Below, one piece after another: positions 1-64,000 of a stretch of 64,000 bases of DNA. The DNA comes from Klebsormidium nitens. Lineage: Eukaryota; Plantae; Klebsormidiophyceae. Position 1 is the stretch's first letter; the number at the start of each line of letters is the position of its first letter. The stretch lies in NCBI GenBank assembly GCA_000708835.1, contig DF237394.1, positions 13,788-77,787 of the forward strand. Direction: 5' to 3'. The notes beneath the pieces are model-generated. The model made no database searches, was not told where the DNA came from, and was given only the letters and a program-made list of their open reading frames with translations. The position numbers and the translations under genes were made by a program.

Positions 1-2598
1 GACAACCTGCTGCGAGTGCTGGAGGACATGCGGGGCAAGCTGACGCAGCTGGAGCGCACTACAGACCGCCTGGAGAGCACCGTCGCAGAGCTGCAGAACA
101 GGAGCGCCGACCAGCATGGGGAGCTGGACGGGCGCGTCAGGGGGCTGGAACACGTCCTACGTGAGGTGCGCGTAAAAGCAACGCGACAGTGGGCCTAGGG
201 ACATTGTGTCTGAGGAGGCTGGGCTTGAGTGGACAAGCACAGGGCTGCGCTGCTGGAGAGAGACTTTGATTTTCAGTCAAATCACTTTTGTTTATTAGTA
301 ATTCAGCACTCCACTTACCTAATCTGTCCTACTGCTGATGTCAAGCTAGAAGCCGCAAATGACTTACCTCAGAGCATTACACTCTGTTGGACGTCTGAAG
401 CAGCTGTTCTGTTTCCCCCTCCCCGTGCAGGTACAGCGCGGCGTGCAGCTGCTGCGGGACAAGTCGGAGCTGCAAGAGGCACAGGCGGAGCTGGCCAAGA
501 TGCAGATGACAACCACCGCCGCCAAGCCTCCCCTTCCCGCGCAAGCCCCTCCTGCGCTCACGGCACCGCCCCAGACATTCCCGGCGCTCACTGCTCCCCC
601 GTTGGTCCCTGAGGAACCCGCGAAGCCAGCGGCGCCGATGCAGATGCAGCCACAGCCCCAGGTAAAAGGCTGTCCCGATGAAAATCGTTGTACTGTACTG
701 TACTGAACGAAAAGAAATCGAATCTCTGTGGGCCTCTTCAAGTTTTTGCAACTACCTCTTCAACCGTTTAGGCCAATGACTGACAGATTCTGTCCTCTCA
801 ACTGCCTTGAGAATACCAAGAAGAGGCACTTTCCAGCTTTGAAACAGGTTTTACTTTCACGCCGTTCAGCTCCACTTGGCACAGAGATTCTCTGACACTG
901 AACCACTGCGCGCCAATCCTCAGGTCGAGCAGCAGCCAGCGCCTGCCCCTGTCCCCCTCCCATCGGCTCCTTCTGCCCCCCCTCAGCAGCTCTCCGTTCC
1001 GGTTCCTCAGTACCAGGCCCCCCCCAAGCCCCCAGCCAGCCCCCACCCCAGGCACCCCCCAGCCTCAAGGGCCCCNNNNNNNNNNNNNNNNNNNNCAAGG
1101 GCCCCACCGCAGCAGCCAAACTATTCGCAACCCCCTGCTTACATGCCGCAGCAGCCCCCGGCTACGTGCCCCCCCTCCGCCCCCCGTCCCTCCAGCAGCC
1201 CCAGCAACCGCAGGGGCCGAGCGGGCCTGCCCCCCGCCCCCGCCAGTACGGGCCCCAGGCGCCTCCCTACATGCAGAGGCCCCCTCCCCAGCAGCAGCAA
1301 GAGGCGCCCGCGTATCTGCCTCAGGGGTATGGACAGCAGGCCGGCGCGCCCCCCCACCAGATGCCGCCTCCTCCGCCGCAGCCGCAGCAGGGACCCCCTC
1401 GACAGGGCTACGAAGGCGCACCCCCGCAGGGAGCACCACACCCAGGTAGGCAGTGGTTTGGAGATTGATGCACATCGTGGAGGCTTGGTTTTCATTGTTC
1501 CAAATTTCGGACGACATCCGTCGCGGAAGAGTTGGCACCATTCTTCTGCGAAGCAGTATATTGCCAAAAAAATGAGTGTCCATAAGGCTGACACAAGTCT
1601 TGGTAAGAGGTTGTCTCGTGACCCCGACTTGGAGCTATCTTTTGCTACTGGCGTTAATCACCGCTGGGTTTTGAATGATCACTGGCCTTCTAGGTAATCT
1701 GTCCCAACAAGGCACGCGATTCACTCGATTGCGCACCCAAATTCTGCACTGTAGGTTAAAGCTTGCATGGAGAATGTGCTGGACTTCACACCCAGCTTGA
1801 GTATTTCTTGCCTAAAGTGGTGTGTGTCAGCTCCTCAACCAGCGGATAGAAGTTGTTGCTGACTGAGCACTCCTGCAGGTGGCCGGCTAGCCCTTCCGCC
1901 GCCCCCTGGCAGCTACGGCCCCCCGCCACCCCAGGGCTATAGTGAACGGCCCGGGTCGACGGGGGGGTACGACCGCCCTCCGAGCGCCAGCTATGATCGT
2001 CCCCCCACATCCGGATATGAGCGCCAGGCCCCGCCTCCCTTCGAGCGGCCGCCCCCTCCGAACTACGATCGGCAATCCGGGTACGAGCCTCGAGTGCCAG
2101 CATCCCCATACGGCCCTCCTCCTCAGTATGGTGCAGGGGGGCCTCCGCCTGCGCCCGGGACATATCCCCGCTTGCAGATGGCTCAGCCCGTGCAGTCTTC
2201 AGAACCACCTCGGACAGCTGGCTCCGGTGGACCAGCGCAGCTGAGCACGAGCAAGATGCCCATCGAGCAGGTAAGGCGGACCTGGTTCAAATTTTCCCTT
2301 CAGGCTCCTTGTCGGCTCTCCCAGTTTTCCTAGATGTTTCCTTGTATGTGGACACCTTCATAGACTCTGCTTCAGCACTAGAGGATTAGGTGTGGCAATC
2401 TGGAAGCCCACTAAGACTTGCGTCCTTCGCTGTTGGCAGGTGATTGACGACGTGGCCGCAATGGGATTCCACAAAGACGAGGTTCGCAGCATCGTGAGGC
2501 AGCTCACCGAGACCGGCAAGTCAGTGGACCTCAACATTGTGTTGGACACACTCATGACGCGGTCAGGGGGAGCAGCTCCTACCGGGAGGAGCTGGTAG
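1..2598 (+). CDS. DUF1421 / FLOE1-like prion-like protein (5' end outside window)
   Basis: Spliced model: exons <1-165, 431-661, 924-1445, 1879-2270, 2440-2598, all GT-AG. Coiled coil ending QRGVQLLRDKSELQEAQAELAKMQ resembles the FLOE/DUF1421 family as recalled (VHRSVQILRDKQEL). It is followed by a long Q/P/Y-rich low-complexity region, a YPRL..AQ motif and a C-terminal VIDDVAAMGFHKDEVRSIVRQLTETGKSVDLNIVLDTLM DUF1421-type domain. Exon 3 has an N-gap and an apparent frameshift. Confidence 0.85.
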
Positions 2599-4793
2599 GG
2601 CCGGTATGGTTTCTCGCATGGGAGTCCAGTGTACTTTAGGTGTAACCCACAAGGTAGCATATTACGTACGTCACTTCGTCAACTTGTACATTCTTGTGCT
2701 CATTTTTGCTTATCTCGATGTTGTATGCTGACATTGTACTAGAGCAGATTCGACCACCTTCCTTTTGTACCTCATTCCAGATCATTGCATGTGGTCAGAC
2801 ACAGGGCTGTTTGTTGCAAATTGGGAGCCTTCGGCGTGGATGTGATCATGCAACTATGGGGCAAGAAAGGAAACACCGAAGTTATCTACTTGCAGTCTTT
2901 TTTATCGCTGCTCAGCACTACGAGGTGCTGGCTCATTGTAACAAGCTAGCCAGGCGGCTTCCATGCACATAGCGAAAATTACCGCCGGAGAGTAATCAAC
3001 TCGGTAAAGTTGTACGTTGATTGTGTGCATGTGCGCTTGGACTCGAGCTGCATCTAGACTTGGAGTTGATTACATGCTCAAGTTGCTGAGTTGCGCATCG
3101 CATGACGTCGGTGCGTGAATTTAATTTCCTGATTCCTTGCGGCATGCAACTTGCCATGCACATCAGTGCGGTGCAGCCAGTGGGGGTTGCGAGTCATGTG
3201 CACTGCACTAGTCCAATTGGTAAATTCGACCATTCACGCAACAGGCTCATGTCGACATTTTTGTTGAGTGTTGAGATCATATACGATCGAGTATCTAGAG
3301 CTGTATACCGCGTGCCGCGTGCGTCTCTGTTGCACATACATGAAAGACATTTCACATTTCACTATAACTCGGCTGCTCATGTATGTTAACTTCCAATGTA
3401 TCGCGTACGTGTACCAAAAATGGAATCTAGGTGTCTGCGATCTAACGTCTACAATGTACTACAACAATCAATGATACACTGCAATTGCTTCTGCGCCTCT
3501 CTGCGGTCTACATCCCTACCAAGATCGGATTGTTGCCCGCTGATTAGTGCGAATCCTAGTTCCAACAGATTGCCCGGAGGCGACAAGTAGCTAGCGGAGT
3601 CACGGTTGCTTTGACTAGCACGCCACTGGCAAGTTTAGTTGTAATCCGGTAAGCTGTTGTTAGACTAGGTTCGGTGACTAATTCAGTGTACGCACTTTGA
3701 TTTGGTTAGGTAGCTAGACGTTCAAGACCCAAACAATTGCCATGTATGCCATGGAAGCCTATGGCCCATGTGGCTACGGCGTTTGAAAAGAGAACAATTG
3801 AAATTGATGTTCTCAATTGTACGTCAGACTCTAAACGATGCGCCAGCTAGGCCCTGCAGCGTTTTGCAGTGCATGCCCGGCTAGCGATCATGACATGCTC
3901 GAGACATCGTCATGCAAGTATGCGGCTCAGGGCCCTCATTGCGTGACATGTGCATCATGCATGACGCGGTTGAGTATGATGAAATGCTGCAAAATGAGCG
4001 TACCATGATGATCCGAAGCCTTAGACAACCCTGGTAAGCGCCAGGATAAGTTCGCAGGGCATGATAAGTTGTTCCATGGGTCAGCTCACCTAGACACTCG
4101 ATATGCTTCCGCCTGTTGTTGGGAAACTCAAAAACGAAGTGTCTGTTTGCGCCCAATCCGAGAGTTTCGTTTGTACAGTATAGGCCAGACCATGCACCCT
4201 TAAATTTGACTACAAACCGGTCCAATTGCAATATGCTCAATCAGCCGCCCTACACCTCATTAAATAAGCACCTAGGGTGTCGGACATGACGTCTGAGGTC
4301 ATGACAGACGAACCCTCGGTTGATGCAGTGCCTTTGACTAGGTCCTTACAGGATCTTGGCCGCCTCCAAACACCTACGCTTATTCTTCTTCTCAGATGAG
4401 ACCCACCTCTGTAGGCACAAAGAAACTAGCTCCGATCAATAGGCTTTTGAGGACGGTCTCGCAGCTTTCAACTCTTGATCATTTGACGTTTATGTACGTT
4501 AACAACTACAATCACCGCCAGCTGGCGAATTGCTAATGAGCAGAAGACAAAACAGCCATGCCATGGCTTACCAATACCTACCCAGACACCTAAACATGTA
4601 CAGTAAAGGCTGGTCCGCATTGCCACACCCGGAGTCTACCCCACGTCAAACTGAAACTGCCCCAGACATCTGGCGCCACCAGATAAATCTTACCGCCCTC
4701 GGTTCGAGTCGTCTACCGACCGCGCCCTTTGATCATTGCTAATCTGCTACATACAGGGACCCCACCCCTTCGGCTTGGCTGGCTAACGGCCGG

Positions 4794-7700
4794 CTAGTGA
4801 CCGTTTCTGATCGAAACACGGAGCAGCGGGCTCGGGCTGGGTTGTATCAGCAGATTGTCCAGTGCGTGCGAGAACCGGCCGTCTGCCTGGCTGCGCGCCA
4901 GCCGCAGCTCGAAGCGCTGCACGAGCGTCGCAATCACCACCTTCTGCTCGACGATGGAGAAGGCGCGCCCCAAGCACGCGCGTGCGCCCCGCCCAAAGGT
5001 CATGAACGAGGGCGACGAACCCGGGTCGATGAAACTCGCGTCCGCCGAGGGATCCCCCCCGGAGGAACCCATAACCGGACAGTCGGCCACTTGTGCGCAC
5101 GCCATGCTCGAGAAGGGACATCCCCCAGATGACCCGGTCACCTGTGCAGAATTTGTCTCAAAAAGTCGGGGCTCGGGCGCGCTTTTCCTCAAGAAGCGCT
5201 CGGGACGAAACTCGTCGGCGTCGCAGCCCCAGGCCGCCGGGTCCCGGTTGAGGCTCTCCACGGGCGCCGCAATTGCGGTTCCCCGGGGGATGACGTGGCC
5301 CCCCACGACCAGGTCGCGCGCGCTGCTGACGCGCGACTTGGTCACGTTAACAGGCGCCAGCCGAAGGGACTCGTGGATGACCGCGGGCAAGTACTGCAGG
5401 CGACGGACGTCCGCCTCGGAGGGGGGGCTGCTCGTGCAGCAGTGCGCGATCTCGGCGTACACTTTGGCCTGCACGGCCGGGTACTGCGCGAGGCGCAGCA
5501 GGATCCACATGAGGGACGTGCCCGTCGTGTGGTTGCCTGCAAACATGGTTCCCACCACCTGGGCCTTCGCCTGCGCGCAGGAAAGAAGTAACGACATGTC
5601 AGGGCTTTACATACCATCAGTCTACATTCTTCACCTCCGGATGAGAAGTAAATTGGACACAAAGCTGTCCGCTTGTCACTCTGCGCCATTCGATAACGGA
5701 ATTGTGACGCAAAGGACTGCCAATTGATATGAGAACCTGCTCTGGATTGCATTCAACACATTCAAGAGCCCTGCAGAGTCATTGTCAACCGCTCCGCACT
5801 GCACCTAGACTGACCTGCTCGCGTGTGTAGAGCAGTTCCCCGCTCGTCCTGTCCTTCGCACTCAGCAGGGACCCCAGAAAGTCACTGCTCAGGTCAGGGG
5901 CCCCCGTCCCAATCGCCGGTGCTCGTAACGCCGCCTCTTTCGTTTGGAGCAGTTCCTCTGCGATCTCGGTCAGTCGGCGGCAGTCGCGGCGCAACGCCCG
6001 GTAGCGCGCGTCCCACCAGGGGTCGACCACGTGGGAGGCAAACACGGCAGACTCTCGTGGGGTCGATACGAACAGTCGCTCAAATTCGCGGCATATCGGC
6101 AGTGCCCACGTGTCCTCTCCAAAAGCAACGGAGCCAATGATCTGCACAGACAGGGCAGCATGTGTGCGAATCTTGCAACAGCAAGTAGAGAAAGCCTTCA
6201 AGACAATGAGCAGTCGCAGCGACATAGAGAAGGCCAAGGCAGATCCAACCAGAGCGAGGATGAGTGTTCGCAAATCTTGAATAGCAGTACATCCTGGTGA
6301 TGAATAAGTTGAACCAGCAAAACGGCCACAAGTACAACGAGAACAAGAACGAAGTTTCACGAGATCTTTAACAATCCAACCTTTCTTTGCACCCCCTCTA
6401 GGTCAGGACCTAGTCGAAAGCTTTCCGCCCGGAGTCAATAACAGATATTACCCGTGTCTTTGCCGAGGGGCTCCGTGTTGAAAAGAACATTATCCCAGAC
6501 CTCTTGCAATCTGCCACTTGAAGGGGCCCTCAAAAGGCAACGGGCAAAATCTAGCTGCACAGATCAGTGAATGCAAGTGACACTTCTCCTTGGAGAGCAC
6601 CACTTAAGCTCCTCACAGCATTCAACTTTTCAAAACCTGTCATCCCCTCACCTCCAGCGCCAGGCTCGAGCAACAAGCCTTGAGGTCGATGTCCTCCCCT
6701 TGTGAAGCGCCCCACCGCTCCACCACTTTGGCCACGCTCGCCAGTGAGACTGGGTGCACTCGCTCCAGGAAGCTGGTGCGCAGGTGCTGCGCCAGCCAGG
6801 AGCGCCGAGCCTTCACCTCGCGAAGGTCCCCCCAGAAGATGCTGGCTGCTGGCAAGAATGGCGCGCTTCGCTTGCCCCCGTGAGGGTTGGAGGTCGCCTG
6901 GGCAAATACCTGCTTCACGTGGGCGGGCTCCTGTGGGGGAAGAAAAGAGGGGGCATAAGGGAAGTGCGGTTAAATGAGATACAAAGCCCCCTGTAAATTG
7001 TGATCACAGACAGATAGAGCGCTGGAAGCAGCTTGCTGCAGAAATGGCTGACAGGAATCAAGATCACTTGAGGATTCTGGAACCAATGTAAAAGCTGTAC
7101 CTCCTGGTAGGAATCGAACGCCCCTTGAAGGTAAAGCAGTTCTAGACACCACCCTGGCCTTGCCAGGACCTCTGACTGCGCTGATCGAAACCGCATACAC
7201 TCCATTAAACTCCTTATTCTATACCAAATGCGAGAGGGCAAATATGAGAGTAGGAACCATACCACTGCTCGTAGGATCTAGAATCACCTCTCGATTGGAT
7301 TAAAGTGCTTTACCACAAGTGTGGCTGATCCTGGGGGCTCTACACCACAAAAAGCAGGCCTCGTAGAAAAGGAGAATGGCTCTCACAAGGTGGTCATGTA
7401 TATCGATTGCAAGATGATGATGACCATACTGATCAGAGTGTTGACTGATCACCATCTTGGCTTGCAACATAGGTACTACTGATCATAAATGCCTTGATTG
7501 CCCAACCTCGAAACCTTCAGGTGCATGATGGAGAATTGGAACTTTCCAAGATCATGCCAGAAATCATTGCGACTTGCTTGGGACACTCCAGTAAAAGTAA
7601 ACTTGCAACCTTTAGGAAGTCAACAGAGGCAGACTGCGAGAGTCCCCCAACGCCGCACTCACATGGACCGACACCACAAGCTGGCGGCCCTTCCAGAAGC

Positions 7701-8031
7701 GCACCACAGGCCCGTACTCCTTGTGCAGGCCCCGGATGAAGGCCGTGTAGTGCACCCAACCCCCCGCGGCCTGAAGATCCCTCAGATTGCCCCTCCACAA
7801 CTCAGCAGGGGGGCCGGGAATTGTCGAGGCCAGGGCCCAAAACCTCCACCACTTGCTCAGCTGACATACAGCCCATATTACAGAAAGAACCAGAACCAAG
7901 ACTGCCCACGTTAAGAACGCCCATTTGAAGGGGCTCAGAGCAGTTGCAAAGAGGTTCATTCCCCCCCTGCCCCCACCCCCCACATCGAGAGCCACATCAG
8001 CAGGCCCCATTGCCCGTTCCGCAGCCACCAT
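4794..8031 (-). CDS. Cytochrome P450, CYP727-clan-like
   Basis: Exons ~8031-7663, 6930-6652, 6141-5815, 5570-4794, all GT-AG and phase 0. N-terminal TM helix plus IPGPP hinge, I-helix AGNHTT, K-helix ESLR, FRPERF and heme motif FGRGARACLG. The CYP727 assignment rests on recalled similarity of the WRFWALASTIPGPP N-terminus and the long PERF-to-heme insert. Start codon uncertain (8031, 8010 or 7959). Confidence 0.9.
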
Positions 8032-10399
8032 GTGCGCGATCAGCACATGGAACCGCTGCTCCACTGCTGCAATAAAGGGGACCACAAACTCGAGGTGGGG
8101 GCTGTGCTCTGAGATCAATAGGCTAAGCATTGTTAAAGGGCAGAGGGGGGCAGGACTGGCTTTGCAGCTGGACCCCGGCTGATTCAGTCTTTGGCCTCAA
8201 AAAGGACGCGGGCACGTCTCTCATGTCCTATGAATCGAGGAGCCTTATCAAGCACACAACTGGAAGGCTGCTGAGGGAAGCTCAACTACAGGGCTACGCT
8301 TCCCTGTCCACATTGCTTTTGGACTTTGAGGCACACCTCCGATGCAGTTCCAAATCTTGCTGCCCTCTTTCAGGAGAGGCTCTGTCCTCCGCTTTAAGTT
8401 TGCCGCAACCTCCAGTGCCCTGTCTTACAGTTGGTTGGCAGACAGGCCAGAGGAGTATGCATTCAACGTCGTGAACAACTTTTCAGAAGTCAGCCTCCAG
8501 GAGAAGGGACTAGAACCATGCAAGCTGGTTTGCGCAAAGCTGGGCAACGTGTGGAAGACGCCGGCAAATCTGTCCATACAGACCCTTGCCTAGATGCCTT
8601 CGTTGCTGGACAGGCAAGAGCCCTGCCCTGTCAACTCTTGCTCAGGTCGTCACCCTGGGGGCTACGCAGCTCACACTGATCTTTCCCCGCAAGAAGTCCG
8701 CTCTGCATTCCGTTCTTCTGGTTCGAAATAGGAATTTTGAAGATCATTGAACTACCTATCCTACTTCATCCGAAGGCGCTGGCCCCTCTTCTTTTCCTTT
8801 CCGTCTTTCCTGCCCTTCCCTGCCTTTCTTGGTCTGACAAAGTAGGAGAAGCTGGAACAGTTCAAAACGACAGCCATTGAGCTGGCACTTTCTCTTCCAG
8901 GTACCTTCCAAGCATTAAAATGTACTACAGTAAGGTTAAAATGTACTACAGTAGACGACTTCGAAGTGATACATGCCTGGTAGGTACGTACTACGGTGCA
9001 CCAACACCTAGGATACCGTACCTACAAAGCTAGGTTGGTTAAAACCGTAGCTGTAGGTTGCGGGTAGGTACACGGAGTGACGATCCTGACTCCCGAGTCC
9101 TGACTCCTGAGTTCTGACGTCTCATTCCTCACAGGTCTTTAGGTAAACCGTACGTGCTGGTTTCCCGAGTGACGACAGCAACGCGTGCAAAGAGTCACTG
9201 CGCGTAGACAGCGGAAGCTTGATCGCATCACGTATCGGATTCCTTCTCATCACAGCCAATCAAATGGCAAGACGTGCGAACCTGCGTCACTCAGGGTTTG
9301 CTTTGCGTCACACTTTGCTGACGCTGAATCGATGTGTGAGCGTCACTTGTGATCTCAGCAGATTCTTAGAATCTTGTGCCCCGCAAACCCCGCTGTTAAT
9401 CATTGAGGATGGCCCCCCTTTCGGGACCGCCCGGCCGGGCAGGCGGGCCCAGCAGACACTGGTCAGTAGACTCCTCCGACCGGCTGCAATTTGCCGCTCT
9501 ACAATTAAACCACGACTGTGAGACAGAGTTAGTAACTTGGTATCAAGTGTCAAGGTGTACACCAACCATTCCTTGGGACCTTGGCCCGGCGCTTATTGAT
9601 ATGCCCGGAATTTGAGTCGGTTCCCACAGCGATCCGAGCGCCATAGTCCGTCGATAAAAGTCAACGCAAGCCAGCGGCCGTCGATACAGATTACGGTATG
9701 CAAGAAGTATAAACCACAATTCCTGAGTTCGCAATGCGTAAAAGTACAATACGTGCACAAGAGCCGCTATCGCAGCTCATGAAGGAGATGGCTTTCCAAG
9801 TGTTCAATATAGTACCGTTAAAAACGGAATTTGAGGTACCGTTACGTAGACCACCTCGATCCAACCTCGCTTGTTCTTATGGCTTATCAAACCGGCTGAT
9901 GATCATCGACGAGCCTGACCAACTTATTAGTAGCATGCCCAGGTTGTGTCTTGGGAAATCTATTAATGAAGGAATTTCAAGGGGGTTTGTGACATGGGCT
10001 CAAACTGTGGATTTCAATGTGTTGCACTGTCAGCGACAAATTTCACGTCTGGTGAGTCCAATGGAGCGAATAGACTGTCCTTATGTCTGAATCGATATTG
10101 ACTTTAATAGTCGCTCGGTATGGGGACCCCTGCATGTGTACGTCCGTCAAGCATCATACCGAGGCCCACTTTGATTAATGACAGTCATGCCAGTACAGTA
10201 CCGGGGTAAAGTGACCATCAGATCCAACCGACGATTCGTCAACGAACCTGGGTCATGACATCTGCGCAACTTGATGCGTATCAGGCACTGTGGCATCACC
10301 CTTCGCGTTCGCGTTTATGACATTAATACATGCCCTTCAAATCACCATGATTTGAGGCCCTGCTGCAAGAATGCGTACGCTCGACATGCGCGCACGTAT

Positions 10400-13300
10400 T
10401 CATAGAACGACTCTCGTCAACGTTTGTTCGCGCTTTTCTACAGCGGCACACAGGCACTCGGGAAGGGGGTTCGCATAAAAGTACTCCTCGCCTTTCCTCG
10501 CCTCCTGTCTGCTCATCCCCTCGTCTTTCAAGCCCTTGGCTCGCACCCGCGCCTGCCCAGAGTCGCTGCCCTGAGCCGCCGCCAGCTGCTGCCAACACGT
10601 GGCAACGTCAACGTTCCCGGCAGCGAACTCGTCCAAGACCGGAATCAGCTCCTTTCCTTGCAGATGTATTGTTTTCCTATGCCCCGAGAATCGTCGGTGC
10701 CCTCGCACAGCTTTCGCCATGTTGCCCGAGAAGGTTGCGACGAAGACGTCACTTGCAACACTGATGACGTAGTCCACTGCGGCCCATTGATTCAAGTGGG
10801 CTTGCAGGGCGGTCAGCTGCGCCGGCGGGACCAGCGACTCCTGGAGACGCACGACAACTTTTCACCATGCAACCAGATTCGGATTCTCACTAGAGGTGCT
10901 GAGCCAGCGGTTCTGGTCAAACAGACTTAATGTGCAGCAGAAATAGTAGCCAGGGATCCCAGAGCCCTGTGCTGGAGCTGATCAAGACGCCGAGCAATCA
11001 GCGCGCTCCACATTTCATTGGCTCCAGTGCGATCGGACAACGCTGAGGATAAAAAGAGCAAACAACCCGGCCGTGAGGAGCACTGCCGTCACATGGTCGC
11101 TCGCCCATTTGCTCCATGTCACTGCTCTAATTAGTATTTGTGTCGCAAAGCACCGTGAGTCCGAGGGCCATTCACACTGCTGGTAGCCTCACCTTGGTAA
11201 CTAGGTTGGGGAACTGCTCTCTAAGCGGAGCCAGCGCGTCCGGTCCGCCAAAGAGCTCCCCCGAGGCCAAGTAAATCACTGTATCGCGCCCGAAGCCGAG
11301 CGCGCGCAGAGTTAGGCCCACCTCCGAGGGGCTGAGCGGGCACCGCCCCGAGCGGCGCGCCTCGAGCGGGTTGATCTCCTTCACGCGCCACTGCGGCGTG
11401 GCCAGCCTGGAAACGAAAGAGGGCAATGTCATGGGTTTTTCTGTCTTTATTTGGGGAGATTTTCAGGCAGAACCGTGAACAAAAGCGCAACAAGAGACTG
11501 GCGGACAAGAGAAAAGAAAGTGGGGCCAGCACGCATGGCCTACAGGGTCGGGGTGCGGATTGTTTCAGATCGGTCTGGGTTTCAGATCGGTCTCGAAGCC
11601 TCGCTTTCAGCGTTCAGGAGTACAGGACTAGGTATACATCCTAACGGAGAGTATGCGGGGATTGCACGTCCCGGTCGGGCGATATCCAAAGAACGAGACG
11701 AGAGAGAGCATATTAGCAGGGCGTTTCCCTACGCGACAGAACGAGAGCTTCTTTGACACGAGACTTTCCTCTTTACGACATCAAGACCCACATCTCTTCA
11801 CAGAAAAGCTCACCTGACCGCTGTCAGTGCGTCTGCCTCTGCGGGCGCGAGGCCGTGCGTGCAGCCGCTGAATGCCAGCACGTCCTTCTCGTACCGCAGG
11901 TGCAACGCCACAAAGGGTCCCCGCGCCCGAAGCTTTTGCACCAAGCCGTCGGCCAGGGTGCGCATGGGCGCCGCAAAGCGCAGCGCGTGGAATGCGACCT
12001 TGCAGCGCAGCTTCTGGACTGAGGGCGGCAGCTCGTTGTTGGCCAGCGTGGTGTCAGTCTTGGCGACCTCGATCACCTGGCACGCGGGGGAGAAACAGCT
12101 GGCGGGCATGCTAGAGGGTGGGCGGAGGTTTAACGAGCATAAAAACTGCCCTGCAACGCGATAAGCTGGAAAAGGGCGTTGGTTAGGTGGAACGTCGTCT
12201 GAAAGCCAGCCGTCGGTCAGATTGATTAATCAAGAAGTCAAGAAGGACTTCTTCGCTTAAGCCAAGTGGTTTGAAGCTGCTGACATGCAATGGTTAGGAC
12301 CCAGTACAACGCTTAGGTGATCTGAAGTCTGAGAATGGAGGGGCGATCTTATATTTAGCCACACTCCCTTCATTTCTGCGTGCTTTCAGAATTCACTGAG
12401 GTAAACCTATTCCAAAAAGGAATGCACCATGTGCCGACGTTTCAGTTGGCGGACTCTATCTCGACTTTGGACGTTCTCCCTAGACTGCGGGACGTCCACT
12501 TCGTCTCTCTGTATTGATTGTGACCAGCGGGATGACTAAAAAGACAGCTCCATAATGCCGGGTCCCTCAAAATGTGACAATAAGGGCGTACCTTGTAGTT
12601 CTGCCAGAGGGGGGCGATCATGCTGTGGTAGTACTGCAGGTCGGACCACGTCTTGAAGTGTTTCCGCGCCACGGGGGCACCCTGCAGCTCTGCCGGGAGG
12701 GCAGCCACCACCGGCACGTCATCCGGGAGGGCCTCGATAAAGAACGGCAGGTCGAACAGCTCCTCAAACGTGCTACACAAAGACAGCACACGGAAGTCAG
12801 ACTGCGGACTGCCCGGTGGACTGCCCGGTTGCTTGCAGTGCGGTTACTATCTATCAATGGGTTGACAGGACGCAATTTCTCCCACATGCTGAAGACCCTA
12901 TCTCGGAGATTGTAGACATGCCACCACTATCTTTGGCTGCCCTGCTCCCGCTCTGACCTCGCAAAGCAGCTGTGCTGCGTCCATTTGCGTCTGTCCAAAG
13001 TCACCCTGAGTTGTAGAACGGATGCCAAAAGCACCTGCGAAGCTTGTTCTGGAATACAACTATCAGCTTTTCAGTCACCCTGTGTGGAGACAGTGTGAGG
13101 GATATGGCCCTCACCTGTTGTCCTGCCAGAACGACCGTGCGTCCAGGTACGGCACGACCAGCGCGGCCTCCAACACTCGGGCGATTGCCACCATATCCGC
13201 GATCCCCAGCCGCATCTGGTTCAGACCCCCATTGGCATGGACCACCAGATGTCCCTTGGGGTTCGCCAACACCCGCAGCTCAGTTTCTATGCACGGCACA

Positions 13301-14061
13301 TCTTGATTGCCCTCTGGCTGCTGCCAGACACCCCCTGCCCCCTCTGTCGCTGGGCCTAACGAGCCCCTTTCTTCTCCAATGGCGCTATCAACGATCCCCA
13401 AGTTTTTGCTTGATGAGCCCAGCTCCAACGATCCAGGGAGGAGTGTCTTCAAATCCGTGCTTCCATCCGTGTCTGGTGGTTTCCCAGATCCAGCTTCCAA
13501 GAGAACCACATCCTGAGCTGGAGTTTCCCACCCAGCCTGGTTCTCGATGGCCTGCAACTGGAAGAAGCACAGTCAGGGGTAAGACACAAACAAGCATGGC
13601 TGGGTCCCACATTGGAGTCCATAAGCCCCCGCGTGACGTCAGGGAGACAGGAACCGACTGGCGAAGGTGGTAGATAACGGGGTAGTTGTGGCATCGATCA
13701 ATCTAAACATAAGCACCCCAAGCCAGGTGCTCTACTTTTGCTGACTGCGGCAGCGCTCTCCTGCACAACCATTTGATCCCCCAATCCACACCTCAACAGC
13801 ATTACAGTATTCCTTCGCCCATTTCGAGCCCCACATTTGACAAGCTCCGGATGCTGCGCAGCCTACCGTGTGCGGGGGCAGTTCGGTGGCACCGTCTGCT
13901 GGTTGTACCGCCCAACGCACCACTGCTTCCCAAGCGACAGTGATGCCCACCATGCTGCACATGCTTAACAGCAAACATTTTTGGCACACTCCAACTCTCC
14001 AACGACGCGTTGAGGTTCCTGGCGATGCAGGAAGGTCATAAAAACTTGTCCTCCTTCGCAT
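10400..14061 (-). CDS. O-fucosyltransferase-family (GT106) glycosyltransferase, FRIABLE1/RRT-like
   Basis: Exons ~14061-13867, 13551-13115, 12772-12592, 12076-11814, 11406-11193, 10840-10400, all GT-AG. Family motifs [68 protein letters not shown] and [15 protein letters not shown]-terminal hydrophobic segment suggests a type II membrane protein. Exon 1 is less certain. Confidence 0.92.
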
Positions 14062-14547
14062 CTTCCATGCATCTGCTCTTTGGATGCCTTCGACTTGGAT
14101 GGAGTTCCATGCAAAGAAGGTGGTGCACCCTTTCAAGCAAGTACTCTTTTAACTAGTTTCAGATCTTGGTGCAATGCGGCGGAAGCACGCTGGCCAGCAG
14201 CATGTTCTCTCGCCACCAATGGAACAGGCATGCACAATGCACCATGCATGTGGGAGTCGTGGGGGAACCCCCTGCAATGGGATTCGGAACCCGGATCGGG
14301 TTTGTCACTCAGAAATTCTGATCTCGTTCGGAGTCGTGAAGGGTTAAGAAGCAAAACCCTGCGGTTATCCACTAGACCGCCCAGGGCCAAGGGTGGCATT
14401 GCCGACCGCACCAGCAAGTACTCGAGCAGGGCATCCATAGTTCACGTATGGCATGCAGGAAAAGTGAAAGTCTGCTGGGGCAGACAATTGCCGCTGAGGC
14501 CGTTCTTGTGCGGGGGTTGAAGGAACTCGTGTGATTCTGTCGCCATC

Positions 14548-17500
14548 ATGGACGCGCGGCCACAAGCGCAGCCAATGGACTCGGAGGAGGCGCTGCTGGC
14601 TGCCCAGCAGAGTTTCGTCCGCAGCATGGAGGCCTCATCTGTGCAGCTCAAAGTAAAGCGGCCGGTACCAAATCAGCCGCTGAAAGATTCGGCTGCTGCC
14701 TCCGAGAAAGCCTTGTCGGGTGCACGAACTCCAAGGGTTTCTTGGTCGCCTGAGGTGGTGGACAATGGAGGACCGACGGCGACAGAGGGCGGTGCCACGG
14801 CGATCGGAACAATTGCGTCCAGGGGGGCAGCTGGCACAATTGCAGGAGGTGCGGGTGTAGGGGCTGCTACAAGGCCCATCAAAGCATTCTCCGCTCGTCC
14901 GACAGGCCCGTCATTCCGCAAGGAAAGTGGTGCTGCTGGAGATGCCCCCGATGAGCCACGTGCCAGGGTAGGGGCTGGGGCAGATCTGACGGCCGGCGAT
15001 GATGTCTCTGACGATGAGAGTCTGGAAAGGGGCGATGGGGGTGGTGCAGACCCCATGTCAGAATCGGTGGATCGCCCCCCGTACGAGCCGCTGCCCACCG
15101 TGGGTGCCATCAAAGAGAAGGGCTATGGAGGGGCAGGCGCCAAAGACGCCGGCTTTGTCGCCCAAGTGCCGGCACCCCAAGCAACACCCTTCCCGGAAGC
15201 AAGGCATCGCTCGGAGGGGCCGGTGGGTGCAGGTTTCGCATTGAAAAGAGTGGATGCCCAAGCTGCAATGCTGCCACAGATGTGCCAGGAGGCTTCTTAA
15301 ATATGATTTTTGACTCCATGGTTGGATGAGCAGCAGCTTTCCCAAGCGTATCACGATACTTGACAAAATTGAAGTGAGAGGATCGAATCATGCTCCCTTG
15401 TCTTTGTGGTGTCGCGTGCCATTCATCTTGTTGGCTGGACTACGTACTGCTCAATCAAGCAATGTCCGCACAAATTTGCTGCCATTACTCTGCCGGACAG
15501 TTCTTATGTCACATGGAATACAGTCAGCTGTCAAAAGAAAGGAGTAGAATCATTTGCTATCCTCTCCGCCATCACAATTGCACCCCTTTCTGTGTGCAGC
15601 ACTGGGCCCCTGTCCCCCAGGTGGTGCTGGAGCGCCTCCAACCAGAGGCGGACAGCTCACCTCCATTCGACCCAGCCATGGCCATCCCCCTCTCTCGACC
15701 AGACCCTGCCCACAAGAAGGCAGCGATGAGCAAGTTCCGTCAAGCTATGCTCGATAGTCGCAAGACGGGGGAGCCGAACAGTCAGCCCAAGGATCAGCGG
15801 CGGGTGATAGCTGGTCCAAAGGGGGAAGTTGCCAGGGCGCAGGCTGCCAATAGAGGCGACACCTTTGAGGGGGCAAATATTCGAGCGAGTGCGGGCAATG
15901 AGGAAAGCCGGTTGGACACGAGTTATGGTAAGCAAGCAGCGCTGAGAAGCCGCAGTGGGGGGGAAGGCACCGTAGTGGAGCAATCTGGAGCTCCTGCGCC
16001 TTCTTTGGAGGAGGAAGCAATTGACAGGGAGAATCGTGCACGTTTGGCGGGGATGTCAGCGGCCGAGGTGGCGGCAGAGCAGGCGGAGCTGCAGCAGATG
16101 CTGCCACCTGGCGTACTCGAGGCGCTCCGCAAAAGGGGGGCCAGGAAACTGGGGGCTGGGGGACATGACGAAGCGAGGAGCTCTTTGGTGGAAAAGAAGC
16201 TTGATATTAGCCAGGAGTTAGAAGAGACCAGCGCCGTTAAGAGTGCAGGCGCAAGGACAGAGAAGCCCCCGCTCCGACGGCAGCCCACTCCTCTGCCTGG
16301 CGCCATTCCATCAGTGCAAAAAGGGCCGCCAGTCAGCCTCGGGGCAATTTCTGAGGATGGGGGGGTAGAAGTGGCATCAGGCGACACAGCAATTGGTATT
16401 TCTCGTGGGAAAGAAGATCTGAAGGCACCGCCAGAACGGGTAACCCCGGCAGAAGGAACACCTTTGCGGAGGCAACCCACGCCTCTTCCTGGCGCGATTC
16501 CGAAAGCAGTCAAGTCCGGAGGGGCAACTTTAGATTCTCTCGCAGAAGACGAGGGGGAGACGGGGGACGACAGCGGTGCAGGGTCAAGAAGCACGGGAGA
16601 ACGGCTGTTACGGCAGCCCACGCCGATGCCGGGTGCGATCCTGCAGCACACCCCGCAGCGGAAACCGGAATTGGGCGTCCTCATTGAAGAGGATGGGGAC
16701 GAACCGGCGGCTGACGAGATGGAGGAAGGCTTGCTCAGCACGGAGGAGGAGGTCAGTGGGCCGGAGGGCGCATCGGTAGGGAGAGCGGACGAGCTTCAAG
16801 GGGCGTTGGCTAGACAGCCGACTCCTCTGCCTGGCGCTATTCCTGTCGTCAAAGGTTTGCGCGAGCCTGTTCTCGCTCCTTTGGAGGAAAGCCCCGAGGA
16901 TGAGGAAGACGAAGCACGGGCGGAGGTGTGCAGTGCAGGCGCCGCGGGGACCAGTGGACGCTTGGCGCGGCAGCCGACGCCTCTGCCGGGGGCCATTCCG
17001 AGTCCGCGCACGAAGCCCGGGGCTGCGCTGGCGACTTTAGAGGAAGAAGAGGGCGAGGAGGATACGGGCGAAGAGAGAGAGGAGCGGCCTCCGGGACAAC
17101 CAACGGACCCTGTGCCAAGCAGCAGCGGGGTCCCTGAGCCAAGCTTGCATTCCGCTTCGGAATCTGAAAGAGAGCCGGGCGCCAAAGGGGTGTCCGCGTC
17201 CTCTTTCTCACACGCTGAGCCTCGTGTGTCTCCGCTGATGTTCGCACCGGTCAATGCGTCCGACATGCGCTTCGACCTCGATGGGGCGCTCCTCGCGCCG
17301 GAGCCCGGCGGGCCGGGCAGTGCTGACGTTACCACGAAGGTGGCGGAGCGCGACATCCTGCGGAGCGAGGGGGATCCCTCAGGTACGGGGTACTCGCTGC
17401 AGGAGGCTGCGAAGCTGGCGCGCAGCACGGTGCCGAGTCAGCGGGCGGCCGCCCTGCGCTTGATTGCAGGGGTGCTGAGGAAGGCTGTAGGTGGGATGCA

Positions 17501-20500
17501 TGGTGGAGAGGGGGCGGAAAGTGACGAAAGGGGGCTCTGGAGGGGCGTGTGGGCTCGAGTGTGGGCGTATGCGCTGGGGCCAAATTTGCAGTTGGCAGTC
17601 GTGCTCAGGTGAGGCCGACAGAACGGAACCCAGAGGGACGGGTCAGAACAGCAGTCCGTATCCTGTCTGCCATAGGACGAGCTAGGGGGCAACGTTCGTC
17701 GTCTCCTGAAGAGACCGGTGCATAATTCCGATCTGCGGAAACTCTTTTTCTGTGGGTAATTCACTCAAGTCTGGGATTACGTCGGACGGGACTCTGCGGA
17801 AGACAGCGTTCGTCTTTGAGGGAACAGCAAGAGGCGTGCCTTAGCTTGGCGAGTTCTGTTGGTGAAATGTGCAAGTGATGACATACCAACGAGCAAGCCC
17901 TTAGCAAGAAGCGCCTGTACTCCATCAGTATTCAAGCAATCACACCCATCATAGCACCATTCTCCTCGACACTGCTGCTACGCTTGATTGCTTGCATCGT
18001 ACCAGAATGCTTATAGAGGAGTTGCTTTGTGATCCGATTCATGGTTCCTCCCATGTCTCTCGTTGTTCCCTTTTTCCGCTTCGAATTATCCCCGCCTCCT
18101 TTGACAAAGTACTTTTTGCCGTGTTCCCAGGTCTGCTCTGGACGACTCCCATGCGACGGTGCTCGCCGCGGCCGCGCACGCGCTGCTGGCGCTGCTGACG
18201 GGCGTCGAGAACGAAACCAATTTTGAAGATGCGGAGGCGGTTTGGAGAAGCCCACACGAGTCTGCGTCACTATTTACGGGGCCATGCGACCGCTCGTCGG
18301 GTGTTCTGACGGCGGGTGAGCCGGCCGCACAAATATGCACCTGTTGCCAACGCTCCTTACTTCGCGCTGGTAATCCTAACAGCAAGCGACAATTGAGGGC
18401 CAGCTTGCTTCGCCTTCGTGAGAGGCTTACTTGCTCTATCAGGTCACACCGTCCGCTTTGACTTGCCAGAAAGGTGTTCTTGGACCTATTGGAACGAGGG
18501 GCATCCGGTCCCCGCAGGAGTCTAGCTTTCCTTCAGCTGTCGAGCAGTCCGTTCTCGCGGTTCACCCGCCTCTGTTAACTCCTTGTCCTTTGAGATGGTC
18601 GCTCTTACTGACAGTCCCTCTGTGCGGGCAGGGGTGAGCAGTTGGGGCCGGTGGGCGGCCCGAGCGAGCGTGGACACAAGTGCGGCCGCGGAGGGCGACG
18701 AAGTGCGCGAAGAGACGGTGGGCGACGATGCGCGGGTGGCCGCTGGTGACGTGGTGGTGGGGCTGATCCGCATGGGCATCCTGCCCCGCATCAGATTTAT
18801 CCTTGAGGTGGGCGGACGATGCTACTCGGGACCAGGCTTGGCGAGATGCGAAGCAAGGAGCGCGGGTTCGGGGGCGAGTTCGGATGGGTGTCGTCTTCCT
18901 TGCTTTTCGGGCAAGCGCTGCAGCAATTGGCAGAAACATGCGCAATTCTCGATCTAAAGTTGACGGGAAGTCCGCCTATACCAGCTGTACGATTACCTTC
19001 GCTTCTTAAGATGCGGTGTAGAAGACGATTTGACACACGCCGTTCAAGGTTTTGCCGTGCTAGAATATGAATCTTCCATGACTCGCGCTTCAGAAGATCA
19101 GCTCAAGCGAGCCTTGTGGCTGCCATCTCGGAGCGTGGACTTCCTGCTGTTTGCAGCCTCTTACTGTGCAGGGCTTACGGTGATTACATGATTCAGCGCC
19201 CTTCTACGCTCTGATAGCTGTTAGGGAAGCGGAAGCACGAAGGAGAAAAAAGCAGCCGCTCAAGCAAAATACTGCTTTTCTTCTTCGCATTTTGAGTATT
19301 TTCCTAGCTTAAGCATTTCACTCCGCAGGTCCTGAGCCTGCCCGCCCTGGACGAGCCCCTCTTGGCCACGCTGGTGACCCTAGCCCGCCACTCGGCCGCG
19401 GCAGCCCGCGCGGTCCGCGACTGCCCGCGGCTGCTGCCCACGCTGCGGGGCATCTTCGTGGGCGTGCTCGCGCCTGCAGTGCGCTCCCCGATACCCAGCC
19501 ACACCGCGCAGGAGACGGCGGTCAAGCTGCTCACGGTGAGTGCCTGCGGTCAAGCACGATACCCGGTTGGCCGAGCGGGATTGACCCACATCATAGCGAT
19601 TGTTTGCTCTCTACTCGTTTCTGGAGGCGCGGATTGCGCCTCCTTTTGAGGGCCAAGAGTTGCATGTTGGTGAGGGTGGGTGTGCACTATAACAGTTCTG
19701 AAGGCAATTAAGAGCTGCACTCTGCATGCATCATTTTTGTAGAACTAAGAAAACCTCCTTGCAGAGCTAAGACCAGCTTTGTTGGCATTCACCTTCTACA
19801 TCACGTCCCTGATGGCCCTGCTCTCTTTCCCCCCGCTCTCAGATGCTGTGCCTGGCAGACCGTGCCTCTGCCGCCCTGGTTTCCGATACGGGCCTCCTCT
19901 CGTTGGCCAAGCGCCACCTTGTGTCCCGGCCCCGCGCACCCCTCCGCTTCCCGCCCGCCTTCTCACGAGTGCTCCGCCTCTGGCGCACCTGTGCGCTGTA
20001 CGGCCGGGGGGGCGGCTCTCTCTCGGACTACTACGGCGCCCTTGCGGTTGTCCTCGAGCCGCCGGCGGGGGACAGAGCCGCTGCAGAAGCAGCCCCCTGG
20101 GGAGAAAGCGCTGAGGCATACCTGCTCTTGGAGGCGTTAGCTCGGACGTTGCCGAGTGGTCGGGAAGACGAGTCGGCGGACGAGGAGCGAGCGGAGGTGC
20201 TTTTGGACTGGGCAACGGTTGGGCCTCTGGTTGAGACGGCCACAAAATGGCTGAGCCCCGGGGTACTGGGGGCGCTTCCTGAGACGCGGACAAGCCCAGG
20301 TGGTGCCGCCCCCTTGCACGCGCTGGCAGCAGCCGTGCACTTCCTGGCGACCGTCGCGGAGAGGAACGCGGGGCAGCTAGGTCGCCTCGAAAGGGCCCTG
20401 GTCGACGCTCTGCTCGTCGAGGGGGGAGGCCTTCGCACCGCTGCTTCGCATACCAGCCCCAGTAGGGAGGGCAAACGTCCGGTGGGCGACGATCCCAGAA

Positions 20501-23357
20501 CGGAGCGCGAGGTCGCGGCTTCTGGTCGAGTCAGTTATTTCGAGTTTCTCAGCGAGAGGGTCGCTCTAGGGGGAAACGACGATGGGGGCACCCTGGCAGC
20601 AGCCTCGTGCCTGCAGGGCCTGCTCAGGCTGACGTCAGCGCTTGCCGCAAGGGAGAGACTGGGCGCCACGGCAGCAGAAAGAGCAGCCGGGCCTATTCTT
20701 GCTGGACGAAGCGGTACCGCACTGGAGGCGGGGGGGGACAAAAGCAGTCTGTCCAGCATCGAGGGACAAATGATGCTATCTTTTGGCGGCCTGGCTGAGC
20801 GGCTGACTGATGTGCTGGTGCGGGGCGGCGCTTGGGAGGTGCAGGAGGAGGAGCAGCGCCCGGCGGCTGCGGGCCTGGGGCTGGGCTGGGGGCTGCCCGC
20901 CCGGGGGGTGTGGGGGGAGGGGCTGGCAGTGCGGAGAGCGAGGGCGGGGCTGCTTGCCTCGCTGTACGAGACGTTCCCGTTGAACAGCGTAGGAAAGGGA
21001 GATGTCAGTGCGCAAAGTGCTGCGGCAGTGCCGGAACCTTCCACAAGTGGACGCGACACGGCTGCAGAGGGTAAGGTCGGTGGAGCAGCCTCGAGACAGG
21101 CGATACGACGCCTCAGAGCGGCTTTGGCTGCCATCAGAACGATGGGGCCCGGGAACTTCGAGTCGGTGCTGGCGCTCCTCTCGTCCGCTATCTTGAGCAC
21201 GGACGTTCTAGAGGTGCTTCTGGCCGAGGGGGGGGCTCTCCTGCAGAGCGTCCGCAGCGGCAGTCAGAGCGGTCGGGGGAGTCTGCCGAGTGCAGCGGAG
21301 GTGCGGCGGGTGCTTCTGCCCCACTTTGCTGGCCAGTGGCTCGGCCGGTGGACCGACGAATCTGACGAGGGCGGCGGTGCAGATGGTTGGGACATTGAGA
21401 CGGAAGTGAACAGGCTGTTAGACGCAGACGGGACTTCCGAAAGGGCACAGGCCTCGGAAGGTCGTTCTGGTGGTTCATTATCAGGCCGCATAAACCTAGA
21501 GCCAAGTAGGACAAGTACGAGCGGACCGGGGGCAGCGCTCGCAGTTTCCATCTCCGGCCAGAAGCTTCTCCTCCCGGCTGACTGGCTACTCAGCCCCACC
21601 GCTGTCGCCGCCCAGCTGAGCTCGAGCGCCGTTTCGGAAGAAGGCAGCGGCGACATTGAGGACGGTGTGAAGCAGCTCGTGCGGGCGGGCCTGGCCCTGC
21701 TGCTCGGCTTGGAAGCGTGCGAACGTCTAGAGCGTCCCGAAGGGCAGAGCAAGGATAGCAAGAGCGGTGGACACCTTTTGGGGGTCCCGCTGGTCAGGAA
21801 GCTGCACGCGCTGAGCGAGGCGTTCCTGGCCGCAGGAGAGCTGTTCCTGGATAGCGACGTAGCGCCGCTGCTGCAGGCACTGCAGGAGCTGTATGGGCGA
21901 GAACTTCCGCCGGTTCCGGCAGATGAGAATGCTGCAAGCGCAGATGCAGCACCCGAGGCGCCTCCGAGCGACAATTCAGCAATGTCTGGCCGCCGGGATC
22001 AGCGAGCGCTCGACTTTGCGGTGGCTACGGGGGCGCCCTACGAGGGCTTTGCCGAGGGCCTGGCGGAGCAGTTCGCGGCCACTTCGTTTGGGGACCCCGC
22101 TTTTGGCCGCCAGGTGGTGCTGCTGCTTCGAGAGGATGTGACACCTGGCGCTCTGCGATTGGTGGTCTGGAAGGCTCTGGCAGATGCACGAGCGCTGCAT
22201 CTGCTACCGCCTGCCAGGGACTGCCTGGGCGATCCGCGTGCGTACCTCCCTGCTTTAGCGGTAAGCCTAGGTCCTCGTCATGCTGGCGTCACGTCTTTGA
22301 TGCGCCAAGCGATTGGACGCTGAGCAAGATAGCTGATGTTCCCGGCACTCATGTAAATGAAAACAGTCTGACGCGACTTTACGTTTTCCGATCCTAGAAT
22401 CAAATGTCCAGGTCAGGAGATCATGGGCCAACGTGCATCGCAACGCTTTTGAAGTGTTATGTTGCCGCGGCTCACGGAGCCCCCTTGCTTGCATTTTCAC
22501 TTGCAAGACACCGAAAAGGTCACTGTCCTGGCAGCCAGAGATGTCTGGCCGCCAACAAGCAAGCAGAGCGCAAGTTGGAACTGCAGACGAGCACCGTCTC
22601 CGTCTCTGCAGGCGGAAAAGGACGCCCTCGAGCAGTACGCGGCCGCCCTGCGTTCCGGTGCGCTCGACCGGACCATCGCCCTCGGGCCGGAGGGCATGTC
22701 CGTGACCGCTCTCATTGCGCTGCACCATCTGGGCGCCGCCCTCGACGACACCGCAGGCCCGCCGGGTGAGAATGGGGGCCGGGGGGCCGGAAGCAGCGCC
22801 CCAAGCAGCGCACCGGGGCCTGTTCACACCGATGACGGCGGGAGGGAGCGGCAAGAGCCCGGCGCTGCTGGCGGGGCGGAGGCGGAGAAGAAGCGCGGGG
22901 TGCAGGGGCTTGTGCAGGGCTGGCTCTGGAGTGCCGCGCAGGGCCGCTGCGATGCGGTGAGTGGGGGTGCGGAACGGGACTGGCCTTCCTCCGCTCGAGA
23001 AAGGCTGAATAATGGATTCGTGTAGAGGCCCGCAAGGAGCGAGAGGGAGACGACAGATTGTTTTCCGGTTGAGTGTGTGTCGCTTGTCATCCTTCTTCGG
23101 CTTTTCAGCGCTTTGCTTGCGCTTGCCTGCTTAAGAATTGAGAACTCACAAATAGAGCTTTGCCTGTGCAGAACACGGTCGCTGCTTTTGTGGCGCACGC
23201 CCCGGCCTCCCCTGACTCCGTGAGCGGCAGCCGGCGCAGCAGCCGCCGCGTGGCCGCCCTTGTCGAGGCAGCGGGGGGGGACAGCACGCTCGTGTCTCTG
23301 CTGCAAGGTCTGGGGATGGTGGACCCGGGCCGGGAGTCTGCGGCAGTGACGGAATAA
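14548..23357 (+). CDS. RPAP1: RNA polymerase II-associated protein 1 (RPAP1 / MINIYO-like)
   Basis: Approximate exons 14548-15222, 15621-17608, ~18131-18315, ~18633-18807, ~19329-19535, ~19843-22260, ~22610-22956, ~23171-23357. N-terminal DSEEALLAAQQSF, then VGAIKEKG and PFPEARHRS as in IYO. RPAP1_N-like IDRENRARLAGMSAAEVAAEQAEL and RPAP1_C-like RFDLDG...GYSLQEAAKLARSTVPSQR, followed by ARM-like helical repeats. Confidence 0.9.
16272..17060 (+). repeat. Five-copy protein-level repeat (LxRQPTP[LM]PGAI...Lxx[IL]xE-acidic) inside RPAP1 exon 2
   Basis: Copies start at 16272, 16464, 16605, 16806 and 16962 in the 15390..17612 ORF. Peptide cores are near-identical while synonymous positions and linkers differ. 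Confidence 0.95.
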
Positions 23358-26069
23358 GCTGCAGCACTGTACGAACTTATTTCTAGGTGGCTGAACGATG
23401 GGCCAGAGCCCGACCGCGTCAAATTGCATAGCTATAGAGATGCACAATCATGCTGCTCTTCACAGCATGATTGGGAAGACTGTGGAAAGTCATACTGCTT
23501 TCCACATTAAAATGGCTGTGGGCCCGTAGCTTCCTTCCAGGCATGGAAAGCCGTTAGAAACAGTACCAGATTACGTAGTGCCCTTGTCCGTTGTCAGATC
23601 AACAGGTCGTCGAAGTCTCTCTTGTTTCTGGGACGTACATAAGGTTTCCCTAGTCGTGAAATCTGGGTCTACCTATTGACTTTCAAATATAGTATAGCTG
23701 ATAGGGAAGCAGAACAGGCACATTAAGGACATCACCCCGTACAGACCGGTTTCCACATGGTCGCCAGTGAGTCCCGGTCCCCGCACCGCTCATTTCTAGC
23801 TCTACGGTGTCCTTGCCACTCGTTCTGCTTGGTTGCACATCCTCTGCTACGCCCAAGCGGTGTGAAGATCTCAAATCAATAATTGGTGATGCGTGGAGTG
23901 CACAACATTTGATGATCCTGTAACAAAGTGAACATATGATCGATCTGGAGCTCGCTCGATCATATGTTCGATCTGGAGTACAACCGAGTACCACCGCATT
24001 GGAAGGTGCAGGCATTTGTGCATGTCTCAAACGCTTCGCCGTCGGTGGCCTGCATGACACATGTGCTCCCTTATTGTGGCCCGACGAGCCATTCAAGTCT
24101 GATCGAAGATGCTCTCTTCGTACTCGCCGTTGCCAAATAGGCCATAGGCTTCTCATGGCATACATGTATGAGTGTGTGGGTCTCGGTCTTGGGGCTAGTG
24201 CATCTCAGGCTACGCTCGCCGTCGACGTCCTACCAGCTACATTCTCAGTATCCCGGCCAAACCAATGCTGTTATCTCCAATCCTATTCACTCTCTATATT
24301 CTTGAAGACTCGCGCAAACTTTTGCTTCTACTGTGAAGGCCATATCCGGAAGATCGTAGGGAAGTGGCGGCTGGCGCTCAGTCGATTGCGCGAGCACGGC
24401 GGGCGAAGGCCGCTCTGGTAACCTGATGATGGTCATTGTCCCAAATGATTGACAGGTCAATTTGGAAACTACTAATCTACCAATAAAGTTGATGGGAACT
24501 AGGGGAATCCAAGCTCTGAGAGAGGCAATTTACGGTGCAAAAGAGAGTGTGATGCAAAGGTCCAGGATTCTTGTCAAATAGGAATGTACCATACTGCTTT
24601 TTACAAGGGATAAGGTGGTAACGATTAAGTGCACACACGCTAGCGCTAGTACACTCCAGTTGGTTTGATCCTGAATTGGGACGTCCATGAGCGGATCTTC
24701 AAGCCTGGACTCGTAAGCTGATCCGCAATATTGCACATGACAGTTGATGTCGGAAGGTGATCAACAGAGGTCATTGCGAGCGCGTGGGCAGATGTATTGT
24801 GGCCACCTGATCTGTACTTTCCTGCAACCGCTACCTCCCTTGCCTGCCACAAACACCCAAGCTGTTTCCGTGCTCAACCACGCTGCTACTACAGCCAGCA
24901 GCTAGCCGGCGAGACGTGAGTCAATGACTCGGAGTCTCTGACTGGCGTCGTCATATTGTCCAGAGCTGCTGCCCTCAGAAGCCTAGCACATTATGCTTGG
25001 GTCCGTATATATACAGCTGCAGAAGCAAGCGGCGGCTATCAGCATCTGCATCAGAATAGCAAAAATGGCCGTCGAATTGTTCAACACGAGTCTATCTGGT
25101 GATGAATCCAAGGCCCTGTAATGGTTCCATGGTTTGAATGGACATGAGTAGAGGCAGTGGAGCAGAATTGCCGCCACGGGGCAGCACTGAGCCACGTGAA
25201 TGCGGCCAGAATCGTGTTGGTACAGCTTTTAGGGTTACAGTATGTAGGCCGGGAGAGGATATTATAATTGCGACACAGCACCCAAACTCAATTTTGAAAG
25301 CAGACGGAGTGACCAGCCTGAGCTCGCGGAAAACGTCCGGATACTCCCTGCCGGCGACAAGGCAGCGGCAATTTGCGCTTGATGTGCGAGCCATGTGGTT
25401 CATGTGGCTCATGTGCATCACGTGAATCACCGTCTTGCATTGTACGCACGCCCTGCATGCCACATTGGAAGTCCTCAGTGCGTATGGTACGGTCACTATG
25501 ACGGTACTGAGGCTAAGGTTACACCTAGTACGACCATCGGTGAGACGTGCGTGCAACATTTGTCGACAGTTGATGACTCATCATCGAGGTGCGCCATACG
25601 CCATCGATTCAAAGTCACTTGGAATAAAAATGTACCTGAACTGTCGATGAATAAAACAAGCGGTTAGGCCACGCTCCTGTGCGCGAGCTTCATTGCCCGA
25701 TTGGCCCTTGAAAAAAGCCTTGTACGATGTACGAAAAGGCCGATCAGTACCGACTCAGCCCGGCCCTGTGCCGCTGCTTCCACCGAGCAAGGAAGTGATG
25801 CAGCTGCTTGGATCACTCCTCGACGTGCTCGCACGCCGGTCGTTGTTTCAACTTGTGGCCCGTCGGCGTATTAGAACAACTCTTTGTAGGGCTCTGTACA
25901 ACTTTGCAGATTTGAGTACCTAGGCATGTGAGACTTACCTAGCCGGTATATGCGTAGCACCTGAGGCCACAGTACCTTTTACCACTACATGATCAATCAT
26001 CAGAGTCAAGAACCTCAATGTACTAGACTGTAACCGTTCGTGAGTAAGGTGAACGTTGGACCAATCGGG

Positions 26070-26268
26070 ATACCGGTAACTCTCGTGTGACCTAACGGGC
26101 GTGTGACCCAAGATACGAGTAACCCGGGCACCTCAAACTAAAAACCTAACCCAATTAATCAGCCGCTCCGCACCCCAACCCACCCTAACCACCGTACCAA
26201 CCCCACCCGTCCCCCGGGTGCGTATCTTAGGTCACACGGCTCTTAGGTCACACGAGAGTTATCGGAGT
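26070..26268. mobile_element. MITE, Mutator-like (~200 bp)
   Basis: ~45-bp imperfect TIRs (ccggtaactctcgtgtgacctaa...gatacg / cgtatc...ttaggtcacacgagagttatcgg). Flanking 9-10-bp direct repeat ccaatcggg(a) at 26061 and 26269. Confidence 0.8.
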
Positions 26269-26708
26269 CCAATCGGGATTGCTCTCGAACAAACTACCTA
26301 AAGCCTGAAGGACTTGGGAGGACTTCGCAACCAATTATGCATGCGAGGAGCACTATGCAGTCAGCATCGAGCCAGTGACGGGATATGACAGCTGTTCTTC
26401 CAAGATTCCGCATGGTCATTGATGTTGGCCGATCATGCAAGCGAGATTTACGAGGATAAAGTCCCGATAAAGCGTCACATCGAACGCCTCGAAATGTCCT
26501 GTGCCCTGGCTTTGGCATCAAGAGTCTCAATCAGATCGTGAGCTGCCTGCCACTCACTCTAAGTGCCGAAGCGCCCTCATCAAGCCACTGGAGGTGGAGG
26601 CTGCAGCTGACGCTGTGGCGAGACTTGAAGTTGCTAAGTAGATTGCATCAAGACGCTTCTTCTTTCCTGTTTCGATTCTTGATTACAGTGTAGGCGCGCT
26701 GCACCAAC

Positions 26709-29412
26709 ATGGATGGCACTTTGCGTGACACTGCAGCGCTGGCGCCCGAGGAGCAGCCAAAGGGGCGCTCACAAGGTGAGTGCACCGGTCCGTGTTCGCT
26801 CCAAATACATGGCTGTCTGAATGATACTGCTGAGACCAAGCAGCCGAAGCTGTCTCCTGGCCCATATATCTTTAGTCAGCATCTGCACAGACCAGCCAAG
26901 GTGTGCTGCATGGCTGAGCACTCCCCAGCACTGCAAGCTCAAGCGTCGCATCATGCGGGGAGGCAAGGGAGGCTGCACTGATTGCTGCAGCATGCGGAAC
27001 GCACCCATTAGCCCCTCACATTGCAGAGCAGGACGAAGCCTAGCAATCAGCAGTTAGAGATCGATGGCGCAAGGGACTGGGTTGCAAGCTGAGGCCACCT
27101 GCAGGCTTGCTGAATGTGGCTCGTCTGGGTGCAGTCCAGCGTGTTTGTTTATGTTTGCAGCTTCGTCTTCGAGAACGCCTTCACGACTTCTGTGACGTCA
27201 CTAGCTCACTTGCAAGATAAACCTTGTGCTGATATCATCAAGGACTGGGCACTGGAAAGAGGCAAACAGAAGCAATGCTGGAGCAAAGCTCAGCTCGAAG
27301 CTCGAGTTACTGCTTCTCGTTTCTCACAGAGTGCCCACTTAGCATACAAGGACTTGACATTGCTCGGGCAGCTTGAAAGCGTAACAGTCACTTGAACCTC
27401 GATAGGATCAGTTGTTGGCAACCTCCTGGGTTTGACAAAGTCGACAACGAAACCGGTCACTTGGACAAATCCTAATCTGGAACAGAACAATGAAAAAACC
27501 ATGCACGAGGTGACATCAAGCATCCAGCTTGAATAAGGGGTGCCTCTCTTCATTTCAGACACGCATCCTGTCCCTGCCCCGACCATGCACCGACTCACAA
27601 AATCGTTCAAAACATTAGACGGTCTGCATTACTTGAGCACCCTCCGGTGATTCGGCGCCCACTTTTCTAGCAATAGTGTTCGTTTTGCATCGACGTTTGT
27701 CTCACCCCTGCTCTGTGTGCTGTGCTCTCGCAGCTGCCCCCTCCCGCCGCCCCTCCTTCGACTTTGGGACCAGCTTCGAGGTCAGCTTTCTTGCCGAGCA
27801 GTGCTCTGCTGCCACGTCAGGAGGCACGTGCCCCCTTCCGGAGGACCTCTTTCCGGACGTCACTGACTCCGACCACGTTCCCAGCTTCGACTTTGGCCCG
27901 GAGCGACAGGGAGGCGCCCTGTCCGTCTCGACCGGGTCCGAGGCGTTTACAATGCAAAGTCTGTCCACCAACGGGAGCTCAAGTGACGATCTGGACGAGC
28001 TGCTGACGTGGCTTGACAAAGACGGTAAGGAATACATGATGATGCTCGACCACCAGCGCAGGAAATTGGCATGAACGGCGCTTACTGCGGACTGCGCAGA
28101 GGACGTAATCGCCCGTCGGTTGCAGAGCCATTTAGTCTGTATGTCCTTGGATCCTTTTCGAGCTACATTGAGATGAGGCTGGAAGCACGTGGAAAAGCAT
28201 GCAATCGGCAGATCGCGACCAATCGAGTCGTCACTGATCCATGTGAAGCATGCGGTTGAAGTTCCAACAACGCCCACAACATTGCCAGGACATGACTTAA
28301 TACAGTACACACCACTCACTTCCATTCCGGTCGTCCATCTACATCCTTTCATTTCTTCTTTGCCAGTCCCGCTGCTGGGGTTCCGGCCGAGCGACGTGGG
28401 CGTTTCTCCTCTGCGCGGAGCAGCCGCGGAGCAGCAGGAGGTGACCTCCCCCGTTCCCTGCAGCCTCGATACTGCCTCGGAGCCGCGGCCGCGCTTCGCG
28501 GACCGCACTCCCCGACCGGAGGCGCCCGTGCCGTTGCTTCGCATCCGGATCAAGTCGCAGGCATGGACGCGGCCCGTCATTGTTGTCGCCGATCCCCCGG
28601 GCGCCGCGTTCAAGAAGCCCAGCTCCGTTGGGGTGCACTCGGTCCGGACGTTCCCCCCGACCAACACGGCCCCGCAGGCTGGCCGCTCACAGCGGAGCCC
28701 CAGCCTAGACGTGAACGGGCTGCAGAGCTGCGGCAGCACCGAGTCGTTCAAGTTCGTTGTGCCCGGCCCGACGCACGCGGTCAGCGGGGTGGCCGGCGAG
28801 GGGGGGTGTGTTGTCAAGAAAAGGCGTGCCGGCGGGCGGCACAAGAGGACGGACGCCTGGGCGGGGAAGCCTCTTCACGAGCCTCTGACTAACCCGCTCG
28901 TGGCGACTTTCACCTCAGAAGGCGATAGCCAGCTCGAGGGGCCGAACATGGACGACGCGTTTGCGAGCTTCTCTGGGCGGGGGATTGGAGAGATCTGTGC
29001 GGCGGAGACAGCGGAGCTGGAGGGCGAGGGAAGCGAGCCAGAGTTTGTGGACAATGTCTCCAGGCGGCCCGGGCTGAGGGTGGTCCGGAGGCGAATCCAC
29101 GTGGCACTTGAGGAGGACGGGGACGGCGGCGAAAGGGAGAGCCCGGGCCGGCAGGCCAAGTGGAAGCGGAAAGCACCGCGAGCTCCGCAGGTACGGTCCG
29201 CGATATGACCGCGGAAGGTGCAGGCGGCTCGTCAGATTGAAGGTTTAACTCTGGCCTTTATATTCTGTTAATCTGCTTCGTTCAAGAGCGTTTCAAGCTT
29301 GGCAGTGCGAGCGCTTACCAGCGATGTCCTTGCAGGCCCACCGCAGGGTGTTTGTCATCCCGCCGGCCATAGCCGAGGCGCCGACATCGGGGCTGGTGAT
29401 CGTGTGACGCAG
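26709..29412 (+). CDS. Hypothetical intrinsically disordered protein, possibly nuclear
   Basis: Phase-compatible exon chain 26709-26775(?), 27734-28024, ~28369-29190, ~29337-29412 with GT-AG junctions and GC-rich coding-like composition. Contains PSFDFG twice, LDELL and basic KKRR/KWKRK patches. No family recognised, and the first exon is tentative. Confidence 0.5.
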
Positions 29413-30784
29413 CACTGAAGATCGTCGCAGAGCTAGGCGAGTGGGGCCAGTGTCCTGAGCGATCGAGCACGGCGGGGCAGATTATGTATCCCCCACCCTT
29501 TTATTGTCCATTCTCCCGTCCGCACGCTCTGGCCAATCAGTACGGTACTAGCTGCACTTACCGGTTGGAGCATCTGCTCGAACGGATACTACGGTAGGTT
29601 CTCAGATTGCACTGATGTGTTGACTGCAGGAACGACACGTTCCGGCTGTGATGCGAATGAAAGATGTAGCAACCTCGAGCAAAGTCGTTTGGCGGGCCTT
29701 AGCTGAAGGTCTACTGCTGTACGCTTAAGCACTCAGGTTCCTTGTCCGACAACCGTGCATGTGTCGCATGATACAGGACCCTGAATATATAGTGCAGCGT
29801 GCACTGTTCAGATTGATTGCAGCTGGCTGATTGCTGTGCGCCGGTGAGTTGGTAGCATACACGGAATTGGCCTGATGAGTCGAGTTGAAGTTTCGAAGAT
29901 CCCGACTCGCGTTCGTTGCTCCTCGTGCACTCTAAAGGATGTATAGGTTCCGCAGAAACTGATGCTCAGCCGCTGTGTGCGTACATAGTCGGAGTATACT
30001 AGGTAGGGCATGCTATAACACGATCTGGATGCAATTTAGTCGCGGATGATAGAGCATAATGACGTATTGTTGACTCATAATCACAACGGTGCCACCATCA
30101 ATGGAAGCGCATGGGCGGCTGCCATGAATGCAGAACTTGTAAGCCCAACTGCTGCGGAAAATGCAACTGTTGCAGAAAACGTTAAATGGGTCATAGCTCA
30201 AAGCGTGGGCCAACATCGCATTCACATATATACTTATGCATGACAGAGCATGTCATGCCTCAATGATGGGAGTTCCAAAATTACGAGCTCCCAGCGCGCA
30301 CGCCATTAGTAACATGTAGGCCCTGCTCATCGGTTCACTGCAACTCGAGACATCAAATATCGCAATGAGTAGGTCCAGCCTTGGGCCTGCCTTGCTGTCG
30401 GCTACTTATTGATCTCAGTCCTTCGCAGCAGCCTAGATGAGACCTGTGCCAAATCTGGGCTGCGTCCTGTACCTCTAGACTGCAAATGCGACTCGATTAC
30501 TTTAAGCAGCCCGGAATCTCGAGTCTAGCTAACCACTTGCTCGTCGACTAGCACCACCTGTGCTAGCTCTTGACATCTTGGTTGTCTGCAGAGGTACTTT
30601 GAAGTATCTCTGCCTGACCTGCTTTCTGTGGCTGTGACCGGAAACGGAAAACGAGCTAGTCTTCCATAACAGTATACAAAATGGGCTCTTAGATGAGCTC
30701 ATCAACGGACTGTGCCCTATAGTGGTGCTTAGTTCTCACATGCGAGCAGAATTAACTCCCATCCTAAGTGGGTCTTGATTCCCC

Positions 30785-31934
30785 TCACCAAGGCCACTGG
30801 ACTGACTGCTTGCACACCATGTCCCCGCACCGGCAGACGGGCTTACCACCAGCCGCCCACCCATTGAAGCCTCGTTCAAGCACAAAGATCGTCGGCAGTT
30901 CAGGCGCAGCATCTCGCTGGGACTTGTCTTGACTGGCCAGAGCTTCGAGTTGCCTGTGGAGCTTGCGGGCACACGAGGGCCCGCGGACCTGGGCCAGAAG
31001 GAAATGTCAAGTCTTCATGATGGCACGAACGCAATTGGAGTGTTACTGCCCATGCCCCTTACCTGCTAGAACCTGAAAAAGTCTACGTGAACCTAGTGGA
31101 ATAATTCAGATGTGACTGGACCTCTGAGTGTTGACACAAGTCACAAGGAGCAGTAATGTCGCAGAGTGCGGCAATTCTGCAGAGAAAGCAGACTGTGAAG
31201 AGATAGTTTTTCGGTCCTTCTTCTGGATTCGCAAGGTTCTTTCCTCTGTTAATACACCGCCCATTTGGGCACGAGATGCATGATTCCCATCGAAGCTGAG
31301 CCACAACGGTCATTGCCAAGATCAGGAAACGACGTGCAATGCAAGGCGCACACCTGGCTGAGCGCGCAGTGCATGATGACAGCCTTCTTCCCCCTGATGG
31401 CTGGCCACAAACGGGGCAATGTGTCGTCAAACTCAGCACTTGCAAAGTGGAGGGACCCAGCTATGTGCCCGTCGTACTCGCGCTCATCGTCCCTGCCAGG
31501 ATAGCAGGTGACAAATCAGCGAGTTGTTGGGCTGGAAGATGCGTGCACTTTTGAAGCCCATGGCTTTGCGGCTCACTTCAAGTCGATGTGATGCTGCGCT
31601 TCTTGTCTGGACATGACTTTATGGGAGAGAGATTGGAGGAACAGATGCTTCTTCAAAAAGTATAAAGTGCAACACATTCACCAGTTGTATCAATGGTGCT
31701 CGAGTGCTTCACACATTCCTGATTCTACAGAGCTCAAGGTGGTCTGGTCGGACTGCAAGAGCAGACTCCCTCTCGCTCCAGGACAAAGGAGCTGGACTGG
31801 GCCAGGACAGCATACCGGACATCGACCACCACAAAATCTCTTGCGGCCGGGTCGGCTGGCCCTGCCTTCAGCCTGTCAACCAGCTCAGCAGCGGTGGCGT
31901 ACTCAATGTGCACGTATGATCCGGCCGCTGCCAT
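30785..31934 (-). CDS. ACR2: ACR2/CDC25-like single-domain rhodanese (arsenate reductase / phosphatase)
   Basis: Exons 31934-31816, 31492-31354, 30988-30785, GT-AG and in frame. The joined protein reads ...[25 protein letters not shown]...[17 protein letters not shown]...[27 protein letters not shown]..., with an HC(X5)R active site closely matching Arabidopsis ACR2/CDC25 as recalled. Confidence 0.92.
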
Positions 31935-32060
31935 CTATCTAAGCAAGAAAGGTCCCTCGACGGTACCACATTTGCGATCAATGGTGATGTAGCAGGCGGG
32001 CCAGGGGCGGGCCAGTCGAATGATTGCCAGGACTTGGTCACGGTAGCACCGTAGTACATC

Positions 32061-32101
32061 CTCTGCCAAGGCTCTCTGCCACAAGGCTCTCTGCCAAGGC
32101 T
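32061..32101. repeat. Short tandem repeat (ctctgcc[ac]aaggct x3) upstream of ACR2
   Basis: Three adjacent 13-15-bp units seen directly. Confidence 0.8.
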
Positions 32102-32197
32102 CCTATCTGGCCAGATTTTCGTTTCCTGTGTCATCCATGGAGTGCCGTACCTATAGCAAAATGAGGACCGGGCGGTACGCTCAACACTAGGAGGTAC

Positions 32198-32459
32198 CGT
32201 AGCGCCATTCCCATTCGCACTAAAACAATCCATTTTAGGCCGTTGCGAAAAAATCGAAATTAAGGTCTGGGCTTGGTGCGAAAATGCGAAGTGAAAGAAA
32301 ATCCAAAACCAGCATCGAAAGGGGCAAAACAGCCCTTAAAAACTGTAAAATGGGCTCAGTGCGAAAAAATAAAAACTATCCCATAACCTGGTGCGAAATG
32401 CCAGAACTTTAGAAATTAATTATTCGCACCAAGCTGGTGCGAATTTCAATGTCTCTACG
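32198..32459. mobile_element. Putative MITE (AT-rich core, imperfect TIRs)
   Basis: Left end gtagcgccattcccattcgcac vs reverse complement of right end gtagagacattgaaattcgcac (17/22). Flanked by aggtac direct repeats; the AT-rich interior has multiple (g/t)tgcgaa motifs. Confidence 0.55.
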
Positions 32460-33552
32460 AAGGTACGGTATGCCACGTGGTCTGATCGAGCAACTTGACT
32501 GGTTGTCAGTGCCACGAGGCCAGGGACCACAGTGCACACCCCCACGCAAGTACCGTATGGGGGTTCACGCAAGTACGGTACCTAGGCATCATGTCAAAAC
32601 ATACATATGTGCAGTGGCGTCCGGACATCCGGTCTTCTGAATTTCCTCGGTAGGGCTGGTGGCCGGTTCTCGGAGCTCCCTGGCGAGAAGACGAGGGGCC
32701 TGGTGGCCGGTGCCCGGTTTACCTACGTCTTGACAGCCTCCAAAAGTCACAGATCTCAGAAACAATTCCGCCTATAATAATTGAAACGACCTCGTATATA
32801 TGTATCTACCCTTGCCAGCCCCCTGCAAGAGATTAGGCCACATCAACCGGTCTCGAAGAAGATTGTCAAACGGGTTTTGTCAAATCGACAACTTGGGGGC
32901 CCAATCGCAAATGCTACACGTTGCCTGGCGCGTAAGTGTGGGTTAGGGCTTTCAGTTGGAAGTGCCCGGGGGCTCCTAGCTGGATACAACTTGAAGATCT
33001 GGGCCTGGGAAATGTGAGGGAGCTGCCAAATTAAGTACCGGTACTGTGACCTAGGACACAGGTAGGTACCCAGTAGGTACCTTCGTGCCGTTCATCCAAG
33101 CGCCCAGGGCCGCGCTGGGCGATCCCTCGGGCCCGGCCCTCGTCAAATTGGTCAACCCCAGTCATAGTACACCGACTCGGTACTTACCGTCCAAATTCGA
33201 CCGCCGACTCGCTTGTAGTCTTTAGAGGATGTGTCCGGTACCGTACCGCGAGGTTTATTCTGGGCATACCGGTAATTAAAAGCGGATGCCACCTGCGAAA
33301 ATGCCCCTTGTATGTGGACTGCTTGGAAAGAGAGGCGTCTGCAAGAATGCTCTGGAGTCTGGGGCGCCTCTACGGTACTTACCGTACCCCCATAATCCGC
33401 TGCCCAACGCACAGCCTGGGCGTGAAAGCACGCGTTGCATCTTGACAGCTCTGACGGCTGCACAGGTAGGCTCGAAGCCGAAGATTTACCTCGAGGTGTG
33501 CTGCTGCTAAAAGTGGGGTGTGGTCTTTTTTGCACCTCAAGGCCACAGCATA

Positions 33553-38383
<4,831 letters not shown>

Positions 38384-39719
38384 TCCACCAGCTCTTTCAG
38401 CATATCCTCCAAACAAACAGAAGACCCGCTTTTTGCTAAGTTGCAAGCAGTGTCGCTGTTGGGACAGCCAGATGTCGGCCGAGTGCCTGCTGGTCTCACT
38501 CCTCAGACTTCGCGACGACAGTGCAAGTGCTCAACTGTGCCAGGATAGCACGGAGTCGAGTCGACCACTTTTTGATTCTACAAACTTTTAAGCAGAAGAG
38601 GACTTGAAGTGCTCGCAGTGCTGAAGATAGAAGCAATGCAAAGATGGCGGACTTAGCGGTTGCACTTTCCTACTATACATACAGAGACAATTGAAGTGCG
38701 GTTCAGGTACGTTCTACTTAGACAAGTTGGGAGTCTGGACTTTCAGCGCCCTTCAATGTAGCGCTTGGAGATGCACACTTACTCCAGGCGTTTGTCCAAT
38801 CAAGTCAAACTTTTACAATCAAGTACAATTGATCACTCTGTTGGATCTGCAAAAGCAAAGACAAGGCCTTTAGTCTCATCTTCGAGAAGAAAACAAGTCT
38901 TCTCACAACAATCCCATTGACACCATAGCGAACTCCAGTCAAGTTTGTTGGCCTCTCATGTGTACACACTGTCTAGTTAGTAAAGCTTGAAGTGCAGCAG
39001 ATTGACATGACCCCGCCTACATGCGGAAATGGTAAAGTGACGGTGCTCGGTTCCCAACACGATGATGCAATTGGGGCACGCGCATCACAGGTTAAAGCCT
39101 GCCGGGTGCCAAAACCCTGCTCATCACCAAATGGAACCTAGCTTGAGCTAGATATGAGGACTTGCCCCATCGGTTGGCCATGATAGACAGTGCACGACAA
39201 AGTCGCTCTAGTCGCATAGTGCTTGCAAACACACCATTGCACGCGTGGCACATGCATAGGTTTTTCCAGTTGTCTGCCCCTCTTATCGCCACAATCTGCA
39301 GAATCTTGCTTCCAGTATAAAAGCATACTCAAAGAGGGTGCTTGCTTGAACGCATTCTCGTCTTATGCTTCCATTCGTTCCATCAATCATTCATTCATGC
39401 ATCAGATTCAAGAAGCTTGATAGCTGCATTCCTGAATTTACTCAAGAGCTAAGCCACCATTCAATGCGAGTTGGGCAGTGGTCCTAGGCTACTAGGTACA
39501 GGCTACGGTAGCAGTACCTACCGGTACTAGAGGACTAGAGCTCGCTAGTCTCGTAGGTATACGGTACTGACGAAGTTTCATTGTTCTCTAGGAGGGACAT
39601 AGCAATAGGTTCAAAGCCACCAGCATTGAACTCTGCGCATCAACTGGGATGAGTTCATCTATGCTCTAGCAGCCCCGAGTTGCGCAGCATTGTGGGGTTG
39701 TGCTGCTGCTCGGTGCCCC

Positions 39720-42700
39720 ATGTCGCGCCCTTCCCCTCGCCCGGTGCTCAACCTGAGCGGGGCCGCCATCCATGGGCCCGAGGAGGAGAAGCACCCCAGC
39801 ATCCTGCTGCCCAACCAGCAGCAAGACGTCAGCCACTTTGCAATCGACATTGGAGGTAGGCACAGACGCCGGTCTTGTTGGCACATCGAACCTGTGGGCC
39901 CTTGAATCGTACAGAGGCGATCAAAATGTATTGCAGCCGCGTCACGTTAGACAAAGTTTACAATGTGTTCATCCGGCTGAAAACCAGTGGTGCTGGGTGT
40001 GATATGCCCCATGTCTGGCGATAGATGCATTGTGATGGTGCTGAAAAGGGGCCCTCGCTGTTTCTGGCAGCTAATGAGATTGATTGAGAGGTCAATCCTT
40101 CAAAATATGAGTTTTACTTGGAGGCACAGGCCCCGCTGACTTGCGCTCCTTGTGATGTCAGGCTCTCTCATCAAGCTGGTCTACTTCTCCAAGCACCCCG
40201 ACTCCACACCTCCGCTGGACCGAAGCAAGGGGCAAACACGCCCCCCAACGCCCCCTCAAGCCCCCGATGCTCTCCAAGGTATGCTGCCTGTGTGCTTCCT
40301 GATCTCGCCAGTAGGCCCCGTTTGATAAGTGCGTCTAATCAGTAGGCCTGCCGTTGATGCAGTCTGTTAATTCTTGAAAACCTTGTGTGAGCCATTGTGT
40401 GGTGTACGCACCCCCACGTGAAACTGGCCCTTGCAGAGCGCGCCAGCAGCCATGAGGGCGCCGGCACTTCCAAGGCTGCTGTCTCCTCCCCCCGCCTCAG
40501 CAGCTGGCCCTCGCTGCGCGCCGCTCTGCGCAAAGGCGGCCGCCTCCACTTCGTCAAGTTTGAGACTGCCAAGTTGAGCGGTGAGACATGCTGAGGGCAG
40601 ATCTCCTATGCCGGGTCAGAGGGAGCCTGTCAAACAGGATCACCCCTCCAAGGAGACACAAGCTGCAACTAGCGGTGCCAGATATTGCTTGGGACGCTTC
40701 CTCTCCACTGGTGTGTTCAGCAATTCAGCTCTACATCCTCACTTGATTTTCGGCCTCCATCTCAAAGAGGCTTCTGTTTTTGTGCAGAGTGCCTGGAGTT
40801 CATCGAACAGAAGAAGCTGCACTATTACAAGTGAGCCACCGCATCTAGGACAGCGTTCTTTTATATGGTCAATTGAAAGCCCGGGCTCAGCGCTCGGGAT
40901 GAAGGATCATGAGACGCACTGATTGCCTTTTGTCGAAGCGTCCCCGAAAATGTAATTTGGCAATTCCCATGATCATGCATTTTGTGTCGTTTGTCAACAG
41001 TGCCATGGGGCTGGAGGGGCAGGAGGACACGGTGTGGGGCTACGGCGCAGCCAAGGACGTCACCATCAAGGTGGGCACTCATGCCGCCACCCTGGCAGGC
41101 CAGGCCCAGCTGTCAGCAGTGCGGCATCGCTGGTGTAATGACCTGTCTCTTTCGAAGCTCAGTCATCTTTGCCGTTGAGTGCGCTTGAAAAGGAAGTCCG
41201 GGCAAGGGCGTCGAGGTCTTGATCGCGCCACATGTTGATCGTCTGTGTGTGGCAGGCGACGGGCGGGGGTGCGTTCAAGTACGCTGACGTGTTCAAGGAG
41301 CGGATGGGCATCACGCTGGAGAAGGAGGACGAGATGGAGTGCCTCGTGGCGGGGGCCAACTTCCTGCTCAAGGCAAGCCTCTGCACACCACCCCCAGCAC
41401 GCCAGCGGGGAACTGCAGGGGGAACCGCACAGCTTATGAAAGAATCCATGGCCGAGTCATGAATGCGGGATCGGTGCGCGTTGAACGAACAACAATGTGG
41501 GGTGCTCGTGAAGCAGGGAATGCTGAGCGCGTTATGTTATGAGCAAACATCGCCCGGCTGCTTTTTTGAAGCTGGACCAAGCTCGAAGGACGACGACTTA
41601 AAAGTGGGCCCACAACGTTCACAGGCGCAGGTGCCCGCTTGGCTGACCCGAATCCCGCGTGCAGGCGGTGCGCGACGAGGCGTACACGCACATGGACGGC
41701 CGGAAGCAGTTCGTGCACTTCTCGCAGCCCAGCGACCTCTTCCCGTACCTGCTCGTCAACATCGGCTCCGGCGTCAGCATGATCAAGGTGCGCACACGAC
41801 CGTATCCTGGCCCCTCCGTGGGCGGGGGCGTTCGAGGTCTTGGTTCGATTTCGTCAGAAATTACTATTTTCAAAGTGCCTTCCCTCAACACACTTCTGAA
41901 TCAAACCCTGTATCAAGGTGCCTGTCAACGGGGAGCTGGTTTCTAGAATAGGTAGAAGGTAGAAGTCGCTCTACAAGGGGCTCGAAGGTGGTTCCCAGAG
42001 ACACTTGTCTAGAACATCCGAGTCCCACACCACGCATCAAACCTGCCACTTTCGGGCAACGCGTTTGTGCCTTGGCTCATAAGGTCGCCGTTGGCGTCCT
42101 CCCAATCGTGCTGCAGAGACTGGCACCTGCGCGCCAGCGTGTGTGCACCGCCGGCTGAGGCTGTACGTGGGTGGGCGTGCAGGTGAACGAGGACAGCTCC
42201 TTTGAGCGCGTAAGCGGCACCAACCTGGGGGGCGGCACCTTCTGGGGGCTCGGCCGCCTCCTCACCAAGTGCTCCAGGTCCGTGCTCGATCATCTGCGCC
42301 GCTCGTCGTACTTCCTTGTCTAGCTCTAGTCCTTCCGGTGCGATCCCGATCGATCACTCGAGGCTATCCCAGATCGTTGGCAGGGCATGTCCAACATTGT
42401 GGTCGCTCAATTATCGAAATAACGGTCTTTTCCCCCTCTCCGCTTTGCCGCCCAGTGCAGCATCTGACAGATGATACGCTTATGAAGACAGCTAGTGCCG
42501 TTCCGCACAAGTCGCATGCTGATACTCTCAGCACCATATCAGGAGGGCGGTGTGGTCCGAGCATGAGGACTGACGTCGCGCGCTATGTGTGCAGCTTTGA
42601 CGAGATCCTGGAGATGACGCGGCGCGGCGACAACAGTGCTGTGGACATGCTAGTGGGGGACATCTACGGCGGCATGGACTACAGCAAGGTGCGCCCGAAC

Positions 42701-45700
42701 TGACCACGGGGGCCGTGCACTGCGCCCCGCCCTTATTGATTCTTATTGATCATTATGGGCTAGCCGGCGCCGCTTGTCACGCTACTCGATTGTCTCGCTT
42801 GGTTCGGATCGGTTCACATGGCACCTGAACAGCGGTTTGATAGGCCAGACTGCCCGGGTTTTCCGAGCATGCCGGGGCGGCTGGGCAGAGCCGGGTCCCT
42901 TTGCTGCTCACGCGGGTGGCCGTGTATGCACGCGCAGATTGGGCTGTCCGCGAGCACGATCGCGAGCAGTTTCGGCAAGGTGGTGTCACAGGACAAGGGC
43001 CTGGAGGACTACCGCCCCGAGGACATCGCGCTGTCGCTCGTGCGCATGGTCTCGTACAACATCGGACAGGTGAACTACGAATGGATATGCAGCCACGGAC
43101 ATGCCCGATCCGTCGAAACAGTCCGGATGAAGCAGCCCGCTCCTGAGCTTGCTTTGCCACTTGCTGTCCGCCACCTTCGTCCCTTGCTTCGGATCTATTT
43201 CCAGTTTGTTGCAAAAGGAAGACTTGCGACCAGCGTTATTTTTTGTCGCCCTGTCCCTAGACCGCCCACCGCGTGTGCTGCTCGTGTCCGCCTAGATCTC
43301 GGTGCTGAACGCGATGCGGTACGGCCTGAAGCGCATTTTCTTCGGCGGCTTCTTCATCCGCGGCCACGACATCACCATGGACATCATCGCCTTCGCCATC
43401 AACTTCTGGTGAGCGCCACTCTCGGGTGCATCCCTGTACATCTTCGCGCGCCGCAGCGCCTCGGCTGACGTTGCCAAGGCTGCGTGTCACGTGAGAGCAG
43501 CACATGCACAATGCAGATCCGACTCTGCGCCCTGCCACGAACTTCCGCGTGCTGTCGTCGCAGTGGCTCGGCCCTTTCCGCTGCAGGTCCAAGGGCGCGA
43601 TGCGCGCGATGTTTCTGCGGCACGAGGGGTTCCTGGGCGCGCTGGGCGCGTTCCTGAGCTACAACGACGAGGCGGGCCCGCTGCTGCAGGGCAGCACCAG
43701 CAGCCAGTTCGTGGAGCGCTTCCCCATGGGCGCGCCCTTCGCGGGCGGCGAGGTGCACGGGCCGCCCATCAAGGACCTCAACGAAAAGGTGAGGGTCAGT
43801 TCCCTAGCAACTCCGACTTCCGTCGGCTTTTTCTGGGCGGTCGCGCGAGATATGCGGCTGGAGGGCTGATACGCGCTCTGGGAGTAGGACGCTTCAGAAT
43901 ACAAGTGGTCCAAAAAGTGTCGGGATCATGGCAAGATTGTGAAGCCCAGCCGATGGGCAGGTGGAGAGGGTCTGCTGCAGATCGGTTTGCTATTGTGCCT
44001 TCTCTTCTTGTATGATACCGATCCGTGCGGCGGGCAGATCACGTGGATGGAGAAGTTCGTGCGCACGGGCAGCGGCATCACGGCGCCCACCCCAACGTCG
44101 CAGCCGCCACCCGACCTGGCGCGCACCGCGTCGGGGCCCAGCCTGCACGTCGGCGTCCTGCACCTCTACCCCTCGCTCGAGCCCTTCCCCCTCCTCGACG
44201 AACGCCAAGCGTGAGCGCTGCTGCCGAGAACCGCCCCAGGCACTGGCGCACTGCTTCAGCTGACCGCCATCGCCACCAAGCAGTCCGGACTGTTTCAAAC
44301 ACTCTGTTCAATCATGCAACTTCCTAGCGGGGCTCACGACGTCGGGCGTGCTGCCTAGATTGCCCCGAGATCTGACCCCAGGATAGGACTCTCCTCCGTC
44401 CTTGCCGGCAGCAGGCTGTCTGCTGACCCGCGCGCTGCTTGCCTATCCCCTGCAGTAGCTACGAGCCCAACACCTTTGACATGGCGGATCCCGAAGAACG
44501 AGAGTGAGCCCCGGCCACTGCGCACTTACATCACGTTGCACGTTCTTTGCGGTATTGTCGACGTCATGCTGACTGAGTCAAACCCTCCGGCGGTTGACCG
44601 CCCCTTCTCTAGCTCCGCAGACGAAAGGGCGGAGGCGCAGCAGAGCCCCATGCATGGCTGTACATGATTCTCGGTGTATGCGCGCACAGGTACTGGCTGC
44701 GCATCCTGGAGGCGCACATCCCTGGCGTAGTGGAGAAGGCCGTCGCCAGCGAGGGCAGCACCGACGACGCGCAGCGCCGCGGCCACGCCTTCGCGCTCGC
44801 CTTCCAGGCGCACCTCGCCAAGTCAGCGCCGCATCCTCTCCCTGCTCTTACGGCCGGGACTCAAGAGCCATTCAGCAAACGCGTCATGCGCTTGAACTTT
44901 CAAACGCACTTTCGTGCACCTAGACGATTACCCGCGTTCTCCTAGTTCGGCAGGGCTAGCTCGATTGGCTTGAGCCACTGTGTCGGGATCGGAGAGTTCC
45001 TCCCCTGCAACCCTTTGCGGCCTCCACTTGGCTGTGTACTGGTGCCAGATTTCGCCTTCCTAACGACGTGGCGGTTGTTGTGTGGCAGGCTGCGCGCGGA
45101 GCCTGCTGCGTACGGGCAGCTGGGGCTGGCCAACCTGCTGGACATGCGCGAGGACTGCCTGCGCGAGTTCAGCTTCCGCGACGCCTACCGCACCGTCAAG
45201 GAGAGGTCAGCCGCTGCACCACCTGCCCCGCCGCCGCCCGGCTCCTGAGCTGCAACAAGCGGATGCCGGGCTGGGTCGTATTCACTTGGAGGCGATGCCA
45301 GTGCCCACACAAATGCAGATTCTGGACTCTGCGCCTCGACTCAATGGCCGCCACCTTTGAATGTCTTGCTGGCCCCGTGCTTGCTGTGCCCGCTGCTTCT
45401 CACCCCCTGCCTGCGTGGCGCGGTGCAGGGAGAACGAGGCTTCTTTGGCGGTGCTGCCGGACCTGCTCGCCGAGCTGGACGCCATGACGCCCGTGAGCCC
45501 GCCGCCCTCGCACCGCACCCTGCCGCTGACTGCTCGGGCCCGCAATTTGTTTCAGGACCTGCCCACCGACCCAGCCCCGGCTGCTGCTTCCGGCGCGGGC
45601 GCTTACGCGGTGCTAATGTGGGTGTGGTGACCGCAGGACTTGCGGCTGACGGCTCTGGTGGAGGGCGTGCTGGCGGGCAACATCTTCGACTGGGGCAGCG

Positions 45701-47278
45701 CGGCGTGCGTGGAGCTGTACCAGAGCGGGACCATCCTGGACATCTACCGCATGAGCCGCAACAAGCTCAAGCGCCCATGGAAGGCGAGCCGCCGCGCCAA
45801 TTCGTCCCGTGCGGCACGATCGTGCTTCTCTTGCTGTCGAGCCGAGGAATTACTGTCAGTACTGTGGCATGGGTGCCGGCCTTGTTACCCCTTGCCCGCA
45901 GCTCTTAACGTTGTCGGTATCGCCTTCCGCAGGTCGATGACTTTGACGCGTTGAAGCAGCGCTTTCTAGGGGACGGCACGGGCCCCCGTGAGTAGCCCCA
46001 CCTTTACCCCCCCGCTTGCGGTAGCCAGGCTGCGCGTGACTTCTATTCTGCACAACTGTTTCATGCTATAAGCCTGGTGCTGCAGCTTGTTGCCGCTGAC
46101 CTTAATCCGCAGCATTTGGTCCATTGACAACATCGTCGCCGTTAGCTCTTTGCATGCTGCTCTTCTTCCCAATTGGAATCTCGTACGTCATGTTGTCGCA
46201 TCTCTCCTCTCAGCCCCCTCCTTTTGCCCACCTGTCTCTCACCCCGCCCCTCCCTGGCCCGCCCAGCGCCCCGGCCCCACGCGCGCGCGTTGCTGTTCGT
46301 GGACAACAGCGGTGCGGACGCGGTGCTGGGCATGATTCCGCTGGCGCGCGAGCTGCTGCGGCGCGGCACAGCCGTGGCCATGGTGGCCAACAGCCAGCCC
46401 GCCATCAACGACATCACGCAGCCCGAGCTGGAGCACGTCCTGGACGCCGCAGCGCAGGTCAGCAACCCACTGCCGCTGCGAATAGTATGTACGATGACAT
46501 AGCAAAGAGAGGGCAACAAACGCTGCCAGCGGGTTTGAAGCGATTCGCAAAGCCAGCACTATGAAGGCACGCAACAAAATAACAGTCCGGGGCATTGGTT
46601 CGTCACGCTGTTCCGTTGTGCTTTGCAGCACGATGAGCTCCTGCGGTCGGCGCTGGAGGCTGGGGCGGAAGCGAGGCGGGCCGCGGGCAATGCCGCGAGT
46701 GGCAGCGAGGGCGGGTCTGGCCCGGCACGGCTGTGGGTGGTGGGCAATGGGCACGGCAGTCCGTGCATCGACTTCCGGCGCGTGAGCGCGGAGCTGGCGG
46801 CGGCGGCGGAGGGGGCGGACCTGCTGGTGCTGGAGGGGATGGGCCGCGCGCTGCATACCAACTTCAACACGCGCTTCAAGTGCGAGGTCGTCAAGGTGAG
46901 GGCCGCTGCACCACAACCTGTGTGGCCCCACGAACGCTTCATCGCAAGAAGGGCGTTTTACCCTCAGTGCATGCACTGCTCGATTGATACCCAGCGGCTA
47001 AAGGGCAGAGGCGTGGACTTGTGTCATCATCTATAGTATTGCACAATGCTCGATGTTACATGGTTGGCATCACATAAGGGCTTCGAGGTCTTTCGCTGGT
47101 TGTGGCCACATATCTGCCACATATCTGGCAACCATACTGCACGCTCCTCATGGACCTTACAAAGAAGTTCCCTGTGCAGTTGGCAATGATCAAGAACCAG
47201 CGGTTGGCGGAGCGGCTGGTTGGAGGCAACATCTTTGATTGCGTCTGTAGATACGAAGTGCCTCCAGCGAGCCCCTAA
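39720..47278 (+). CDS. PANK2: Pantothenate kinase fused to DUF89/ARMT1-like phosphatase (plant PANK2 / PANK4 architecture)
   Basis: Multi-exon gene. Kinase part: HPSILLPNQ..SHFAIDIGGSLIKLVYFS, GGRLHFVKFET, ATGGGAFK, DEMECLVAG, LLVNIGSGVSM, ERVSGTNLGGGTFWGLG, VDMLVGDIYGG, IASSFGK, FLRHEGFLGALGAF. Phosphatase part: LAGNIFDWG, LLFVDNSGADAVLG, NSQPAINDIT, LEGMGRALHTN; last exon LAMIKNQRLAERL. Confidence 0.96.
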
Positions 47279-48567
47279 AAGTTGGCCAGGTCTCCTCAAG
47301 ATTCGATTGTTGTATATAGCGGCAAGCTAGCCTCAGCGAGCGCTCCTGGATCGAACAGCCGAGCCTCAATTCCAGAATCTTAAAGACGTATATGAACCAT
47401 GTTATATGATGGATAATTTCTTAACAGTCATATGATTGCATTTGACCTCCAAAAAAACCCGTTGCAACGCTCCGGGCGAACCATGTTGGTTTCTCGCCCA
47501 AGCGCGGCTTGCAGTTGATTCCTTTGCAGCTCGAAAATTTCAAAGGGAAAGTGTAGATACTGATCATAATGTCATCTCGCATGCAGAACCTGCACGTACT
47601 TGAGTCAAACCTCTCGAAGCATGTGGGGGAAAAGTGATACCCATGCAGGTTCCGGCCGCAGCAATGAATGCAGAAAGTTAATCATACTCGCGGTTCTCAC
47701 CATGGTAACGATACTTCCGATTTTGTCAATAATCGGCCTGGCGCAGGCGTAGATTCGAAAAGCACGTTATGCGTTGTTTTAAGTCCTCATGTCCATGTGC
47801 CCATAGGAGGCCAATTGGCATCAACGGGCTAATGAATCCAAGGTCGCCCACGTGGCTCTTCGGCCGGCAATAAGCGCTCTATAGCTGAAGTGCCTGGTCA
47901 AGATCTGATACGACGGCAAACCGCATTGCCAGCCTTGTCACGCTGACGGTTGCACAAGCCTAAGCCATCTCCGACCTCAGGTGGACGTCCTAATCAATGA
48001 ATTTTCGATCGACAAGCTGTTGATTAATCAAGCTTAAGTCGAGATGCGCACGTGCACGTGCACGAGACATTTAAATGCCGTGTACCATGCTCCGAACATG
48101 ATCAAACAGAGAGGAACAGCGCCATCCAATGTATACAATCCTGACTCTGATTGCAACTATCTGAAGGCCAAGGTTGATTCATGGCCGGCACCTCAAACAG
48201 TGTACTTCGGCCAGGTTGATCGCGCGGCCGCGTGCACTTAACCGGAGGGTTTTGGAGAACACAAATCCGTGCGGCCGCGAGCTTGAAAAGGAAGGTATCT
48301 TTACCCTGTGGATCCTGACTCAGGTCGCCGAATCTCGATGACCTGCCGATAGCTTCTGCGGAAGACAGAGCGACACGGCTTTGTTCAAAACCTGGGCGGC
48401 ACTTGGAGGCGCTTGCAGCACTGTGTGTTCCAATTGCGTTACCTTGTCACCTTATGAACAAAGACAAGCGCTCTCTGTTGGAGCTCGAAGGGCCCGCAAA
48501 AGTTTGAAGCAGTTGCAGGACGTTTTGAGGGGTTGTATCGATTTATAACCGCGGGCGCTGCCTGAGA

Positions 48568-49765
48568 ATGGCGTCTCGAGTCGCGCTGTTCTCCCTCACT
48601 CTCCTCGTCTCGCTCGCCGTGACCAGCTTAAGCTGCGTCGCGGGAGCCGCCCTGGTGCCGGGCCTGTCCCTGCATGACCCCGCCCTGGTGAACGCGTTCC
48701 TGCGAAGCACCAACCTGAGCAACCCCCAGGCTTCGCACCGGAAGCACGGCGGCCGCTCCAGGTGGTCCGGTGCGACTCGCAAACGGGCGCGGCCCCGCGT
48801 CCCAGCTGTACCAGGCGCAGGCACCCAACGCCTCGTGCGCCGGGTACCCGCCACCCAATGTCACCGCTGTGCGCCTAAACACGATGCAAGTTCGTCAAGT
48901 ACAAGGCTCTGACCCTCTTCGTCTTTGTCAGCCTGTTCCCGGGACCCCCGCTCTTCGCCGTTGGCTTCGTGTCGCTCTGCTGCCTTCCCCTTGCCCCCAA
49001 CATGAAGGACATCCTCATTGCGGAAGCCGAAGGGGACGCTGACGAGGAGCCGCACACGTCAAACCCCACTTCGCAATGCGAGGCCACGTCGGCACAGGAG
49101 GGGCCTCCCACCGGCTCGGCTCACGGTTTGGAGGTGGAGGCTGGCCCGTCTGGTAGTGCGCCTCCCCCTGGCGGCCCGCCTCTGTGGCACCAGGTGGGCG
49201 CCTGCTGCCTGCTGCTGGCGCAAGCTGCGGTCGGCACCCCGGCGGCCATGCCGCAGTTGGTCCCTGCCACCCACCTCGTGCGGCTCGGCCCGGTGGGTCT
49301 TCCGACCCCGCGGAGGGCCTCAACCAGTTTCTAGCTGGCAGAAACGCGAGCCTTGCTCTCACGCTGTGCGCCACGCCCAACATCACCTTCTATGTGGGCT
49401 TACCCAACAACTGCCCGCGGATGGGGGAGCCTTACGGGGTGCGCCTGCCCGTGATCTCGTTCCAGCGCCCAGAGTCGGCGTTCCTAATTTGGGTGGACAT
49501 GTGCATGGTCATGACGGGCAGTATGGCTATCTTTGGCGGCGGCGTCGGGGGTTGCCTCGCTCTGCTGCTCTGGTCGGGTGGGCCCTCTGCGGGCCTCCTC
49601 GCGAGAACCAAGACGGGTCCGGCTACTCTCGCACGCAGCGCGGCGACGAGGACCTGGAAACAGGCGCACCGCCGGGCCACAGCCAGGCATAGCGGCCAGC
49701 AGGGACAGGCCGCGCGCTCGTCATGGGTCGTCGAGGTGACTCTTCTGGAGACAAGCCAACGGTGA
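48568..49765 (+). pseudogene. Frameshifted secreted/membrane glycoprotein-like sequence
   Basis: Signal-peptide-like MASRVALFSLTLLVSLAVTSLSCVAG, N-glycosylation sequons (NLS, NAS, NVT, NAS, NIT) spread over different frames, and a C-terminal hydrophobic segment. No splice-compatible single frame was found. Confidence 0.4.
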
Positions 49766-51727
49766 TAGGCTGGGAGGAAAATGGGTTACTTGAGGCTGCG
49801 ACACCTTTGTATGTATTATAGAGATCGGGAAAGTGAAACAATGTGTGCTCCGGGGAGATTCCTACTCCGATCTGCTCCCCTGATCTGGGTTCGTGTTTAT
49901 TTAATCGACCTTTCACCTTTTCCGAAACTCAGCACAGAAAATTGAATTAGCCTACTCTTTGGTTTCGGAGACGCTTGTGTGTACCTACTGCACCTTGGAA
50001 GACGACTCGCTTTCGAAGGGGCAACCACCGGGACCGTCATCATGTTGTATCAAAAATCGATATAATTGCAGCATGACGGCAGCATCCAGTTATGCTCACA
50101 AGAACTAAAGCTGCATGCCTTTGGATCAAACCGGAACGATTGACTTTGATGCATTCAGTAGATGCCAGTGTGAGCCGGCTAGCGTACCTGCAACGTACAT
50201 GGTCCACAATTCAAACAACAACCATCGGTATAGCAACTGCTTGCGACGCCAGTGCTTATAGGGTTTTGAGCGGACTTCGAGCGCTAAATCTATTTCACAA
50301 TTGGATTAAGTCCCGTTTACGTGTGCATTTGTTCCGTGCCCTTACAAGAACATGAAGTGATCGACTTCGCAAGACGCACAATTGCTAATACCTTGGATCA
50401 TTAGAGACGGCCAACAAAGACAGTGGATTACAAAAGTTGTTGGGACTCGATTACTGCAGACCGTGTATATCCAATAATCATCTCGTCTGGGTGCTTTCAA
50501 TGTGATTAAGACTAGGTCCTCAATTGCAATTCCATATCTTTCGGCCAACACACTATAGATTGAAAGACATTCGTCCTGGAAGTCGTTCGACTTCAAAGAA
50601 TACGGCCTTCCAAGTTGTGACTATAATCCAATCTTTTCTGCTTGGACAGACCCCTCGGGATACGCATGGTCAAAAGGGGTTGTTGAAACTCATGGTAGGG
50701 AGTCGTAGTGTAGTTGAGGTACTCGTCATCGGGTCTTATCGTGTTGCCCGGCACCCATGCTCATCACTCATTGATGGCAATCATGCATCCTAAGAGGAAC
50801 ACCGAAGCGCCTCACAAGCGGCTTCCTTCTCTCCACAAACTTCTCTTAGAATGATGTATCACAATAGTGGTTTCCACCACAATATGTTTTTCGGGTCTCT
50901 CCCGTTCAACTAGGCTCACTAGCCTACTAGGCTCACTGGCCTAAGTCACACACTACTAGGCTCACTAGCCTAGCTGACAGTCACACTCAATCTTAGCCGT
51001 CGATATCCTCATCTACGGCTAACACTGACGGCCACTCTCAACCGCCTAACCTCCAAACCGCCTAACGGTTTAACCGTTCAACCGCCGTACACGCACGTCG
51101 GCGTTCACTAGTCCAAACCCTAACTCGGGCCGAACCCTAATCACAGTAATTCGGCTGACTATAATCACCGAATCTTAACACTCCCACTCGAACGAATTAC
51201 TCTAAGCCTCTAACTCGTCTAANNNNNNNNNNNNNNNNNNNNNNNNNNNNNNNNNNNNNNNNNNNNNNNNNNNNNNNNNNNNNNNNNNNNNNNNNNNNNN
51301 NNNNNNNNNNNNNNNNNNNNNNNNNNNNNNNNNNNNNNNNNNNNNNNNNNNNNNNNNNNNNNNNNNNNNNNNNNNNNNNNNNNNNNNNNNNNNNNNNNNN
51401 NNNNNNNNNNNNNNNNNNNNNNNNNNNNNNNNNNNNNNNNNNNNNNNNNNNNNNNNNNNNNNNNNNNNNNNNNNNNNNNNNNNNNNNNNNNNNNNNNNNN
51501 NNNNNNNNNNNNNNNNNNNNNNNNNNNNNNNNNNNNNNNNNNNNNNNNNNNNNNNNNNNNNNNNNNNNNNNNNNNNNNNNNNNNNNNNNNNNNNNNNNNN
51601 NNNNNNNNNNNNNNNNNNNNNNNNNNNNNNNNNNNNNNNNNNNNNNNNNNNNNNNNNNNNNNNNNNNNNNNNNNNNNNNNNNNNNNNNNNNNNNNNNNNN
51701 NNNNNNNNNNNNNNNNNNNNNNNNNNN

Positions 51728-52052
51728 TCCTGAGCTGAATCATGCGCGCATTGCTCCTCTTCTCAAAGTTGTCCTCCAACTTCTTCCACGCTTTCTCCAC
51801 AGTGGGTCCACCCTCAATCAACTTCACATAAGCATCTTCCGTGTGGATCAGCATCAGCCCCCTTGCTTGGCTTGACACTTTCTTTCCTTCCACGGACTCC
51901 GGCTCCTCCAATGCACACAGCCATCCCTTGTATGCAAGAAGCCCACGGAACTTGGCCTTCCATGTTGACCAGTTCTCACCACACAATTGCGGAACAGACA
52001 CTCTGTCTCCCGCCATCTCAACTACACTCTCCCTTAAGCACAAAGAAGCCAA
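51728..52052 (-). CDS. Copia gag N-terminal fragment
   Basis: VPQLCGENWSTWKAKFRGLLAYKGW...AWKKLEDNFEKRSNARMIQLR is typical of Copia gag (DUF4219/UBN2-like). The ORF runs into the N-gap. Confidence 0.85.
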
Positions 52053-52149
52053 ATCCTCCGCTTCTTTTTCTCACAGGCTCACCGGCGCACACGTTCAATT
52101 ATCGCCCTCCAGACGACCGGAATTGAAACCTTGCGCCCTCTTCACAACC

Positions 52150-52170
52150 AAGCGTTGTGGGCCCATAACC
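52150..52170 (-). promoter_or_regulatory. Primer-binding site complementary to the anticodon half of tRNA-iMet
   Basis: The element strand reads GGTTATGGGCCCA directly after the LTR. The + strand aagcgttgtgggcccataacc matches the recalled plant tRNA-iMet segment aagcgtggtgggcccataacc at 20/21. Confidence 0.85.
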
Positions 52171-53386
52171 TGTTGAAACTCATGGAAGGGGGTCGTAGCG
52201 TAGTTGAGGTACTCGTCATCGGGTCTTATCGTGTTGCCCGGCACCCATGCTCATCACTCATTGATGGCAGTTAAGAGGAACACCGAAGCGCCTCACAAGC
52301 GGCTTCCTTCTCTCCACAAACTTCTCTTAGAATGATGTATCACAATAGTGGTTTCCACCACAATATGTTTTTCGGGTCTCTCCCGTTCCACTAGGCTCAC
52401 TAGCCTACTAGGCTCACTGGTCTAAGTCACACACTACTAGGCTCACTAGCCTAGCTCACAGTCACACTCAATCTTAGCCTTCGATATCCTCATCTACGGC
52501 TAACACTGACGGCCACTCTCAACCGCCTAACCTCCAAACCGCCTAACGGTTTAACCGTTCAACCGCCGTACACGCACGTCGGCGTTCACTAGTCCAAACC
52601 CTAACTTGGGCCGAACCCTAATCACAGTAATTCGGCTGACTATAATCACCGAATCTTAACAGGGGTTGATAACATTTGCGCAATTGTGAGGAGCACCTCT
52701 CGGGTATGGTGTGTGCCTTACAATCATGATCAAAATCCCGTGTTAAAGAGTTCTATTGATGACATATACGGACGGATAGGCGCCCTAAACTTTTGTATAT
52801 TTTCGACGTGGAAAGTGTTTATCAAGCATCAAAGAACAATGGTTCAAATCAAGGCCAGACCGCGGGCTTGCATCAAATGTGCTCCGGTTGACCTCCATCC
52901 AAATGCAGAGTCCAGACCCTTGATATGCTGTGCAAACCAATGAGGTAACAGCATCATTAGTACCAACGTTCAGCACATTGCCCCATTGGGCCCAAGAATG
53001 TTCTCCTCTCACTCGATGGGTGAACGTAATAAAGCAACTAAAGCGACAATCCCAACATTGGAATGAACGACTACGGGCGCTCGACGACCGTGCACGCATT
53101 TACTATTTAGTGGCGGCTGCTGTCATGATGGCCATTATGACGTCACGTTGCATAATGTCTCATTGATCGAAATGAAATAGACTATGACAACTGACAGATC
53201 TGACCGTTCTGCACGTCTCTGGTGCTTCGAAACCTGGACTGGTCTACCTTTGAACCCGGTGGTTTTCAAAAAGGAGGTCGTAGGAGCAGGCGGCTCTGAC
53301 GGGTTTTTCCGACATCGCCTTAAGGTAAGAAAAAAAGGGCTCGCTTCGCGCAGGCAGCCTATCTGCACCCATACCATTCGAGTCTC

Positions 53387-53676
53387 TGTTNNNNNNNNNN
53401 NNNNNNNNNNNNNNNNNNNNNNNNNNNNNNNNNNNNNNNNNNNNNNNNNNNNNNNNNNNNNNNNNNNNNNNNNNNNNNNNNNNNNNNNNNNNNNNNNNNN
53501 NNNNNNNNNNNNNNNNNNNNNNNNNNNNNNNNNNNNNNNNCCTAATCTCCAAACCGCCTAACGGTTTAACCGTCCAACCGCCGTACACGCACGTCGGCGT
53601 TCACTAGTTCAAACCCTAACTCGGGCCGAACCCTAATCACAGTAATTCGGCTGACTATAATCACCGAATTATAACA
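53387..53676 (-). mobile_element. Solo LTR (or collapsed element) of the same Copia family
   Basis: tgtt start before the N-gap. The post-gap sequence matches the LTR end at 51045-51180. TSD GTCTC at 53382-53386 and 53677-53681. Confidence 0.85.
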
Positions 53677-53699
53677 GTCTCTATTCCTTCGTTTACACT

Positions 53700-54700
53700 C
53701 TTTGCATGAGTTCAGGCCGTCTTCGATGTCTTCGCAGAATGACCAAAGGGACCATTTCTGATCAGCTGACGAGCAAAATTCTCCCCAAGTAGTGAGCCCT
53801 GATCTTTTCGACTGTGCCTCAAGATTACAAGCGCACGGCTCCTAGTCTGGCCAAAGGGTTCCAACAAGGTAGGATAGTGCCCTCTCCAGAGGGAGTTGAC
53901 CTTCCAGATCAAGTTGGTGGGCCGCCTTCTCCATGACGGTGACATCGGACAATTGCCCTCCTGGGGGTAGCCTCTTTGCGAGGAAAGGGGGTCCAGCAGT
54001 GAGCGCTTGGTGGTCAACTTTGTTGTGTCACCAGCCCCGTAGATTTGCGGTGCCACAAATTTGATACTGTAAGTGCCCCTTCAACTCTTGGGTCAATTCC
54101 TGTTCCGTTTGCCAGATGGGATTCCGGGAGCGGCTGGTGGTCAGCTTCGTGGCCTCCCTCCCTCCTCCGGTATCAAGGCTTGCCCTGCGGACGTACAGAA
54201 AACTCGGACGGGTTGCCAGTCGGACACCCGGGCACTTGTCGAGTCCCCTCAGTTTGCGCGGATCGCCATCTTTGCGCAAACCCTTGAGAATGGAGAGCCC
54301 CGATATCGGCGCCATTCACAAAAACGTATCGGAAAGTGGGCGGAATGGTGAGAGGCAGCGGAATGGAGGGCAGGATCAGCGGCAGGGAGAGCAGGGGCAG
54401 CAAAACGGAAGGAAGAGGCCGCGGAATGGGGAGCGAGAGAAGCGGAACGGTGTTAAGGAGCAGCGAAACAGAGATCAGGCGGACAAAACCTATGGAATGT
54501 GGACAGTGAGACGCCTCCTCACGGAATGAATGCTGACTCTGAAGAGACCAGTAGGATTGGCCGTTCTCAGTAACGAAGAGAAGAGAGGGCGCAGTCGGAT
54601 TTGGATCGCAGGTTAGCGTGTCATTGAGCAGCAGTGCGGCCGCAGAATCCGAGGGCCTCGTTCTCGATTGCACTGCTTTCCCGGACGCCAGAGTACTGGT
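53700..54700 (+). pseudogene. Possible decayed retrotransposon gag-like relic
   Basis: Stop-interrupted reading AVSAWWSTLL...GFRERLVVSFVASLPPPVSR followed by a charged R/E/Q/N-rich tail. Resemblance to gag is impressionistic only. Confidence 0.25.
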
Positions 54701-57700
54701 GATCGTCAGACAACTGGTGACCGTCCTGCGGGAGCTCGCATCGGAGTGCGTCGACGTCGCCTACAAGGCCTCGACGTCGCTCTAGGCGCAAATTAGCTTC
54801 GACACTTTCAGGGAGGATTTTGTTCCGGCCTCCGAGGCTCCAGCCGAGAATCCCGCTAATGTCCCCCAGGGGAACCAGGCGGTACAGGTATTTCGACGTG
54901 GCAGCCTGGCTGGAGCTCGTCTACTGTTTCAACTTCATCCTCGGGTTCTTTCTCGGGTTAGTGAGACCCGTTTTCGGCTTGTGGGCGACGGTGGTCGGAG
55001 GAAGCATCGGGTTTGTGACCCGGGTTTCAATGCGAGCCACAGCATTCTCGTCGAGGCTATTGCAAAAATGCAATTTATGCTATGCAAAAATAGAGCTTTA
55101 TAGCTTGGCTCATTCTACGAACTGGATGGCTGCAGAATGCGCAAATATTTATTTGTTCTTTGAGCTTACTTACCAACAATATCCTACTAAATCATGTAAA
55201 AAACAATAGAGTGTTTTCAATATGCTAGAGCTTTCGGTTGATTCGACTACGACATAGCCACGTTAGTGGCGTGGAGCATCACCCTAAAACGCGGAAAAAT
55301 CAGGACGCGAGCTTGTTCGTTGATGCAATTCTACAGCTTGCTACACACGGCTGCAACCTATGTGCAGAATTAAACCAACAAAACGACTATTCAAACTATT
55401 GTATTGAATATATCGGATTTTCAAGACGTGGGAATTTCCGGACGATTAATTACGCGTACGTAGTTGAACCGTACGTGCGGCAACTTGACCTTTTTTACAG
55501 AGTCGTGGCAATATAGGGTACCAAGTTACATGCGGAATCCCTAATTTATGGCTTTAAATACAGATCATAAAGACCGGAGGCTCTTTCAATTGACGCAAGT
55601 TAAGCCGCATGAGTTGAGAAACTAAAAGCATAACAGCATCATTGTGGTGCTAAGTTATGATGTCAACATTTACATCCCTTTGATCAATCAACACCTCGCA
55701 CAATTGCCGCTAGCTCGAAATGTGCGAGACATGCCGTTTGCCCCGTCATGAGCGTAGCACGATCGACAATCGTTACGGCAACCTATTGACGGTCATTGTG
55801 GCTGCCCGAATATCGGTAAATGTTATTGGTTTCTCTACCAACAAAGTTGTTGAGTTGCTAGCAAACACTATTGCCGTGCATCTATACTACATCTATCAGC
55901 GGTTTAAAAGTCACAAACGATTAGAAGAAACGAACCCCGTTTCAAGCGGTTGATGTGCTACAACAGCTCCAGCGAAACCGTACGCCCTGGCGGTACTCCC
56001 CCGGCTTGAAAAGAACCGATACGGCGCGAGTATCACTAAAGGTGCCAAGGGCCAAGGGCCAAGGGCCAAGCCTCACGTGGAGGGCAGGCTGGGACATAAC
56101 ATGGTAAATGTTATAGTTTTCTCTACCAACAAAGCTGCTCGGACCTGCTAGCAAACTGTACTACCGCTTGCATATGCCTTCACGAACAACCGTATAAAGA
56201 AATTTCCCTCCTTCAAATTGATGTCATGGTGGCTCCAACAGCTTTACGAGGCCACCGTCTTGGCGGTTTCGCAAGGGGGCCCAGGCCAAACTTTTCTCCA
56301 CATCCATTTTGCCCCCAAGTCTTGGTCCTTTGGCGCGGCGAGCGCATCCCAAATGAGAACGCATGTGCGTCCGAATAACGAGGCTCTTGTGCAGGCCACA
56401 ATCCTATCGGACGCTTCGACTCTAACAGCTAGTGGGAAAATTCTGCTCAAGATTCAAGAGATCGGCGGCGAGCTTCCTTCAAGAGCAACCTTTGAAATTT
56501 GTTATATTATATAGTCCGCCTTTTTTCTCGTGCACCATACAGACATTGATTGCTGATGAATACGTTTCACGTGTAGCGCTTCCAGCCTCCTGAACGCAAA
56601 GTTCCGAACCAGCAAATGCAGGTAAGATGCTAGCGGCGAATTGCAATGCCAGGCTTTGATCTGGAGCGGGACGACTTAAATGACGTCATAACTGATTAAA
56701 CATTGCAAACCGGATCTGCTTACCAACATGAGGCGCCGTTTCATTCTTCATCTTCAAATATGTCGAAAATCATGGATTCGGTCATCTGATTGAAAGTGAT
56801 TGGACCGATTTCGGACTTGGAGATTGTACCAGTGAGCGCCAGTGCCAACGGCGTTGAGACAATCAAAATTATTGAATTAACCTTTTAAGAGGATCGTCAA
56901 CCGTGGAGAAATATGGATACCAGCCGCAAAGTTGAGTGTGGCCATGCTAGTAAGCCTGGTGCTGTATGATTAAATGGCGTTCTGTAAAACGTGACCGTTC
57001 AGTTGGTAAAGTTATAACGGCAGCCGTTGGTCACGATCCGTCAATGCTTGTATCGTAGATGCCACGAGATTGACGTATCGGCATGCACTCTCTGATTGAG
57101 CGTGCTCGTTTGACCTTCTGATACGGTCATAGAGCAAACCACAAATTCCCCTACTTCAAGCCGTGGAGCTCGGGAAGATACAAAATTTGCGCTAAATACT
57201 ACGGCCCTTCGCCGTAAAGCGCTGGGGTCGCTGGGTCGTGAATCTTTTGAATTGAGATTTGGGCATTTCGTGCACGCACTCCCTTGGATGACGTCGACGG
57301 GAGTTCGACGATAAACGGTAGTTCGCGGTTGGCGTTTAAATGCGCGCGAGTGACAGCGTTACATCCGAATGACTTGATAGCCACCCTAATGAGTAGGTTC
57401 GATACTAGCCGTAGATATTCAAATTAGCGCGCACGCGACCGTTATGGTGCAAAATACGGCCGGGGTAGATCGGGGCCAAGTGAATTTATCGGCGGCGGCG
57501 GCCGCTGCAAATTGCAACGATAGGAGCAATTTCGACCCAGTGATTTTGGGTACTTTGTAGGTAACGTGTCGGGGGACCGTGCCATATTCCCCCGAGTTTT
57601 CGATGGTCCGGAGCGAATTTGCCCCATTTTCTCCCTTTTTGGCTATAAAAAAGGGGTGTCAATGCATGATTTAAACAACATCTCAAGCAGAGTTAGGGAG

Positions 57701-58229
57701 GTGACGCTTGAAGTTCAGGCTTGATGTATTGAAAAGCATGGTGTGCTTCACTGCGCCAAAAGTTTCCGTTTCTACATAATTCTATGCTCAAAATAAGGTC
57801 GAGGTAGGCAAAGAGCTCCTTTGTGTCTACCATATTTTGAGGTTCAGCATGAGCCTTTCACATTCAGCTTTCAAATTTTGGGCCTCAGCGTCACGACCGT
57901 TTGATGATCTCTACCGTGTACCCACGCGGTAGTCAGAGTGTCTGACAGCCGGCTAATCGTCCAGTCTTAGGTGCTATTTGAAAGGGTGCCCGGGGTCTAT
58001 TTTCCGTACCCTGTTTGCAAATATTACCGATTTCCCATAGTGCCGGGTTGGCGGAACGGCTCCACCAGGGTTTTGAAGTAATAGATTTGGGCGATGATCC
58101 ACGCTCCGGGTTGCTCAAAGAATTGTGGGCGGAAACGGTCGTGAAAGGCGAACTACACACGCCTGTGAGCGCCTACGGAAAATCCCGTGGGAAGCGTTCT
58201 TTGGTGAAAAGTCGAATGTCGAGCATATG

Positions 58230-58895
58230 AGGGCCTTCGACACATACCTAAGCAGCGGAGGCGGAACTTGGATTCGGTGAGCGAGCGACGTGTGTTCGTA
58301 GGGTACGAGCCGGACTCGAACGGAGGCGAGGTTGCTCCTGGATCATGACGGGATACGTTTATGATCTCCCAAGTCGTCATTTTTTACGAGGGGATTGGGG
58401 GAGACGGGGTTGTTGAGGTTGACTCCGACTCCATTGACGGTTCTCAAACGGCGGAGGGGCGGCGCACCTGTTTACACGCAGGTTTAAAAGGGATCCAAGA
58501 TTGAAGTGCTGCGCGCTCGACCCGAGGCCGCCCCGCGTGCTTCCACACATTGTGCGCGAAGTCAAGGCGCTCGGTTGGTGGAGATCGAGGAGGATACTAC
58601 GATGCAAACATTGGCTGCTCAAAGATACCCCGCGCGTGAGAGACGCGCACCGGGGTAGTGGTACCGCGCTAACTTAGCGGTGGAACCGAAGAAGGACGGG
58701 CACCCTAATGGGGACGGGGGAGTGAAGTGGGTATACAAGATAAAGCAGGACGCTCTTGGCAATGTGGACCGGTACAAGTCCCGGCTGGTGGCGAAAAGGA
58801 ACCTGCAAAAGCAAAGAAATCGACTTTGAGGAAGTCTATGCCGCGATGAGCAAGCACACGACTCTGCGGGCGCTGTTGGAAGTGTTATCGGACCG
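58230..58895 (+). mobile_element. Decayed Copia pol fragment (integrase C-terminal region to RT start)
   Basis: HIPKQRRRNLDSVSERRVFVGYEPDS, then WYRANLAVEP, then [23 protein letters not shown]...IDFEEVYA.MSKHTTLRALL, with deletions and frameshifts. Confidence 0.85.
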
Positions 58896-59598
58896 TGTTG
58901 AAACTCATGGTAAGGAATCGTAGTGTAGTTGAGTTACTCGTCATCGAGTCTTATCGTGTTGCCCGGCACCCATGCTCATCACTCATTGATAGCAGCCATG
59001 CGTCCTAANNNNNNNNNNNNNNNNNNNNNNNNNNNNNNNNNNNNNNNNNNNNNNNNNNNNNNNNNNNNNNNNNNNNNNNNNNNNNNNNNNNNNNNNNNNN
59101 NNNNNNNNNNNNNNNNNNNNNNNNNNNNNNNNNNNNNNNNNNNNNNNNNNNNNNNNNNNNNNNNNNNNNNNNNNNNNNNNNNNNNNNNNNNNNNNNNNNN
59201 NNNNNNNNNNNNNNNNNNNNNNNNNNNNNNNNNNNNNNNNNNNNNNNNNNNNNNNNNNNNNNNNNNNNNNNNNNNNNNNNNNNNNNNNNNNNNNNNNNNN
59301 NNNNNNNNNNNNNNNNNNNNNNNNNNNNNNNNNNNNNNNNNNNNNNNNNNNNNNNNNNNNNNNNNNNNNNNNNNNNNNNNNNNNNNNNNNNNNNNNNNNN
59401 NNNNNNNNNNNNNNNNNNNNNNNNNNNNNNNNNNNNNNNNNNNNNNNNNNNNCCACAAACTTCTCTTGGAATGATGTGTCACAATCGTTGGTTTCCACCA
59501 CTATCAGTCTTACGGGTCTCTCCCGTTCCACTAGGCTCACTAGCCTGCTGGGCTCACTAGCGTAAGTCACAAAGTACTACGCTCACTAGCGTAGCTCA
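58896..59598 (-). mobile_element. Truncated LTR copy(ies) of the 50681 family nested in Copia RT
   Basis: 58896-59008 matches the LTR start tgttgaaactcatggta. 59453-59598 matches the LTR middle (ccacaaacttctct...ctaggctcactagc) but is more diverged. N-gap between; right end lost. Confidence 0.85.
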
Positions 59599-59599
59599 G

Positions 59600-59937
59600 G
59601 ACACGGTAACCATTGGAGGGAGAGGAGAGACTCTTCTTGCTGATTGCGACGCGGATTACGCTGGTGACGTGAAGACAAAGCGGTCCACAACGGGGTACGT
59701 CCCCCTGATGTACGTGGGGGTGGTGAGCGGGTCGAGCAGGCTGCAGCCAACATTGGCGGCCTCAACGGTAGAGGCGGAGTACATGAGCGCTCTAGCGATG
59801 ACGAAGGCGCTGTGGTTCTGCAAGCTCAAGGGAGATCTTGAGTTGGACCTCGGAACAGTGCAGATCTAATGCGACAACCAAGAGACAATACGGGGAGAAG
59901 AGAGCGAGCTTTGGCGGAAGTCCATGGCACGAGACCG
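59600..59937 (+). mobile_element. Copia RNase H fragment fused to a pre-RT segment
   Basis: DCDADYAGDVKTKRSTTGY...STVEAEYM...CDNQ, then a junction to GEESELWRKSM, which normally lies upstream of RT. Confidence 0.8.
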
Positions 59938-61396
59938 CTACGGTGCAAATTGGTGGCGGGCGTTTTGCTGGGCTACGGTGCAGAAATGGGCCAAGGCGCC
60001 GTACCAATCTAAATTTAACGTGCGGGCCCTCTGCCGGATTTCCGGGTGCGGCGAAATTTGCCCTCGGCACCAAATCGGTCTGAGATACTGAGCTTTTGGC
60101 CCCAATTTCGCCTTGCTTCATTATGCCCCGAATGCGATGCACCGACCAAAGATAAAGTAACGCTCGAGTCTACTCACGCATTGCTGTTTACAAACTCTCT
60201 GTTCTGCCTTGCACTCGGTTGGAGCATATTTACATTCTATGTACTCTGTCGTCCATGCAATTTGCTAACCGGGAGGACTTGCTCACTCCGGGCTTTACTT
60301 CCACGCAGCCTCACGCTAACATAAACGGCCGGGAGGAACTTCCGGTCACCCCGGGTACTTTTGTGCACTGGAATCTAGGTACAACAACCCGAATATATGT
60401 ACATCCCGTGTACTTTATAGATCCTACTGCGGTAGGGCCCGGTTCTACCGGTACAACCTAGGCCGGTACTTTACCAAAGCTGTACCGGTGAGTACCTTCA
60501 AGAACCTCTCCCCCTTACCGTGCGTGTGGCGGTGCGGCGACGTACGGACAATTGTACGAACGGGTCCTCGCGTGTGTCGCTGGGTATCAACAGGGAATGT
60601 GAAAGTTTACCTTCCTTCCTACAAAATATGGTGGTCCAACAATGGCTTCTTTTGCTCTACCTTGCCATATAAGTGAGCCTAGAACATGATAAATGAGTTC
60701 ATACCAAGCTTTCACACTACCATAGGCTTAGTGTAGACACGGCCCCCAACCATTCCCTCCAGTGAATCTTGCCTTTTGAAGCTCCTACAATGTCATTTTT
60801 GTTAGAAGTNNNNNNNNNNNNNNNNNNNNNNNNNNNNNNNNNNNNNNNNNNNNNNNNNNNNNNNNNNNNNNNNNNNNNNNNNNNNNNNNNNNNNNNNNNN
60901 NNNNNNNNNNNNNNNNNNNNNNNNNNNNNNNNNNNNNNNNNNNNNNNNNNNNNNNNNNNNNNNNNNNNNNNNNNNNNNNNNNNNNNNNNNNNNNNNNNNN
61001 NNNNNNNNNNNNNNNNNNNNNNNNNNNNNNNNNNNNNNNNNNNNNNNNNNNNNNNNNNNNNNNNNNNNNNNNNNNNNCCCAGTCCGGTCGTCGCATTTTT
61101 TGTTAGAAGTATTTGCGCACTGCCACTCGGGCCACACTGGCGCCAGTGTGGCCCGAGTGGCAGTGCGCAAATACTTCTAACAATTTTCAAGGCCCAATTT
61201 TACCACAGAATCTGGTAATTTGGTGGTAATGTTTGATACTTTGGGGGCAATATAGTACGAGCACGTTCGGAGGTACCCACAAAACGCCGGAATTCGGTAC
61301 TCAAAGTTCGGTCGTACCGTCGCGATTGTGCGGGCCCCAACCACCGCAAATTTTCAATTACCGCGGAATTTGCCCTGGACCGAATTTGCCCCGTAG
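59938..61396. mobile_element. TIR-bounded non-coding insert (putative non-autonomous DNA transposon)
   Basis: Left end ctacggtgcaaattgg vs reverse complement of right end ctacggggcaaattcg (14/16). It interrupts Copia sequence between WRKSM and DEEMRSLL. No clean TSD. Confidence 0.5.
61100..61183. repeat. Perfect 84-bp palindrome (42-bp arms, no spacer)
   Basis: ttgttagaagtatttgcgcactgccactcgggccacactggc | gccagtgtggcccgagtggcagtgcgcaaatacttctaacaa, checked base by base. Confidence 0.97.
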
Positions 61397-62826
61397 CAGT
61401 CCCGTGGGACGAGGAGATGCGGTCCTTGTTGGCGAACGGGACGTAGGAGCTTGTCGGAAAACCGGATGGGGTGAAGCCGGTTCCCATGAAGTGGGTTTAC
61501 AAGTCAAGCGGGATGCGCTTGGAAACGTGGAGCGGTACAAGTCGCGGCTCGTGGCGAAGGGGTACTTGCAAAAGCAAGGGATAGACTTCGAGGAGGTCTA
61601 TTGCCCCGTGAGCAAGCACATCACGTTGCGGGCGCTCCTAGCGGTAGTCGAGGAGCGGGACTTGGAGCTTCGTCAATTGGACGTCAAGACGGCGTTTCTC
61701 AACGGGGAGCTCGAGGAGGAGATCTAAATGCAACAACTGCAAGGGTACGAGCAAGGCGGGCCCAACGTGGTTTATCACCTCAAGCGCACCTTATACGGGT
61801 TGCGCCAAGCGCCGCGTGCGTGGCACACGCGCTTGAAAGAGGAGCTCGGGAACTTTGAGTTCGTGGCGTCCTTGGCGACGCGGCGCTCTTTCGTGAGTGG
61901 TGGACGGGGAGCGGATTTACGTCATTGTGTGGGTGGACGACATTCTCGTCGCGGCCCGGGGGGCGGAGCGGATTGCGAAGATGAAGGCACATTGGCGGAG
62001 AACTTCGACGTGCGCGACTTGAGGGAGGCGCGTACTTTGAAGCTCACACAAAAAAAGCTCACGGGGGAGCTTCTTGGGCGGCAGGGATTGGCGGGCGCAC
62101 GGGCGCGCTCGGTCCCCCTCGGTGCGCGGAAGAATTTGACGAAAGAGGGTGCGCCGCTCGACACGGCGAGATTACCCTATAGCGAGCTCATTGGAAGCTT
62201 GTTGTACTTTAGCGTGTGCACGCGGCCCGACATCGCTCAAGCCGTGGGTGCTTCGGCGCGCTACACGAGCGCGCCATTGGAAGCACATTGGGCGGCGGCG
62301 CTTGGCGTGGTGCGCTACTTGGCGGGGACGGCGGAAGCCGCAATAACCTTCGGGGGCAGCGGCGAGGTCCTCGAGGCGTTTTGCGACGCCGATTATGCGG
62401 GGGACATCGACACAAAGCGTTCTACGACGGGGTACGTCTTCTTGATGTACGGAGGAGCGGTGAGTTGGTCGAGCCATCTTCAACCGATGGTGGCGGCCTC
62501 GACGGTAGAGGCGGAGTATATGAGGGCAAGGAACGCCGTGAAGGAGGCGTTGTGGTTCCACAAACTCGAAGAAGACTTGGGGTTGGCCTCGGAACGGTCC
62601 TTACTCATTGCGACAACCAAGGGGCAATACGGCTCCTCAAGCATCCGATCGCTTCGCACCGGTCGAAGCACATCGACGTGATTCATCTCTTGGCGCGGGA
62701 GGGGTGGCGCGGAAGGAGGTCGAACTCGCGTATTGCGAGACGGAGGACATGAAGGCGGACATCTTGACCAAGGCGTTGGCACCCGGAAAGTTTTTGAACT
62801 GCAAGAAGGAAATAGGAATCGCATAG
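61397..62826 (+). pseudogene. Copia reverse transcriptase-RNase H, inactivated
   Basis: [83 protein letters not shown]...TRPDIAQAV, CDADYAGDIDTKRSTTGY, HCDNQGAI, KHIDV, MKADILTKAL. In-frame stops and frameshifts are present. Confidence 0.95.
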
Positions 62827-62847
62827 GATACTTAGTTCGTGGGGGAG

Positions 62848-63075
62848 TGTTAGATTTGGGCTGTACTAGCCTTGAGTACGCCCTATCATCCTATGATGTG
62901 TCGGCTATAGAATCGTAGGTTTGATGCATAAGGTCGACCCTACGTTTGTGAGCTTGCATGATTGAGTATCCACCTTAGGATGTGCGAAAAGTGAGCCGTA
63001 GGATTGAGGCCATTGTGCATGGGTTTTTTTGTAAGCAACGTAGATTAGGGACCGTCGATCTTGTGGATTGAAACA
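62848..63075 (+). mobile_element. Putative 3' LTR of the 61.4-62.8 kb Copia (different family)
   Basis: Follows the purine tract gtgggggag, starts tgttag and plausibly ends ttgaaaca. The end is inferred without a partner LTR. Confidence 0.55.
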
Positions 63076-63764
63076 CCTAGGGTAGTAGCTATGCTTGACC
63101 ATGGCTATAAGACGATGGACTATGTAGCAAAAGAACCACGCTTATTCCTAGTTGTTGTGCACTTGAAAGGCGCTTGCTTTCAAGACTCCCAACATCTTTT
63201 TGTGCTTGTCAAATGTTCCTACATGCTTCAAAAGCCTCATCTTTGAGCACTATTTTGTTGCTTCTTTCAAAGTGTAGATTATAACACCATCTTACGGCTC
63301 CATCACACTGCGTTACGGCCGAGCGGAAAATTTGATGTCCTTGTACCGTAAATCTTACACAATCGTCACCCGCTGTAACGCAAACCGCCAATACTACTGA
63401 CGTAATTTGATACGCCTCGAGTCCCATTATCGTCGTGAATCGAGTCAGAATCGATTCTGTCGGTTCCCACCCTAGGTAGCTTGTGTGTAACCTCGAGTTG
63501 CAGCGGCGCCGTGCACAGTTGCGCGGTACGTTTCTTCTCTGGTCCCGCTGGTATTTCGGTTGGAGGGGCACTGGGATTGTAACGAAGGCAACATGGTTGG
63601 CCACATTCACCACATTGCCGAATTGGACTTCTCTCTATTAAAACATTTAAGGTGCTGTTTTGAGTCCTAATTTGTTACTACACCGTTGTTGGCAGGTGAT
63701 CATGGGCCCTCTTGTGCATCGTGACTTTCTCCCATTCTATCCTACTATCCCACGTTGGAGGTCG

Positions 63765-64000
63765 TGTTACAATCCGGTGATTATGGTCAGCCGGATTACT
63801 CCGTGATTAGGGTTCGGACCGAGTTAGGGTTTGAACTAGTGAGCGCCGGCGTGCGTGCACAGCGGTTAGGCGGTTAACCTTGGAGGTTAGGCGGTTGAGA
63901 GGGCCGCCGATATGGAGCCGTAGATGAGGATATCGATGGCTATGATTGAGTGTGAGTGTGATCTAGGCTAGTGAGCCTAGTAGTGTGTGACTTAGGCTGT
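63765..64000 (+). mobile_element. Diverged LTR of the 50681 family in opposite orientation, running off the window
   Basis: tgttacaatccggtgattatggtcagccgg...ttagggttcggaccgagttagggttt aligns with the reverse complement of 51180 backwards. Confidence 0.88.

Follow-up and report, generated by a model that had tools for sequence, protein, structure and literature searches.

A clade-specific array of bipartite linear motifs between the RPAP1_N and RPAP1_C domains of RPAP1/MINIYO in Klebsormidium nitens

Results

An RPAP1/MINIYO Gene with an Unusual Interdomain Segment

The window analyzed here is a stretch of 64,000 nucleotides from the genome of Klebsormidium nitens, a model streptophyte alga in studies of plant terrestrialization. 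On its forward strand lies KFL_004450060, which encodes a 2066-aa RPAP1/MINIYO, an RNA polymerase II (Pol II) assembly factor; this identity, proposed in an initial annotation made from the sequence, is borne out by the Pfam domains RPAP1_N and RPAP1_C and by comparison with homologs. Exon 1 (14548–15221, from the ATG) is an open reading frame (ORF) whose translation agrees with the N terminus of protein P0005, and it is joined to exon 2 (15599–17605) by a junction with GT..AG ends (15221>15599) found in four transcriptome runs. Exon 2 carries, in a single reading frame, RPAP1_N (PF08621; 16017–16148; E value 2.6e-14, 53.2 bits against a gathering cutoff of 25.3), the motif array that is the subject of this study, and RPAP1_C (PF08620; 17262–17486; E value 2.6e-16, 59.8 bits against a gathering cutoff of 27). 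The downstream exons on the same strand (18128–18314, 18631–18805, 19327–19534, and 19842 onward to 22323), also with GT..AG joints, encode the α-solenoid body including TPR_RPAP1 (PF25766), which scores 32 bits (cutoff 27) in the ORF at 19843–22323. The protein thus has the canonical domain order of the RPAP1/MINIYO (IYO)/yeast Rba50 family, and its C-terminal body is predicted to be a helical solenoid, as in other family members. KFL_004450060 was not named in any paper found by our literature search.

The final seven residues of RPAP1_N are a nuclear localization signal (NLS)–like basic stretch, RKRGARK (16128–16148, forward strand), and the array begins ~40 residues downstream of it. In Arabidopsis IYO the dominant NLS, NLSA (aa 254–259), has a like position, directly after RPAP1_N (PMC6748027). 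RKRGARK may therefore be the positional analog of NLSA, and because the array follows so closely, a role for it in nuclear import is plausible.

Spliced transcript contigs from four runs in four studies span exon 2, including the array, unbroken, those of X3, X4, X13, and X14 being continuous across the exon and spliced at both of its ends. The array is expressed, and its presence in the mature mRNA, for which the initial annotation had called for an exon-inclusion check, is confirmed.

Five Bipartite Units with a Fixed Internal Spacing

The array (16272–17048) consists of five modules of ~29 residues each. A module opens with motif A, of consensus L-x-R-Q-P-T-P-[LM]-P-G-x-I-P, continues with nine variable residues that usually include a basic one, and closes with motif B, of consensus L-x-x-[LI]-x-E-[ED]; motif A is proline-rich, and motif B is acidic and amphipathic. 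All units are on the forward strand. Unit 1 (16272–16358) pairs motif A LRRQPTPLPGAIP (16272–16310) with motif B LGAISED (16338–16358), and unit 2 (16464–16550) pairs LRRQPTPLPGAIP (16464–16502) with LDSLAED (16530–16550). Unit 3 (16605–16691) is made of LLRQPTPMPGAIL (16605–16643) and LGVLIEE (16671–16691), unit 4 (16806–16892) of LARQPTPLPGAIP (16806–16844) and LAPLEES (16872–16892), and unit 5 (16962–17048) of LARQPTPLPGAIP (16962–17000) and LATLEEE (17028–17048), followed by an acidic tail that extends to about 17060. The spacers between units are low-complexity and acidic. A decayed sixth unit (..GQPTDPVP..; 17085–17186, forward strand) aligns with the intact last unit of the orthologs P0002–P0004.

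The principal claims of the initial annotation about this anatomy hold: the five units are present, they lie between RPAP1_N and RPAP1_C in one exon and one frame, and the Leu of motif B stands exactly 17 residues after the Thr of motif A (+17) in 5/5 units. When the non-core residues were shuffled 200,000 times, an LxxIxE-type match at a common offset occurred in two units at most, and an analytic estimate of the chance for five units is ~1e-12. The linkers had been described as sharing no sequence, which is true of paralogous units (4–19% identical at the variable positions) but not of orthologous linkers, which are moderately conserved across species. The synonymous differences between core codons reported earlier are real, motif A having a pS of 0.68 and a pN of 0.097 across 10 paralog pairs. 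With synonymous sites saturated and pN so low, the repeats are judged to be old and kept by selection, and recent duplication or gene conversion does not account for the core similarity in K. nitens. A recent tandem array at the DNA level is rejected on the same grounds together with two others: Tandem Repeats Finder detected no tandem array at the locus, and the 38-nt cores are just 61–82% identical to the reference copy.

Conservation and Turnover among Five Orthologs

Four orthologs, P0001–P0004, are found in conserved gene order and contain five to eight modules each, giving, with K. nitens, 34 units from five orthologs. In motif A (numbered from the Thr, T0), R−3, Q−2, P+1, and P+3 are invariant (34/34), and L−5 (33 units), T0 (32), and I+6 (31) are nearly so, as is E+22 in motif B (33); position +4 is G or S. 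In all, 10 of the 13 positions of motif A are near-invariant, and the Thr is never replaced by Ser. With motif B defined in relaxed form (more residues allowed at the first position, and either D or E at the sixth), it starts at +17 in 28/34 units, at +18 in three, and at +14 in one, so that the motifs and their spacing persist in relatives, which is what the proposed ortholog alignment was meant to test. A single P0004 unit without the Thr is also without motif B.

Selection on both motifs and on the spacing, which had been suggested from K. nitens by itself, is evident from its comparison with P0001, where ω is 0.03 for each of the two motifs, against 0.32 for the linker, 0.47 for the spacers, and 0.36 for the flanks, and where indels occur in the spacers and none within units. 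The number of units is more fluid. Units 1 and 2 have an orthologous unit in 4/4 relatives, unit 3 is intact in P0001–P0003 and degenerate at the aligned position of P0004, and unit 5 is orthologous to unit 7 of P0002 and P0003. Units 3–7 of P0004 and units 5–6 of P0002 are recent duplicates, and relic units are present in K. nitens and P0004. Sequence comparison thus reveals birth and death of units across the orthologs.

Restriction of the Array to One Small Lineage

An exhaustive HMMER search found 160 homologs, of which 150 were listed and 120 fell outside the clade and contained both domains; among the matches listed, the segment between RPAP1_N and RPAP1_C (the N–C linker) of these 120 contained no unit-like pattern. 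The homologs examined from Chara, Chlorokybus, bryophytes, lycophytes, angiosperms, and others were without the array, in keeping with the initial annotation, which knew of no such array in Arabidopsis IYO or human RPAP1. The N–C linker is 350–470 residues long in array carriers, compared with a median of 116 in 125 homologs, and the extra length corresponds to the five to eight bipartite units. Matches to the PP2A-B56 docking pattern discussed below are not enriched in the N–C linkers of other RPAP1 proteins (16 observed, 13.6 expected). When protein sequences were searched by word index in three length classes, a method blind to single motif copies, only the five RPAP1 orthologs were returned, which argues that the array occurs in no other protein family. 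Further carriers were sought among metagenome contigs, both by scanning the DNA with a degenerate form of the motif A core and by searching for the locus with a protein profile; neither found any, in a set that evidently does not include the source samples of P0002 and P0004. By sequence, the array is specific to one small clade, and its absence from other lineages implies that it is dispensable for core RPAP1 function.

Predicted Disorder of the Array

AlphaFold2 was run twice, on exon 2 and on the array plus solenoid, and in both models the array has a pLDDT of 28–45 and no secondary structure, with small pLDDT rises at motif A positions in the first. The model of P0005 residues 440–1639 contains a confident helical solenoid (pTM 0.68) on which the array is not docked; this is a weak negative because the alignment over the array held only five sequences. 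The models therefore predict an intrinsically disordered array that is not docked on the RPAP1 solenoid. A sequence search of the PDB found no RPAP1 structure, its sole match being the tail of CHMP3 (E value 0.036), a chance-level hit for an acidic, Pro-rich array.

Motif A and Candidate Kinases

The Thr of motif A had been interpreted as a site for CDPK/SnRK1 kinases, for proline-directed kinases, or for both. The first assignment is contradicted by the 34 units. A CAMK-type site has a hydrophobic residue at −5, a basic residue at −3 or −4, a hydrophobic residue at +4, and no +1 Pro; L−5 and R−3 are present in the array, but P+1 is invariant and +4 is the nonhydrophobic G or S. A +1 Pro in every unit speaks against CDPK/SnRK1, since CAMK-group kinases are described as exceptionally disfavoring it (Zhu et al. 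2005, cited in PMC9876800). The proline-directed assignment fared better: DYRK kinases need an Arg at −3 together with a Pro at +1 (PMC10952393), and the array fits such R-x-x-S/T-P sites, at the level of sequence, with R−3 and P+1 in 34/34 units and a Thr acceptor in 32/34. Given the invariant R(−3)...T-P, the Thr is likely a phosphosite of the DYRK/YAK1 type.

Conservation of the array nevertheless exceeds the DYRK/YAK1 consensus, extending to L−5, Q−2, P−1, P+3, G+4, I+6, and P+7, and since 10 near-invariant positions are more than a kinase consensus needs, motif A appears to act as a docking element itself. To our knowledge, it fits no linear-motif class at its invariant positions. It is not known to match SH3 class I/II, WW, GYF, 14-3-3, FHA, Polo-box, or Cks1 ligands, nor the Fbw7 phosphodegron, SIAH, calcineurin PxIxIT/LxVP, MAPK D-motif, cyclin RxL, or bipartite NLS motifs. 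The strict preference for Thr over Ser could also reflect a structural contact instead of a phosphosite.

Motif B and PP2A-B56

Motif B had been proposed as a docking site for PP2A-B56. The ELM pattern DOC_PP2A_B56_1 ([LMFYWIC]..I.E or L..[IVLWC].E) is matched by 5/5 K. nitens units and, among all 34, by 26 at +17 and by 30 within +14 to +18. The LxxIxE pattern with downstream acidic residues is therefore present, as claimed, and the predicted disorder across the array would leave it accessible; however, the residue at motif position 4 (+20) is Leu in 24/34 units and Ile and Val in two each, so most copies have the weak Leu form and not the Ile preferred for high affinity. Individual motifs would consequently be weak for B56, and an LxxLxE-type motif of Emi2 binds B56 at only 41 μM (PMC7108865). 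Basic residues within ~15 residues N-terminal of LxxIxE help B56 binding (PMC7108865). Motif B resembles the KIF4A/RepoMan type of LxxIxE, which has an N-terminal basic patch, in its predicted disorder, in the acidic residues that follow, and in basic residues 6–7 and 20–21 positions upstream, but it differs in the predominant Leu at position 4 and in a basic element of just one or two residues. It also recalls the engineered B56 inhibitor of Kruse et al. (2020), in which several LxxIxE-type motifs are joined by flexible spacers in one polypeptide; in arrays engineered with 1x, 2x, and 4x LxxIxE, both the amount of B56 bound and the affinity increased with the number of copies (PMC7327492). 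The K. nitens array differs from that inhibitor in being natural, in having motifs predicted to be weaker, and in having a second conserved motif at fixed spacing. Of the partners that can be named for motif B, PP2A-B56 is the foremost, a tentative candidate that we think more probably wrong than right.

Discussion

The reading that we favor, with a probability of roughly 0.7, is that the array is a clade-specific, multivalent set of bipartite linear motifs in a disordered linker, probably serving as phospho-regulated docking sites for some partner. Each ~29-residue unit of the array, which follows closely on the NLS-like end of RPAP1_N, would act as one module, and the near-fixed spacing between motifs A and B suggests that a single partner surface contacts both halves jointly. 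Five to eight copies would provide multivalency, either as avidity or by recruiting several partners per RPAP1. The Thr would probably be phosphorylated by a proline-directed kinase of the DYRK/YAK1 type, not by CDPK/SnRK1, and its phosphorylation might tune partner binding and thereby the role of RPAP1 in Pol II assembly or import. If the partner were B56, the weakness of single motifs would be offset by multivalency and by the nearby basic residues. A more specific version, improbable in our judgment, is that RPAP1 in Klebsormidium-like algae serves naturally as a multivalent recruiter, or sponge, of PP2A-B56, each module combining a weak LxxLxE dock with a DYRK/YAK1 R-x-x-T-P switch that tunes B56 occupancy beside the NLS.

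In the initial annotation, the array was a multisite phospho-switch whose Thr residues are phosphorylated by CDPK/SnRK1 and/or a proline-directed kinase and dephosphorylated by B56 bound at +17, each of the five units being a self-contained switch. The array itself, its expression, selection, and restriction, and the B56-type pattern all stand, and the conserved L−5 and R−3, the pattern at +17 in 26/34 units with acidic residues downstream in a predicted disordered region, and the dephosphorylation by PP2A-B56 of engineered TP sites with an LxxIxE 12 residues away (PMC7327492) are consistent with this proposal. What does not stand is CDPK/SnRK1, which as CAMK-type kinases are at odds with a +1 Pro that never varies (Zhu et al. 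2005, cited in PMC9876800) and with G/S at +4, and the explanation of the spacing by B56. The candidate phosphosite beside motif B, in distinction from known PP2A-B56 LxxIxE systems, has a +1 Pro, and PP2A-B56 deselects such sites, with a kcat/Km 50–100 fold lower; engineered substrates with LxxIxE at 12 or 70 residues performed similarly, and it is PP2A-B55 that prefers a proline-directed pThr preceded by basic residues (PMC7327492). A phosphatase tether that is distance tolerant and disfavors the adjacent site fails to explain a fixed 17-residue spacing. Since 10 near-invariant positions in motif A also exceed any kinase consensus, we regard the switch as literally proposed as unlikely.

Somewhat less probable still is a constitutive docking platform, independent of phosphorylation and of B56, in which the Thr is structural and the partner is a Pol II biogenesis factor such as an RPAP2/RIMA-like protein, a GPN protein, an importin, or a Pol II subunit. 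One structured surface would suit the long, rigid motif A and the fixed A–B spacing, Ser never substitutes for Thr in 34 units, and RPAP1/IYO is a hub for GPN1/2, importin α, and Pol II (PMC6748027). Yet Arabidopsis IYO binds GPN1 through its first 209 residues and importin through its NLSs, neither of which is the N–C linker; other lineages manage without the array, so it is unneeded for core function; and R-x-x-T-P with acidic flanks is typical of regulated phosphosites. A folded repeat domain, or an intramolecular autoinhibitory pseudo-ligand of the RPAP1 α-solenoid, might produce regular modules with fixed internal spacing and the slight pLDDT rises at motif A in the first model, but the low pLDDT of 28–45 with neither secondary structure nor solenoid docking in both models, albeit from a five-sequence alignment, and the variable interunit spacers (40 to 123 residues) make it very improbable. 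Finally, a functionless repeat expansion, or a noncoding or retained-intron artifact of a GC-rich genome, which long chance ORFs on both strands and the low-complexity acidic spacers might have suggested, is refuted by spliced transcripts that contain the array, in one frame with the Pfam domains on either side, by the ω of ~0.03 and synonymous saturation of the motifs, by conservation in five taxa with gene order kept, and by the absence of a DNA-level tandem repeat.

RPAP1/MINIYO is an essential Pol II biogenesis factor whose nuclear entry has been proposed as the switch from stemness to differentiation in plants and mammals. A selected, expressed, clade-restricted array placed right after an NLS-like segment is therefore a natural handle on RPAP1 regulation, and it defines a new bipartite linear motif. 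As each unit yields a distinct tryptic peptide, phosphorylation of the Thr is directly checkable in phosphoproteomes. Involvement of B56 or of a DYRK/YAK1 kinase would make the array a link between a conserved signaling axis and Pol II assembly, and if the protein does act as a B56 sponge, nutrient or differentiation signals would reach Pol II assembly or nuclear import through five to eight graded switches.

An array of two-motif units in the RPAP1 linker

The Klebsormidium nitens gene KFL_004450060 (GAQ88619.1) encodes a 2066-aa protein, P0005, whose three Pfam domains, all above gathering thresholds, mark it as a clear RPAP1 family member and RPAP1/MINIYO orthologue, in agreement with the initial annotation, which had placed the array between two of them. 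RPAP1_N (window 16017-16148) and RPAP1_C (17262-17486) are encoded by one 2-kb exon and TPR_RPAP1 by a downstream exon. The protein is much longer than land-plant MINIYO (~1450-1750 aa) because of a Gly/Ala-rich stretch in exon 1 (14548-15221), where the first 225 residues have no Pfam match, and long solenoid insertions.

Five units (16272-16358, 16464-16550, 16605-16691, 16806-16892, and 16962-17048) lie between RPAP1_N and RPAP1_C, each composed of motif A, L-[RLA]-R-Q-P-T-P-[LM]-P-G-A-I-[PL], nine variable residues, and motif B, L-x-x-[IL]-x-E-[EDS]. As originally described, the Leu of motif B is exactly 17 residues past the Thr of motif A in all five. In the DNA itself, Tandem Repeats Finder did not detect an array; measured against the reference copy, identity of the 38-nt cores is only 61-82%. 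When the non-core array residues were shuffled 200,000 times and B56-type matches at a common offset were counted, at most two units had a match at one offset; the analytic chance estimate for five is ~1e-12, and the arrangement is more than chance.

Contigs from four sequencing runs in four studies were placed on window 14400-20300. They contain five GT..AG joints on the + strand (15221>15599, 17605>18128, 18314>18631, 18805>19327, and 19534>19842) and are therefore spliced + strand transcripts. All of them span 15599-17605, or most of it as far as they reach, without gap or mismatch. The mature mRNA contains the array, which settles the question of exon inclusion that the initial annotation had raised. 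One run, X3, also yielded a 205-nt contig (depth 2.7) within intron 2 (17629-17833), which is probably unspliced pre-mRNA or minor intron retention.

Conservation and selection

Four orthologues from public assemblies (Logan, JGI, and ENA samples) carry five (P0001) or eight (P0002, P0003, and P0004) units, and all are on genomic contigs with an O-FucT neighbour upstream. An O-FucT-like gene (PF10250, GDP-fucose protein O-fucosyltransferase) lies upstream of RPAP1 on the opposite strand in the contigs of three of these four orthologues (L001 328-711, L002 699-1343, and L003 665-1162); ORFs at the equivalent position in the window (~11810-13560, - strand) look like the same gene, and the O-FucT/RPAP1 gene order appears conserved.

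Among the 34 units of K. nitens and P0001-P0004, numbered from the motif A Thr as 0, positions -3 (R), -2 (Q), +1 (P), and +3 (P) are invariant, and position -5 is L in 33. Position 0 is T in 32 and never S; -1 is P in 27 and G in 7, +2 is M in 17 and L in 16, +4 is G in 26 and S in 8, +6 is I in 31, and +7 is P in 25. Motif B has L at +17 in 26 units, L at +20 in 24, and E at +22 in 33, followed by mostly acidic residues from +23 to +28, and most linkers have a basic residue near +10/+11. With a relaxed motif B pattern (broader first residue, D or E at position 6), the motif begins at +17 in 28 of the 34 units, at +18 in three, and at +14 in one, and is absent in two, so that both motifs and the 17-residue spacing persist in relatives. 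The single P0004 unit that has lost its Thr (T to K) also lacks motif B.

Resemblance at variable positions is 0.58-0.81 between orthologous units (P0001) versus 0.04-0.19 between paralogous units within K. nitens. The earlier claim that linkers share no sequence thus holds between paralogues, but each linker is moderately conserved among orthologues. The units older than the taxon split therefore include units 1 and 2, K. nitens unit 5 (equivalent to unit 7 in P0002 and P0003), and the last unit. A decayed sixth K. nitens unit (..GQPTDPVPSSS..SESERE; ~17085-17186) corresponds in the alignment to the last unit of P0002-P0004, which is intact there. Later local duplication gave rise to P0004 units 3-7 and P0002 units 5-6, and in P0004 the site that aligns to unit 3 of K. 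nitens has degenerated. The array evolves as units are born and die.

In the ten K. nitens paralogue pairs, synonymous sites of motif A are saturated (pS 0.68) and pN is 0.097, compared with a pN of 0.72 for the nine-residue linker. These values mean that the copies are old and kept alike at the protein level by purifying selection; recent duplication or gene conversion was rejected as the source of their likeness. Between K. nitens and P0001 (dS ~0.5), omega is 0.03 for motif A and likewise 0.03 for motif B, 0.32 for the intra-unit linker, 0.47 for inter-unit spacers, and 0.36 for the flanks. Three indels fall in the spacers and none within units, which bears out the original proposal of selection on both motifs and their spacing.

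Phyletic range

Searched exhaustively with HMMER, 1.84 billion representatives yielded 160 homologues of RPAP1. Among the matches listed, the 125 with both domains have a median N-C linker of 116 residues versus 352-472 in this clade, and the unit-like pattern was absent from all 120 listed two-domain homologues outside the clade. Array-less homologues include those of Chara braunii, Chlorokybus atmophyticus, Riccia, Calypogeia, Selaginella, and Diphasiastrum and angiosperm MINIYO, and word-index protein searches in three length classes found the array in no other protein. Bracketed by lineages without it, the array is therefore an innovation of a Klebsormidium-like lineage.

B56-type motifs are not enriched in other RPAP1 linkers (16 observed versus 13.6 expected), and there is thus no hint of an ancestral RPAP1-B56 link. 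Short homologues (~400-500 aa), probably fungal Rba50-like proteins, have a conserved N-C linker block, L-x-x-L-H-E-K-Y(-F-P) (P0058, P0066, P0075, P0101, P0105, P0108, P0110, P0116, P0120, P0136, and P0144), which also fits the B56 pattern and is distinct from the Klebsormidium linker motif.

Predicted structure and candidate partners

Two AlphaFold2 runs, one on exon 2 with a 5-sequence alignment and one on P0005:440-1639 with 39 sequences (pTM 0.68, solenoid confident), gave the array a pLDDT of 28-45 without secondary structure. Neither run docked the array on the RPAP1 solenoid, the alignment being shallow over the array. Unit-to-unit spacing is 40-123 residues. Disorder, varying spacers, and tiny conserved islands are a short linear motif signature. 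P0005 ~641-717, which holds units 4-5, weakly matches the C-terminal tail of CHMP3 (PDB 3frt_A, E 0.036), a tail that is acidic and Pro-rich; the match was judged compositional, by chance.

We favor a general view in which the array is under selection, disordered, and multivalent and serves docking or regulation (probability roughly 0.7). Each unit would be one bipartite ligand with both halves read jointly by a single partner surface, which would explain selection against indels within but not between units; five to eight copies would confer multivalency, and binding is probably tuned by proline-directed phosphorylation of the Thr. None of the other motif classes considered is known to fit motif A by its consensus pattern. 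DYRK/YAK1 kinases are present in plants. In sequence, motif A offers the Arg at -3 and the Pro at +1 that DYRK kinases require (PMC10952393), and both residues are invariant.

PP2A-B56 is a tentative candidate reader of motif B. As the initial annotation noted, motif B fits the ELM PP2A-B56 pattern and has a favorable acidic tail, but its position 4 is mainly the weak-type Leu, and B56 binds a published Leu-type motif at only 41 uM (PMC7108865). B56 affinity is raised by basic residues up to ~15 residues N-terminal of the motif (PMC7108865), and engineered 1x, 2x, and 4x LxxIxE constructs bound more B56, more tightly, with higher copy number (PMC7327492); by analogy, several weak motif B copies could act together.

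That each Thr carries its own B56 dock, as first proposed, is possible. However, PP2A-B56 deselects +1 Pro sites (kcat/Km 50-100 fold lower), and LxxIxE worked as well at a distance of 70 residues from TP sites as at 12 (PMC7327492). PP2A-B55 prefers proline-directed pThr with basic residues upstream (PMC7327492). The own-dock idea therefore accounts neither for the exact spacing nor for motif A being near-invariant at ten positions, and the complete original model seems improbable. Its reading of L-x-R-x-x-T as a CDPK/SnRK1 site was rejected: P(+1) is invariant, +4 is G or S, and +1 Pro is exceptionally disfavored by CAMK-type kinases according to the passage of PMC9876800 that cites Zhu 2005.

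The array starts ~40 residues downstream of RKRGARK at the end of RPAP1_N, the same position as the dominant NLS of Arabidopsis IYO (aa 254-259, directly after RPAP1_N 209-254; PMC6748027), and from this placement it is reasonable to infer that the array may affect nuclear import or Pol II assembly. In the literature searched, KFL_004450060 is named nowhere and such an array is described nowhere. The array is a new, clade-restricted elaboration of the RPAP1 linker; what is new is the bipartite linear-motif array, the protein itself being known. Its partners are candidates only; the array itself is real, strongly selected and, though limited to one small lineage, readily testable.
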